Below are positions 1 through 34,987 of a DNA stretch of 34,987 nucleotides, piece after piece. The DNA is taken from the NCBI GenBank assembly GCA_964370875.1, contig CAYJLM010000002.1, forward strand, positions 1-34,987. The letters run 5' to 3'. The notes under the pieces were generated by a model, which saw nothing but the letters and a program-made list of their open reading frames with translations, was not told where the DNA came from and ran no database searches. The position numbers were made by a program, and so were the translations under genes. Position 1 is the stretch's first letter. Each line of letters opens with the position of its first letter. This stretch comes from an uncultured Gammaproteobacteria bacterium. GTDB lineage: Bacteria > Patescibacteriota > Patescibacteriia > JACQRZ01.

Positions 1-1
1 C

Positions 2-940
2 TCCGGTACTCCTCAGGACAACGAAACAAAATTTGGTGTGACATTCAGCCCCTTCTACGCTGAAGAGTTTGGGGTTGATTGGCGTAAAGCGTATACCGCA
101 ATCCTCGACGATTTGGGTGTTCGCTATTTTCGGCTATCCGCCTATTGGAACACAACCGAGCCGCAAGATGAAGAATTTAATTTTGACGATCTCGATTTTC
201 AGCTTGATGAAGCGGCACTTCGCAATGCCCATGTTCTCTTGGGTGCTGGTCGAAAATTACCTCGCTGGCCGGAATGTCATGATCCGGAATGGGTAAAAAA
301 TTTGTCAAAGGAGGAATTTGAACAAAAGGTTCTTGACTATGTTTCAGTTGTAGTAAAACGGTACAAGGATCATGCGGCACTGTCGCGATGGCAAGTGGAA
401 AATGAAGTACTGTTTCCGTTTGGCGATTGTACGCACCCCTATAACCTTTCATTGTTAAAAAAAGAAATCAACCTTGTTCGCTCTCTTGACCCGAATCACG
501 AGGTTGTTGTAACGGATTCGGGGGAGTGGACGATTTGGATTCCGCTTGCATTTTTCGGTGATACGCTTGGCATTAGTATGTATCGTGAAGCGTGGAACGA
601 TTTTCTTCATTCACACATTCCGTTTCCAGTGAAAGAGGGGTGGTATCAGCTTCGAGCAAAGCTTATCCAGCCATGGAAAAAAACAATTATTGTCACCGAG
701 TTGCAGGCAGAGCCCTGGGCCGGCAAGCCGGTGGAAAAAATGGGACCGGATGAAAGTGTGCTTCTGATGCCACTGGATAAGATTAGGGACAATATCCAAT
801 TTGCGAAAAATGTTGGATTTCCGGAAGTATATCTGTGGGGTGTTGAGTGGTGGTATTCTCTTCGCGAACAGGATTTTTCCGAAATCTGGAATGGAATGAA
901 GGATGTTTTTAGTAATAGCAGTGCGTATGGAGATAAGTGA
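2..940 (+). CDS. glycoside hydrolase, TIM-barrel type (GH5/GH42-like); 5' end lies outside the window
   Basis: Frame stays open from base 2 (no stop upstream of the GTG at 38). QVENE (acid/base-like) and TELQAEPW (nucleophile-like) motifs. Stop TGA 938-940. Confidence 0.6.
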   Translation, partial: SGTPQDNETKFGVTFSPFYAEEFGVDWRKAYTAILDDLGVRYFRLSAYWNTTEPQDEEFNFDDLDFQLDEAALRNAHVLLGAGRKLPRWPECHDPEWVKNLSKEEFEQKVLDYVSVVVKRYKDHAALSRWQVENEVLFPFGDCTHPYNLSLLKKEINLVRSLDPNHEVVVTDSGEWTIWIPLAFFGDTLGISMYREAWNDFLHSHIPFPVKEGWYQLRAKLIQPWKKTIIVTELQAEPWAGKPVEKMGPDESVLLMPLDKIRDNIQFAKNVGFPEVYLWGVEWWYSLREQDFSEIWNGMKDVFSNSSAYGDK

Positions 941-2189
941 AATACGAGGAGTAGCTCCGATACTTTCTGTTTCTGAATTCGTTGAATACATAAACATTGC
1001 AATCGGTCAGCGAAAGGTGAGCATTGAAGGTGAGATTTCCGGATACCATCTCAATCAGGGGAAGTGGGTTTTTTTCGACTTGAAAGACGAAGACAGTAAA
1101 ATAGGATGCTTTGCGGCATCATGGAATATGCGCACGGCTCTCGAAGATGGTATGCAGGTTGTCGTGCATGGCGTTCCGCGCGTATATGGAAAGAGCGGGA
1201 AATTTTCGATTATGGTCGATTCAATAGAGCTGAGAGGGGAGGGATCGCTTCGGCGTGCGTTTGAGCTGACAAGGAAAAAATTAGAAGCAGAAGGATTGTT
1301 TGATGTTGCGCGAAAGCGGCCATTGCCGCAGTTTCCCGAAAAAATCGGCATCATCGCATCTCGCGAGTCAGCCGCATATACGGACTTCATGCGTATTGTG
1401 CAATCCCGCTGGGGTGGAGTCGAGCTCTATCTCTACCATGTACAGGTGCAAGGCGAGCGGGCAGTGGGCGATATTATAAAAGCATTTGAATGGTTTAATA
1501 CTGTCGGTATTCAAGAGGGGGTACAGTCGATTGCGTTGATCCGCGGTGGCGGCTCGCTTGAGGACTTGCAGGCGTTTAACTCGGAAGGTGTGGCTCGCGC
1601 GGTTTTTGGATCGCGTTTGCCGGTTGTGTGCGGTGTTGGTCATGAACGGGACGAGAGTCTGGCTGATTACGCCGCCGATGTGCGCGCCGCAACACCGACG
1701 CATGCTGCCAGCTTGATCGTACCGGACAGGGAAGAAATCAGCGATGCGCTTGCCGCCCACACTTCAACGCTTTCGCGCTCCCTCGCATACGCGCTCGAGT
1801 GGCACGCGCATGGCATACAATCGCATCTTTCAGCACTTTCATCCTCGTTTCATCGCCATACACTGCGGTTTGGGGAGCTCCAGTCCTCATTGCTTCGTGC
1901 TGATGGGCAGATACACCACACAATCTCGACAGCGCGTGAGGTGTGTACCGTAAGAGCAACACGCCTGAATGACATGATGCACAATAGGGTTGAGCAAAAG
2001 AGCGCGACGACGACATTTTTTGAGCGTTCACTTGCCCAAGTGAATCCATTGACGGTGCTCAAGCGCGGGTATACGATTACACGGAGAAAGGGGAGTATCG
2101 TTACGCGAGCAAAAGAATTACACGCGTCCGAAACGCTCTCGATACAATTTTCAGACGGTACTATTGATGTGGCAACATTGAGTATGTAG
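927..2189 (+). CDS. xseA: exodeoxyribonuclease VII large subunit
   Basis: N-terminal OB-fold-like LSVSEFVEYIN...VSIEGEISG, then IGIIASRESAAYTDF and IRGGGSLEDL motifs typical of XseA. ATG 927 preferred over ATG 903. Overlaps the upstream gene by 14 nt. Confidence 0.85.
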   Translation: MEISEIRGVAPILSVSEFVEYINIAIGQRKVSIEGEISGYHLNQGKWVFFDLKDEDSKIGCFAASWNMRTALEDGMQVVVHGVPRVYGKSGKFSIMVDSIELRGEGSLRRAFELTRKKLEAEGLFDVARKRPLPQFPEKIGIIASRESAAYTDFMRIVQSRWGGVELYLYHVQVQGERAVGDIIKAFEWFNTVGIQEGVQSIALIRGGGSLEDLQAFNSEGVARAVFGSRLPVVCGVGHERDESLADYAADVRAATPTHAASLIVPDREEISDALAAHTSTLSRSLAYALEWHAHGIQSHLSALSSSFHRHTLRFGELQSSLLRADGQIHHTISTAREVCTVRATRLNDMMHNRVEQKSATTTFFERSLAQVNPLTVLKRGYTITRRKGSIVTRAKELHASETLSIQFSDGTIDVATLSM

Positions 2190-2351
2190 AAAAATATCAC
2201 GTGGGAGTTTCTTCCGGCTCATTTTTGCCCAATTTTTCCCCAAAAAAGCGCTAAACTCGTCAGAATACAGCAGTATTCATCCTCACTCATCATCATTTTT
2301 GGAAAAAAATTGAATCAAAACCGACCAGGAAGCTATTTTTTACATACTCAA
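2178..2351 (+). repeat. long-armed palindromic element (divergent member of the family described in findings)
   Basis: Arms ttgagtatgtagaaaaata (2178-2196) and tattttttacatactcaa (2334-2351) pair over 18 bp with one bulged G. Inner stem cttccgg (2211-2217) / ccaggaag (2325-2332). Short matches to the 7497-7630 core: tttcttcc, taaactc, tcctc. Confidence 0.55.
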
Positions 2352-2355
2352 CACT

Positions 2356-2589
2356 ATGAAAACAAAACAAAAAAAAGACCAGTCATTTGCGGCGGTCTTT
2401 CAGGAACTTGAAGAAATCGTTAAGAAATTTGAAGACGGGAAACTCGATCTCGATGAAAGTTTGAACTATTTTGAACGAGGGCTTGAGCTTGCCGCGGTCT
2501 GCAAGAAATACTTGGCCGGTGTCGAAAATCGCGTTCACGAAATAAAAAAGAAATTTTCAAACGACAATTTGTTTGATGATGAGGAATGA
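2356..2589 (+). CDS. xseB: exodeoxyribonuclease VII small subunit
   Basis: 77 aa. FEDGKLDLDESLNYFERGLEL matches the XseB helical hairpin signature. Sits next to xseA. Confidence 0.85.
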   Translation: MKTKQKKDQSFAAVFQELEEIVKKFEDGKLDLDESLNYFERGLELAAVCKKYLAGVENRVHEIKKKFSNDNLFDDEE

Positions 2590-4661
2590 ATAATATGAAT
2601 CACAATCGGGAAATAGGGGGACCATTTCGCCAGCCGGATCCGGATGGAGATATGGTAGCCGAAGAAAGCGGTAGCCCTGTAAAAGAAAAGGAAATCGCAC
2701 CAGATCCGATTTCCGAGCTGACAAAAGAAATTACGGCACTATCGGAGGAATATGCTGAAGGCGAGTTGAGCGCTGTTGCATACGTCGATCGGGTCGTGCC
2801 GCTCTTTGCGCGTCGAGAGGATCGCATTCGTCATCACCATCCAAAAAACAGTGATGTCGTGAAGAATGTGTTTGCCGCGAAAACACCCCGGTTGTCCGCG
2901 ATTCTCCATGATTTTAATTTCGGAGATATCGTTGATACGCAGCATCCGCTGAACGCAATGAGCGATGATGTGAAAAAAGCGAAATCGGCTGTTACTGCCG
3001 TTGTTGGCTATCGTTTTGCGTACCGACCCTTTTTATATGCGATGACTCTTTGTAAGTCGTCCAGATCATGGGATAAAACCGTGAGAGGAGAACCCACACT
3101 TCAGTATAATAGAGAAGACATGAGAATTCGCGAGGAATTTTGGCACGAAATTGTATCACTGCAGGAAACACTGGGCGTTTCCGATTTTAATAAACGCGCC
3201 GGACTCGCAGCACTTATTCTCCTGACGGATACCGCACAGAGGAAAATGATTCAAGATGTCCACGATCTTCTCGCAAAGCCCGGAAGCGTCATGACTCGCG
3301 CTGAAGAGGATTTTTGGGAGCACTATTTGATTGGAAAACCGCGTAATGAAGGGATCGCATTTTGCCGCAATTATGTTGTGGATGCTGATGAAAAAATGAA
3401 AGGCGCGGCGAACGATATATACGGAGCAATCGGAGATCGAGTTGTTAGGGCATGGAGCGATCTTCTTGCTCAATTCTATACATGTGGTGATTCCCAACAA
3501 GAAAAAGACGCATTTTTATCGGTGTTACGGTATGCGGGCGAGCAACTTTTAGCGGGAAAAATTCAATTGGCGGAACGCGCAATGCAAAAGTATTCCCGAC
3601 GGGAGGTTGCGCATTTTACTCCGCAGATCGTCAAAGAAGAGTCTGAAAAAAAAGCCACCACTGAAATACAAGAAAATACGCAAGCGACAGAAAAAGAAGC
3701 CCTTGAGTTTCTAGAAAAATATAAGGGGCATCTCTTGCTCAATCTTGAATCAATCAAGCGAAAAGATAACTTTGATTTTTTGACTATAACGATCAACGAC
3801 GAAACGCAAGAACTCATTGTGTTTAATGTTCGGATTGGAAAGACTCACGGTGCGGAGAGTCAGATCGGTAGCGGGTTGAGCATTTCTCGGTTTAGTGGTC
3901 GCCGTATGGTACCTGCAAATTTTATGAAGCGGATTCGGTTTGGAAATGAGTATTACCGCGATAGGGTACATGCGCAAACGCAACAACCAGGTGAGGCCAT
4001 CGGCGGGAAGCAACAGATATCGTCGCGACTAGTTCAGGCGAGCGGCGCGCTTTTTGATATTGGCGCTGTTGAAGCGCTTTCCCGCGGGCACATACTGATG
4101 GCGGCGAGAGATTTTTTTAAGAGTGATGCCGCGCGTGCGTTAGTCGGTGATGCTCAGGATGAAATTGTCAGGAATATAGAAACACTTTCGCTTCCTTTCG
4201 AGGGTATAAGTGCTGTTGACAAGCAAATGACAAGAGCAACAAGAAGTGAGCATGAGATGAAGGCGCTTGAGCACATTCTTACCCTCCATCACCATGTTTT
4301 TATTCGGCCGATAAAGAAGAGACATATCGAAAACCTGTCGTCAGATATTATTGTGATACAGATTCTCGGTGTCGTATCAGAAGAGGATTTCAAAAAAAGC
4401 GATCGTAAAAGTCATGCGCAAGCTACCGCCAACGGAATTGAACATCCGGTTCTCCTTACTCGCCGCTATTCGTTTTCTTACAATGGAGAACTTATTCAGA
4501 ACATGGTTGCGGGCACATCGTCATTTGCGCGCTTTGAAGAAGAAATAGAAGCGGAAGGTACGATGGATATGGGGAAATATGACGAGGTAACGACGACGGT
4601 GGTGCGCCGTCTTCGTGACGAATACAAAACGCAACTCAAAGAAAAAGAATCGGAAAAATGA
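2586..4661 (+). CDS. hypothetical protein, 691 aa, no domain recognised
   Basis: Longest ORF in the interval. ATGA start/stop overlap with xseB. Acidic/lysine-rich termini. I could not identify any catalytic motif. Confidence 0.7.
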   Translation: MNNMNHNREIGGPFRQPDPDGDMVAEESGSPVKEKEIAPDPISELTKEITALSEEYAEGELSAVAYVDRVVPLFARREDRIRHHHPKNSDVVKNVFAAKTPRLSAILHDFNFGDIVDTQHPLNAMSDDVKKAKSAVTAVVGYRFAYRPFLYAMTLCKSSRSWDKTVRGEPTLQYNREDMRIREEFWHEIVSLQETLGVSDFNKRAGLAALILLTDTAQRKMIQDVHDLLAKPGSVMTRAEEDFWEHYLIGKPRNEGIAFCRNYVVDADEKMKGAANDIYGAIGDRVVRAWSDLLAQFYTCGDSQQEKDAFLSVLRYAGEQLLAGKIQLAERAMQKYSRREVAHFTPQIVKEESEKKATTEIQENTQATEKEALEFLEKYKGHLLLNLESIKRKDNFDFLTITINDETQELIVFNVRIGKTHGAESQIGSGLSISRFSGRRMVPANFMKRIRFGNEYYRDRVHAQTQQPGEAIGGKQQISSRLVQASGALFDIGAVEALSRGHILMAARDFFKSDAARALVGDAQDEIVRNIETLSLPFEGISAVDKQMTRATRSEHEMKALEHILTLHHHVFIRPIKKRHIENLSSDIIVIQILGVVSEEDFKKSDRKSHAQATANGIEHPVLLTRRYSFSYNGELIQNMVAGTSSFARFEEEIEAEGTMDMGKYDEVTTTVVRRLRDEYKTQLKEKESEK

Positions 4662-4665
4662 TTCA

Positions 4666-5082
4666 TTACGTTCGAGTCGCAAGATAATCCTCAATAACCG
4701 GTTTGATATTTGGCGCGCAGTCGGACGGAAGATTGTGAATGTCATGCCACGCCCATTCGGAGGTGGTGCCGCCGGGAACAACTTCACCGATACGTTTTGA
4801 GAGCCAGTGGATCAAAACGACGAGGGTGTTTTTATCTTCCTCGCTTACAGCAGGCTTCATAATCATCATTGGCTTGAGCGGCCGGATGATTTCAATATCA
4901 AGACCGAGCTCCTCATTTGCTTTCCGGCAGGCGGCCGTCTCGAGTGAGCGCCCCTCATCAGTCAAGTCGGACAGTTCCACTTTTCCGCCGGGGAATTTCC
5001 AAAATGAATCGCGCCCGTCTTTGTCTAGAAGGACTTTTTCATTTTCTATAATGACAGGACCCGATGCAATGATATATTGCAT
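4666..5082 (-). CDS. Nudix hydrolase
   Basis: Nudix-box-like GGKVELSDLTDEGRSLETAACRKANEELGL. ATG at 5082 preferred over the TTG at 5091, which would overlap the upstream stop. Confidence 0.75.
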   Translation of the reverse strand: MQYIIASGPVIIENEKVLLDKDGRDSFWKFPGGKVELSDLTDEGRSLETAACRKANEELGLDIEIIRPLKPMMIMKPAVSEEDKNTLVVLIHWLSKRIGEVVPGGTTSEWAWHDIHNLPSDCAPNIKPVIEDYLATRT

Positions 5083-5084
5083 AT

Positions 5085-5642
5085 CTAGCAACCTTTTTCA
5101 AAAAAGTGCAGAACGGTATTGATTTTCTCTTCAATCGTCAAAAGACCCGAATTGAGCGTAATGTGATAGCCGCTCGAATCGCGATAGTCGTAGTCGGATC
5201 CGTATAATTTTTTTGCAAGGTCTAGCTGGCGATTTTCACGTTCGTTGAGGAGCGCCATAATTTCTTCGAGCGATTTTCCGGCAATTTCTTTCTTATCTGT
5301 CTGCATGCCACGCTGTGCGCGGACTTCAAGCGGCGCGGTGATAAACACGCGCAAGACAGGCAATCCATCACCAATAATGCCATGCCACATGTCGCCGATG
5401 ACGTTTCCTTTTGCTAGAACATCATGAGCATATGTATCTGTTTCACGTTCTTCTTCAGGCGTGATTGAGCGAAGGTATTCCTCGAACGTCAGCTCGGCGT
5501 CTGGATATTTTTCTACCCATCGTTGCCTCAGCAGTCCACCGACATAAAAAACAGGCCAGCCAAGCTTTTCAGCGAGTTGGCGCGATGTTGTTGTTTTTCC
5601 CGATCCGGGAAGCCCGGAGAATAAAATGCCGTTAAAACGCAT
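5085..5642 (-). CDS. P-loop nucleotide kinase, cytidylate-kinase-like
   Basis: Walker A GLPGSGKTT eight residues after the internal ATG at 5642. The 46 codons upstream in the ORF track are the palindromic element, not coding sequence. Confidence 0.7.
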   Translation of the reverse strand: MRFNGILFSGLPGSGKTTTSRQLAEKLGWPVFYVGGLLRQRWVEKYPDAELTFEEYLRSITPEEERETDTYAHDVLAKGNVIGDMWHGIIGDGLPVLRVFITAPLEVRAQRGMQTDKKEIAGKSLEEIMALLNERENRQLDLAKKLYGSDYDYRDSSGYHITLNSGLLTIEEKINTVLHFFEKGC

Positions 5643-5673
5643 AAAGTGATTCGATTGTATTGATTTTGTGCCT

Positions 5674-5793
5674 AAGACAAACGTAGTTGAGTGCAATTCT
5701 AGGCGCCGGCGAGGATCGGAGTAAAACGTATACAGTATACGTTGTCGAGAACCGGAGCTGGTAACAACGAAATGCGCCAACTACGTTTGTCTT
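5674..5793 (-). repeat. palindromic structured element, subfamily 1, copy a
   Basis: 15-bp closing stem 5674-5688 / 5779-5793. Central hairpin aacgtata-cag-tatacgtt (5725-5743). The 90-nt core 5689-5778 aligns without gaps to 28908-28997 as reverse complement (73/90 identical). Confidence 0.85.
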
Positions 5794-7487
5794 TATGCTA
5801 GTATTTTTACCATATATGTGTCTTCAAGTCCATACCCAAGCTTCGCATAGTATTCGCGCACCCCTATGCCGGCAATGACCGCCATTTTGGTATATCCTGC
5901 ATCCTTGGCGATTATTTCAGCTCGCTCCATGAGCTTTCTCCCTAATCCCTTGTGTTGCGAGGCGCTGGAATCTTTTTCGTTAATAGTAACGAGCTGTCCG
6001 TACGTGTGTAGTTCTCGGATGAGCGCGGCACCACGGAGTTCTTCGAAATGGTCAACGATGGGATTATCTACGGAGGAGGGGAATCGCAGGCGCAGGAACG
6101 CAAACAAGACAGACTCATCCTCACTTTCGTAGCTCAAAAAATACTCAATTCCCCCCGATGCGCTATATGTCCTCTCCTTGTAATAAGGAGCACCTATATG
6201 CTGAGCATTAGACTCAAGAACGTGCCCAACCTCTCTGCAACGCAAGCACCGACATACGAGCCCATGCTCTTCCATGTATTCCCGCACGGTTTGCCGTAGG
6301 TTTGTCACCTTACTTCCGTGTGAAATTTCTTGCGACGGAAAATCTCGAATGATGCGTGCGATACGCATAGTGGGTGGCACGAGCGCTTTGATCTGGGCGA
6401 GAAGGGGAACAAGCTGTTCGGTGGTGTAGGGCGTATAGCGGCCATCGCGCACCCATTCCTCAAGCTCTGTTGTGGGCGTGACAATACAGGGATAGAGCTT
6501 AATCGTATCGGGCTGGAAATCGCTTTGGGAAAAAATACGCTGCGCATCGCGCACATCACTCTCCGGGGTCGCGCCGGGTAATCCCTGCATAAGATGATAG
6601 TCCACTTTGAGTCCCGCATCCTTCAGAAGGCGGGTCGCATAAATTGAAGCGCCCGTGAGGTGTCCGCGTTTGATGCGTTTTAGAATCGTGTCATCGGGTG
6701 ATTGCACCCCCAGCTCAACCCGCGTGACCCCCAGGTCGCGCAAGCGCTTGATTTCCTGAACGCTGATCCAGTCGGGTCGCGTTTCTATTGTCAGTCCGAT
6801 ACAGCGATGGACGGCTGTTTCATTGATGCTCTGCTGTTCAAAAAGTTTTTCACTCCGCCATTCGTTTTTTTCCGTACCTAAAAAACGACTGAACGGTGAG
6901 TCAGGAGAAGGGGGCGGCATATCGCGCGCGGGACCTCCGACATCGTTCATTGCGCGGAAACACTCAGCGATAAACCACTGCTGGTAGTCGACAGGGTAAG
7001 ACGACCATGTTCCACCCTTGATAATCAGTTCAATCTTGTCGGCAGGATGGCCGTTGCGTTCTAGGATTTCAATGCGCCGGCGTGTTTGGGTATACGGATC
7101 AAACTGTAATGTGAGCGCCCGTGCCGCTGCCGGTTCGGTCGCGATATAGCTTTTGGGCATGCGTTCCTCAGTGGGACAGTAGACGCATTTTCCCGGACAC
7201 GGATGAGGCATGGTTAGAAGCGTAACGATTGCCACACCGGATTTTGACCGGATTGGTTTTACGTGAAGCGCTGTTTCAAGCGCCTTATTTTTTGGAGTGG
7301 CGTTCTTGCTCCGCAGGGCGTTATAGGTGTCGCGGATATCGTTGTGCTGGAAGAGCCCCGTACTTTTTCCCTTTGCCGCCTTTTTTTTGAGTTGGTGCAG
7401 AAGGAGGGGGGTTATATTGTCAGAAAGGGCTAATTCGTGTATAATTGAATCAGGAGCAGGATTGGTGCTTATGCCTGTTTTTTGCAT
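5793..7487 (-). CDS. elp3: Elp3-family radical SAM / GNAT acetyltransferase
   Basis: Cys cluster CPGKCVYCP, radical-SAM barrel, and C-terminal GNAT motif QHKGLGRKLMERAE. ATG 7487 (MQKTGIS...) preferred, because the 42 upstream codons are element sequence. Confidence 0.8.
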   Translation of the reverse strand: MQKTGISTNPAPDSIIHELALSDNITPLLLHQLKKKAAKGKSTGLFQHNDIRDTYNALRSKNATPKNKALETALHVKPIRSKSGVAIVTLLTMPHPCPGKCVYCPTEERMPKSYIATEPAAARALTLQFDPYTQTRRRIEILERNGHPADKIELIIKGGTWSSYPVDYQQWFIAECFRAMNDVGGPARDMPPPSPDSPFSRFLGTEKNEWRSEKLFEQQSINETAVHRCIGLTIETRPDWISVQEIKRLRDLGVTRVELGVQSPDDTILKRIKRGHLTGASIYATRLLKDAGLKVDYHLMQGLPGATPESDVRDAQRIFSQSDFQPDTIKLYPCIVTPTTELEEWVRDGRYTPYTTEQLVPLLAQIKALVPPTMRIARIIRDFPSQEISHGSKVTNLRQTVREYMEEHGLVCRCLRCREVGHVLESNAQHIGAPYYKERTYSASGGIEYFLSYESEDESVLFAFLRLRFPSSVDNPIVDHFEELRGAALIRELHTYGQLVTINEKDSSASQHKGLGRKLMERAEIIAKDAGYTKMAVIAGIGVREYYAKLGYGLEDTYMVKILA

Positions 7488-7496
7488 AGTTTTTTG

Positions 7497-7630
7497 ATTT
7501 ACGAAACTTGTTATGTTCGGACATTTCTTCCTCGGGGCCGGATATTTTTCTGCTGAAAAATTCCTTAAACTCAGACCGTCGTCCTCCGTATGCCCCTGTG
7601 GAGAAACGTCCAAACATAAGTTTCGTAATT
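7497..7630 (+). repeat. palindromic structured element, subfamily 2, copy a
   Basis: Closing stem 7497-7509 / 7618-7630 plus 7513-7517 / 7613-7617. P2 tttcttc (7524-7530) / ggagaaa (7600-7606). The 68-nt core 7535-7602 is 64/68 identical to 18193-18260. Confidence 0.9.
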
Positions 7631-7643
7631 CCTAAGCAGATCC

Positions 7644-8513
7644 ATGAATCCTGAAACAGCAAAACACATACTGCAATTGACTCAGGATGGCTATGTGCGA
7701 ATAGCCAGATATTTTGATAAAACTCGCAATACAATCTGGGAGGATTTTAGCATTTTCAAGGCCTCTGTCAAAGATGGATCTCGTGTTTTGGATGTTGGAT
7801 GCGGGAATGGGCGACTGTATGCGGCACTGAAAGATAAGAATGTGATGTATGTCGGAGTCGATCAGAACCCGTACTTAATAGAGCAGGCGCAAGAGCGTTA
7901 TCCGCAAGCGAGGTTCATTACCGGAGACATTCTTTCCCTCGACACCATTTCCGGTATTGCCGGCGAGACATTCGATGTTATTTTTTCTGTCGCAGTTCTG
8001 TGCCATATCCCTTCAACGGAATTGCGTCAGCGTGTTCTAGTAGCCATGCGTTCATTGCTGGTTCGTGATGGTCTACTCATGATGCTGAATTGGAATCTGT
8101 GGCGTATTGCCTTCAAGCATAAAAGCATTTGGAAAAATCTTCATCAGCGGTTGACACTGAGTCCGCTGACATGGAAAGAGATGTATGCAGCCTCGGAGAG
8201 AGATATGGGGTTTCGCGATGTCATGACGTGGTGGGGCACGCATATCAATGGCACGCCGCTGTATTATCGTGCATTTTCTGTCGGAGAATTGCGTGCATTG
8301 TGCCGAGATGTCGGGTTTAGCGACATCTCGTGTTTTTATACGATGAAAGGTAAAAGGGCACACTGGTGGAACGGAAGAAATCTTGCGCTTATTACGCGCA
8401 ACACACTTGTATCTGTTCCTGTAAAGGAGCGAAAAAAGTCCGCAGTACCCTTGAATCAAATGTCTTACGCATCTATTCCAAAAATTGAGATTGGTGAAAA
8501 TAGCTCATCATGA
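7644..8513 (+). CDS. class I SAM-dependent methyltransferase
   Basis: Motif I VLDVGCGNGRL, followed by the usual acidic loop and motif II spacing. Confidence 0.8.
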   Translation: MNPETAKHILQLTQDGYVRIARYFDKTRNTIWEDFSIFKASVKDGSRVLDVGCGNGRLYAALKDKNVMYVGVDQNPYLIEQAQERYPQARFITGDILSLDTISGIAGETFDVIFSVAVLCHIPSTELRQRVLVAMRSLLVRDGLLMMLNWNLWRIAFKHKSIWKNLHQRLTLSPLTWKEMYAASERDMGFRDVMTWWGTHINGTPLYYRAFSVGELRALCRDVGFSDISCFYTMKGKRAHWWNGRNLALITRNTLVSVPVKERKKSAVPLNQMSYASIPKIEIGENSSS

Positions 8514-8701
8514 AGAAAATAATACACAATCAGTCGACGCGAGGTGAGCGCAGAGCCGTACTATTACAGAAGAAAATTTCCGCTCCGCGCGGAGGAACGC
8601 TCGCAGGACAAGTCGCGCGTCTTCAGGTGCAGCGCGGGATGGCGGGACTGCCAAAAGCACTCAAGCCCCGCGTTCGTATTCGTCTTAAAAATGCAAGTTG
8701 A
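8510..8701 (+). CDS. small, very basic hypothetical protein (63 aa); coding status uncertain
   Basis: ATGA overlap with the methyltransferase stop suggests translational coupling. The segment looks G+C-rich and Arg-rich, so a structured RNA is an alternative. Confidence 0.3.
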   Translation: MKKIIHNQSTRGERRAVLLQKKISAPRGGTLAGQVARLQVQRGMAGLPKALKPRVRIRLKNAS

Positions 8702-8912
8702 ATCTCGTGGCATGGTGTGATATGGTTGTATTGCTTTAAATTCCCTTTGCATATGCGAAAGAAAGAATCGCCATCCTAGATTAGTAGGGACGAGCAGCGT
8801 GAAAACATATGTTGACGCAAAGATTGGAACGCGGACATATTTTGACAATATTCCTGAGATAAGAAAAGCCCGAATGGGGACGCCATAATTTATTTAACCA
8901 TAGTGATACTAT

Positions 8913-9386
8913 ATGAACGGAGTACATCCAGAAGTAATCAAAGCCCCTTATAACCTCGAAGAGTTTTCAGCGATGATCGCAGATCGGGTGAGCGTCGCAA
9001 TTGAAAAGAAAAAAGAGATCTCTCTTCATGATCTTCCGATCGTTGCGCATGATGATTTAGTAAAAGTGCTTGAAGGACTGCTGGAAAAATATGTTGAGCA
9101 GGATAATTCGAATGGTTTTCTTATACTTTTTCACGCATTTAGAGATGATATTGAAAGAATAACACCAACGCTTAAATGGGATGAAACAGAATCTCATGCG
9201 AACAGCTCAATGAATATAGAAATTGCCAAAGCCATACGCGCGTTATGGGAGGATGGAAAACGAAGCAAGGAGGGGGAATTGCTTCTGAAGCTAGCCATGA
9301 AGCTGGGCGTCATCCGGCAAAATGATATTGAAAGAATACGGGATTTGGTTGGCGTGAGTGATTCGTCAGGAAACGACCGGATATAG
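8913..9386 (+). CDS. hypothetical protein, 157 aa
   Basis: Only long ORF in this interval, same strand as uvrB, ends 11 nt before the uvrB start. Confidence 0.6.
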   Translation: MNGVHPEVIKAPYNLEEFSAMIADRVSVAIEKKKEISLHDLPIVAHDDLVKVLEGLLEKYVEQDNSNGFLILFHAFRDDIERITPTLKWDETESHANSSMNIEIAKAIRALWEDGKRSKEGELLLKLAMKLGVIRQNDIERIRDLVGVSDSSGNDRI

Positions 9387-9397
9387 ATTAAAGAGCG

Positions 9398-11347
9398 ATG
9401 CATAGATTCCATCTCAAATCACACCTTCAGCCGGCAGGCGATCAGCCGCAAGCCATCCAGAAACTCACGGATGGCTTTGCTCGTTTTCCACAACAAACAC
9501 TTCTCGGCATTACCGGATCGGGAAAAACATACACTGCCGCAAAGGTGATTCAGGACATTCAGGTGCCGACACTCGTTTTGACGCACAACAAAACATTAGC
9601 CGCACAGCTATACAACGAGTTTAAGAGTTTTTTTCCGGATAATAGGGTCTGCTATTTTGTTTCATACTACGACTACTACCAGCCGGAAAGCTATTTGCCA
9701 AAATCAGATACCTATATAGAAAAGGAGACGCAGATCAATCAGAAGATCGATCAGCTTCGACTCGAGGCGATGTCCGCACTCGCTACGCGCAAAGACACGA
9801 TTGTGGTTGCCTCTGTCTCCTGTATCTATGCTTTGGGCAACCCCGCCAATTTCATGGCAGGCATGACGACCGTAAAGACGGGACAAGAGACATCGCGGAA
9901 GGCATTTTTGGAAAACCTTATAGACATGCTCTATCAGCGCAATGATGTGGAGCTTGTGGCCGGTCGGTTCCGCGTGCGTGGTGATGTTGTCGATGTGATT
10001 CAGGGGTTTGGCGGTGATATTATCCGATTTGAATTTTTTGGCAGACAGATAGAAAAAATCTCGCGTCTCCATCCAATATCTCTGGAAGTTGAAGAAGTGT
10101 TATCAGATGTTATTCTCTTTCCTGCGCGGCCCTTTGTGACACCCGAGGAACAGCGATTGCGTGCCCTCGATACAATCCGTGAGGAGCTGGCAGAACGACT
10201 CAAGGAACTCCCGATGTTAGAGGCCCATCGTCTTGAACAGCGCACGAATTATGACCTTGAGATGATTGAGCAGATTGGAACATGTAAGTCAATCGAAAAC
10301 TACTCGCGCCACTTCGATGGGCGCGCGCCGGGAGAGCCGCCGTTTTGTCTCATCGATTATTTCGCTCAGAGCCCGTTTTCAAAAGAATTTCTGATGATGA
10401 TTGACGAGAGTCATGTGTCGGTACCGCAAGTGCGGGGTATGTATCATGGCGATCGCACGCGCAAAAAGAATCTCATTGATTTTGGATTTCGGCTTCCATC
10501 AGCGTATGATAATAGGCCGCTGAAGTTTGCGGAGTTTGAAAAATATCTTACCCATGCACTGTACGTGAGCGCAACACCCGGCGAGTACGAGCGTGAACAC
10601 AGCAGTCAGATTGTTGAGCAAGTAGTGCGACCGACAGGGCTTCTCGATCCCGAGATTACGATTAAGCCAATCAAGCATTGTATTGAGGACTTGAAAAATG
10701 AAATTAATGCATGTGTCAAAGACGGGGATCGCGTGCTGGTGACCACGCTCACCAAGCGGTCCGCCGAAGAGCTTGCCGAGTATCTTACGTTGCATGATAT
10801 CAAGGCGCGTTACTTGCACAGCGAAATTGATACGATAGAGAGGACAAAGCTACTCAAAGATTTGCGCCGGGGGGTATTTGACGTCATGGTGGGAATTAAC
10901 CTGTTGCGCGAAGGGCTTGATTTGCCCGAGGTGGCGCTCGTGGCGATTCTCGATGCCGACAAGGAAGGATTTTTGCGCAATGCAACAAGCTTGATTCAGA
11001 CCATCGGTCGCGCCGCGCGCAATCTCCGAGGTCGTGTTATTTTATACGCCGACAAACAAACGGATTCAATACAGCACGCGGTGGATGAGACGAAGCGAAG
11101 GCGCAAGATTCAGACCGCATTCAACAAAAAACACGGCATCACTCCAAAGAGCATTGAAAAAGCGATCATGGAGGAGCTGGTTCCCGGAGAAATAGCCGCA
11201 GTCATGAAGGGTATCCCAACACATGATCAGATAATCGTGTTGCAGGAGGAGCTCCAGGCGGCAGTGGAACGGCTTGATTTTGAGAAAGCAATCGTTATTC
11301 GCGATACGCTGGCAAAGCTCGAGAAGAATGCGCGGAAGGGAAGGTAG
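9398..11347 (+). CDS. uvrB: excinuclease ABC subunit B
   Basis: Walker A GITGSGKT, DESH box (MIDESHVS), helicase motifs, and a C-terminal UVR domain (LEKAIVIRD-like FEKAIVIRDTLAKL). Confidence 0.95.
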   Translation: MHRFHLKSHLQPAGDQPQAIQKLTDGFARFPQQTLLGITGSGKTYTAAKVIQDIQVPTLVLTHNKTLAAQLYNEFKSFFPDNRVCYFVSYYDYYQPESYLPKSDTYIEKETQINQKIDQLRLEAMSALATRKDTIVVASVSCIYALGNPANFMAGMTTVKTGQETSRKAFLENLIDMLYQRNDVELVAGRFRVRGDVVDVIQGFGGDIIRFEFFGRQIEKISRLHPISLEVEEVLSDVILFPARPFVTPEEQRLRALDTIREELAERLKELPMLEAHRLEQRTNYDLEMIEQIGTCKSIENYSRHFDGRAPGEPPFCLIDYFAQSPFSKEFLMMIDESHVSVPQVRGMYHGDRTRKKNLIDFGFRLPSAYDNRPLKFAEFEKYLTHALYVSATPGEYEREHSSQIVEQVVRPTGLLDPEITIKPIKHCIEDLKNEINACVKDGDRVLVTTLTKRSAEELAEYLTLHDIKARYLHSEIDTIERTKLLKDLRRGVFDVMVGINLLREGLDLPEVALVAILDADKEGFLRNATSLIQTIGRAARNLRGRVILYADKQTDSIQHAVDETKRRRKIQTAFNKKHGITPKSIEKAIMEELVPGEIAAVMKGIPTHDQIIVLQEELQAAVERLDFEKAIVIRDTLAKLEKNARKGR

Positions 11348-11421
11348 GTGTCATCCCGAACAACGTGAGGAATCTCGCCGCAGTAATATGTCCGCAGAAT
11401 GGGGGGTATCCATTTTTGCGG

Positions 11422-11497
11422 GAACAGGTAGAGACTCCTTTTTTGCAACAGGGCACACTTCGTTCAAAGGTTGCCAAAAAGGAATCTCCACCTGTTC
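11422..11497 (+). repeat. 76-nt near-perfect hairpin (H1)
   Basis: Stems 11422-11429 / 11490-11497, 11431-11443 / 11476-11488 (one C/A mismatch) and 11445-11449 / 11470-11474. 20-nt loop containing gcacacttcgttcaaag. Confidence 0.8.
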
Positions 11498-11525
11498 AGT
11501 CGTGCGAAACGTGAATAGTTCGTTG

Positions 11526-11603
11526 CAGGGCAGGGATGTCCTTTTTGCGGTGACTTTAACCGAAGGTGTGCATCGGGAGCCGCAAGGGGGCATCCCTGCC
11601 CTG
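11526..11603 (-). repeat. 78-nt hairpin (H2), inverted homologue of H1
   Basis: 13-bp perfect stem 11526-11538 / 11591-11603. An 11-bp stem 11540-11550 / 11580-11590 with three G:T pairs. The reverse complement of the apex, gcacaccttcggttaaag, matches the H1 loop. Confidence 0.8.
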
Positions 11604-11614
11604 GATGTCGAATC

Positions 11615-11693
11615 GTTGTCATTTTGTGGGTTTTAGGGTAGTATGTGTATCGTTGCACGCGTCGAGTAGGAGAATTTTGCAATGGATGACAAC
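11615..11693 (-). repeat. 79-nt hairpin (H3), degenerate subfamily-1-like element
   Basis: 8-bp closing stem gttgtcat (11615-11622) / atgacaac (11686-11693). On the minus strand, ctcctactcgac...aacgatacacatac resembles the subfamily-1 core ctccggtactcgacaacgtaca. Confidence 0.5.
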
Positions 11694-11893
11694 CACCGGT
11701 CGACCGCTAGAGTATGTCTTAGCGGTAAGGGCAAACAGGTGAAAATCCTGCAGTCCACGACCGAACAACAGTGGCAAGATTTCCGGCAACACGAAAAGGA
11801 AAGGGTGGCACAAAAGCCGTCAGAGAGGAGGGCAACGAGAAGAAATAGCTCGTTTTTTGCGCCAGGGCTGGTCTCGATTGATCGGCCCTGGGC
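11694..11893 (+). other. structured non-coding leader upstream of uvrA, unclassified
   Basis: Hairpins accgcta / tagcggt (11703-11726) and cagg-tgaaaat-cctg (11736-11750). Weak terminator-like aacgag-N9-ctcgtt followed by tttt (11834-11858). Stem ccagggc / gccctgg (11862-11891) ends 2 nt before the uvrA ATG. Confidence 0.4.
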
Positions 11894-14695
11894 ATGCTTA
11901 CACAATCTATGGAAAAAGAACACATTATCATCAAAGGCGCACGGCAGCACAATCTCAAAAATATCGATGTTGAGATTCCAATCAATTCGCTGACCGTCAT
12001 CACGGGGCTTTCCGGAAGCGGGAAGTCGTCTTTGGCGTTTGATACGTTGTATGCGGAAGGGCAGCGCAGATACGTGGAGAGCTTGTCGGCATACGCGCGG
12101 CAGTTTTTGGGTGTTATGAATAAGCCCGATGTCGACTCTATCAAAGGCCTGAGTCCGGCTGTTGCGATACAGCAGAAAAAGATGTCGGCAAATCCTCGTT
12201 CGACCGTGGCGACTGTGACGGAAATTTATGACTATCTCCGCTTGCTCTATGCGCGTATTGGCGTTCCGCATTGTCCCAAGTGTGGCGCGCGCATTTCGCA
12301 TCAGGACGCGCAGTCGATTACCAAGCAAATTATCGGGAACTATCACGGCAAGCGCATTACGATACTTGCCCCGCTTGTTCGCGCGAAAAAAGGAACGTAT
12401 GACTATTTATTCACCGACCTGAAGAAGCAGGGATTTACTCGCGTACGCGTTGATGGCGTGCTGTATAATCTCGGGACGGAAAATATATTATTGAAGCGAT
12501 ATGTCCAGCATACCATTGAAGTGGTTGTAGACAGATTTGAGGCATCTGAGGAAGAAAAGTCCCGTATTCAGGAATCGATTGAAAAAGGTCTTCAGCATGG
12601 AAGTGGGTTCGTTGTTGTGCTGGCAGAAAAGCGTGAGGCGGGCACCGCGCTAGGCACCGAATCAAAGAAGTACGATGAAAAGTTTTTTAGCCAGCATCTC
12701 GCGTGCGTTCATTGCGGGATTAGTTTCGACGAGCTTCAGCCGAGGAATTTTTCATTCAACGCCCCGCAAGGCGCGTGTCCGGAATGCCACGGTCTTGGTG
12801 TTATCGAGGAGTTTGACGAGGATCTGATTATCCCTGATCCAAACCGATCTATTTTGCGAGGCGGTATCGCACCGTGGACAACAACGGCGTTGTGGATGCG
12901 CGACAGCGCGCTTTCAGCACTCGCGAAGCACTATCATTTCAATCTCGACACGCCGATCAATAATCTTCCGCGGCCGGTCATACGCATGTTGCTTGAAGGC
13001 GATCCGGAAGTGGGATACGAGGGTATTGTTCCTCAGCTAAAACGGTACTACCACAAAACTGGATCCGAAGAGCGCAGGGCAGAGATTGGAAAATTTTTAC
13101 GGCCAACCACGTGTCCATCATGCAATGGCAATCGACTCAAAAAAGAGAGCATGGCCGTGACCGTGGGTGCAAAAAATATCATGGAGCTGACGGGTTTATC
13201 TCTGCAGGATGCGTTGGATTTTTTTACTACTCTCGACCTGTCAGAAAAAGAAAAGAAAATCGCCAATCTTATCATCAAAGAGATTCGCGCGCGCGTCCTT
13301 TTTCTCGTGAACGTCGGCTTGGAATATCTGACATTATCGCGGAGTGCAGGGTCGCTTTCCGGCGGTGAGGCACAGCGTATTCATCTTGCGACGCAGATTG
13401 GATCCGAGCTGCGCGGTGTCATGTATATTCTCGATGAGCCATCTATCGGCTTGCATCAGAGGGATAACAAAAAGCTGATTGAGACGCTGAAAAATCTGCG
13501 CGATATCGGGAATACGGTGATTGTTGTAGAGCACGATGAGGAGACCATGCTTGCGTCCGATCATATTATTGATATTGGGCCGGGTGCGGGTTTGCACGGG
13601 GGAAATGTGATCTTTTCGGGCACGCCCGCAAAAATGATGACGGCAAAGAATTCATTGACAGGCCAGTACTTGTCGGGAAAGAAAACAATTCCTGTTCCGG
13701 ACAAGCGTCGGCCGGCCCGCGGGTTTCTCACGCTCACCGGAGCCAGTGAGCACAATTTGAAAAATATCGAGGTAAAATTTCCATTGTCGGTACTTGCGTG
13801 TATTACAGGTGTATCGGGGAGCGGAAAAAGCACGCTTGTCACAGAAACGCTCTATCCGATTTTGGCAAAGACATTTTTTGGATCGACCGATATCCCGGGG
13901 GCGCATAAAAAAATAGACGGAGTCAGCTATCTTGATAAGGTAATTATCATCGATCAGAACCCAATCGGTCGGACACCGCGGTCAAACCCCGCCACTTACA
14001 CCGGCATCTTTACGTATATCCGCGAGCTCTTTACGGCTACAAAAGAGGCGCGTATGCGCGGGTATGCCCCGGGACGATTTAGTTTCAATGTTGCGGAAGG
14101 GCGCTGTGGCAATTGCGACGGCGATGGATTGATAAAAATAGAAATGCATTTTCTTCCCGACGTGTATATTCCCTGCGAAGTATGCAGCGGCAAACGCTAC
14201 GACGATGAAAAAAACATCGCCGATATTTTGGCAATGACCGTGGAGGAGGCGGTGCAGTTTTTTGCGCCTGTCCCGAGGGTAAAGAATAAATTGCAGACCC
14301 TGCTGGACGTGGGGCTCGGATATATCGAACTGGGACAGTCAGCAACCACGCTCTCCGGTGGTGAAGCCCAGCGCATTAAGCTTGCCACAGAGCTATCGCG
14401 CCGTGATACCGGCAGAACACTGTACATTCTTGATGAGCCGACAACAGGACTCCATTTTGAAGATATCAAGAAACTGCTCGGGGTGCTGAACCGACTCGTA
14501 GACAAACAAAATTCCGTATTGGTTATTGAGCACAATCTTGATGTGATAAAAACAGCTGACTATATTATCGACCTTGGGCCTGAAGGAGGGGAGAAGGGTG
14601 GCCATATCGTTGCACAAGGCACGCCGGAGGAGGTCGCGAAAGTCACCGGCAGCTACACGGGGCAGTACCTTAAGAAAATACTTAAAAAAAGTTGA
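11894..14695 (+). CDS. uvrA: excinuclease ABC subunit A
   Basis: Two ABC modules (GLSGSGKSS and GVSGSGKST Walker A; two LSGGE signatures), zinc-finger Cys pairs, N-terminal [12 protein letters not shown]. Confidence 0.95.
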
Positions 14696-14727
14696 AGCCC
14701 GGCAAACCAAGGTGGTAGCGGGCTTCG
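14684..14727 (-). terminator. intrinsic terminator for the minus-strand mini-gene pair (the hairpin also follows the uvrA stop)
   Basis: Stem gaagcccg (14695-14702) / cgggcttc (14720-14727). On the minus strand it is followed by aacttttttt. Confidence 0.55.
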
Positions 14728-14755
14728 AACGGCGGTAGGGACAGGCTGGGCATGG

Positions 14756-14857
14756 TTACGGCAGGGCTCCATTCCGGAGGATATAGATCCCAACGGCAAC
14801 CGCTAGGCAACATCCAATACCGATGAAGATTCCGGCCACCCTATCTTTCCATCGCAT
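14756..14857 (-). CDS. 33-aa single-pass membrane peptide (MRWKDRVAGIFIGIGCCLAVAVGIYILRNGALP)
   Basis: Below the ORF-track cutoff; read by hand. GGAGG lies 11 nt upstream of the ATG at 14857, stop TAA 14756-14758. Paralogous to the next gene (shared GIF...GIY.LR). Confidence 0.55.
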   Translation of the reverse strand: MRWKDRVAGIFIGIGCCLAVAVGIYILRNGALP

Positions 14858-14896
14858 TTTGAAATGCACCTCCTGTAAGATATGTACAAGACATGG

Positions 14897-14923
14897 TTGA
14901 AAATGTCAAATTGAGGGTATAAT
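14897..14923 (+). promoter_or_regulatory. sigma70-like promoter candidate for uvrC
   Basis: ttgaaa (14897-14902), 15-nt spacer, perfect tataat (14918-14923). About 240 nt upstream of the uvrC ATG, so the leader would run antisense through 14977-15123. Confidence 0.4.
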
Positions 14924-14976
14924 ACCAAAGCCCCCGGTCGACGCAGTGCGCGACGCGAGGGCTTCAAGTGGCAGAG

Positions 14977-15123
14977 TCAGGGGAGAAACGGAAGCCGAAA
15001 CGTCGGCCAGACGCTTCGGAGAACAGCGTAGATCCCAATCGCTGCGATGGGAACGAATATGCCCCACCACAGTATCTTGAGCATCCGCGCATTCCTCTTC
15101 TCCCTGAATTCATCAGCGTTCAT
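14977..15123 (-). CDS. 48-aa single-pass membrane peptide (MNADEFREKRNARMLKILWWGIFVPIAAIGIYAVLRSVWPTFRLPFLP)
   Basis: AAGGAGG lies 5 nt upstream of the ATG at 15123. One hydrophobic helix. Minus-strand promoter-like TTGACA (15165-15170 rc), 16 nt, TAGGAT (15143-15148 rc). Confidence 0.6.
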   Translation of the reverse strand: MNADEFREKRNARMLKILWWGIFVPIAAIGIYAVLRSVWPTFRLPFLP

Positions 15124-15163
15124 TGCTTCCTCCTTGCATACAATCCTAATTATTTTTTCATTC

Positions 15164-16729
15164 ATGTCAAACAGATCGCTTGCGCAATCACTCCCAACAT
15201 CTCCCGGCTGCTATCTTATGAAAGATGAGAAAGCGGACGTTATTTACATTGGCAAGGCAAAAAATATACGCAAACGCGTGAACACATATTGGCATGCGCG
15301 CGATGAGAAAACAGTCGCACTGGTATCGGAAATTGCAGACATCGAGACTATTGTGACCGACACCGAGGAAGAAGCTCTGATTCTGGAGGCGCAACTAATT
15401 CAAGCGCATCACCCAAAGTATAATATTGACTTGCAGTCGCCGGGGAGATACGCGTTTATAAAACTGACCCGTGAAGAGTATTCGAGATTTATGATCGCGA
15501 GAAAAGTTACGAGCGACGGAACATTCTTTGGTCCCTTTCCCTCAGCTGCCGCGCGCAATCAGATGCTCAGGAGCGTAAACTCATTATTCCAGCTTTGTTC
15601 TGTAAAACGAAGCAAGAAACCATGCTTTCGCTATCACCTGGGCCACTGTGTTGGCGCGTGCGCAGGGTTGGTATCGAAAGAAGAACATCAAAAATCAATC
15701 AAGTCAGCCATCAAGTTTTTGCGCGGGGATTTCGTGCTATTGATTAAGGAGACAAGAGAGCTCATGAACGGTGCTGCACGGGAGCATCATTACGAGAAGG
15801 CAAAAATTTATCGCGATCGGCTCCTTGCGCTACAAAAACGTGAAGAGCAAAAGGTATCACAGCCGAAGCGATTTGATCAGGATATCATACATTATATTCT
15901 TCTTGACTCGCAGATCATTGTGCAGCTTTTTCATTTTGATCGTGGGATTATCTCGGGGCGTAAGGAATTCAGTTTTGACCGAGATACGCTTCTAGCAGTA
16001 ACGGTCGCGGAGATCTTGCGGGATTTTCTTCTAAGCTATTACGCACATCGCAGTGCGCCGAGGGAAATAATTATTCCGCACGCCATTCCGGACCATGACT
16101 TACTCGAGTCAACGTTTGCCAAGACAAGCGGGCATCGTGTAGAAATCATCGTTCCTCAAAAAGGGAAAAAGAAAAAACTACTTGATCTGGTGAAAAAGAA
16201 TCTTTTGGAAAAGTTGGGAAGCGGCGGCGGGCAACTGACAGAGCTCCAAAAGTATGTACGGCTGTCATCAGTGCCTCGTATTATCGACTGTATTGATATT
16301 TCCCATCTGGGGGGCACGCAAACAGTCGGATCGCTCGTGCAGATGATAAATGGTCAGCTTGCGAGAGGGGGCTATCGGAAATTTATTATAAAAAGCGTCG
16401 ATGGAATTAATGACTTTGCATCGATTCGTGAAGTTGTTACGCGTTTTGGAAAAAGGATACAAGAAGGGAAAGAAGTGAAGCCCGACCTTTTGATCATCGA
16501 CGGCGGGAAGGGACAGCTCAATAGCGCACTCAAGGCGCTCCGTGAGCTGGGTTTGGATATTCCAACGGTTGGACTGGCAAAGCGTCTTGAAGAATTGTTT
16601 TTGCCTGGCATAAAAACGTCTGTGATACTGCCGCGAAAGAGTAACGCCTTGCAACTCATTCAAGCATTGCGCGATGAAGCGCATCGTTTTGCGATTACGT
16701 TTCAAAGAAAACGAAGAAAGAATGTATAG
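15164..16729 (+). CDS. uvrC: excinuclease ABC subunit C
   Basis: GIY-YIG start (PGCYLMKDEKADVIYIGKAKNIRKRV), UVR domain, C-terminal endonuclease and HhH region. The internal ATG 15164 restores the canonical N-terminus. Confidence 0.9.
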   Translation: MSNRSLAQSLPTSPGCYLMKDEKADVIYIGKAKNIRKRVNTYWHARDEKTVALVSEIADIETIVTDTEEEALILEAQLIQAHHPKYNIDLQSPGRYAFIKLTREEYSRFMIARKVTSDGTFFGPFPSAAARNQMLRSVNSLFQLCSVKRSKKPCFRYHLGHCVGACAGLVSKEEHQKSIKSAIKFLRGDFVLLIKETRELMNGAAREHHYEKAKIYRDRLLALQKREEQKVSQPKRFDQDIIHYILLDSQIIVQLFHFDRGIISGRKEFSFDRDTLLAVTVAEILRDFLLSYYAHRSAPREIIIPHAIPDHDLLESTFAKTSGHRVEIIVPQKGKKKKLLDLVKKNLLEKLGSGGGQLTELQKYVRLSSVPRIIDCIDISHLGGTQTVGSLVQMINGQLARGGYRKFIIKSVDGINDFASIREVVTRFGKRIQEGKEVKPDLLIIDGGKGQLNSALKALRELGLDIPTVGLAKRLEELFLPGIKTSVILPRKSNALQLIQALRDEAHRFAITFQRKRRKNV

Positions 16730-16735
16730 GGTTTT

Positions 16736-16766
16736 GCGCGCACCGACATGGGTTGTCAGTGCGCGC
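16736..16766. terminator. G+C-rich hairpin between convergent genes (terminator-like, no clear U tract)
   Basis: gcgcgcac (16736-16743) / gtgcgcgc (16759-16766) with inner gaca / tgtc. Confidence 0.4.
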
Positions 16767-16784
16767 TCGTGATGCTCTTCAGGG

Positions 16785-17336
16785 CTAAGCGACTTCCATC
16801 GCAATGCACTTTGTGGTTTTCTTGATTTCCGTGAAGCGGCCACTTTCGTTCATCTCGAGCGTGATGATGCCCACACGTCTATCGCTTCGAACCTCCTCGC
16901 CGGTCAGAATTTTCGCGAGTTCTCGCGGGCGCGTCGTTAGGACTATCATGCCTGCGCCTGGATCGGTCATGCTGGTCACGCGGAAGTACCCGCGCAGCGC
17001 TGCTGTCCCATCGCTCGGATCGAGGGTTCCGTTCTCTAGCAAGGAAATTTCGCTCCTCGGTTTGTGCAAGGTCTTGGGCGCATCGATGTTGTACAACAGG
17101 TCAAGTGCGATAGTGTCCCGGATGCTGCCACCGCGAAAGACCATACTCTCCATGATGTTGATTTGACGGACTGCCCGCCAGAATTTTCGGGCTACCATCG
17201 TCGCGTCGACTATGGCAACGGTCGTCTCGGTAAGCTTGAGCTTGAGTGTCGTCGTGATGGCGCTGGCCACGTTTTGTTCCGTCCTTTCGCAATAGAGAAT
17301 CGCGTCCCTGAAGGTTTCCTCCTTATTCCCAATCAC
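16785..17336 (-). CDS. hypothetical protein, 183 aa (GTG start as drawn)
   Basis: Longest ORF in a 680-nt gap between uvrC and dus. By eye more G+C-rich than its neighbours. No motif recognised, no convincing RBS. Confidence 0.45.
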   Translation of the reverse strand: MIGNKEETFRDAILYCERTEQNVASAITTTLKLKLTETTVAIVDATMVARKFWRAVRQINIMESMVFRGGSIRDTIALDLLYNIDAPKTLHKPRSEISLLENGTLDPSDGTAALRGYFRVTSMTDPGAGMIVLTTRPRELAKILTGEEVRSDRRVGIITLEMNESGRFTEIKKTTKCIAMEVA

Positions 17337-17377
17337 GCAAGCGCGACCGGAAAGATGACAGGATTCTAACAGATGAT

Positions 17378-17406
17378 TTGAAAAAATCCAGTGTATACAC
17401 TACACT
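17378..17406 (+). promoter_or_regulatory. promoter candidate for dus, would give a leaderless or near-leaderless mRNA
   Basis: ttgaaa (17378-17383), 17-nt spacer, tacact (17401-17406). The ATG is at 17413. Confidence 0.35.
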
Positions 17407-17412
17407 CCCACT

Positions 17413-18519
17413 ATGAATTTCTGGAAAAAGCTGAAAAAACCAATACGGTGCCTCGCGCCGATGGCAGATGTCACCGACGCGGCTTTTCGCCGTATTATTG
17501 CGAAATATGGGAAACCCGACGTCATGTGGACGGAATTTGTGTCTGTGGATGGTCTCTGTTCTATCGGACGCGAAAAGCTGCTGCCCGATCTTTGGTACAC
17601 ACAAGCCGAGCGACCTATTGTCGCGCAGATTTTCGGATGCAATCCTGAGAATTTCTATAAAGCCGCCCTCCTCATCAAAGAACTGGGATTTGACGGAATC
17701 GACATCAATATGGGGTGTCCGATGAAAAATATCGAACACCAGCACGCGGGAGCGACACTCATGAAGGATCCGCAGCTCGCCGTAAAGATTGTTCAGGAAA
17801 CAAAACGCGGCGCCGGCAAACTTCCCGTTTCAGTCAAAACGCGTCTTGGGTATAACAAGGTTATGATCGAAGAATGGATTTTGCCGCTGCTTGATGCGGA
17901 ACCTGCTGCATTGACGATCCATGCTCGTACGCGGAAAGAGATGTCAAAGGTTCCGGCGCACTGGGATATTCTCGGCGATGTTGTTGAAAAAATACACGCG
18001 CAGTATACGACCAGTAGAAACCGACCGATTATCATTGGCAACGGTGACGTAAAAGACATGGATGATGCGTATGATAAAGTAAAACAGTACGGCGTTGACG
18101 GAGTGATGCTGGGGCGGGCGATATTTGGGAACCCATGGTTGTTTGCGCATCCACCAATTGCGAAGCATTCCCCCTCGGGTACTTGTTCCTCAGGGCCGGA
18201 TATTTTTCTGCTGAAAAATTCCTTAAACTCAGGCCGTCGCCTTCCGTATGCCCCTGCGGACAAGAACCCGAGGGAGAGCTTCGCAATTCTCGGTACCCAT
18301 GTTCCGTCGCAAGAAGAAAAAATGTCTGTTCTGCTCGAACATACAAGTGTTTTTGACCAGCTCTTTGCCGGAATCAAAAACTTTGATATTATGAAAAAAC
18401 ATTATAAGGCATATGTATCCGGTTTTGACGGCGCCAAAGAGCTGCGCGTACAGCTTATGGCGTGCAAGACCGCGCAAGAAATTTCCAAAATTATTCATAA
18501 AGAATTTCCGTCACTATGA
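17413..18519 (+). CDS. dus: tRNA-dihydrouridine synthase carrying an in-frame element insertion of about 45 codons
   Basis: LAPMADVTDAAFR, DINMGCP, VSVKTRLG and GNGDV motifs. C-terminal helical domain KKHYKAYVSGFDGAKELRVQL. An extra segment follows GNPWLF. Confidence 0.9.
   Translation: MNFWKKLKKPIRCLAPMADVTDAAFRRIIAKYGKPDVMWTEFVSVDGLCSIGREKLLPDLWYTQAERPIVAQIFGCNPENFYKAALLIKELGFDGIDINMGCPMKNIEHQHAGATLMKDPQLAVKIVQETKRGAGKLPVSVKTRLGYNKVMIEEWILPLLDAEPAALTIHARTRKEMSKVPAHWDILGDVVEKIHAQYTTSRNRPIIIGNGDVKDMDDAYDKVKQYGVDGVMLGRAIFGNPWLFAHPPIAKHSPSGTCSSGPDIFLLKNSLNSGRRLPYAPADKNPRESFAILGTHVPSQEEKMSVLLEHTSVFDQLFAGIKNFDIMKKHYKAYVSGFDGAKELRVQLMACKTAQEISKIIHKEFPSL
18156..18288 (+). repeat. palindromic structured element, subfamily 2, copy b, inside dus
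   Basis: Arms 18156-18166 / 18278-18288 (11 bp) and 18172-18180 / 18266-18274 (9 bp). P2 cttgttc (18182-18188) / ggacaag (18258-18264). Core 18193-18260 is 64/68 identical to 7535-7602. Confidence 0.9.
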
Positions 18520-19247
18520 AAACACGGGCAATAACACTTTTGGTCTTTTGTTTTGTGGTACTGATCGGGGTCGGTATCTATCAGAAAATGAGCGCGAAAG
18601 ATTCAGGCACACCCGCGGTAACTCAAGAACAAACGACGCCAAGCACGCCGACAGAAGACCAGACACAGCAGCTCTCATTGACGCCACCACCGGCGGACAA
18701 GCCGGCTGAACAAATCGATACAACGCAACAAAAAGAATCATTACAAAAACCATCTATGGAAATTGACGCAAGCAAAACATACACAGCTGTCCTTCATACT
18801 TCTGACGGAGATATTGAGGTTGCTCTTAATGCGAAAGAAACGCCAATTACGGCAAACAACTTTGTCGCGCTTGCCCGCAAGGGATTCTATGACAATACGA
18901 TTTTTCATCGTATTATCAAGGGATTCATGATTCAGGGCGGTGATCCGAAAGGGGACGGCACGGGTGGTCCCGGCTATCGATTTGACGACGAGCCATTTAC
19001 CGGAGAATACACGCGTGGTACCGTTGCGATGGCAAACGCAGGCCCAAACACTAATGGCAGCCAGTTTTTTATCATGCATGCCGACTACGCACTGCCGAAG
19101 AACTATGTGATTTTCGGCCAGGTCACCAAGGGCTTGGATGTCGTCGACAAAATAGCAACGGCACCGGTGGCATCCTCACGTTCGGGAGAGCCATCCAGTC
19201 CTGTTACGCCAGTCACTGTCACTTCTGTTGAAATTAGCGAAAAATAG
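18516..19247 (+). CDS. cyclophilin-type peptidyl-prolyl isomerase with N-terminal membrane anchor/signal and a low-complexity linker
   Basis: FHRIIKGFMIQGGDP, GTVAMANAGPNTNGSQFFI. ATGA overlap with dus. Confidence 0.9.
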   Translation: MKTRAITLLVFCFVVLIGVGIYQKMSAKDSGTPAVTQEQTTPSTPTEDQTQQLSLTPPPADKPAEQIDTTQQKESLQKPSMEIDASKTYTAVLHTSDGDIEVALNAKETPITANNFVALARKGFYDNTIFHRIIKGFMIQGGDPKGDGTGGPGYRFDDEPFTGEYTRGTVAMANAGPNTNGSQFFIMHADYALPKNYVIFGQVTKGLDVVDKIATAPVASSRSGEPSSPVTPVTVTSVEISEK

Positions 19248-19256
19248 TTTTCCTCC

Positions 19257-20774
19257 ATGAAATATTACCTCACAACACCAATCTACTACGTCAACGATAA
19301 GCCGCACATCGGCCATGCGTATTGCACTATTATCAGCGATATTATCGCGCAGTACCATCGACTCAAAGGGGATGAGGTGTTTTTCTTGACCGGCATCGAT
19401 GAAAACAGCTTGAAGAATATCGAAGCGGCGGAAAAGCTGGACATGGGCGACAAGATACAGGAATACCTCGATATGCAGGCGTCCTTGTGGCAGCAGACGT
19501 GGGACTCTCTCGGTATCACTAATTCGGATTTTATTCGCACGACTGAAAGTAGGCACAAAAAAGGAGTCGCAAAATTTTGGAATCGCGTCGCAGAACAGGG
19601 CGATATCTATAAAGGGGAGTACGAGGGATTTTACTGTGTTGGGTGTGAAGAATTCATTCGTCCGACCGACCTGGTCGACGGATTGTGTGCAATACACAAG
19701 CGCGAACCGCAAAAGCTCATGGAGCGAAATTATTTTTTCTCCGCCAAAAACTATCGCGAACGCCTTCTTGACCATATCGAGAAGAACCCTGATTTTATCC
19801 AGCCAGTCAGCCGTCGCAACGAGGTTATCAATTATATCCGCGATCACTTTGAAGATATTTCCATTTCTCGCCAGACAATGAAATGGGGAATTCCTGTTCC
19901 GGGCGATCCCGAGCAGGTGATCTATGTCTGGTTCGATGCCCTGATCAACTATTTGACGGGGATCGGGTATGGCTGGGACGAGGATCTTTTTGTGAAATAT
20001 TGGCCCGCGGATCTCCACTTGGTGGGCAAGGAAATCATAAAGTTTCATTGCGCGCTGTGGCCGGCCATGTTGATGTCGGTCGGTCTGCCGTTGCCCGCAC
20101 GTGTGTTTGCGCACGGATTTTTAACAATCGACGGACAGAAAATGAGCAAGTCGCTCGGCAATGCCATCGATCCGATTGAGATTTCTAAGGTGCACGGAAT
20201 TGACGCCATGCGATATTTTCTGATGCGCGAAATTCCATTCGGCGGTGATGGCGATTTTTCGTATGAACGGTTTTCCCAGCGCTATGAAAGCGATTTGGCA
20301 AAGGGTGTCGGTAACTTTGTTGCGCGCGTCATGGCGATGGCGGAAAAATGTGAAGACGGCGCCCTCGTTAGTGTCCAAGACGCTGACAGCGGCGCTATTC
20401 AAGAGCGTGTCCGTGAACTATGGCAGGAATACGAAGAAGCGTTTGAGCGTACTGCGCCGGATGAGGCGCTCGATGCTTCCTGGCGCCTTATTTCCTTTGG
20501 CGATCATCTCATAGAAGAAAAAAAACCCTGGACACTGGCAAAGGAAAACAAAGAGGCGTATACTGAAGTTATAAGCGTTCTTCTCGAATTGGTGCGGCAG
20601 GTAAGCGTGTTACTCTATCCTTTTATGCCCGATATGGCGCGAAATGTATGGCGCCAGCTTGGCATTGAGGAACAGCACACGTCACTGTATCTCGCGCATC
20701 TCAAAGAATGGCGCGCAGTACCGATTACGAAGGTACGGCGAGGGGACGCATTATTCCCCCTGATCAAACAATGA
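19257..20774 (+). CDS. metG: methionine--tRNA ligase (short form)
   Basis: HIGH-type motif PHIGHAY, KMSKS motif, and a CxxC pair (CVGC) in the connective peptide. Confidence 0.95.
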   Translation: MKYYLTTPIYYVNDKPHIGHAYCTIISDIIAQYHRLKGDEVFFLTGIDENSLKNIEAAEKLDMGDKIQEYLDMQASLWQQTWDSLGITNSDFIRTTESRHKKGVAKFWNRVAEQGDIYKGEYEGFYCVGCEEFIRPTDLVDGLCAIHKREPQKLMERNYFFSAKNYRERLLDHIEKNPDFIQPVSRRNEVINYIRDHFEDISISRQTMKWGIPVPGDPEQVIYVWFDALINYLTGIGYGWDEDLFVKYWPADLHLVGKEIIKFHCALWPAMLMSVGLPLPARVFAHGFLTIDGQKMSKSLGNAIDPIEISKVHGIDAMRYFLMREIPFGGDGDFSYERFSQRYESDLAKGVGNFVARVMAMAEKCEDGALVSVQDADSGAIQERVRELWQEYEEAFERTAPDEALDASWRLISFGDHLIEEKKPWTLAKENKEAYTEVISVLLELVRQVSVLLYPFMPDMARNVWRQLGIEEQHTSLYLAHLKEWRAVPITKVRRGDALFPLIKQ

Positions 20775-20787
20775 ACGTAGTTTTTCT

Positions 20788-21498
20788 ATGTTTCAAACAA
20801 TCGACATTGTCATTCTCGTCATCCTCTGCACGTTTTTTGTCATGGGGTTTACGCGGGGGTTGATCAAGCAAGTCGGTTCGTTTGCTGGGTATTTTGTCGC
20901 TCTATGGGCGGCAAACCACTATTACCTTCCCGTTGCCGACTATATTAAAAAAGGATTGAGCGGGTGGCAGCCGCTCTTGGCAGGCCCGCTTTCCATTGTC
21001 GTCGGATTTTTGGGAGCATATATTATCGCGGCTTTTCTGTGGCACTTGCTTATCAATCTTGTCGATGGAGTTTTTCGTCTGCTTTCTATCGTACCGTTTC
21101 TCAACATGACAAATCGTCTTGGCGGTGCGGCCATCGGGTTGCTTGAAGGAGTGCTCCTACTCAGCGCGATTGCTTTTGTTGTGTTAAACTTTCCGCTTTC
21201 CCGGGAATTTTCAGACAAACTGCGAAAGTCAACATTCGTTCCAATCCTGGAACAAGTTTCGGGAGTGGTTAAACCGTTACTTCCTTCGATTGTGCAGAAT
21301 GGACAAGGGCTTTTGAATAGCATCCCGGGATTGCCGGGGCAGGTTCCTTCGTTGCCCGCAATCGATATTAATAAGGTTGACCCGGCTGCAATTCGGCAAT
21401 ATATGAAACAGCTCAATATATCGGAAGAAGATCTGCCACCGGAGGTTCGCGCTCTGCTTGATCAAAAAGTCTCACCAAAGAATGGTGTTAAGAAATAA
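20788..21498 (+). CDS. cvpA: CvpA-family membrane protein
   Basis: Four predicted TM helices with an N-terminal pattern typical of colicin V production protein. Confidence 0.65.
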   Translation: MFQTIDIVILVILCTFFVMGFTRGLIKQVGSFAGYFVALWAANHYYLPVADYIKKGLSGWQPLLAGPLSIVVGFLGAYIIAAFLWHLLINLVDGVFRLLSIVPFLNMTNRLGGAAIGLLEGVLLLSAIAFVVLNFPLSREFSDKLRKSTFVPILEQVSGVVKPLLPSIVQNGQGLLNSIPGLPGQVPSLPAIDINKVDPAAIRQYMKQLNISEEDLPPEVRALLDQKVSPKNGVKK

Positions 21499-21509
21499 AT
21501 AACATAAGC

Positions 21510-21776
21510 ATGACATCAAAAGAACCAGGGTATGGCGAAGGGGTAACGCAGGAAGAATACGACCAAAAACTTTCCGATTTGCAGCGTCGTCAGAGTAAGG
21601 GTGGAAATCAGTGGAAGGATTTTTCTGAAAAGTTTGAGATGTGGGTGCAAGATGATGCGAGTGAATTAGATATGGAATACCAGGCTGAATTTACCGACTG
21701 GCCAATAGCGCGAGTGCGCGAAATACACGAAGAGCTTCCCGAGCTGGAGGAGAGTGATGAGGAGCGGGAGAGCTAG
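21510..21776 (+). CDS. small acidic hypothetical protein, 88 aa
   Basis: Tightly packed between cvpA and tatD on the same strand. Confidence 0.5.
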   Translation: MTSKEPGYGEGVTQEEYDQKLSDLQRRQSKGGNQWKDFSEKFEMWVQDDASELDMEYQAEFTDWPIARVREIHEELPELEESDEERES

Positions 21777-21781
21777 GTGGT

Positions 21782-22597
21782 ATGAAGCTCATTGACACTC
21801 ATTGCCATATTCAGTTTGACGCATACGATGACGACCGCGCTGCGGTCGCGTCAATGTGCGAGGAAAAAGAAACCGGATTGATTATCGTAGGATGTGACGA
21901 GAAGAGCAGCCGCCAGGCGATTGACTTTGTATTATCGTTTCCCAAAGAGAAAGAGATCTGGTGCTCAGTCGGCCAACATCCAACAGATGCCGGTGAATTG
22001 TTTGATTATAAGACGTATCTTGATCTTGCGCGTTTATCAAAAAAAGTCGTTGCAATAGGGGAGTGTGGGCTTGATTATTATCATGTATCAAAAGACGAGA
22101 AAGAACGTGCGGATGAAATTGAGAAACAGAAGGATTTATTTTTTCAACATCTGAATTTGTCGCATGAACTGAATCTGCCGCTTATCATTCATTGCCGCGA
22201 TGCGCATGACGATATGATCGAGAGTCTATTGCATCGCTATACTACCGCGTCAATACATCCCGGTCACCATGAGGGGAGAGAGTATGGCGTACTGCATTGT
22301 TTTACCGGTACCGCGCGCGACGCGCAGAGCTATCTTGATCTGGGATTTTTAATTTCCTTTACCGGAATCATCACGTTTTCCGATCAATACGACGAGGTCA
22401 TCCGCACGGTCCCGCTTGAAAAGATGTTAATTGAGACAGACGCGCCATTTCTTACACCTGCGCCTTATCGCGGCAAGCGCAACAGTCCCGCGTACGTCGA
22501 ATATATTGCAAAGCGCATTGCAGAGATAAAAGAAGTTTCGGTCGAGGATGTGTGCGATGTTACGACGGAGAATGCTCGAAGATTATTTCACCTTTAG
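21782..22597 (+). CDS. tatD: TatD-family metal-dependent hydrolase/DNase
   Basis: IDTHCH start, GECGLDY, IHCRDA, and ETDAPFLTP motifs. Confidence 0.9.
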   Translation: MKLIDTHCHIQFDAYDDDRAAVASMCEEKETGLIIVGCDEKSSRQAIDFVLSFPKEKEIWCSVGQHPTDAGELFDYKTYLDLARLSKKVVAIGECGLDYYHVSKDEKERADEIEKQKDLFFQHLNLSHELNLPLIIHCRDAHDDMIESLLHRYTTASIHPGHHEGREYGVLHCFTGTARDAQSYLDLGFLISFTGIITFSDQYDEVIRTVPLEKMLIETDAPFLTPAPYRGKRNSPAYVEYIAKRIAEIKEVSVEDVCDVTTENARRLFHL

Positions 22598-22742
22598 ATT
22601 TTTATGAAGAAAAGCAGTATAGGAGATTAATTTACGCCGGCAGGTACTGTACCGCCCTATCGTAGCATTAGCATTTTTGAAAACATATTATCGATTGGCG
22701 AATAAACATAATAAACCGCAGTAAAATAAATTTCTCAATGAT

Positions 22743-23426
22743 ATGAGCGGAGAAACACCATCAAGAAAACCATCGTTTGAAGAATATGCTGTATCTCCGG
22801 AGGGCGGTGCAGTGAGAAAGCTTGCCGGAGATCTTTCGGATTTATATTTTTCACAACTCATGAATAAAGAAAAAGGACGGGCAAACCCACCTGAGGAGCC
22901 GGCAGACCTAGTGTCGGGTGGAAGTACAACTGGACTTGACGCCCTTTTGGCACTGTATGATGAGCCGTCCTCGATCCGTGCAGATGAGGCAACGGCACTT
23001 GCTCGTCTTGATGAACTAGAGGATTCGTTAAAGAGGGGTACTATGCCGAAACAGTCATTCGGTGAGATCGGGGCTGACCACCCATCAAAGACATGGGCTG
23101 AATTTCGTGAAAGAGTGGCTCGCAACCACGATCTTGCAGGAAACTCTCGTTCGGCGCTCATGTCGCTTGCAGACTATTTGCAGTCGCGCATTGCGCTTCA
23201 CACGACAACAGTGACCGATATACGAGATCTTGCGAGTAAGCGTACACTCCCCACCATCACGGAAGACCCCTTGACGGCATTTCTTTTTATCGATCTCTAT
23301 GCACATGAACATAAGGGTGCGCAGGAATTACTTCACGAACATTTGACGAGAATCGTGACGAATATTGGAATTTTATGGAAGACATTGGCGTCTTGGATTC
23401 TGGTGATGATACTCATCAGGTTTTGA
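22743..23426 (+). CDS. hypothetical protein, 227 aa, C-terminal hydrophobic tail
   Basis: Longest ORF in the interval; no motif recognised. Confidence 0.55.
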   Translation: MSGETPSRKPSFEEYAVSPEGGAVRKLAGDLSDLYFSQLMNKEKGRANPPEEPADLVSGGSTTGLDALLALYDEPSSIRADEATALARLDELEDSLKRGTMPKQSFGEIGADHPSKTWAEFRERVARNHDLAGNSRSALMSLADYLQSRIALHTTTVTDIRDLASKRTLPTITEDPLTAFLFIDLYAHEHKGAQELLHEHLTRIVTNIGILWKTLASWILVMILIRF

Positions 23427-23477
23427 CGCCGTCCGCGCTTCTGGAGCGATATCTTTATTGGAAAAAGGTTTAAAAAT

Positions 23478-24392
23478 ATGGGCGGAGCCGAAGGTTTTTT
23501 TGGTGGTTTATTCGGGCGATTTGGTGGTGACCCGGAGCAAAAAAAGGCAAAATTTGAGTCTAATCTTTTTAAAGATGGTGTTTTTTCTTTTAGCGAAGAC
23601 AGTGTTCGTGCCGAGGCGAAAAAGTGGATATCTTCGCGGACAGAATGGTATCGAGATCCCAACGCCGCGAACGATATGGATTTGTCAGCGTCTCTGCTCT
23701 TTCATGAGCGCAATGAGCATGGTACAGAGCTGTTGTGGCAGAGGCGATTCAGCAACTGTCTCCCCGCTCCCTGGCTTAATGCGGAAGAGATTACAAATAC
23801 TCTTCAAGACGCACGCGAGGGGGGTATAACGCTCAGTAAGACGCTTATCGATGCGGCGGCAACTCATCCCGATCAGATTGTTGCCAGGGTTGTGGGTACT
23901 ACACAACGTCTAACCATCCAACAGCTCGCATGGGTGTTGACGCACCCTGCTCTAATAACAGAGCTGGACGGTAGTGAGAGTGAGTATTCTGAAATTTATA
24001 AAATTCTTGCCGCACAAAAAAAGTTTGGTATGACTGCCCTGGAACTGAAGCAAGCGCAGGACATCGCAAAAAAGCTACATGGGGAATTTTATGGAGAGCA
24101 CGTCCAAGAAGAAATTAGCGTATCGAAAGAAGGTATTAAGATAGAACGTAGCGAAAAAACAGAAGAAGAACTGACACTGCACGGCGTGGTCCATGTGGGT
24201 GGCGGTGCTTCGGCAAAAGAGCATATTTTTTTATGGGACGTGCATGAATATTATAAACCCGGCCTCAATGTAGATGTGCGCTTCTATTTGACAAGCGTGG
24301 ATCCGGAAAGCAAAATATTTTTAGCCAAAAACGAAGCAAAGCTGAAGCTGCTTTTGATTAAGCATCTGAGCGGGCTGGATAAAAAAGAATAA
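23478..24392 (+). CDS. hypothetical protein, 304 aa, Gly/Phe-rich N-terminus
   Basis: Longest ORF in the interval; no motif recognised. Confidence 0.55.
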   Translation: MGGAEGFFGGLFGRFGGDPEQKKAKFESNLFKDGVFSFSEDSVRAEAKKWISSRTEWYRDPNAANDMDLSASLLFHERNEHGTELLWQRRFSNCLPAPWLNAEEITNTLQDAREGGITLSKTLIDAAATHPDQIVARVVGTTQRLTIQQLAWVLTHPALITELDGSESEYSEIYKILAAQKKFGMTALELKQAQDIAKKLHGEFYGEHVQEEISVSKEGIKIERSEKTEEELTLHGVVHVGGGASAKEHIFLWDVHEYYKPGLNVDVRFYLTSVDPESKIFLAKNEAKLKLLLIKHLSGLDKKE

Positions 24393-24408
24393 TAAATAGC
24401 AGTGCTTT

Positions 24409-24597
24409 ATGGAAGTGAAAAAATCTATCCCGCCGGAAAAGCTCGGAATGATCGGCATTATAATAGGCATCGTACTTGCATTGGCGTTTATCGTTATCGG
24501 TTCGATATTTTTTGATTTGAAACCGGGCACCTCGACGCCGTCTGATTCGCAGTCAGAGCAGATTGACCCGTCACTGTACGCGCCAAGCGGGAACTAG
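24409..24597 (+). CDS. small single-pass membrane protein, 62 aa
   Basis: One strong TM helix (MIGIIIGIVLALAFIVIGSIFF). Packed within the same-strand cluster. Confidence 0.5.
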   Translation: MEVKKSIPPEKLGMIGIIIGIVLALAFIVIGSIFFDLKPGTSTPSDSQSEQIDPSLYAPSGN

Positions 24598-24625
24598 ACT
24601 TTCCTTTTTAGAAAAACGTTTTCTT

Positions 24626-25342
24626 ATGGACACCATTTCCTTTCAAAGAAACAATCATGTATTCAGATCATTTTTGGATTCGATGCGAAATGGTCCAGAG
24701 GAATATCGTTATGTTTGGCTCCTGCTGCCTATTGTCTTGTTTGGACCAATTTTTCTCTTTGGCGATGCGCCTGAATTTCTCTGGTTCCTTTCGTGGTACG
24801 GACCACCCTTTTTGATCATCACGATCGTTTCGACTTTTCTCACCTATGTGTATCTTTTGAAAAAGTCGCCGATTTATGCCGTAAAAAAAATCGTGTTTGC
24901 GGGGGGAGACGGGTTTGTGGTTATTGATAGAAATAATCAGGAAGTATCGATAGATTATCAGAAGATCATTGAGTTTCATTGCGAAACCTACCAACTGAAT
25001 ATGGCGCTTTCTCGTTTTGATTCGTCAGTGTCCTCCAATGAATTAAGTTTATCGCGGCATTTTTGGGTTCAATTTCACGATCAAAAGGGAAACGTCAAAA
25101 CCATTGCTCTCTCGCCCGATATAGCCGATCTCTATAAAGCCATCGCCATCATTGTGGGCAATATTCCTTCAGAAAAAAGAGGGAACGTGCGCCTTGTTGG
25201 AGGAAAGATAGGGGTTGATAGAACAACATCGTATTTCGGAAGAACAGTCGATCTCGATACTAAGAAGGGAAAGATTGTTCTGGTTGCGGTCGCGGTGGTT
25301 GTGGCTGCTATTTGGCTGGTGCTTTTTATCGCATTACGTTGA
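24626..25342 (+). CDS. hypothetical membrane protein, about 238 aa
   Basis: The internal ATG 24626 removes the overlap with the previous gene. Two N-terminal and one C-terminal TM helices. Confidence 0.55.
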   Translation: MDTISFQRNNHVFRSFLDSMRNGPEEYRYVWLLLPIVLFGPIFLFGDAPEFLWFLSWYGPPFLIITIVSTFLTYVYLLKKSPIYAVKKIVFAGGDGFVVIDRNNQEVSIDYQKIIEFHCETYQLNMALSRFDSSVSSNELSLSRHFWVQFHDQKGNVKTIALSPDIADLYKAIAIIVGNIPSEKRGNVRLVGGKIGVDRTTSYFGRTVDLDTKKGKIVLVAVAVVVAAIWLVLFIALR

Positions 25343-25358
25343 GAATATTTTATTGTTC

Positions 25359-26195
25359 ATGAAAAGCGTTATGAAACACCCTATCGTTTTTGCCCTTCTC
25401 GCGTCCCTATGTATTGTATCGCCAGCCTTCGGCGCGATAGAGCCGCCGTATAAAGAGATAGGGTACTGTTACCGTATTGATAACATTGATGACTACCCTG
25501 GATTCATGTTTGTTGCCCGATTCCCGGATGAAGAGGACATGCAATTAAGCGAGGGTGGTGAATGTTTTTCTCGATCGTCAGCCGATGAGATTGTTGCGCT
25601 CCGGAAAGATCGACCAGCCGAAGAAGCAATCCGGTCTGGCATAACGGCGCCGGTTTCGCCGGTCAAAGTGAATAATCTTGATGACCCGCGCAATAAGATA
25701 GATGACGTTTTTACTATTGATACGATTGACGGCCAAACATTCTCGTTGCGGCTTGCAAAGAAGATCGTTCGTTATGCCGATTGGTCTATCCGCTTGAAGG
25801 TCTATGCAACCGCAGAAGAGGGCTTGGCCGATCCTCCAGCTCCGGAATACCGGTATACTGACACACCCGCAAGCCCTTCAACATATTGGTTTGACGATGA
25901 GCGGTTTGGTTACGATGCGCAGCAATCCACGTACCGTTATACTCCCCAAAAATATGTTGCCCCACGAACTCTGGCGCGGAATATTATAAATATCATTTTC
26001 GTTGTACTCGAATTGGTCTCCTCTCTTTGCTTGGTTATATTTGGAACACGCTTTATTTTCGATAAGGATCTTACCCGTAGGAGACGCTGGAAAAAACATA
26101 TATATCACTCGCTGATTGCACTGATCGTCTTTTTTCTTCTCTGGATTATCGCCTACTTTGTTCTCACCGATGTTTGTTGCGCGATCCAGAGATAA
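25359..26195 (+). CDS. hypothetical secreted, C-terminally anchored protein, about 278 aa
   Basis: The internal ATG 25359 gives a signal peptide MKSVMKHPIVFALLASLCIVSPAFG. Two C-terminal TM helices. YRYT repeats. Confidence 0.55.
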   Translation: MKSVMKHPIVFALLASLCIVSPAFGAIEPPYKEIGYCYRIDNIDDYPGFMFVARFPDEEDMQLSEGGECFSRSSADEIVALRKDRPAEEAIRSGITAPVSPVKVNNLDDPRNKIDDVFTIDTIDGQTFSLRLAKKIVRYADWSIRLKVYATAEEGLADPPAPEYRYTDTPASPSTYWFDDERFGYDAQQSTYRYTPQKYVAPRTLARNIINIIFVVLELVSSLCLVIFGTRFIFDKDLTRRRRWKKHIYHSLIALIVFFLLWIIAYFVLTDVCCAIQR

Positions 26196-26318
26196 CGGGA
26201 TACCGGGGCACACTGATGATTCTTATCACGCTGGTCGGTCCCGCACTCCACGGGGTTATGGCTTGGTCAAAACGCCGAACATAATTGTCCCTGTCCGGAT
26301 ACGATTGTCTTGACCGAG

Positions 26319-27212
26319 ATGCTCAGTCCTGATAATCTTAAAAGAGCTATGGTAGAGAATATAACTGAAAAATTAAAGGAATACTTTGAGAAACGGGACG
26401 ATGTCGCCCTTGCTTTTTTGTTTGGTTCACAGAGTAGGGGATTAACGCGTCCATCGTCTGATTGGGACATTGCGGTCTATCTCGCGCCTCGCCAGTGGGG
26501 CGAGCTTGAAACAAAACATACCTATGCGGGTGAATCGGAGATTCGCGCGGAGCTTGGACGCATGGTGTCAACAGATCTTGATCTTGTTGTCTTGAACCGC
26601 GCGCGGCCATCTCTTGTTTTTTCAATCATGAATTCAGGCATTCCTCTCGCCATCAAAGACATGCGCCTCTACCTTACGCTCCTGTCGCGCACCCATTACG
26701 AGGCGGTCGATTATTGGAGTTTTGTGAAGGAGTACCGTGAGCTCTATGACCGCGCGCAATCATTGACGCCGGAAGCGCGCGCGATGCTTATTGAGCACCT
26801 CACCTTTCTTGAGAACGAACTTGCTGATGCGGGAAAGTTTTCAACACTCACCTACAAAGAGTATCAAGAGAGCAGGGATATGCGTCGGAATGTCGAGCGT
26901 TGGATTGAAAATTGCGTCATGAGCGCGTTGGATATCACAAAGATAGTACTCTCTTCAGAGAAGCGCGATGTGCCGCAGACATACAGAGATATGATCCACG
27001 ATTTCGGGACACTTTTTGTGAGTCAAGAGTTTGCGGAAGCGTTTTCAGAATACGCATCACTTCGCAATATTCTCGCACATGAATACCTTGACGTGCGGTG
27101 GGAGCGGATACGCCATTTTCTTGAAACCGCGCCGTTGCTTTATGGAAGGTTTGTAAACGCTGTGAAGACATATCTCTCGAGTCAGGAGGTAAAAAAATCC
27201 CCTTATGTTTGA
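26319..27212 (+). CDS. fused minimal nucleotidyltransferase (MNT) - HEPN/DUF86 protein
   Basis: N-terminal FGSQSRGLTRPSSDWDIAV (GS-X10-DxD NTase motif) and C-terminal RNILAHEY (HEPN Rx4-6H) within one uninterrupted ORF. Confidence 0.75.
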   Translation: MLSPDNLKRAMVENITEKLKEYFEKRDDVALAFLFGSQSRGLTRPSSDWDIAVYLAPRQWGELETKHTYAGESEIRAELGRMVSTDLDLVVLNRARPSLVFSIMNSGIPLAIKDMRLYLTLLSRTHYEAVDYWSFVKEYRELYDRAQSLTPEARAMLIEHLTFLENELADAGKFSTLTYKEYQESRDMRRNVERWIENCVMSALDITKIVLSSEKRDVPQTYRDMIHDFGTLFVSQEFAEAFSEYASLRNILAHEYLDVRWERIRHFLETAPLLYGRFVNAVKTYLSSQEVKKSPYV

Positions 27213-27453
27213 AAAAATAATGAATGATAAGATCGGACGAATTGTTCTCATAGTATTTGGCTGTATCATGGGTTTATGGGGTGGGGTGCAGCTCTATAAT
27301 GATTTTGGCACCGGAAAAGAAGAAGAGAGAAAAGAGAGCAGAAGTGAGCAAGTGAATGGGGGCGTGACGGAATCGGTGGAGGCGTTCGATCTTTATACGA
27401 ATCAATCTCTAAATGTAATGATTAAATTCGCGCGAGAAAAAGGGATTGGGTAA
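27205..27453 (+). CDS. small membrane protein, 82 aa, with a charged tail
   Basis: 8-nt overlap with the MNT-HEPN gene. One TM helix (IVLIVFGCIMGLWGGV). Confidence 0.5.
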   Translation: MFEKIMNDKIGRIVLIVFGCIMGLWGGVQLYNDFGTGKEEERKESRSEQVNGGVTESVEAFDLYTNQSLNVMIKFAREKGIG

Positions 27454-27477
27454 TAGCAATTCCACAAATAAATCCCC

Positions 27478-27505
27478 TTGACCATTTGGTTTTGACATGT
27501 ATACT
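27478..27505 (+). promoter_or_regulatory. promoter candidate for the ATP synthase operon
   Basis: ttgacc (27478-27483), 16-nt spacer, tatact (27500-27505). 37 nt upstream of the first atp-cluster ATG. Confidence 0.5.
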
Positions 27506-27542
27506 AGTTCAATCTTGTCACTAGATTTTTTGGGATAGCATA

Positions 27543-27848
27543 ATGGAAAAACAAACCGATAATAGATGGTGGCTGGCAAGTATTGTGGGAGAGATTGGTT
27601 TTCTTATTGCGATTCCTTTGGTTCTTTTCGCGATCGTCGGCCGGGCTGTTGACGCGATATTTGGGAGCTTTCCGCTCTTTTTTTTGATCGGAATTCTCTG
27701 CGCCATCATCTGTTCGTCGTATATCGTGTATCGCAGGACGAGCGCCCTCCTCAAGGAAATAGAGGACAGTGACAAAACAGCCACAGAGAAAAGCCCTAAA
27801 ACATTTCAGAATGGAGAGATAGGTGCCGACTCAACACCTGAAGAATAA
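27543..27848 (+). CDS. AtpZ/AtpI-like small membrane protein of the F1Fo operon
   Basis: Two TM helices and the position immediately upstream of atpB. Confidence 0.55.
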   Translation: MEKQTDNRWWLASIVGEIGFLIAIPLVLFAIVGRAVDAIFGSFPLFFLIGILCAIICSSYIVYRRTSALLKEIEDSDKTATEKSPKTFQNGEIGADSTPEE

Positions 27849-27861
27849 ATGAGAGTTTAGT

Positions 27862-28602
27862 ATGAATATTTCTATCGTCGCAGAACCACTCTTCGAGATT
27901 GCCGGCTTCCCGGTTACCAATAGCATGCTTGTCGGCATTGTGATGAGCGTCCTGCTTATCATCTTTGGGCTTTGTGCGCGTCGGCGACTTACGCTTGTTC
28001 CCCGCGGGGCGCAGAATTTTTTTGAGACAATCCTTGAACAGGTACTAGGAATGATCGATAGTGTTACGCACAACCGCGCTCAGTCAAAGAAATTTTTTCC
28101 CCTCATTGCAACAATCTTTTTGTTGATCATTAGCGTCAATTGGGCAGGACTGCTTCCGGGGGCCGGATCGGTGGGTATTCGCGAGACGCACGAGGGCGCG
28201 GAGGTCCTTATTCCTTTTATTCGTTCAACATCGGCCGATCTCAACTTTACAATCGCGCTTGCCATTATCAGCGTCATTACCGTGCAGATAGTCGGCATCA
28301 CGAGCATCGGGTTCTTTAAATATGCCGGACGGTTTATTAATTTTTCTAACCCGCTGAATTTCTTTGTTGGTATCTTGGAGCTTGTGTCTGAAGTTGCGAA
28401 ACTGATTTCATTCTCGTTTCGACTTTTTGGCAATATCTTCGCCGGAGAGGTGCTGTTGACGGTTATGACTGTTTTGGTACCATATATTATCCCACTGCCA
28501 TTCCTCGCGTTGGAAGTATTTGTGGGCTTTATCCAGGCGTTTGTTTTTGCGATTTTGACCCTCGTGTTCTTGAAAATGGCAAGCGAGGAAATGACTCACT
28601 AA
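27862..28602 (+). CDS. atpB: F0F1 ATP synthase subunit a
   Basis: SFSFRLFGNIFAGE motif containing the essential Arg. Confidence 0.9.
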   Translation: MNISIVAEPLFEIAGFPVTNSMLVGIVMSVLLIIFGLCARRRLTLVPRGAQNFFETILEQVLGMIDSVTHNRAQSKKFFPLIATIFLLIISVNWAGLLPGAGSVGIRETHEGAEVLIPFIRSTSADLNFTIALAIISVITVQIVGITSIGFFKYAGRFINFSNPLNFFVGILELVSEVAKLISFSFRLFGNIFAGEVLLTVMTVLVPYIIPLPFLALEVFVGFIQAFVFAILTLVFLKMASEEMTH

Positions 28603-28627
28603 TTTGATTATAATTTTAAGTTAATAA

Positions 28628-28891
<264 letters not shown>

Positions 28892-28892
28892 T

Positions 28893-29012
28893 ATGACTTC
28901 CGCGTTTGGCACATTTCTTCGTTGCCAACTCCGGTACTCGACAACGTACATTGTGTACGCCTTACTCCGTTCCTCATTGGCGCCTAGAACTGCGCTCAAA
29001 CGCAAAAGTCAT
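28893..29012 (+). repeat. palindromic structured element, subfamily 1, copy b
   Basis: 15-bp closing stem 28893-28907 / 28998-29012 (two C/A mismatches on plus, equal to G:U on minus). Central hairpin cgtaca-ttg-tgtacg (28945-28959). Core 28908-28997 is 73/90 identical to the reverse complement of 5689-5778. Confidence 0.85.
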
Positions 29013-29039
29013 CAGCGCAACGAACATATTACTTAATCT

Positions 29040-29540
29040 ATGGAATTATTCGAGAAACTTGGTATTGACTGGAGAATGCTCATTGCTCAAATGATCAATT
29101 TTGGCATTCTTCTGTTCATCTTGCATCGGTACGTGTATCGTCCGCTTATTGGCATGCTCGAAAAGCGCGAAGCGATGATCGAGAAAAGCGTCACCGACGC
29201 CCGCGCGATAGAGGAGCGACTAAAAGGAGCCGAGGCAGGATATGAAGAGATTATGACAAAAGCGCGCGTTGAAGCGGCGCAGATGCTTGAAATGGTGGAA
29301 AAAACAGCAGAGCAGCGCCGGTCACAAGCGCTTGAGAAGACAAAAGAAGATGTTCGACAGATTGTTGAGCAGACGCGTTCAATGCTCGCGCGCGAAAAAG
29401 AACAGCTCCTTGAAGATGTCCGCAGTGATGTTGCTCGGTTGGTTGTATCCGCGACGCGCGGCGTTCTTGCCGATGTGGTAACGCCAAAAATTTCAGAAGA
29501 GCTTGCGGAAAAAGTGATTCATAATGTTTCGGCGCGATGA
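29040..29540 (+). CDS. atpF: F0F1 ATP synthase subunit b
   Basis: N-terminal TM helix followed by a long charged coiled coil; operon position. Confidence 0.85.
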   Translation: MELFEKLGIDWRMLIAQMINFGILLFILHRYVYRPLIGMLEKREAMIEKSVTDARAIEERLKGAEAGYEEIMTKARVEAAQMLEMVEKTAEQRRSQALEKTKEDVRQIVEQTRSMLAREKEQLLEDVRSDVARLVVSATRGVLADVVTPKISEELAEKVIHNVSAR

Positions 29541-29932
29541 AAAAAGAAAGCGCAAAACTCGTTGCTCTCGCACTCCAGTCTGCATCTCGCGGCAAAAAAA
29601 AGAGCGAGGTTGATGTGCTTGTTGAGTCGTTTGTGCTGGAGCGGGGAAGTCGCGGACAGATGAAATTTCTCACCGCTGTCCTGAAAGAACTCACTCTTTT
29701 GGTTGAGCGAGAAAAAGGGATCGAGCGCATCGAATGTCGGCTCGCTCATGTTTCCGAGAAGGAGGCGAAAAATCTTACATCGGCCATTTCAAAACAGCTC
29801 AAGAAAGATGTCGAGGCAACGATCATAGAAGATCCTTCTCTTATCGCCGGCGCGGTCGTGACATGTGGCGATACGCGCATAGACGGCAGTCTGAAAGCGC
29901 GACTCCGACAGCTTGAACAGCTACTTCAATAA
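29537..29932 (+). CDS. atpH: F0F1 ATP synthase subunit delta (short, 131 aa)
   Basis: C-terminal OSCP signature DPSLIAGAVVTCGDTRIDGSLKARL. ATGA overlap with atpF. Confidence 0.75.
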   Translation: MKKESAKLVALALQSASRGKKKSEVDVLVESFVLERGSRGQMKFLTAVLKELTLLVEREKGIERIECRLAHVSEKEAKNLTSAISKQLKKDVEATIIEDPSLIAGAVVTCGDTRIDGSLKARLRQLEQLLQ

Positions 29933-29961
29933 AATCCTAACGTATAGATTCATTACGTACT

Positions 29962-31494
29962 ATGTCCGATAAAAATTACATTTTGGAATCACTGACAAAC
30001 CATATCCAGTCGTTTAAAGGAGAAGTCGAGTCTTCCTCTGTTGGACGTGTTATCGAAATCGGGGACGGCATTGCTCGGATTTTGGGCCTGTCGGCAGCAA
30101 AAATGTCGGAAATGCTTGAGATTGAATGTGCGTCGGGGGACACGGCAACGGCCGTGGTAATGAACCTTGAAGAGGATACCATTGGGGCGATGATTCTGGG
30201 TGAGTACGCCGGAATCAGAGAAGGAGATAGTGTAAAAAGCACCGGACGCATTTTGGAAGTACCTGTCGGCGAAGAGCTTATCGGTCGCGTCGTCAATCCG
30301 CTTGGCGTGCCGCTTGATGGCAAGGGGCCGATTAAGAGCAAGCAGTTCTATCCGATCGAAAAAATTGCACCGGGGGTCATTACTCGCCAGTCCGTTCGCC
30401 AGCCGCTCCATACCGGCATTAAGTCAATCGATGCATTGATTCCGATCGGACGCGGACAGCGCGAGCTCATTATCGGAGATCGCCAGACCGGAAAGACTGC
30501 CCTTGCAATCGATACCATTATCCACCAGAAACACGAACGCGCGCACGGGAATGATATTGTGTGTATCTATGTTGCCGTTGGTCAGAAGGAGGGGAAAATC
30601 GCAAAGCTTGTCGCGCGGCTCACCCAGGAAGGCGCGATGGACTATACCACGATTGTTCTTGCGGGCGCGTCAGACCCCGCGTCACTTTCATACCTTGCGC
30701 CGTTTGCGGGGTGCGCGATCGGTGAGTACTTTATGGATCAGGGCAAGGATGTATTGGTTATCTACGACGATCTTTCAAAACATGCAGTGGCCTATCGCCA
30801 GCTGTCCCTGTTGCTTCGCCGTCCTCCGGGTCGTGAAGCATATCCGGGCGATATTTTCTATCTCCACTCACGCCTTTTGGAGCGCGCGGCAAAGCTGAAT
30901 AAAGATTTTGGCGGCGGCTCTCTGACGGCATTGCCGATTATCGAAACGCAAGCAGGTGATGTGTCGGCATATATTCCAACAAATGTTATTTCCATTACCG
31001 ACGGACAGATTTACCTCGAATCTGATTTGTTCTATCAGGGTATTCGTCCGGCGGTCAACGTGGGACTTTCCGTATCTCGTGTCGGGTCTGACGCTCAGAC
31101 AAAGGCAATGAAAAAAGTTGCCGGTAAGCTCCGTCTCGAGTTTGCGCAGTATCGCGAGTTGGCGGCCTTTGCGCAGTTTGGTTCTGACTTGGATGAGGCG
31201 ACACAGAAGCAGATCCGCCGCGGTTCCCGCCTTACCGAAATCATGAAACAGGGCCAGTACGAGCCGTTTCCTTTTGAATACCAGGTTGTCGCGATTTATG
31301 CCGGTGTCAACGGATACCTTGACGATGTCCCGTTGGAAAAGATCAAAGATGTCGAACGCGGACTGCTTGAGTATATCTATGCAAGCAAACGAGAGCTCAT
31401 CGATGCGATTGCGAAAGATAAAGAGTTATCGCAAGACAGTGAACAGCGACTGAAGCTGGCACTGGAGGAGTATAAGAAAATGATCCCGGTCTAA
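29962..31494 (+). CDS. atpA: F0F1 ATP synthase subunit alpha
   Basis: Walker A GDRQTGKT and overall alpha-subunit sequence. Confidence 0.95.
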
Positions 31495-31498
31495 TTAC

Positions 31499-32401
31499 AT
31501 GGCAAAAGGAACACTACAAATCAAACGACAAATCAGGTCCATTGGCAATACGAAGAAAATGACAAAAGCCATGGAGCTGGTGTCTGCTGCCAAAATGCGC
31601 AAAGCAATCGCGGCCGCCCTTGCGACGCGCCCGTATGCGTTGCAGGCAGGGAGCGTGTTGAAGTATCTGTCCACGCAAAATCGCGGAGAGCAGCTTCATC
31701 CATTGCTCACGGTGCGCCCGGTAAAGCGTGTCGGTATTATTGTTGTCAGCACCAACAAGGGGCTGTGCGGGGGATTTAACGCGGCTCTGGCAACGATGGT
31801 GCGTAATACGATTGATAATGAAAAAAAACAAGGCGCGAAAAGCTGTGATGTATTGACTATAGGGAAGCGCGCGCGCGATATTCTCGCCCGTTTCGGCGCA
31901 TCGCTGACGGCAGACTTTCCGAAGAAGGACATAACAACAAGTATTTCAGACATCCTTCCGCTGATTCATACGGCCGTAAAGCAGTATCTTGACGGAACAC
32001 TCGATCGCGTACTGCTCGTATACACTGATTACATTTCGTCAGTACGTCAGAAGCCGGTATGTGAAACATTGGTGCCTTTCTCATTCGACGAGGAAGATGA
32101 GAACAAGGCACTCTCAAGCAATGAACAGCGCATGAAAGAATTATCACAGTGCCTTTTTGAACCAACACCGGAAATTGTACTTGATTATGTTATCCCGCGA
32201 TTGTTGGAGACAAAGATGTTTCAAGCTGTTTTGGAATCAGAAGCGTCAGAGCATAGCGCGCGTATGTTGGCTATGCATAATGCTTCTGAGGCCGCAACAG
32301 ACATTTTGTCCGATCTTCGATTGACGTACAATCAAATACGTCAGGCGGGAATCACGCAGGAAATTGCTGAGATTTCTTCAGGGCGCGCGGCGCTGGAATA
32401 A
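31499..32401 (+). CDS. atpG: F0F1 ATP synthase subunit gamma
   Basis: N-terminal IKRQIRSIGNTKKMTKAMELVSAAKMRKA and C-terminal ITQEIAEISSG. Confidence 0.95.
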   Translation: MAKGTLQIKRQIRSIGNTKKMTKAMELVSAAKMRKAIAAALATRPYALQAGSVLKYLSTQNRGEQLHPLLTVRPVKRVGIIVVSTNKGLCGGFNAALATMVRNTIDNEKKQGAKSCDVLTIGKRARDILARFGASLTADFPKKDITTSISDILPLIHTAVKQYLDGTLDRVLLVYTDYISSVRQKPVCETLVPFSFDEEDENKALSSNEQRMKELSQCLFEPTPEIVLDYVIPRLLETKMFQAVLESEASEHSARMLAMHNASEAATDILSDLRLTYNQIRQAGITQEIAEISSGRAALE

Positions 32402-33805
<1,404 letters not shown>

Positions 33806-33852
33806 ATTAAAGGATGTCATCCCCGTGAAGGCGGGGATCCTGCAGTTCAATT

Positions 33853-34296
33853 ATGAAATTAAACATCATTACACCTGAGAAGATCGTCTTTTCAGAAGAT
33901 GTCGACCAGGTAACAATCCCCACCCAGGATGGTGAGATTACGGTATTGCCGCATCACATTCCGTTGGTCGGGCTTCTCAAGGCAGGCGAGCTTTTGATTA
34001 AAATGGGTGCGTCTGTTATCCCAATGGCTGTGTCGGGCGGTATTCTGCAAGTACGCGTAGACGGCGTGACGATCTTGGCAGATACGGCCGAGCGTGTTGA
34101 AGAAATTATTGAGGAGCGCGCCGAGGAAGCGCGCAAGCGTGCAGAGCAGGTATTGGCGGAGAAGAAATTCGACACGGAAGAATACGCGACGATTGCCGCC
34201 AAGCTGGAGAAAGAGCTTGCCCGCCTGCATGTCGCGCGCAAGTGGAAGCACAAAGCGCATGGGCCAACAGGGCATAGTATACAATCTGACAGCTAG
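33853..34296 (+). CDS. atpC: F0F1 ATP synthase subunit epsilon
   Basis: Beta-sandwich N-terminus (ITPEKIVFSEDVDQVTIPTQDGEITVLPHH) followed by a helical C-terminus. Confidence 0.85.
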   Translation: MKLNIITPEKIVFSEDVDQVTIPTQDGEITVLPHHIPLVGLLKAGELLIKMGASVIPMAVSGGILQVRVDGVTILADTAERVEEIIEERAEEARKRAEQVLAEKKFDTEEYATIAAKLEKELARLHVARKWKHKAHGPTGHSIQSDS

Positions 34297-34305
34297 TATT
34301 TGAAG

Positions 34306-34333
34306 AAACCGATGGACTGTCCATCGGTTTTTT
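34306..34333 (+). terminator. intrinsic terminator of the atp operon
   Basis: aaaccgatgga (34306-34316), loop ctg, tccatcggttt (34320-34330), running into a T tract. Confidence 0.8.
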
Positions 34334-34418
34334 GTTGGTATGAGAATGCACGATAAGTATAAGCTTTACATGTGTAGCGGATGGCGTATGCTTTCTACAT
34401 AAGTCATATGTAAGATTT

Positions 34419-34937
34419 ATGGACACTAGAATCTTTGGGAAAAATGATGCTGGCGAAAATCCCATATCGCGGCGTGAATTTCTCAAATCCGCCGGTACTC
34501 TTTTTGGCGCGCTACTTGCTGGCGATGCATTGATTAACGTTGGTTCTTCCTCGGCGGCACGGGCTGAGCAGAAAGAAGAAGCGCCGCACGATAATAGGTG
34601 TGAGCTCATTGTCTATCGTTCAAAATACGAACACATTGAGTATCCGGAAAACCAAAGACAGCTACCAGAGCATTTAAAAAAAGTTCTTGACATTCTTCGG
34701 GATTTTCAACGAGGTGCAGTTGCCCTCTTTAATATAGAAGGAGCTAAAGGAGGAGATGAAAAGAAGGTTGCAAGTGGCTTTGATGCGGCGGCTTTCGATA
34801 AGTTGAAAAAGGCAATATGGGAACAGATATGCACTGCACAACCGGAAGCACAGATGCTTTCGTTTTCGGATGCGGCATTTTTTGAGTATATTGGATATTC
34901 TGTTCCTCGTCTTTTTGCCCCGTTTGGTATTTCTTAG
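34419..34937 (+). CDS. hypothetical protein with twin-arginine (Tat) signal peptide
   Basis: SRREFLKSAGTLFGALLAG...AARA at the N-terminus. Confidence 0.6.
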   Translation: MDTRIFGKNDAGENPISRREFLKSAGTLFGALLAGDALINVGSSSAARAEQKEEAPHDNRCELIVYRSKYEHIEYPENQRQLPEHLKKVLDILRDFQRGAVALFNIEGAKGGDEKKVASGFDAAAFDKLKKAIWEQICTAQPEAQMLSFSDAAFFEYIGYSVPRLFAPFGIS

Positions 34938-34987
34938 ACTCTAGAATCTAACGCAACACTTCTGTAGCATAGCTACATCAGAAGTAA

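Follow-up and report, generated by a model that had tools for sequence, protein, structure and literature searches.

Introduction

Genomes of CPR bacteria (Patescibacteria) are about 1 Mb in size and tightly packed, and they are usually called repeat-poor; the bacteria themselves are thought to be nearly free of mobile DNA. Elsewhere, several kinds of short hairpin-forming elements are known. attC sites are imperfect palindromes of 57-141 nt that lie directly 3' of an ORF in a fixed orientation. Their bottom strand is the one that is folded and active, with extra-helical bases setting the choice of strand, and their ends are conserved (R''/R' boxes, RYYYAAC/GTTRRRY) while the centre is variable. 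In 23S rRNA, intervening sequences (IVSs) occur sporadically as inserted hairpins of about 100-150 nt in apical loops; they are found only in rRNA helices, from which RNase III removes them. ERIC and Correia elements have conserved terminal inverted repeats, are flanked by TA target duplications and occur in both orientations. The orientation of REPs is independent of transcription, and a REPIN doublet folds to a hairpin of about 100 nt. Rickettsia palindromic elements (RPEs) occur in RNA genes, among other places.

The RPEs, repeated palindromes of about 100-150 bp, populate a reduced genome with several unrelated families and have both intergenic insertions and in-frame insertions into protein genes (PMC10969869); they are reported to end in a CGTC tag (PMC3733652). 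ERIC/IRU and Correia-type MITEs, imperfect palindromes of about 127-150 bp, lie in transcribed intergenic regions beside coding sequences and are co-transcribed, giving long RNA hairpins that are able to alter mRNA stability (PMC3733652). Most REPs lie 3' of coding regions, in spacers of unidirectional or convergent gene pairs. Recognised in the form of ssDNA hairpins, they make no target duplication, and some copies are intragenic (PMC3733652). In CPR bacteria, a study of circularised genomes reported "large extensions of helices" in RNase P RNA (PMC8172020).

Here we describe S2, a hairpin-repeat family of Uhrbacteria-like (CPR) genomes that has no Rfam match and was previously undescribed. 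Two copies lie in the window, by which we mean the whole stretch of DNA analysed (34,987 nt; all positions without a locus name refer to it). Judged by comparison with the systems above, S2 appears to work in the manner of RPEs and of ERIC- or REP-type repeats, and it fails membership of the classical MITEs, of REP/REPIN and of attC sites. We think it likely that S2 elements are non-autonomous palindromic repeats of about 120 nt that have spread within and between Uhrbacteria-like CPR genomes by way of a single-stranded hairpin.

Results

The window holds two complete copies of one hairpin element

S2-A (5674-5793, minus strand) and S2-B (28893-29012, plus strand) are both complete 120-nt hairpin elements, scoring 142 bits (E 1e-27) and 135 bits (E 4e-26), respectively, with the covariance model described below. 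S2-A shares its first base with the TAA that ends an Elp3-like radical-SAM/GNAT gene (5793-7487, minus), and 30 nt separate its end from the ATG (about 5643) of a cytidylate-kinase-like gene, which is on the minus strand too. S2-B starts 1 nt past atpE (28637-28891, stop codon TAG), with the atpF start codon (ATG, 29040) following 27 nt beyond its end. Both are placed at the stop of the upstream gene, and they therefore have the same orientation relative to it. Homologues of the window's Dus, UvrB and AtpF proteins carry the names Candidatus Uhrbacteria or Patescibacteria. The window itself forms the final 35 kb of a 193.7-kb metagenomic contig. As a separate observation, the start regions of atpF, the kinase-like gene and a methyltransferase gene have no obvious Shine-Dalgarno sequence.

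The two copies are 81% identical to each other. An earlier note on this DNA, made from the window alone, had described a gap-free 90-nt core shared by the two loci, and the identity it gave is reproduced: the reverse complement of 5689-5778 matches 28908-28997 at 73 of 90 positions with no gap, and a repeat search pairs 5687-5780 with 28906-28999 (94 nt, 82%). The note had also held that both loci form a 15-bp closing stem although their arms agree at only 8 of 15 positions. Indeed, the 5' arms are identical at 8/15 positions and the 3' arms at 7/15, yet the closing stem has 15 Watson-Crick pairs out of 15 in S2-A and 13 plus two C·A oppositions in S2-B. The change that it saw in the central hairpin, cgtata/tatacg against cgtaca/tgtacg, is present as well. 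Compared with dinucleotide shuffles, the fold energies of S2-A and S2-B on both strands have z scores of -5.0 to -7.1 (0/200 shuffles equal), and the window has two occurrences of the 19-base core motif where 0.01 are expected. A search with Rfam 15 gave no match at the gathering score over the whole window, and none with E <= 10 on either strand of 5500-7800.

Each S2 copy is one long imperfect hairpin, made up of a variable closing stem of 15-16 bp, an extra-helical base, three short covarying helices, two internal loops of invariant sequence and a variable apical hairpin. In S2-B, the variable closing stem P1 pairs 28893-28908 with 28997-29012 on the plus strand, and its two C·A mismatches on that strand are G·U on the opposite strand. 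The base before the P1 3' arm, 28996, is extra-helical and conserved, being T on the sense strand and A on the antisense strand. P2 (GCACATTTC, 28909-28917, pairing with 28987-28995) is the helix in which C·A and A·C are conserved, at alignment columns 34:126 and 35:125, and in P3 (28924-28928 with 28977-28981) all 5 pairs covary across the S2 family. The conserved core (28929-28976) is composed of CTCCGGTRCTCGAC, the variable hairpin P5 (28943-28961) and CTTACTCCGYTCCTC. Within this core, P4 (28933-28937 with 28969-28973) includes an R:Y pair that covaries (GC 12, AU 9, UA 2). The equivalent of 28933-28973 in S2-A, comprising P4, P5 and P4 again, is 5713-5753 on the minus strand.

S2 is a family of 27 copies whose hairpin is under selection

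Pattern scans and a covariance model together yielded 27 distinct copies of S2 in Uhrbacteria-like CPR genomes and metagenomes. A strict pattern of the 19-base core, scanned over 185,579 species genomes, returned one true match and six matches at chance level; the true match is a tandem pair of copies within the 23S-5S spacer of Candidatus Uhrbacteria RIFCSPHIGHO2_02_FULL_53_13. A degenerate core pattern gave 28 metagenomic loci, corresponding to about 22 distinct copies. The covariance model (R1), which was built on an alignment of 24 S2 copies (A3), re-found 23 of the 24, with the first tandem copy of L003 unlisted, and added three extra copies.

Copies are typically 116-127 nt long, and shorter ones measure 97-105 nt. 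Their common layout runs from a variable arm through GGCACATTTCGTTGTTGCCAG, CTCCGGTRCTCGAC, a variable hairpin, CTTACTCCGYTCCTC and CTGGCGCCTAGAACTGCACTC to the complementary arm. Along the alignment, variation is greatest at the termini and the centre is invariant; the core is better conserved than host proteins, a conservation that is partly imposed by retrieval because the metagenome pattern fixed 21 core bases. The closing arms share a loose family consensus (AGGAYTTACGC.../...GCGTAARTCCT) and are therefore homologous but fast-evolving, not unrelated. A reading of S2 as a small ORF on the sense strand, such as a type I toxin, was rejected: there is no conserved start codon, and the openness of reading frames mirrors pyrimidine richness only.

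RNAalifold predicted 28 pairs, 24 of which have double compensatory changes. When this structure was completed by hand to 40 pairs, double compensatory changes were present in 36 of them across the 24 aligned copies, and 84.9% of the cells were paired, against 63.4% in shuffles. None of 500 shuffles matched any of the observed covariation measures, and sliding the partners by 1-3 columns lowered pairing to 29-46%. Covariation extends even into the "conserved" core, where columns 61:99 are GC in 12 copies, AU in 9 and UA in 2. The S2 hairpin is thus under strong selection, and the view in the earlier note that both window loci belong to one structured family with covarying stems holds for the larger set of copies.

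Copies follow stop codons and point with host transcription

S2 is dispersed over unrelated genes and stable-RNA loci, and its copies point in the direction of host transcription: all 20 orientable copies, out of 27, have the orientation of the host transcript. Fifteen copies start 0-7 nt past the stop codon of a same-strand ORF or overlap the stop. The upstream genes, at least 15 in number, differ from one another and include those for GAPDH, L7/L12, atpE (twice, in distant hosts), atpH and Elp3. Three of the post-stop copies are followed by a rho-independent terminator, and these three therefore lie in a 3' UTR. Two copies share one 23S-5S spacer, one lies between tRNA genes, and two are located inside the RNase P RNA gene (L032:423-950, L008:1-325), in the sense of that RNA. 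The RNase P RNA extension that holds the S2-like element measures about 170 nt and lies at model position 136/137, where a peripheral hairpin has its apical loop.

S2-like copies also fill the atpE-atpF and atpH-atpA spacers of L022 (139-261 and 1222-1343). The AtpF protein of this host is only 27% identical to that of the window, and S2 is therefore conserved better than the proteins of its hosts. Its presence after atpE in so distant a host means that the position is recurrent, having been hit, or kept, more than once.

Orientation directed by replication was considered and rejected. GC skew is positive over the whole window, although its two S2 copies occupy different strands of this single replichore. 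The negative-skew strand also carries the copy of L029 and that of the locus recovered twice as L020 and L033.

These settings would suit a cis-acting RNA module of the host, a rod-like stem-loop behind highly expressed cistrons and between stable RNAs, working in the sense transcript either by protecting upstream RNA against 3' exonucleases or as an endonuclease processing site that uncouples cistrons, and REP, ERIC and Correia elements act in this way in proteobacterial mRNAs. In its favour, all 20 orientable copies are co-transcribed with their neighbours, and copies start at 0-7 nt from the stops of atpE, rplL, gap, atpH and others. The three copies between a stop codon and a rho-independent terminator, the copies in places where processing is needed (the 23S-5S spacer and the tRNA cluster), the recurrence of the atpE-atpF position in a distant lineage and the strong conservation of the core sequence all point the same way. 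The absence of the element from the same operons of close relatives, and the strand on which the fold is selected, both of which are described below, argue against it.

Copies were gained or lost between close relatives

Synteny with relatives of the window is conserved, so that sites can be compared directly. The atpE-atpF spacer is 30 nt long in L041 and L042 (AtpF 76% identical) and 10 nt long in L043 and L045 (67%), and in all of these the S2-B site is empty. In L040 (AtpF 84%), the spacer is filled by an S2-like 3' half, the contig beginning inside the element. When the window is compared with L041, the insertion point falls immediately after TAGt, on the side of the old spacer nearest the stop codon, and no target sequence is duplicated around S2-B: TAGt is followed by S2-B and then by cagcg in the window, whereas the empty L041 site reads TAGttaaaa. 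No flanking repeats were found around 24 copies, and the empty L041 site holds no trace of a closing arm. The idea that closing stems derive from the target site, or from a terminator hairpin that was already there, was rejected on the ground that empty sites hold no such trace.

The Elp3-kinase spacer gives a similar picture. In L037 (UvrB 86% identical) it is 23 nt long and S2-A is absent, and in L036 (UvrB 94%) it holds a different hairpin element, 135 nt long and of the S3 type described below; no S2 was found in about 75 kb from these relatives. Copies were thus gained or lost between close relatives, and this presence and absence at syntenic sites, together with the unrelated genes beside which the copies lie, means that S2 is dispersed and mobile. 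Repeats and palindromes are prone to cause contig breaks, and three contigs of the window species (L049, L053 and L054) as well as that of the close relative L040 break inside S2-B. In metagenome-derived CPR genomes, hairpin elements of this kind are one cause of broken assemblies.

The strand opposite the host transcript is the one selected to fold

The strand on which the fold is selected is the complement of host transcripts. On the gene-sense strand, the helices contain 79 A·C or C·A oppositions against 21 G·U or U·G, in tallies whose cells are not phylogenetically independent, and these counts translate into 91% pairing for the antisense strand as against 85% for the sense strand. In the outer arms, taken as the outer 26 nt per arm and counted copy by copy with no multiple alignment involved, the sense strand has 45 A·C against 8 G·U (p = 2e-7 on the assumption of independent cells, which holds only in part). 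As RNA, the antisense strand is the more stable one in 26 of the 27 copies, by a mean of 10.4 kcal/mol (Wilcoxon p = 6e-6), and the antisense strand as ssDNA is likewise more stable in the four copies tested with DNA parameters. Even in the RNase P RNA copy, the A·C oppositions are on the RNA strand. The antisense strand has a conserved single bulged A between P1 and P2, and its two internal loops, both invariant, place GA opposite GA, an arrangement that could allow tandem sheared pairs; read on the sense strand, these loops are pyrimidine-rich.

The earlier note had reported that the non-Watson-Crick positions of S2-B are C/A on the gene-sense strand, had taken this as a hint that the folded strand is antisense to the host operon, and had proposed a tally of G:U against A/C per strand over many copies. 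The transition-type mismatches of S2-B are C·A or A·C on the gene-sense strand, and the tally over the family extends this excess to both the full helices and the outer arms; the RNA and DNA fold energies agree with the hint. With more copies, neither did the asymmetry disappear nor did the stems fall to the level of shuffled controls, the two outcomes that the note had named together as counting against its reading.

A mutational origin of the A·C excess was considered and rejected. At 4-fold degenerate sites, the plus strand is rich in G and T regardless of gene orientation, with a GC skew over all window genes of +0.08 for plus-strand genes and -0.13 for minus-strand genes; compositional asymmetry therefore tracks replication and not transcription. 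Such a bias would yield G·T on the sense strand of plus-strand genes. S2 is a clean and testable case of structural selection on the strand opposite to the one transcribed.

This asymmetry bears on two of the rival explanations. We consider the cis-acting RNA module unlikely, in that selection acts on the other strand, leaving a sense RNA with 79 A·C against 21 G·U and a fold weaker by about 10 kcal/mol, and that A·C lies on the RNA strand in the RNase P RNA copy as well. Close relatives keep the same operons without the element, and related hairpin families occur within coding sequence and in a gap separating divergent start codons. Alternatively, each S2 copy could be a small antisense RNA gene directed against its host operon, acting on the 3' end of the upstream mRNA or in trans, and if this is what the asymmetry reflects, S2 would be a widespread regulatory RNA. 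The antisense strand does have hallmarks of a structured RNA, namely conserved G·U pairs, a bulged A, loops capable of tandem G·A pairs and high stability. Yet the flanks are unconserved between copies, and no promoter- or terminator-like antisense signal is present at either window copy. Because the hairpin fills the whole element, it leaves no room for a promoter, which would have to fall in the coding start of the next gene, 14-40 nt away. The copies in RNase P RNA and in rRNA spacers would require antisense transcription through essential RNA genes, and there is no match in Rfam. We therefore regard an antisense RNA gene as improbable.

S2 shares features with several described repeat types

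The likeness to RPEs concerns the way of working only, with no sequence relationship and with hosts of another phylum: as in RPEs, there is an in-frame insertion (of the sister family S1, in Dus), and S2 itself occurs in the RNase P RNA of other loci. S2 differs in that its copies follow stop codons, with none seen inside ORFs, and in having no conserved terminal tag. We know of no partner transposase for either RPEs or S2, and to our knowledge neither co-orientation with transcription nor a fold bias towards the antisense strand has been described for RPEs. Like ERIC and Correia elements, S2 is an imperfect palindrome in transcribed spacers next to genes, but its termini vary and its core is conserved, it shows no target duplication, and its orientation is always the same (20/20). 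A REP unit measures 20-40 nt and has a GTAG or CGTC tag at one end, whereas S2 is one 120-nt unit; neither tag is conserved at the ends of the S2 alignment (a GTAG in the S2-A stem is there by chance), and no RAYT is annotated in the 35 kb of the source genome or in the short flanks of the other loci.

With classical MITEs, S2 has in common its size (120 nt), its non-coding nature, its copy number (27, two of them in the 35-kb window) and its presence/absence polymorphism, but it has no conserved terminal inverted repeats, no parent IS in any of the collections searched and no target-site duplication. The RNase P extension of L032, which includes an S2-like element, recalls both IVSs and the extended helices of CPR RNase P RNA, but unlike IVSs, S2 lies mainly in mRNA spacers.

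A further parallel to consider is with attC sites. If S2 copies were attC-like single-stranded recombination sites, a recombinase would read the folded bottom strand, and the upstream genes would be movable cassettes. In keeping with this, the elements measure about 120 nt, lie directly after a stop codon in fixed orientation to the upstream ORF, fold better on the bottom strand, and have a conserved extra-helical base between P1 and P2. However, the S2 ends (AGGAC.../...GTCCT) are unlike R''/R' boxes and are the most variable part of the element, and its invariant centre is the reverse of the attC arrangement. In place of cassettes, S2 is flanked by housekeeping genes (the atp operon, Elp3, uvr), in synteny with relatives that lack the element, and by stable RNAs, with copies inside RNase P RNA and rRNA spacers. 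No cassette arrays and no annotated integrase were found near S2 in the window region or in the loci of relatives. On this comparison, we hold the attC-like reading to be very improbable indeed. It and the two RNA-based readings are not exclusive of mobility, each being compatible with a selfish origin followed by exaptation.

How S2 may spread

The dispersal of S2, its gain and loss, its co-occurrence with hairpin families that insert in frame and its presence in very distant hosts identify it as a mobile non-autonomous repeat. Propagation would proceed via a single-stranded hairpin intermediate of the bottom strand, most simply ssDNA, handled by a structure-specific enzyme of the HUH or tyrosine-transposase kind; such handling would account for the lack of both target-site duplications and conserved termini. 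The combination of a conserved core, a free closing stem, no target duplication and selection on the fold of one strand suggests that a single strand is recognised in a structure-specific manner.

Insertions may survive only where a rod-like hairpin is harmless, that is, after stop codons, in rRNA and tRNA spacers and in apical loops of RNase P RNA. The post-stop position would then reflect survivorship, because ancestral spacers are 10-30 nt long and the last 20 nt or so are needed for the next initiation region, leaving the stretch beside the stop as the one harmless site. A filter on orientation may act in addition, by which the host RNA must carry the weaker-folding, pyrimidine-rich strand that is free of Shine-Dalgarno-like sequences: an inverted copy in an mRNA would form a long, near-perfect duplex and present Shine-Dalgarno-like GGAG/GAGGA loops against the terminating ribosome. 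Co-orientation with transcription is either this second filter or a property of the insertion mechanism. Side effects on operon mRNAs, such as 3' protection or the uncoupling of cistrons, are possible.

Several observations speak against spread as a mobile repeat. No transposase, RAYT-like gene or reverse transcriptase is annotated in the 35-kb window region or in the short flanks of the copies, and neither the loci nor viral contigs nor phage and plasmid collections yielded a parent IS. Viral contigs gave no match to the S2, S1 or S3 cores, and phage and plasmid collections gave none to S2. Near-identical copies within one genome were not seen; in the 35 kb covered of the source genome, the two S2 elements share 81% identity. 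Conservation is lowest at the termini, contrary to classical MITEs, and the conservation of the core together with the recurrent atpE-atpF position could indicate a host function. Finally, known ssDNA transposition follows replication and does not predict co-orientation with transcription.

A more far-reaching version of the mobile-repeat reading, which we put forward only tentatively and think rather doubtful, is that S2, with or without the other hairpin families, is a new structure-specific mobile element of CPR bacteria, in which the core is recognised, any closing stem is accepted, the element moves as a single-stranded hairpin of the antisense strand, and integration is directed by transcription without target duplication, at ORF ends, in rRNA/tRNA spacers and within RNase P RNA. 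If this were true, an HUH-like, reverse-transcriptase-based or RNA-guided mobilising system would be implied, and if the strand asymmetry reflects a transposition intermediate, the mechanism of mobilisation would be an undescribed one.

Other hairpin families lie in the same window

Across its 35 kb, the window has at least six hairpin insertions belonging to four or more families, and several of them are absent from relatives whose UvrB is 94% identical. Those of families S1 and S4 are demonstrably recent. In 6 of 7 window hairpin elements, the strand antisense to the flanking genes folds better. Such elements remodel operon spacers; one splits an overlapping stop and start, and one lengthens a tRNA-modifying enzyme by 44 residues. 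They are a concrete source for puzzling "extra" segments in CPR proteins and stable RNAs.

S1 elements are about 135 nt long and occur at 7495-7632 and 18156-18288 in the window, and at L033:3854-3990 and L023:4505-4634, two other loci that also have S2. Three genomes share a 45-nt core without any change, and covariation is seen in the stems. The copy at 7495-7632 is a recent insertion: it separates two divergent start codons, and three relatives have 12-23 nt between these codons. The copy at 18156-18288 adds 44 in-frame, stop-free codons to the linker of a Dus tRNA-dihydrouridine synthase, at a site where close homologues have no insert at all. In L033, the S1 copy is antisense to the flanking genes, so the orientation of S1 is not strict. 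The earlier note had proposed that S2 and the 7497-7630 subfamily belong to one superfamily, a proposal that finds no statistical support: the S2 model scores 9-11.5 bits on S1 (the 7497 and 18175 elements; E 2.8-9.8), which is the level of generic hairpins, and local alignment of S1 to the S2 consensus is no better than that of shuffles (p = 0.56 and 0.98). The motif acatttc is the sole alignable block common to the two, and homology is thus undetectable by either method.

A 174-nt palindrome (TTGAGTATGTAGAAAA...TTTTTTACATACTCAA) at 2178-2351 lies 5 nt before the overlapping xseA stop and xseB start (CACTATGA). In L036 and L037, which are without the palindrome, the overlap is intact. The insertion gives xseA a new TAG stop and made no target duplication, and its strand antisense to the genes folds better by 12.7 kcal/mol. 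The uvrB-uvrA spacer (11348-11893), unusually long at 546 nt, contains a hairpin of 76 nt at 11422-11497 and, at 11526-11603, an element of a further family, S3. Relatives (L036:4602-4740, L038:6700-6746) have the S3 core, GGTGACTTTARCCGAAGGTGTGCAKCGGGAGCC, as well, enclosed by wholly different closing stems, and the L036 element sits at the site that corresponds to S2-A in the window.

Some further features were seen in passing. The inverted-repeat pairs at 24098-24243 and 22646-22813 have arms of 13-20 nt spaced 106-142 nt apart, one of them inside the ORF at 23478-24392; they may be due to chance, since the fetched loci contain no related copies. Among CPR Dus homologues, many have unrelated inserts of 10-80 residues at one linker, between GNPWLF and EEKL.V..EH (alignment A1, columns about 297-385). 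Several of these resemble translated repeats, such as SGLRPDSARFG in three homologues, and the closest relative (L039) has an insert at this linker that differs from that of the window. The Uhrbacteria 23S rRNA gene (L003:4963-5146, 5403-5861) has a group I intron, with a LAGLIDADG-type ORF downstream.

Follow-up and report, generated by a model that had tools for sequence, protein, structure and literature searches.

A palindromic element of about 145-150 nt, two copies of which lie in the window (the whole 34,987-nt stretch of DNA analyzed here), is, with a probability that we put at roughly 60%, a mobile repeat of Candidatus Uhrbacteria comparable to the RPE, ERIC and bcr1 elements, whose propagation depends on a folded single strand. 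The sequence family is previously undescribed, but the kind of selfish DNA is known, and the element is not a new RNA gene. It combines an asymmetric three-way-junction core that hardly changes with a closing interrupted stem of ~40 bp that drifts in sequence and yet remains paired. It is inserted DNA, present or absent between close relatives, which enters very short gaps between genes, in both orientations, and, within genes, survives only in frame in permissive interdomain linkers (Table 1).

Table 1. Positions of the element, its core features and its host genes in the window, and contexts of copies on metagenome contigs
Feature	Position	Strand	Remarks
Copy A, full element	7486..7638	+	Covariance-model match 164 bits, E 2.5e-34; fold z -6.85; site empty in six relatives
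Copy B, full element	18145..18296	+	Covariance-model match 152 bits; in-frame ORF translation
Invariant block CCGGATATTTTTCTGCTGAAAAATTCCTTAAACTC, 35 nt, 8/8 copies	7538..7572	+	Alignment columns C48-C82
Core hairpin 1, GGA-ATTTTTC / TGCT loop / GAAAAAT-TCC	7540..7564	+	Helix 3, 10 pairs, identical in 8/8 copies
Core hairpin 2, GAC-CGTC-GTC	7574..7583	+	Covaries; pair 92/103 is GC in 3, CG in 3 and AU in 1
Elp3-like radical-SAM/GNAT gene	5793..7487	-	Pfam Radical_SAM, Radical_SAM_C, Acetyltransf_1
Class I SAM-dependent methyltransferase gene	7644..8513	+	Pfam
Promoter-like TTGTCA-17-TATAAT	7417..7445	+	In Elp3 coding region, towards methyltransferase; consensus scan, 11/12
Promoter-like TTGACA-16-TAAAAT + TG	7744..7771	-	In methyltransferase coding region, towards Elp3; consensus scan, 11/12
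tRNA-dihydrouridine synthase (Dus) gene, host of copy B	17413..18519	+	Pfam PF01207, E 1.4e-59
L028 copy			Between NADH-dehydrogenase subunit gene and next gene; same strand as host genes
L033 copy			Just upstream of ProRS; opposite strand to host genes
L034 copy			Just upstream of NUDIX gene; opposite strand to host genes
L022 copy			Adjoins divergent gene start

Identification of further copies

Copies A and B had been noticed earlier as a common core within self-complementary arms. The core pair (7535-7602 and 18193-18260) is reconfirmed as identical at 64 of 68 positions, with a longest exact stretch of 40 nt; the bounds first given for the repeats, 7497-7630 and 18156-18288, pick out the right loci and are too short, the covariance-model matches being wider (7486-7638 and 18145-18296). 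The window is gene-dense, and its nearest protein relatives are labelled Candidatus Uhrbacteria or Patescibacteria by their sources. A peptide search with the four open frames against 5.8 billion protein clusters recovered only the Dus protein of the window and P0002, a GT4 glycosyltransferase from the Ca. Uhrbacteria MAG GCA_030688725.1, in which the element lies on the opposite strand and in frame (...GAYAGRRPEFKEFFSRKISGPEEQ...) and accounts for ~42 additional residues between the two Rossmann domains. A search of metagenome contigs with a 24-mer of the core yielded five distinct copies, namely L022, L023 (= L035), L028, L033 (= L032) and L034. The distinct copies, of 143-149 nt, therefore total eight (A, B, copy C in the glycosyltransferase and the five on metagenome contigs). 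They come from three or more independent sources of data, which are the ENA contig of the window, the NCBI MAG GCA_030688725.1, and the Ga0209515 and OBEQ01 metagenome contigs. The collection of copies and the covariance model that the earlier note had proposed differed in their yield, the former bringing the six further copies and the latter, together with nhmmer, no additional copy of this family (family 1) over 129 kb of related Uhrbacteria loci. That the element could not be assigned to a known RNA family, as noted earlier, is borne out, with 0 Rfam matches at the gathering score over the whole window and 0 at E<=10 over positions 5600-7700. Together these searches establish that the family is real and present in independent assemblies, and it appears to be small or narrowly distributed.

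Several other matches were discarded. BLAST against plasmids and phages and two further patterns in IMG/VR gave no match, and a gapped pattern of the core gave two matches in IMG/VR that were judged to be chance. The same type of pattern had 17 matches in GTDB representative genomes, 0 of them with the true 18-nt spacing, and all are hence ascribed to chance. The 24-mer TCTGCTGAAAAATTCCTTAAACTC also occurs in eight human-gut contigs (L024-L027, L029-L031 and L036) within an unrelated coding region, the translation of which reads ...PEFKEFFSRHSIHVGSTGNLG... and includes a peptide, PEFKEFFSR, that is also encoded by the minus strand of the element; given that no similarity extends beyond 25 nt, the match was judged a coincidence.

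The copies display no fixed orientation with respect to the transcription of their hosts, being sense in A and L023 (relative to the methyltransferase), B and L028, and antisense in C, L033 and L034. Nor do the host genes, which include Dus, the GT4 glycosyltransferase, an NADH dehydrogenase subunit, ProRS and a NUDIX gene, share a functional theme. Frames +0 and -1, which are those used, are stop-free in the coding copies, and the intergenic copies have stops in most frames, a pattern of survivorship to be expected when insertions endure only where they can be read through in tolerant linkers.

Structure and covariation

Both window copies form a single long interrupted hairpin, as had been proposed, at -48.2 (A) and -65.6 (B) kcal/mol; the fold z-scores of the ~133-nt stretches are -6.85 and -7.99, with 0/200 dinucleotide shuffles folding equally well. 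The compensatory changes tttcttc/ggagaaa versus cttgttc/ggacaag, with the T:G retained, and the inner helices previously named are all present. The outer arms, by contrast, had been called unrelated, and alignment shows them to be diverged homologues with paired substitutions (tACGAAaC...gTTTCGTa in A versus tGCGAAgC...gCTTCGCa in B), the A-type arm being the norm of the family to judge from the six further copies. The ends TTGAAT...ATTCAA and the subterminal ACGAAAC...GTTTCGT are semi-conserved, and the termini are TG...CA-like.

The RNAalifold consensus of the eight-copy alignment contains 51 pairs and is made up of an outer stem of ~17 bp, an inner stem of ~22 bp in which the T:G occurs in 7/8 copies, an invariant hairpin of 10 bp, a single-stranded linker of 12 nt (TCCTTAAACTC...) and a small second hairpin. 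The covariation first seen between two copies exceeds controls in the larger set: double-sided changes are found in 24/51 pairs, and 93.4% of the cells are paired versus 83.7% in shuffles (0/500 as high) and only 39-54% after a shift of the partners by 1-3 columns. The covariation score is 0.335, versus 0.147 for shuffles (0/500), and likewise supports a consensus fold. The second hairpin occurs as GAC/GTC, GGC/GCC or GGGC/GCCC, and in L034 as a longer GCCCG-AGG-CGGGT.

As had been observed for the two window copies, the interior is more conserved than the arms, with between-copy identities of 79-100% in the core and 49-89% in the arms (75-89% among the arms of A, L022, L023, L028 and L033). 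Conservation is lower at the termini than in the interior, and the termini carry paired substitutions at columns 16-19/147-150 and 22-23/143-144. All eight copies were retrieved through the exact 24-mer or its peptide, so the invariance of the core is partly an ascertainment effect: within 7538-7572 the 24 nt at 7549-7572 were preset by the search pattern, and the unbiased invariance amounts to 11 nt. Arm sequence thus drifts with pairing kept, and in the core the constraint acts on the sequence itself.

The minus strand folds better than the plus strand, at -59.0 (A) and -74.1 (B) kcal/mol, and is more stable by 5.6-17 kcal/mol in 8/8 copies. Among plus-strand mismatches, A.C is seen in 12 columns versus G.T in 4, one of the latter being the conserved T:G (binomial p about 0.08). 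This excess and the stability of the minus strand are suggestive, and not decisive, of one preferred functional strand, possibly that of a dedicated RNA.

Templated correction of quasi-palindromes during replication could yield paired changes in the absence of selection. Such correction, or a need for transposition competence via a folded intermediate, would give the same signal as selection on an RNA, and covariation alone therefore cannot establish RNA function. The original proposal of selection on a folded RNA or ssDNA is only partly supported: the covariation and the conserved interior are upheld, and a stand-alone RNA gene distinct from mobile repeats finds no support in view of the dispersal of the copies, their occurrence in both orientations and the in-frame insertions.

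Within the invariant block there is a perfect inverted repeat (7+7), ATTTTTC-TGCT-GAAAAAT, and copy A lies between divergent genes, as might a double-stranded DNA site for a dimeric protein (an operator, a nucleoid protein site or a segregation site) centered on this repeat. However, the block is asymmetric beyond the small palindrome, and a site of this kind would leave the ~40 bp of covarying stem, the second hairpin and the coding-sequence copies unexplained; we regard it as scarcely credible. Readings of the element as a retron, riboswitch, ribozyme or intron were also considered and set aside.

Insertion polymorphism

The gap between the Elp3-like and methyltransferase genes is filled (156 nt) only in the window and L023, and is empty (4-23 nt) in six genomes, namely L038, L039, L040, L042, L043 and L044; L040 derives from GCA_030688725.1, the MAG with the glycosyltransferase copy. 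Neighbor-joining trees of both flanking proteins recover one clade of the window with L040, L042 and L043 and another of L023 with L038 and L044, from which it follows that each filled genome has empty nearest relatives. This distribution over two clades implies that the element entered the same spot twice independently, that it was precisely lost several times, or that it was inherited from long ago. The last of these, if accompanied by constraint at the A/L023 site, would favor a host function. Recent recombination of the window lineage with an L023-like genome was rejected, as identity does not rise locally beside copy A. A treatment of A and L023 as orthologs under purifying selection was likewise dropped, given that closer relatives of both are empty and that A is equally similar to L028.

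Comparison of empty and filled sites reveals no target-site duplication: the empty site reads CAT atttttg/cgtagac ATG, versus CAT agttttttg[ATTTACG...CGTAATTCCTAA]gcagatcc ATG when filled. None of the eight copies is flanked by direct repeats, and the flanks of the copies other than A extend the palindrome by just a few copy-specific pairs. This bears on whether the element is an ordinary MITE, moved by cut-and-paste by a DDE transposase that reads terminal inverted repeats, with the hairpin a by-product. A classical MITE would share its small size, non-coding nature, dispersal and polymorphism, and the semi-conserved ends and TG...CA-like termini could also fit. What speaks against it is the lack of duplication, in all copies and in the filled/empty comparison; the variation of the termini by paired substitutions, which a protein that reads both ends as double-stranded DNA does not require; and the failure to find a cognate or parent IS in the DNA examined (the window and the other loci). 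We consider a MITE of this type very unlikely.

Host loci in the window

Copy A occupies nearly all of the 156-nt gap between the divergent Elp3-like and methyltransferase genes. The Elp3-like start codon is 9 nt from the arm of copy A (7497) and is overlapped by 2 nt of the model match, and the methyltransferase starts 5 nt past the end of the match (7638) and 13 nt past the end of the arm (7630). If the two promoter-like sites, each of which lies in the coding region of the opposite gene, are real, copy A would be part of both 5' leaders, in one orientation each. The Elp3-like and methyltransferase genes of relatives also contain near-consensus promoter-like hexamers inside each other's coding regions, and the TATAAT within Elp3 is retained even in the distant L039. 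Both genes also show unusual conservation of third-codon positions across their first ~40 codons.

Copy B lies inside the Dus ORF, in frame and free of stops, which the earlier note had missed. Its translation (...FAHPPIAKHSPSGTCSSGPDIFLLKNSLNSGRRLPYAPADKNPRESFAILGTH...) adds ~44 residues to the linker that joins the TIM barrel of Dus to its helical domain, and alignment with the Thermotoga structure 1vhn from the PDB places 50 query residues against 11 between the domains. The segment is absent from many Uhrbacteria Dus proteins, e.g. P0007. The insert is predicted to be disordered: in an AlphaFold model of moderate quality (mean pLDDT 62) residues 219-279 have pLDDT<50 and lack secondary structure.

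These contexts need to be weighed against the alternative that the element is primarily a structured RNA of use to the host, either a small RNA or a leader or intercistronic hairpin that governs the stability, RNase III processing or translation of the mRNA. Host selection would then have maintained the copies at their several loci, and mobility would be incidental. The strong covariation would fit such an RNA, as would the second hairpin, which alters in sequence and length and stays a hairpin, and the folding asymmetry that favors one strand in every copy. So would the location of copy A between two promoter-like sites, and hence in both leaders, and the tendency of copies to abut start or stop codons inside operons. 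A further point in its favor is that copy A and the L023 copy are 82% identical (91% in the core), versus only 35-37% at the 4-fold sites of the flanking genes of the window and L023. However, the non-orthologous copies A and L028 are at least as similar, at 84%, and the A-L023 similarity is thus no proof of constraint at the locus. The mixed orientation relative to transcription, the presence of two copies within coding sequence, the disparate host genes and the absence of the element from the same site in the nearest relatives all argue in the same direction, and we judge a host-functional RNA to be unlikely.

Other palindromic families and additional observations

A second family (family 2) has four copies, at 5674-5793 and 28895-29010 of the window, 8073-8192 of L033 and ~3712-3832 of L028. 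Its core of ~88 nt is about 80% identical (…GGCRCATTTC…CTCCGGTnCTCGACAnCGTA…CTCCGnTCCTC…GCGCCTAGAAyTG…), and its outer arms of 14-16 bp are unrelated between copies and perfectly or nearly perfectly complementary. All four lie directly after stop codons (Elp3, atpE and others) and share one orientation with respect to their host genes. L023, in which the genes overlap, has no copy at the site after Elp3, and the flanks are not the source of the arms. Family 4 is represented in L039 by an intergenic copy between uvrA and uvrC (8277-8396) and, 2.4 kb downstream of it, a copy in frame in the Dus linker (10737-10820), which have a common 39-nt core and different arms. Yet another palindrome is found in frame in the Dus linker of both L037 (~775-860) and L038 (10746-10818). 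The possibility that the Dus-linker palindromes of L037, L038 and L039 are decayed versions of copy B was rejected, since local alignments were no better than shuffles, except for L037 versus L038, and they are treated as separate families. The Dus linker is thus either a repeated target of insertion or a site where insertions are repeatedly tolerated, with different palindromes in different lineages, and the plan of conserved core and free arms is a property of several element families in the clade. It is this shared plan that might prove to go beyond one more MITE.

The latter families suggest a model in which the core alone is the mobile or convertible module and the arms are locus-specific, either as pre-existing hairpins that were invaded or as sequences made anew, e.g. 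by fold-back synthesis. Both family 2 (window, L033 and L028) and the two L039 copies of family 4 have near-identical cores with arms unrelated between copies, and in three copies the arms are perfectly complementary (16/16 in each of two family-2 copies and 22/22 in the intergenic copy of family 4). Against this, the 75-89% identity among the five family-1 arms compared above indicates that these travel with the core. In addition, the empty sites of copy A (14-nt gaps) and of the family-2 copy at 5674 display neither a prior palindrome nor any arm-like sequence, and no template for the arm sequences was found elsewhere in the window. We hold a core-only module to be extremely improbable for family 1.

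Other features of the window and its relatives were recorded in passing. The uvrB-uvrA intergenic region of the window (11422-11497) has a hairpin with 28-bp arms (89% complementary) and a 20-nt loop, which could be a terminator or another repeat family; comparable long hairpins lie in intergenic gaps of relatives (L038 4903-4963 and 9889-9987). In a single ORF at 26310-27212, a Polbeta/NTP_transf_2 nucleotidyltransferase domain is joined to a HepT-like RNase domain, as a fused MNT-HepT toxin-antitoxin-like protein. Contigs from two other assemblies, L046 and L047, begin at exactly base 1 of the window, which suggests that assembly breaks repeatedly just upstream, possibly at a repeat. The window also has an ORF of 691 aa (2586-4661) without a Pfam match, which in a near-identical contig from another sample (L045 2635-4646) is called as two genes of 377 and 293 aa; this could reflect a frameshift or a strain difference.

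Proposed mode of propagation and its implications

Given the absence of target duplication and the inverted pattern of conservation, with a fixed center and ends that differ through paired changes, we prefer a mechanism in which the element is propagated as a folded single strand, of either ssDNA or RNA. A mobilizing enzyme would recognize the invariant core in trans, the stem would need only to pair, and compensatory changes would build up along lineages of active copies. After insertion the element would be transcribed together with its host genes, would form a very stable hairpin and may secondarily affect mRNA stability or processing, as do ERIC, Correia and bcr1. Neither a transposase, an HUH/RAYT enzyme, a recombinase nor a reverse transcriptase was found in the 35-kb window or in the flanks of the other loci.

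A more speculative extension, which we consider doubtful, is that the several unrelated Uhrbacteria families of ~100-150 nt with one plan belong to an undescribed structure-dependent mobilization system, in which folded ssDNA or RNA is recognized via the core and the arms are perhaps partly re-made at each insertion. If so, essential genes such as Dus would time and again acquire new peptide linkers through this system.

In the literature searched, no repeat elements of comparable kind were found for CPR bacteria. The genomes of these organisms are tiny and gene-dense, and the element enters gaps of 4-23 nt and, in frame, a tRNA-modification enzyme and a glycosyltransferase, so that the length of a linker in CPR proteins can jump by ~45 residues. 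Elements of this kind break assemblies, inflate ORFs and can pass for RNA genes. The invariant core with its free paired arms also offers a handle for locating the mobilizing enzyme via phylogenetic profiling.

Comparison with known systems

REPIN/RAYT systems, IS200/IS605 elements and integron attC sites function in the form of folded single strands and do not duplicate their target. The Uhrbacteria element could be likened to them in mechanism only, through the lack of duplication, the conservation of structure over sequence and the strand asymmetry. An actual REPIN was rejected, in that the pattern is reversed (REPINs conserve the arms, whereas here the center is conserved and the arms are free) and no RAYT occurs in the DNA examined. 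The attC R''/R' consensus is RYYYAAC/GTTRRRY. An integron attC site was rejected as well, since ACGAAAC/GTTTCGT departs from this consensus and the copies lie between or inside housekeeping genes with no integrase gene nearby.

Among small repeats, the ERIC and Correia MITEs are imperfect palindromes of 100-160 bp that are co-transcribed with their neighbors, can alter mRNA stability or processing and are sometimes intragenic (PMC3184786). They have conserved terminal inverted repeats and TA duplications, whereas in the present element the termini are semi-conserved, no duplication is seen and it is the core that is conserved. The bcr1 repeats of the Bacillus cereus group, of ~155 bp, are dispersed, not conserved in position between strains and transcribed, with compensatory changes that maintain a long double-stranded fold (PMC3184786). 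Size, dispersal and compensatory changes are shared by the Uhrbacteria element, but bcr1 has 5-bp flanking direct repeats and the Uhrbacteria element shows no duplication.

The RPE are palindromic repeats of 100-150 bp in a reduced genome, located in intergenic regions or in frame and without stops at structurally permissive places in unrelated genes, and no transposase is known for them (PMC10969869, PMC3184786). Both these in-frame insertions and the compensatory changes of ERIC and bcr1 are already documented (PMC3184786, PMC10969869). Like RPE, the Uhrbacteria element is palindromic and sits in frame and without stops in Dus and GT4, in interdomain linkers. It differs in its host (Patescibacteria versus Alphaproteobacteria), in having two in-frame copies as opposed to dozens and in an interior that is more conserved than the ends. 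By this analogy we place it as probably working like RPE and not as an RPE member. It would thereby constitute a second, independent case of Rickettsia-type selfish DNA within the protein-coding genes of reduced genomes.

Follow-up and report, generated by a model that had tools for sequence, protein, structure and literature searches.

Hairpins in the uvrB-uvrA spacer of a Candidatus Uhrbacteria genome as probable non-autonomous palindromic repeat elements

Analysis of the spacer between uvrB and uvrA in a 34,987-nt stretch of DNA (the window) revealed two complete hairpins (H1 and H2) and one leftover arm (the stump H0) that are members of a dispersed family. All three are probably non-autonomous, RPE/MITE-like selfish palindromic repeat elements of Candidatus Uhrbacteria, carried as passengers 3' of uvrB. 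The window is a contig from a sediment metagenome, and its host lineage is Candidatus Uhrbacteria (Patescibacteria/CPR; sediment MAG), the name carried by the UvrB homologues; among the scanned genome contigs the best UvrB match was 57% identical, and no close species representative was present there. The tiny, dense genomes of CPR/Patescibacteria are usually called poor in mobile DNA. The 546-nt gap that the original prediction reported between the two genes was confirmed for the uvrA ORF as listed, and becomes 561 nt with the conserved uvrA start codon, which is supported by the N-termini of orthologues (Table 1). The repeat copies now explain this over-long spacer, and an unannotated small gene and a predicted promoter were brought to light 5' of uvrA.

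Folding of the three hairpins that had been proposed to fill the spacer supported two of them: H1 and H2 are very stable real hairpins whose apices are inverted homologues, whereas the third (H3) folds no better than chance. The 28-nt arms of H1 are 89% complementary, and its RNA fold z was -6.6 (plus strand) and -8.65 (minus strand); H2, which has a 16-nt outer arm (94% complementary) plus an inner stem, gave -8.3 and -5.25, respectively. Covariance model R1 scored H1 at 75.2 bits on the minus versus 37.1 bits on the plus strand, and H2 at 83.1 bits on the plus versus 22.5 bits on the minus strand. Direct reading and alignments A2 and A4 bore out the predicted match between the H1 loop, with its AC-GAA-GT mini-hairpin (apex 11450–11469), and the reverse complement of the H2 apex, as well as the correspondence of the flanking CAAAAAGGA/TCCTTTTT segments of the two hairpins. 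The small hairpin expected upstream, H0, was also recovered (z = -4.0); 14 of its 14 nt are identical to the arm end of the copy in the relative L088, which holds a full copy (6682–6766) at the same position after the uvrB stop. H0, H1 and H2 belong to one family, copies of which recur elsewhere in the genome and in relatives. The earlier view of the region as a nest of truncated family members holds for these three as a nest, but H1 and H2 are whole units, the only stump is H0, and H3 lies outside the family. Nor is the family the one designated subfamily 1 (5680–5795, minus; 28895–29015, plus), to which a likeness had been suggested; this likeness was weak and not reproduced. H1 reached p ~0.016 against S1A before multiple testing and p = 0.32 against S1B, H0, H2 and H3 all gave p above 0.1 against subfamily 1, BLAST returned no cross-matches, and the D1 repeat was likewise not significant.

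Comparison of the copies revealed sequence conservation in the ~30-nt apex, which contains a C-GAA-G mini-hairpin, whereas the ~25-bp arms preserve pairing alone. Changes on both sides were found in 18 of 29 stem pairs, and 89% of cells were paired versus ~50% in slid controls; 0 of 500 shuffles reached the observed values. The H2 apex is identical over 29–32 nt in L088 and L098 and at 31 of 33 positions in L091. This conservation exceeds that of synonymous sites, since four-fold degenerate uvrB sites are 47–55% identical in L091 and L088 and saturated at 35–39% in L086, L090 and L092. The outer columns of alignment A4 were variable, and the two L086 copies have an identical 37-nt apex with arms ~41% alike in a position-by-position hand count. 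The proposed comparison of the spacer across relatives, when run, showed copies to be present or absent, and stems to be re-paired in the H1 orthologue of L090 (7465–7539), in which seven arm positions have changed on both sides and 27 of 27 pairs are kept. The L098 and L118 copies disagree at 9 of 26 arm positions, all but two of which are still paired in L118 (the exceptions being one C.A and one T.G). Conservation of the apex and near-perfect orthologous stems are also expected of a functional structured RNA or DNA element.

The two strands of the palindromes are not equivalent. The GAA strand, which is the constrained one, folds 5–12 kcal/mol better in 6 of 6 imperfect copies, and transition mismatches in its stems were G.U in 22 cases and A.C in 2 (p = 3.6e-5). 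The ratio was 8:0 in three copies found with the covariance model (L086a, L086b and L087u), which is not a fully independent test because the model was pre-oriented on the GAA strand. As originally noted, H2 contains three T.G pairs in a row on the plus strand. H1 contains A.C/C.A mismatches on the plus strand, which become wobbles on the minus strand; the asymmetry appears on opposite genomic strands in H1 and H2. Wobble pairs are tolerated on the GAA strand only, whatever the genomic orientation of the copy. An inner apex stem (CCGA/UCGG) and a possible k-turn-like GA/AG internal loop had no consistent support across subfamilies. C-GNA-G is the core of a very stable DNA mini-hairpin (PMC13037366). 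Taken together, the conserved apex, arms that vary freely yet stay paired, and wobbles confined to one strand suggest that what is recognised is a single strand in folded form.

The family is dispersed and multi-copy, with units of 57–85 nt in both orientations. At least seven copies at matching depth were counted in the window's genome/metagenome, with more in five relatives; 11 full copies are present in sequence, and part of the copy number derives from the ends of contigs in Logan graphs. Logan contigs of four runs contained at least two further H1-type copies (segment 11438–11485, on other contigs of equal depth) and at least two further contigs with the H2 apex, all at matching depth and each with its own self-complementary flanks. 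In these graphs the H2 apex was a 31-mer repeat node of its own, with roughly twice the depth in runs X1, X2 and X3 and ~1.5x in X4, which accounts for the assembly breaks at this 31-mer. At the orthologous site after uvrB, relatives carry zero, one or different copies (Table 1). The covariance-model scan that had been recommended yielded two further copies in L086 and one in L087. The copy within uvrC of L087 is a clean 27-aa in-frame insertion missing from four orthologues, and that within dus of L086 sits in a variable linker. A metagenome scan with an 18-mer of the apex gave nine matches, of which L098 alone was a true member, the others being chance matches without a hairpin; a gapped apex pattern gave 14 chance matches in viral contigs, none of them embedded in a hairpin. 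An apparent polymorphism between window positions 3682–3748 and L004 was merely a scaffold N-gap, and other strongly folding coding segments (1540–1720, 8170–8310 and 34110–34250) were not significant against shuffles and are not hidden copies. A second small palindromic repeat, the intact form of which is GTCATCCCCG-N5-7-CGGGGATCC, is present as a degenerate copy after the uvrB stop and as intact copies elsewhere (Table 1), and likewise occurs in frame in uvrB.

Table 1 Features of the spacer, family copies and the post-uvrB site in relatives. Positions are those of the window unless an L number is given; percentages are UvrB identities.
Feature	Position	Strand	Remarks
uvrB	9398–11347	+	NCBIfam NF003673 equivalog, 934.9 bits; stop codon is the upstream spacer boundary
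Second small repeat, degenerate copy	11348–11377		GTCATCCC...GGAATCTCG; same position after uvrB stop in L088, L090
H0	11392–11421		Leftover single arm of a family copy; closes on itself via CCGCA/TGCGG
H1	11422–11497	- (GAA strand)	Complete copy, 22+5-bp stem
H2	11526–11603	+ (GAA strand)	Complete copy, inverted relative to H1
H2 apex	11549–11579	+	GGTGACTTTAACCGAAGGTGTGCATCGGGAG; CC-GAA-GG mini-hairpin; sequence-conserved core of the family
Predicted sigma-70-type promoter	11616–11644	+	TTGTCA-17 nt-TAGTAT; promoter scan; conserved in L088, L090, L091, L092 (alignment A1); 5' half of H3
Shine-Dalgarno and small ORF	11668–11848	+	AGGAG 11668–11672, ATG 11682; orthologues 55–73 aa
Terminator-like short hairpin and T run	11834–11859	+	Conserved in L088, L090, L091, L092
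Hairpin	11862–11891	+	CCAGGGCTGGTC/GATCGGCCCTGG; just 5' of uvrA; conserved in L088, L090, L091, L092
uvrA	11894 (ORF as listed); 11909 (conserved ATG) to 14695	+	NCBIfam NF001503 equivalog, 1412 bits
Second small repeat, intact copies	33816–33840; L090 7417–7442; L098 8275–8299; L118 5366–5390		
Family copy	L118 5283–5366		Same genome, 9 kb upstream of the window; RRM-tgt spacer
Family copy	L098 8155–8237		Relative; RRM-tgt spacer as in L118
Family copy	L091 4626–4699		cmk-elp3 spacer
Family copy	L086 15342–15423		Covariance-model match; uvrA-uvrC spacer
Family copy	L086 17788–17869		Covariance-model match; inside dus
Family copy	L087 15829–15892		Covariance-model match; inside uvrC
Post-uvrB site, L091 (94%)			Hairpin absent; promoter 33 nt on
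Post-uvrB site, L088 (94%)			One copy, H0-type arm and H2-type apex, orientation opposite to H2
Post-uvrB site, L090 (88%)			H1 orthologue only
Post-uvrB site, L092 (85%)			Different family member directly 3' of the stop
Post-uvrB site, L086 (86%)			Unrelated ORF
Post-uvrB site, L087, L093 (76%, 78%)			Spacers just 64 and 77 nt

The stretch previously described as H3 (11615–11693) folds to -17.2 kcal/mol (z = -1.0), a value equalled by 37 of 200 shuffles, and the orthologous stretches in L088 and L090 gave z above +1. It is not a hairpin and not a family member, and corresponds instead to the conserved predicted promoter, 5' leader and start codon of a small ORF. Because its 5' arm lies upstream of the predicted transcription start, this arm would be absent from a promoter-derived transcript. 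The predicted promoter would drive both the small ORF and uvrA. The small ORF is called as a gene in L088, L090, L091 and L092 and has no Pfam family; in the window copy the conserved TAG stop (11846–11848) lies in another frame, and the ORF runs on to 11993. Neither the terminator-like hairpin near the end of the small ORF nor the hairpin just 5' of uvrA was detected by the terminator scan.

We propose that spread of the elements involves the GAA strand as a single strand, most likely of DNA, with an RNA intermediate as the alternative, and that copies piled up in the permissive gap between the uvrB stop and the small-ORF/uvrA promoter. The enzyme involved would need the apex sequence but accept any paired stem, which would leave the arms free to drift. 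Template switching is known to homogenise the arms of inverted repeats and to keep hairpins (PMC8794818, PMC8604942), and such switching within the inverted repeat during replication may help to keep the arms complementary. Read-through transcripts of uvrB would carry very stable ~25-bp hairpins without U tracts in their 3' region, and by analogy with REP, ERIC and Correia repeats we conjecture that these could act as barriers to 3' exonucleases or as RNase III substrates. The 35-kb window and its 9-kb extension (~45 kb of genome) contained no transposase or other candidate mobilising gene. Nine copies showed no direct repeat or target-site duplication and no shared flanking motif or tetranucleotide, and no filled/empty pair was similar enough to fix the ends. 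A further and tentative possibility, to which we give less than even weight, is that the family represents an undescribed strand-specific hairpin element of CPR bacteria, in which only the ~30-nt apex, nucleated by C-GAA-G, is recognised through its sequence, the 25-bp stem counting solely as a helix. If true, there would have to be an enzyme or other partner that requires the apex, is satisfied with any stem, and acts on just one of the strands. The element would then be either ssDNA mobilised by a recombinase or HUH enzyme of a new, structure-reading kind, or a conserved RNA hairpin that serves the cell; in both cases it could colonise essential genes in frame.

It is unlikely that the copies form a functional structured RNA family, consisting of small RNAs or cis-acting 3'-UTR modules in which the long stem presents an invariant ~30-nt loop to a protein or RNA partner and selection keeps both the stem pairing and the apex sequence. 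Such a family would fit the strong stem covariation, the 22:2 tolerance of G.U on a single strand, the 29–32-nt apex identity between genomes in which saturation of synonymous sites ranges from half to complete, and the pairing kept despite many arm changes at the RRM-tgt (L098, L118) and post-uvrB (window, L090) sites; four intergenic copies (H2 and those of L118, L098 and L091) are also in sense orientation and downstream of a gene. However, 6 of 10 oriented copies, including both intragenic ones (uvrC and dus), have their GAA strand antisense to the transcription unit around them, and the repeat unit carries no promoter or terminator of its own. Copies are missing at the orthologous site of genomes that share 94% UvrB identity, nest beside a truncated copy, and are inserted in frame in essential genes, as is typical of selfish DNA. 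The window gave no Rfam match at the gathering score; at the E-value threshold, only sub-threshold generic miRNA-precursor matches were obtained on H1 and H2. The related idea that the entire spacer is one large multi-hairpin non-coding RNA is highly improbable. The 546-nt spacer does fold far better than shuffles (z = -9.5), but this signal comes from H0, H1, H2 and the hairpin just 5' of uvrA, with H3 at chance level, and the 3' half of the spacer comprises the predicted promoter and the conserved small ORF. The independent gain and loss of hairpins among genomes with 85–94% identical UvrB contradicts a single RNA, which the original prediction had offered as its second option.

The position of the hairpins directly 3' of the uvrB stop and 5' of a promoter, together with several copies in relatives that also follow stop codons, could suggest terminators or attenuators of uvrB transcription, perhaps acting without a U tract, that would shield uvrB from the promoter further on. 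This is very unlikely, since a T run is absent after both H1 (AGTCGTG) and H2 (GATGTCG), a terminator scan of 11300–11950 gave 0 hits, and the organism uses canonical U-tract terminators, one of which lies in the RRM-tgt spacer ~100 nt from the L098 and L118 copies. In addition, L091, with 94% identical UvrB, has no hairpin at this site, and copies occur inside ORFs and in both orientations. We give almost no credence to the idea that H1, H2 and H3 make up a guide-RNA array of the TIGR stem-loop type, or a unit resembling bridge RNA, that would be read by a protein with a Nop domain (Tas) or of the IS110 type. The stems of TIGR-Tas systems, like those described here, are variable yet always palindromic, and these systems occur in parasitic bacteria and phages, with Patescibacteria mentioned (PMC12045711); the hairpins here also stand back to back. 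TIGR loci, however, are regular arrays beside a Nop-domain gene, with tandem units and variable loop spacers flanked by boxes C/D, and no such units were found. Here the loops are conserved between copies, the copies are scattered singly over the genome, and H3 is not a hairpin; Pfam gave no hits on the unannotated window proteins, and Nop/Tas and IS110 genes are missing from the precomputed gene tables. The TIGR-type reading is contradicted on its defining features.

Among known systems, the copies agree with classical, transposase-derived MITEs (about 50–500 bp) in being small, non-coding, dispersed and multi-copy; however, arms differ between copies, so that sequence-conserved terminal inverted repeats are lacking. 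attC sites resemble the family in that the substrate is set by the fold of one specific strand and not by the stem sequence, the stems vary widely, and function is strand-specific. In attC sites it is the stem base, with its R/L boxes, that is conserved and the centre that varies, and the sites border gene cassettes beside an integron integrase. The Uhrbacteria copies show the opposite, a conserved centre and an unconserved base, and come with neither cassettes nor an integrase. REP/BIME/REPIN sequences are extragenic palindromes that gather downstream of genes, often as inverted neighbours like H1 and H2, and mobilisation in the REP/RAYT system probably acts on one particular DNA strand in hairpin form and leaves no target-site duplication. 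REPs are 20–40 nt long, with a conserved stem and a conserved GTAG-type tetranucleotide at the 5' side, and RAYTs are HUH (Y1) transposases similar to those of IS200/IS605. The Uhrbacteria copies differ in that the stems are ~25 bp and variable and the loop is conserved; no GTAG-like tetranucleotide is common to the 5' flanks of nine copies, and the window contains no RAYT gene.

Correia elements are bounded by conserved terminal inverted repeats of 26 bp, with TA duplications, and contain an IHF site, and ERIC sequences are conserved over their whole length; the conserved termini and duplications were not seen in the Uhrbacteria copies. The likeness to ERIC and Correia (NEMIS) repeats lies in imperfect palindromes, there of 100–150 bp, that are co-transcribed with their neighbours and form long RNA hairpins, which are substrates of RNase III/E, being cut by RNase III or altering mRNA stability (PMC10969869). 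By this analogy, RNase III cutting or altered mRNA stability may be a consequence for uvrB read-through transcripts, which we offer as a conjecture. RPEs insert in frame in Rickettsia genes (PMC10969869), and the in-frame palindromic insertions in uvrC of L087 and dus of L086 left the ORFs intact in the same way. Both are short hairpin-forming palindromic repeats of small reduced genomes, located between genes as well as in frame in housekeeping genes, and a transposase is known for neither. RPEs, however, measure ~100–150 bp and form conserved families that encode a conserved peptide, whereas the Uhrbacteria units are shorter, with an apex that alone keeps its sequence and arms that vary between copies. 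The hosts are unrelated (CPR versus Alphaproteobacteria), and the two are likened by description, not by sequence. The in-frame and intergenic copies parallel those of Rickettsia, another reduced genome, which suggests that reduced genomes in general gain variation in proteins and spacers from palindromic insertions.

Folding of the uvrB-uvrA spacer confirmed H1 (arms of 28 nt, 89% complementarity) and H2 (a 16-nt arm with 94% complementarity, plus an inner stem) as genuine hairpins, both with z-scores within -5 to -9 on either strand, and the small hairpin H0 also folds (z = -4.0). Alignment likewise bore out the homology of the H1 loop to the H2 apex in reverse complement, flanked by TCCTTTTTG/CAAAAAGGA. 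The proposed resemblance of these hairpins to the repeat called subfamily 1 was not significant; the sole exception, a marginal score between H1 and S1A, one of the two window copies of that repeat, was not reproduced by the second copy.

The fold of H3, predicted as a further hairpin, was no better than chance (-17.2 kcal/mol, z = -1.0, with 37/200 shuffles folding equally well), and no fold was seen for the orthologous sequence of two relatives. The 5' arm of this stretch is the -35 region of a promoter, upstream of the predicted transcription start, and its 3' part opens a small ORF. This ORF encodes 55-73 aa in L088, L090, L091 and L092, and the proteins, which matched no Pfam family, have in common a (R/K)V.LS.KGK.V segment, a W..F motif and an acidic/lysine-rich tail. 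The window ORF (11682-11993) is unannotated, has its own conserved promoter and runs over the uvrA start; its frame misses the conserved stop (11846-11848) and stays open to 11993, a frameshift that could be genuine or an assembly artefact. The uvrA ORF extends from 11894, with the conserved start at ATG 11909.

UvrB (9398-11347), UvrA and UvrC of the window all match NCBIfam equivalogs. The nearest public UvrB proteins carry the name Candidatus Uhrbacteria (Patescibacteria/CPR), DNA identical to the window was found in several sediment-metagenome assemblies and runs, and the closest species representative in the GTDB genome set showed only 57% UvrB identity. Assemblies otherwise 99.9% identical differ by a 24-nt indel near the uvrA 3' end (window ~14600-14700 vs L001), and UvrA has 933 aa in the window vs 936-941 aa in them. 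The uvrA-uvrC spacer (14696-15242) is also long and contains two short ORFs on the minus strand (14756-14869, 37 aa; 14977-15165 or shorter) with a GIF..I.....GIY.LR-like segment in common, a promoter-like site (15170-15143) and a terminator-like hairpin (15019-14995); the products of both ORFs are hydrophobic and resemble small membrane peptides.

Comparison of contigs encoding UvrB of 76-94% identity revealed differing hairpin content at orthologous spacers, and the hairpins were therefore gained or lost independently. Together with the chance-level fold of H3, this independent presence and absence rules against the suggestion of one large multi-hairpin RNA. The L088 hairpin has a 29-nt apex identical to that of H2 in opposite orientation, and H0, whose sequence is that of the L088 arm, is a stump. 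In L090 the copy forms a perfect 27-bp palindrome; relative to window H1, 7 of its arm positions are changed on both sides and the loop is divergent. The spacer is a hot spot for hairpin elements. Tandem 7-8-nt repeats lie directly 5' of uvrA in L090 (~7845-7890, CCCTAAN-like) and L092 (~5880-5945, CCTGAMA-like), and are absent from the window.

The apex TCTCCCGATGCACACCTTCGGTTAAAGTCAC, or its complement, recurs with differing arms at three further sites. Logan contigs from four runs (X1-X4) were compared with the spacer: the 31-mer 11549-11579 forms a separate repeat node, with ~2x the depth of the H2-bearing contig in X1, X2 and X3 and ~1.5x in X4. Other contigs contain at least two further H2-type and at least two further H1-type copies, each with its own self-complementary flanks, at depths that track this genome in 4/4 samples. 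A covariance model (R1) built from seven members (alignment A4), each scoring 20-60 bits more on one strand, detected three new members. The copy in L087 uvrC coincides with a clean 27-aa in-frame insertion that four orthologues lack, and the L086 dus copy sits in a variable linker of Dus that in the window holds a copy of D1, a second palindromic repeat.

Coordinates of hairpins, repeats and associated features (L numbers, loci from relatives, except L118, same genome; percentages, UvrB identity)
Feature	Sequence	Position (strand)	Setting
H0	window	11392-11421	
H1	window	11422-11497	
H2	window	11526-11603	
H3	window	11615-11693	
Sigma-70-type promoter TTGTCA-17-TAGTAT	window	11616-11644 (+)	promoter scan; kept in four relatives (alignment A1)
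AGGAG then ATG	window	ATG 11682 (+)	3' of promoter; opens small ORF
Short hairpin and T run	window	11834-11859	just 5' of uvrA
Conserved hairpin	window	11862-11891	just 5' of uvrA
No hairpin	L091 (94%)		33 nt from uvrB stop to promoter
Single 85-nt hairpin	L088 (94%)	6682-6766	uvrB-uvrA spacer
H1 orthologue alone	L090/L089 (88%)	7465-7539	uvrB-uvrA spacer
Different 57-nt hairpin	L092 (85%)		immediately 3' of uvrB stop
Unrelated 110-aa ORF, no Pfam match	L086 (86%)	12077-12409	no small ORF or hairpins
Spacers of 64 and 77 nt	L087 (76%), L093 (78%)		
Apex copy	L118	5283-5366	RRM-tgt spacer, 9 kb upstream of window
Apex copy	L098	8155-8237	RRM-tgt spacer; metagenome scan
Apex copy	L091	4626-4699	cmk-elp3 spacer
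New member by R1	L086	15342-15423	uvrA-uvrC spacer
New member by R1	L086	17788-17869	inside dus
New member by R1	L087	15829-15892	inside uvrC
D1	window	7480-7620, 18150-18285	
D1	L089; L090	4628-4715; 2814-2901	
Subfamily 1	window	5680-5795 (-)	
Subfamily 1	window	28895-29015 (+)	between atpE and atpF
Small palindromic repeat	window	33816-33840, 11348-11377	
Small palindromic repeat	L087	10703-10727, 17386-17410, 20256-20281	
Small palindromic repeat	L090; L098; L118	7417-7442; 8275-8299; 5366-5390	

Other palindromic repeats were observed in the same genomes. D1 copies are 92-95% identical in the core and have compensated, copy-specific outer stems (TTACGAAAC/GTTTCGTAA vs TTGCGAAGC/GCTTCGCAA); the minus strand of both window copies folds 8-11 kcal/mol better, and the second is read in frame within the dus ORF (17413-18519), in the variable linker. 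Subfamily 1 is a rod-like palindrome of ~120 nt whose copies are 82% identical over 94 nt, with differing, compensated outer stems and one strand folding 11-18 kcal/mol better. The cmk-elp3 site, occupied by subfamily 1 in the window, carries an H2-type element in L091; L086, L089 and L090 have no element there. A small repeat, GTCATCCCCG-N5-7-CGGGGATCC, often adjoins long hairpin elements; one L087 copy corresponds to a 16-aa in-frame insertion in UvrB (VIPAEAGIQSLENGDS), and two others fall inside ORFs, those of dus and metG. Between L098 (4413-7370) and L118 (1480-4455), IleRS is 53% and the adjacent Tgt 83% identical, which suggests from sequence that ileS was exchanged or is fast-evolving.

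All subfamilies of the H1/H2 family share the 5' apex motif G(Y)GA(Y)TT (alignment A7) and an apical mini-hairpin, pyrimidine run-C-GAA-G-purine run, whose stem covaries (CC/GG, CCC/GGG, GAC/GTC, TCTC/GAGA, AC/GT). In the long stem, 89% of cells are paired vs ~50% in slid controls and 18/29 pairs are changed on both sides, values reached by 0/500 shuffles. Apices vary far less than arms: the two L086 copies agree at every position of a 37-nt apex, and their arms are ~41% alike by hand count. Between genomes, the H2-type apex matches perfectly over 29-32 nt, even though identity at uvrB four-fold degenerate sites is 47-55% for L091 and L088 and has saturated at 35-39% for L086, L090 and L092. 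Some arm differences come as whole blocks compensated simultaneously on the other arm; one such block, of 11 nt, distinguishes the L098 copy from that of L118. Changes of this kind are produced when replication switches template inside an inverted repeat (PMC8794818, PMC8604942). C-GNA-G is the core of a very stable DNA mini-hairpin (PMC13037366), and the C-GAA-G core fits, without proving, nucleation of a single-stranded DNA fold.

In 6/6 imperfect copies first analysed, folding of the strand carrying C-GAA-G (the GAA strand) was favoured over that of the complement by 5-12 kcal/mol, an advantage also seen in four later-found copies and with DNA parameters. Stem transition mismatches on this strand were G.U in 22 cases vs A.C in 2 (p = 3.6e-5); the R1-detected copies L086a, L086b and L087u gave 8:0, not a fully independent test since R1 was already GAA-oriented when finding them. 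H1 and H2, 28 nt apart, show the signature on opposite chromosome strands, which excludes a genome-strand mutation bias as its cause; the signature follows the element. Because of this, and because the GAA strand is often antisense to the local transcription unit (6/10 oriented copies, both intragenic ones included), the constraint most likely acts on a single-stranded form during spread, not on local mRNA.

Selfish, non-autonomous palindromic elements are the best-supported reading of the H1/H2 family. No transposase was found among the genes of the window and its 9-kb extension, and no target-site duplication around the compared copies. We consider a functional hairpin RNA family unlikely: it accounts for the conserved apex and the kept pairing, but is hard to reconcile with copies that are antisense or intragenic, with sites that are filled in some close relatives and empty in others, and with copies nested next to a stump. 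The window copies lie in the uvrB 3' region, where, if the analogy to REP, ERIC and Correia elements holds, they could be cleaved by RNase III or stabilise the 3' end; a terminator role was rejected, as the copies have no U tracts and L091, with 94% UvrB identity, has no hairpin. Canonical terminators are used elsewhere in this organism.

An architecture with a conserved apex and arms that are free yet paired is unusual, and we found no description of CPR palindromic elements in the open-access literature. TIGR-Tas stem-loop arrays have variable palindromic stems in common with the family (PMC12045711), but this explanation fails, since the loops here are invariant, the copies are dispersed, and no Nop gene was found in the gene tables of the window and extension or by Pfam searches of unannotated window proteins. 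As selfish elements, the family resembles RPEs in its in-frame intragenic insertions (PMC10969869), and REP/REPIN or attC in its dependence on one folded strand.

What the first reader, a model, noticed from the sequence alone, without database searches (positions are those of the whole stretch)
18156..18288. Element copy sits inside the dus coding sequence and leaves the frame open
The Dus ORF reads straight through the element. GNPWLFA is followed by about 45-50 extra residues (HPPIAKHSPSGTCSSGPDIFLLKNSLNSGRRLPYAPADKNPRESFAILGTH). The normal C-terminal helical domain then resumes (VPSQEEKMSVLLEH...KKHYKAYVSGFDGAKELR). E. coli DusB has only about 13 residues between the PWIF motif and that helix, as I recall it. 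The insertion falls in the linker between the TIM barrel and the tRNA-binding domain, where a loop could be tolerated. This recalls the Rickettsia palindromic elements (RPEs), which insert in frame into protein genes. Alternatively the segment could be removed at the RNA level. The stem-defined span is 133 nt, which is not a multiple of 3, so the true insertion boundaries must differ by 1-2 nt.
Basis: partly seen in the sequence, partly recalled or inferred. Interest (0 to 1): 0.8.

Follow-up and report, generated by a model that had tools for sequence, protein, structure and literature searches.

The report
Palindromic repeat translated inside dus gene
A 132-base hairpin-forming repeat sits in frame inside a tRNA-modification gene of a candidate-phyla-radiation bacterium, adding a 44-residue floppy loop, and belongs to a widespread, apparently undescribed repeat family that often inserts readably into housekeeping genes, as the Rickettsia palindromic elements do.

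Summary
The Dus ORF (17413-18519) reads through a 132-nt hairpin element (18157-18288, 44 codons) placed just after GNPWLF, in the linker between the TIM barrel and the helical domain. A second copy is intergenic (7497-7629).

The element is not a conserved Dus feature. Close orthologues have an empty site or unrelated hairpin inserts there.

Each copy has a conserved core of two small covarying hairpins, closed by a long stem that is self-complementary but copy-specific.

About 20% of copies lie in frame and stop-free inside conserved proteins (TsaD, IscS, UvrD, PheT, KsgA, RecG, Dus), in either orientation. None breaks a frame. Copies inside genes are therefore most likely translated, not removed from the RNA.

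G.U-type stem mismatches favour one strand of the element whichever way the host gene runs. This points to a strand-specific single-stranded intermediate; in dus that strand is antisense.

There are no Rfam, Pfam or NCBIfam matches, no consistent target-site duplication, no partner transposase in the held DNA, and no description in the literature searched.

Verdict: an RPE-like in-frame palindromic mobile element, from a new family with an unusual architecture. How it moves is unknown.

The parts
17413..18519 (+). Host gene: tRNA-dihydrouridine synthase (Dus), 368 aa. An alternative start at 17461 gives the 352-aa form held in public data. The gene is intact and keeps every column that is invariant in the orthologue alignment.
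18157..18288 (-). Element copy A: 132 nt, 44 codons (IAKHSPSGTCSSGPDIFLLKNSLNSGRRLPYAPADKNPRESFAI), read in frame by dus on the + strand. The strand given here is the element's own better-folding strand. The outermost pair is A18156/T18288.
18157..18166 (.). Terminal inverted repeat, left end (ATTGCGAAGC). It pairs with 18278-18287. The subfamily consensus is ATTRCGAAAC.
18278..18287 (.). Terminal inverted repeat, right end (GCTTCGCAAT).
18175..18263 (.). Conserved segment shared with copy B (89% identity over 89 nt). It covers the inner stem plus the core.
18198..18222 (.). Tip hairpin GGATATTTTTC-TGCT-GAAAAATTCC. The stem covaries in diverged copies.
18232..18241 (.). Hairpin 2 (GGC-CGTC-GCC). 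Its stem covaries across the family, with at least 8 compensated variants.
7497..7629 (-). Element copy B: 133 nt, intergenic, in the 156-nt spacer (7488-7643) between the divergent ELP3-like gene and a methyltransferase gene. The syntenic relative L002 has a 23-nt spacer there (empty site).

Best explanation
The segment is one copy of a small, non-coding, palindromic repeat. It behaves like a MITE and, in its relation to genes, like the Rickettsia palindromic elements. The family is widespread in Candidate Phyla Radiation (Patescibacteria) genomes.

This copy landed in the Dus interdomain linker. Its length is a multiple of three and it has no stop codon in the dus frame. It is therefore most likely transcribed and translated with the gene, adding a 44-residue disordered surface loop between the catalytic barrel and the tRNA-binding helical domain. 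The enzyme otherwise looks intact.

The element has three parts: short terminal inverted repeats, a long stem whose sequence differs between copies but stays self-complementary, and a conserved core of two small hairpins.

Shown here:
- It is a repeat family.
- There are filled and empty sites.
- Copies inside genes strictly preserve the reading frame.
- All three helices covary.
- The core is far more conserved than the host genes.
- The pairing asymmetry follows the element's own polarity.

Inferred:
- The family spreads, or is maintained, through a single-stranded form of one defined strand. That could be ssDNA, as in IS200/IS605, REP-RAYT or attC systems, or an RNA transcribed from the element itself. 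My confidence in this step is about 0.4.
- Copies survive inside genes only at structurally permissive loops. That would explain why the same positions in Dus, TsaD and IscS are occupied again and again.
- The loop probably has no benefit for Dus. It is a tolerated passenger.
For: - Repeat with a second copy in the window, and strongly non-random folding.
These gave 109 distinct full copies with a median span of 138 nt.
- Arms are copy-specific yet self-complementary. The own-arm pairing score has a median of 17, against 7 for arms paired across copies; 88 of 109 copies exceed the 95th percentile of the cross-copy control.
- Covariation: 18 of 53 pairs are compensated among just four subfamily members. 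Hairpin 2 has at least 8 compensated variants. The tip stem covaries in diverged copies.
- Filled versus empty sites. For dus, L003 has an 8-aa linker. Homology between the window and its relatives breaks right after W-L-F and resumes just before Q-E-E-K, where the three filled alleles align. For copy B, the spacer is 156 nt against 23 nt in the syntenic L002.
- Dus linker lengths in 76 orthologues: 30 fall in the 10-14 aa class (typically 11 aa), and about 20 carry heterogeneous 20-70 aa inserts.
- 23 of 109 copies are in frame and stop-free inside long ORFs; at least 19 of these are recognisable conserved proteins. Pfam confirmed TsaD, Aminotran_5, PheT, KsgA, UvrD, RecG and Dus. No copy breaks a frame.
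- Both orientations occur at the same protein site: Dus (window versus L130) and IscS.
- Stop codons are depleted even in intergenic copies: 1.15 open frames out of 6, against 0.49 in shuffles. The dus copy has 4 of 6 open.
- The insert is modelled as coil with pLDDT below 50. The barrel is modelled with moderate confidence and the C-terminal helical domain with high confidence. The insert maps to the 12-residue interdomain linker of 1vhn.
- Strand asymmetry in the variable arms: 86 against 34 G.U-type mismatches, and 49 against 12 copies (p about 2e-6). It persists in both host orientations, 24:8 and 18:5.
- Cores are near-identical across hosts whose proteins are only 46-64% identical.
Against: - There is no direct expression or proteomic evidence that the 44 residues are made. 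Translation is inferred from frame preservation across the family.
- Hallmarks of classical transposition are weak. There is no consistent target-site duplication, no target motif, and no larger element or transposase flanked by the same ends in 1.1 Mb of held DNA.
- The extreme conservation of the core, with stems diverged beyond recognition, is not what a purely selfish and decaying MITE should show. It may indicate a function I have not identified.
- Copies were found by an exact 25-mer, so the apparent invariance of the tip hairpin is partly due to how they were sampled. 12 diverged copies exist in the same DNA.
- The structure model has only modest overall confidence: mean pLDDT 63 from a 22-sequence alignment.
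- I did not verify contig by contig that the host contigs belong to the CPR.
Confidence: 0.8

Rival explanations
1. The element is an intervening sequence that is removed or skipped at the RNA level. It could be a tiny intron, a self-cleaving and ligating RNA, or a site of translational bypass. In that case mature Dus would lack the 44 residues.
For: The stem brings the two flanks of dus together. The structure covaries, as a functional RNA would. CPR genomes are known to carry introns in rRNA genes (my own knowledge, not tested here).
Against: - All 23 copies inside ORFs preserve the frame and lack stops, and none of the 109 breaks a frame. Excision or bypass would remove that constraint.
- Copies sit in both orientations at the same protein site.
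- Host genes read the element in four different frames.
- The better-folding strand of the dus copy is antisense to the mRNA.
- No Rfam family matches, even at E up to 10.
Confidence: 0.04
2. The family is mainly a functional structured nucleic acid, with mobility secondary. It could be a small RNA made from the better-folding strand, or a DNA or RNA site bound by a conserved CPR protein. On this reading the dus copy would make an antisense RNA or act as a cis-element, and the protein loop would be a by-product.
For: - Core nucleotide sequence is conserved across hosts whose proteins are 46-64% identical, including at positions that are synonymous in the host frame.
- All three helices covary.
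- Pairing asymmetry follows the element's own polarity, independent of host transcription.
- Intergenic copies between co-directional genes show an orientation bias of 24:9.
Against: - A cellular RNA gene would not be expected at more than a hundred different loci, inside unrelated proteins, in both orientations.
- Sites are filled in one genome and empty in a close relative.
- No promoter or terminator signal flanks the copies (flank logos).
- Recent horizontal spread, or gene conversion among copies, would also keep the cores alike.
- No known RNA family matches.
Confidence: 0.13
3. The 44 residues are a lineage-specific protein insertion selected for a protein-level role in Dus, for example an extra tRNA contact or a partner-binding loop. 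On this reading the DNA palindrome would be incidental.
For: The insert lies between the catalytic and tRNA-binding domains, where a loop could touch the substrate. Many CPR Dus proteins have something at this position.
Against: - The inserts in different orthologues are unrelated in sequence and length.
- The same DNA element occurs intergenically and in unrelated proteins, read in four frames and two orientations.
- The segment is modelled as disordered.
- The peptide matches no protein family.
Confidence: 0.02
4. The insertion is an assembly artefact: a repeat-induced chimera that joined a repeat copy into dus.
For: Repeats often cause misassemblies in metagenomes. Some contigs in the collection end inside copies of this family.
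Against: - The identical Dus protein, insert included, is on record on 6-7 contigs of 50-200 kb.
- The insert is exactly 44 codons with matching reading frames on both sides.
- The stem arms are unique to this copy, so they cannot have been borrowed from copy B.
- Independent orthologues carry inserts at the same site.
Confidence: 0.01

Closest known systems
Rickettsia palindromic elements (RPE-1 to RPE-10)
   Same: Both are palindromic repeats of about 100-150 bp that are dispersed in small, reduced genomes. A large share of copies is inserted in frame into unrelated housekeeping ORFs, giving translational fusions that appear compatible with the protein fold. The RPE facts come from the review PMC10969869. 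Here 23 of 109 copies are in ORFs and none breaks a frame.
   Different: - The peptides match no Pfam or NCBIfam model.
- The hosts are CPR bacteria, not Rickettsia.
- Each RPE encodes one conserved peptide. This family is read in four frames and two orientations.
- The stems here are copy-specific with a conserved core. I know of no such description for RPEs.
- Cores are conserved across very divergent hosts.
Bacterial MITEs found inside genes (ERIC/IRU, RU-1/2/3, Correia/NEMIS, BOX)
   Same: They are small, non-autonomous, hairpin-forming and multi-copy. They lie mostly between genes and are co-transcribed with them, and are occasionally intragenic with open frames (PMC10969869, PMC2759123). 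One subfamily here has terminal inverted repeats.
   Different: - In typical MITEs the terminal repeats and the whole sequence are conserved and they carry target-site duplications. Here the middle of the stem is hypervariable but compensated, and no consistent duplication is seen.
- No related insertion sequence was found.
REP/REPIN elements mobilised by RAYT transposases, and IS200/IS605-type single-strand transposition
   Same: Both are hairpin repeats whose biology depends on one DNA strand folding. The strand-specific G.T tolerance seen here is what such a mechanism would leave behind. Hairpin 2 has a CGTC loop, which recalls the CGTC-tagged REPs of PMC3733652; I only noted this resemblance.
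   Different: - REPINs have conserved arms (the REP sequences) and a variable spacer. This family has the inverse layout.
- REPs are extragenic.
- No RAYT or Y1 transposase was looked for beyond the held loci, and none was found next to copies.
Integron attC sites
   Same: Both are imperfect palindromes with conserved structure and variable sequence. Both function as a folded single strand of defined polarity and have short conserved boxes at the base of the stem.
   Different: - attC sites lie in cassette arrays next to an integrase gene. These copies are dispersed and even lie inside genes.
- The terminal motif matches the R-box consensus only at AAC/GTT.
- attC sites have no conserved core.

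Membership tests
Dus (tRNA-dihydrouridine synthase, PF01207), the host gene | Dus TIM-barrel domain followed by a C-terminal helical domain, with the conserved catalytic motifs retained | tested here: met
   8000 homologues with E <= 1e-20; the 120 listed all carry PF01207. Every invariant column of alignment A3 is kept. The protein aligns to solved Dus structures on both sides of the insert.
Rickettsia palindromic elements (RPE) | Sequence homology to an RPE family or its conserved encoded peptide | tested here: inconclusive
   Insert peptides in four reading frames match no Pfam or NCBIfam model at E <= 10. Whether these libraries hold the RPE peptide models was not checked, and no nucleotide comparison to Rickettsia was possible.
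Rickettsia palindromic elements (RPE) | Palindromic repeat of about 100-150 bp, with a high share of copies in frame inside unrelated ORFs | tested here: met
   Median span 138 nt. 23 of 109 copies lie in ORFs, all in frame.
Rickettsia palindromic elements (RPE) | Occurs in Rickettsia or Rickettsiales genomes | tested here: not met
   Host Dus homologues are named Uhrbacteria, Magasanikbacteria and Patescibacteria. One copy is from Candidatus Wildermuthbacteria.
MITE (miniature inverted-repeat transposable element) | Small, non-coding, multi-copy, with filled and empty sites | tested here: met
MITE | Conserved terminal inverted repeats | tested here: inconclusive
   A subfamily of about 10 copies, including both window copies, shares ATTRCGAAAC...GTTTCGYAAT, often extended to TTTGA/TCAAA. 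Most other copies show no common terminus.
MITE | Target-site duplications of fixed length | tested here: not met
   Flanking direct repeats of 6 nt or more occur in 6 of 101 copies, against about 2 expected. Their length is not fixed, and neither window copy has one.
MITE | A cognate autonomous element with the same ends that encodes a transposase | tested here: inconclusive
   No pair of terminal motifs flanks a larger unit in 1.1 Mb of held DNA. Whole genomes were not available.
REP/REPIN-RAYT | Conserved REP arms in inverted orientation around a variable spacer | tested here: not met
   Here the arms are variable and the centre is conserved.
REP/REPIN-RAYT | A RAYT (Y1 HUH transposase) gene in the same genome | not tested
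   Only a 35-kb window and short contigs were held. The syntenic 21-kb locus L002 lists no transposase domain.
Self-splicing introns / small ribozymes | Match to a known catalytic RNA family | tested here: not met
   No Rfam match at gathering score over the window, or at E <= 10 over 18100-18340.
Self-splicing introns / small ribozymes | Fixed sense orientation in the host transcript, and no constraint on frame or stop codons | tested here: not met
   Both orientations occur at the same sites. The frame is strictly preserved: 23 in-frame copies and 0 frame-breaking.
Integron attC | Sits in cassette arrays next to intI, with R''/R' boxes RYYYAAC/GTTRRRY | tested here: not met
   Copies are dispersed, usually one per contig, and some lie inside genes. 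The terminal motif ACGAAAC/GTTTCGT matches the boxes at only 5 of 7 positions (by eye).

The most novel reading that the evidence does not exclude
The family, and the other two families seen here with the same layout, may represent a new kind of hairpin element in CPR bacteria. Its conserved two-hairpin core would be the functional module: the recognition site for a dedicated, still unknown single-strand-specific enzyme, or a small RNA in its own right. Its long stem would be free to vary as long as it pairs.

Such an element would be maintained by sequence-level selection, or by continual horizontal spread, across hosts whose proteins are only about 50-60% identical. It would repeatedly colonise the same permissive loops of essential tRNA-modification and DNA-repair proteins.

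That would be a new mobilisation or maintenance mechanism, not just another MITE. It would also be a general source of loop insertions in CPR proteins.
Probability: 0.25. Interest if true: 0.8.

Novelty: new variant of a known kind. Interest (0 to 1): 0.6.

Why it matters
CPR/Patescibacteria have tiny genomes and are usually thought of as poor in repeats. Their proteins, however, often contain unexplained extra segments.

This finding gives a concrete source for such segments: a widespread hairpin repeat that lands in frame in housekeeping genes (Dus, TsaD, IscS, PheT, KsgA, UvrD, RecG) and is tolerated as a loop. It parallels the classic Rickettsia case in an unrelated, also reduced, lineage. 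That suggests in-frame palindromic elements are a general feature of reduced genomes.

There are practical consequences. Gene callers produce spurious short ORFs and wrong start codons on these copies. Protein alignments and structure predictions of CPR proteins will show disordered inserts that come from repeats. Contigs break at these elements.

The unusual architecture also gives a testable lead to an unknown single-strand-based mechanism. That architecture is a conserved core, stems that are hypervariable but compensated, and pairing asymmetry tied to the element's own polarity.

Tried and rejected
- **Known RNA family.** Rfam at gathering score over the whole window, and at E <= 10 over the element, gave nothing. 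For the second family only a meaningless miRNA-like hairpin hit appeared, far below threshold.
- **Viral contigs.** No copies.
- **Split genes, as an intron would leave.** The 12 candidates all turned out to be copies between two different co-directional genes.
- **Target-site duplications.** A few suggestive cases (GTATTCT, GTATATGA, GTATGA) but no consistent signal above the control.
- **Shared target motif at the junctions.** None, at most 0.2 bit per position.
- **Autonomous partner flanked by the same terminal repeats.** None. Solo motif hits were chance matches or a copy cut by a contig end.
- **Protein-family match for the encoded peptides.** None.
- **Census of host proteins with a peptide profile.** The word-indexed search returned only short spurious ORFs called on intergenic copies, so no census was obtained.
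- **mRNA folding or transcription-coupled mutation as the cause of the G.U asymmetry.** Rejected, because the asymmetry keeps the element's polarity in both host orientations.
- **Intrinsic-terminator role.** Rejected, because no T-run follows the stem on either strand in the flank logos.
- **A third, degenerate copy in the window.** None found. There is one 10-bit hit at 12729-12754, probably chance.
Full report
**1. What is at the coordinates**

The + strand ORF 17413..18519 (368 aa) is a tRNA-dihydrouridine synthase. A database search returned 8000 homologues with E <= 1e-20; the 120 listed all carry PF01207, and the named ones come from Uhrbacteria, Magasanikbacteria and other Patescibacteria. 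So the window comes from a CPR bacterium.

The ORF runs without a stop through a long hairpin whose outermost pair is A18156/T18288. The segment folds at -69.1 kcal/mol on the + strand (z = -6.1) and -83.4 on the - strand (z = -7.7). None of 200 shuffles folds as well on either strand.

Counted in codons, the insert is 18157-18288: 132 nt, 44 codons, IAKHS...ESFAI. The extra base is simply one member of the terminal A/T pair.

**2. The insert is foreign to Dus**

In an alignment of 22 orthologues everything is conserved up to GNPW(L)F and again from E-E-K-h-x-V-h-E-H onward. Between these anchors the sequences have different lengths and are unrelated.

Across 76 orthologues that have both anchors, 30 fall in the 10-14 aa length class (typically 11 aa), a second class has 19 aa, and about 20 proteins carry 20-70 aa of heterogeneous sequence. 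The window has 56 aa.

At DNA level, homology between the window and its closest relatives stops immediately after TGG-TTG-TTT (W-L-F). These relatives are L001 (82% protein identity), L002 (67%, syntenic) and L003 (63%). For the filled alleles homology resumes just before CAAGAAGAAAA. L003 has only 24 nt in between, which is an empty site.

In the solved T. maritima Dus (1vhn) the barrel ends at residue 224 (GRPWIFK) and the helical domain resumes at residue 237. In the window protein the same two points are 51 residues apart.

An AlphaFold2 model places residues 246-295 as coil with pLDDT around 30-37. The barrel is modelled with moderate confidence, and the C-terminal helical domain reaches 78-94. 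The model's overall confidence is modest: mean pLDDT 63 from 22 aligned sequences.

The identical protein, insert included, is on record on 6-7 long contigs, so an assembly chimera is unlikely.

**3. It is a copy of a repeat**

A second copy lies at 7497-7629. The central 89 nt are 89% identical to the dus copy, including a 40-nt identical run. The outer stems differ at many positions yet still pair.

Copy B fills the spacer between the divergent ELP3-like gene and a methyltransferase gene. The ELP3-like gene's true start is at 7487 by comparison with L002. The spacer is 156 nt here and 23 nt in the syntenic L002, a second filled/empty contrast.

No third copy exists in the window.

**4. The family**

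These gave 109 distinct full copies. It was not found in viral contigs. A 20-mer specific to the window subfamily gave only chance hits in representative genomes.

The anatomy, written in the window's + orientation, is:
- a 5' arm, variable in sequence;
- the tip hairpin;
- a short joining segment;
- hairpin 2, for example GCGCC-GTC-GCGC, with at least 8 compensated variants;
- a 3' arm complementary to the 5' arm.

The median span is 138 nt.

The arms are specific to each copy. Pairing a 5' arm with its own 3' arm scores a median of 17. Pairing it with the 3' arm of another copy scores 7, and 5' arms of different copies are no more alike than chance.

RNAalifold on the four members of the window subfamily finds 53 pairs. 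In 18 of these, both sides have changed and the pair is kept.

A profile search of the 1.1 Mb of held DNA found 12 further copies that lack the exact 25-mer. In these the tip stem covaries (ATTTTCT/AGAAAAT, AAATTTC/GAAATTT, AATTTTT/AAAAATT). The apparent invariance of the tip is therefore partly a result of how I sampled.

About ten copies, including both window copies, share terminal inverted repeats: ATTRCGAAAC...GTTTCGYAAT, often extended to TTTGA/TCAAA.

**5. Relation to genes**

Of the 109 copies, 23 lie inside stretches that stay open for at least 50 codons on both sides. Eight are on the strand the window's dus uses and 15 are on the other strand.

By eye at least 19 of these are in recognisable conserved proteins. 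Pfam confirmed TsaD, class-V aminotransferase (IscS-like, split at profile position 167), PheT, KsgA, UvrD, RecG and another Dus.

The same position is occupied repeatedly:
- four TsaD genes;
- four IscS-like genes, two in each orientation;
- two UvrD genes and two PheT genes;
- a second Dus (L130), with a copy right after W-L-F-R in the opposite orientation to the window.

Host genes read the element in four different frames, giving ...GYFSAEKFLVLAPS......DIFLLKNS......TRNFSAEKYPC... and ...RGIFQQKNIRAS....

Twelve copies looked as if they might split a gene out of frame. All proved to lie between two different co-directional genes. The tally is therefore 23 in frame, 86 intergenic and 0 frame-breaking.

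Even intergenic copies are depleted in stop codons: 1.15 of 6 frames are open over 135 nt, against 0.49 for shuffles (p about 3e-10). The dus copy has 4 of 6 open.

This pattern is what purifying selection on translated insertions produces. It is not expected if the element were spliced out or bypassed.

**6. Polarity**

The strand opposite to the one written above, which is the window's minus strand, folds better in 91 of 109 copies.

Restricting the count to the variable arms, mismatches that are G.U (G.T) on that strand outnumber those that are G.U on the other by 86 to 34. By copy the count is 49 to 12 (p about 2e-6).

The bias keeps the element's own polarity whichever way the host gene runs. 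It is 24:8 when the written strand is the sense strand and 18:5 when the opposite strand is.

Host mRNA folding and transcription- or replication-coupled mutation bias therefore do not explain it. One defined strand of the element must fold, either as ssDNA or as its own RNA.

In dus that strand is antisense to the mRNA. Intergenic copies between co-directional genes are oriented 24:9, with the better-folding strand antisense.

**7. Conservation paradox**

Host proteins carrying copies at the same site are only 46-64% identical. In the four TsaD genes the flanking codons differ at most third positions, while 52 nt of the core are essentially identical. The arms differ in both sequence and length.

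Either the core is under nucleotide-level selection, or copies are renewed by recent insertion, gene conversion or horizontal spread. I could not separate these. No target motif is visible at the junctions. No consistent target-site duplication exists. No larger element with the same ends was found.

**8. The Dus linker is a hot spot for several families**

L001 and L002 carry unrelated hairpins at the same codon position, and these also fold better on the antisense strand.

The L002 hairpin has a second copy in that genome's UvrA-UvrC spacer. Its 38-nt core is identical between the two copies and its arms are compensated, which is the same architecture in a different family.

Other orthologues share recurrent insert peptides (...SSGLRPDSxRF......CHSxxx...GMT...) that suggest still more families.

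The window itself holds a third family with this layout, at 5687-5780 and 28906-28999, with 10 of 44 pairs compensated.

**9. Comparison with what is known**

The behaviour matches the Rickettsia palindromic elements as summarised in PMC10969869. Those are about 150 bp, dispersed, and nearly half are inserted in frame into unrelated ORFs in a way compatible with the fold.

Membership is not supported. The hosts are CPR bacteria, the peptides match no Pfam or NCBIfam model, and this family is read in several frames and orientations.

As a MITE it meets the criteria of size, copy number and filled/empty sites. It only partly meets the terminal-repeat criterion, and it fails the target-site-duplication criterion.

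Its layout is the inverse of a REPIN, which has conserved arms and a variable centre. It shares strand-specific folding with attC sites and with the ends of IS200/IS605 elements, but not their context.

Three full-text searches that included CPR/Patescibacteria or Parcubacteria terms found no description of such elements in CPR genomes. A fourth search on intragenic palindromic repeats in general found no CPR report either.

**10. Verdict**

The dus segment is an in-frame insertion of a palindromic repeat in a permissive interdomain linker, most likely translated into a disordered loop. RNA-level removal is very unlikely.

The element belongs to a large family, apparently undescribed and probably CPR-wide, with an unusual architecture and an intrinsic strand polarity. 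How it moves, and why its core is so conserved, remain open. That open question is where the remaining interest lies.

Noticed in passing
window 5687-5780 and 28906-28999 (reverse complement): A second, unrelated structured repeat family in the window. The 94-nt core is 82% identical between the two copies, the closing stem is copy-specific, and 10 of 44 predicted pairs are compensated. It has the same conserved-core, variable-stem layout as the focal family. The only Rfam match is a far sub-threshold miRNA-like hairpin hit.
   Followed up: partly
L002 10736-10830 and L002 8309-8364: The syntenic relative carries a different hairpin family at the same Dus codon position. A second copy lies in its UvrA-UvrC spacer. 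The 38-nt core is 100% identical between the two and the arms are compensated.
   Followed up: partly
L001 1486-1580: The closest Dus relative (82% identity) has yet another unrelated hairpin insert at the same site, encoding ...SSGPRPESARCGR.... Similar peptides recur in P0009, P0011, P0014, P0017 and P0028, which suggests a further repeat family that uses this site.
   Followed up: partly
window 7488-7613 (- strand): The mechanical ORF for the ELP3-like radical-SAM gene starts at a TTG at 7613, inside element copy B. Comparison with L002 (564 aa) puts the true start at the ATG at 7487. Repeat copies of this kind will mislead start-codon calls.
   Followed up: yes
P0121-P0137 (public protein collection): Gene callers have produced short 'hypothetical proteins' of 25-76 aa from intergenic copies of the element. 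One is from Candidatus Wildermuthbacteria.
   Followed up: no
L003 2729-2758: Just downstream of the empty-site dus, near the contig end, 30 nt resemble the 3' half of the window-subfamily core (ACCTCAGACCGTCACCCTCCGGATGCCC) but lack the tip hairpin. This may be a variant or a partial copy.
   Followed up: no
L133 7351 and 7477: Two copies of the element lie 126 nt apart in direct orientation on one contig, with nearly identical inner arms. This is the only tandem pair seen.
   Followed up: no
window 18235-18238, and hairpin 2 of most family members: The loop of hairpin 2 is CGTC (or AGTC) in most copies. That tetranucleotide tags one of the two REP superfamilies recognised by RAYT transposases (PMC3733652). 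It may be a coincidence.
   Followed up: no
L036 7872, L056 5515, L082 1360: Some copies carry an extra small hairpin (CCCCTxCCACCTCGyGGTGAGGGG) inserted between the tip hairpin and hairpin 2, so the core tolerates nested additions.
   Followed up: no
L002 608-630: In the syntenic relative the divergently transcribed ELP3-like and methyltransferase genes are only 23 nt apart. That leaves almost no room for two promoters.
   Followed up: no
window 12729-12754 (- strand): A weak match to the core profile (10 bits, E = 0.015). It is probably chance.
   Followed up: no
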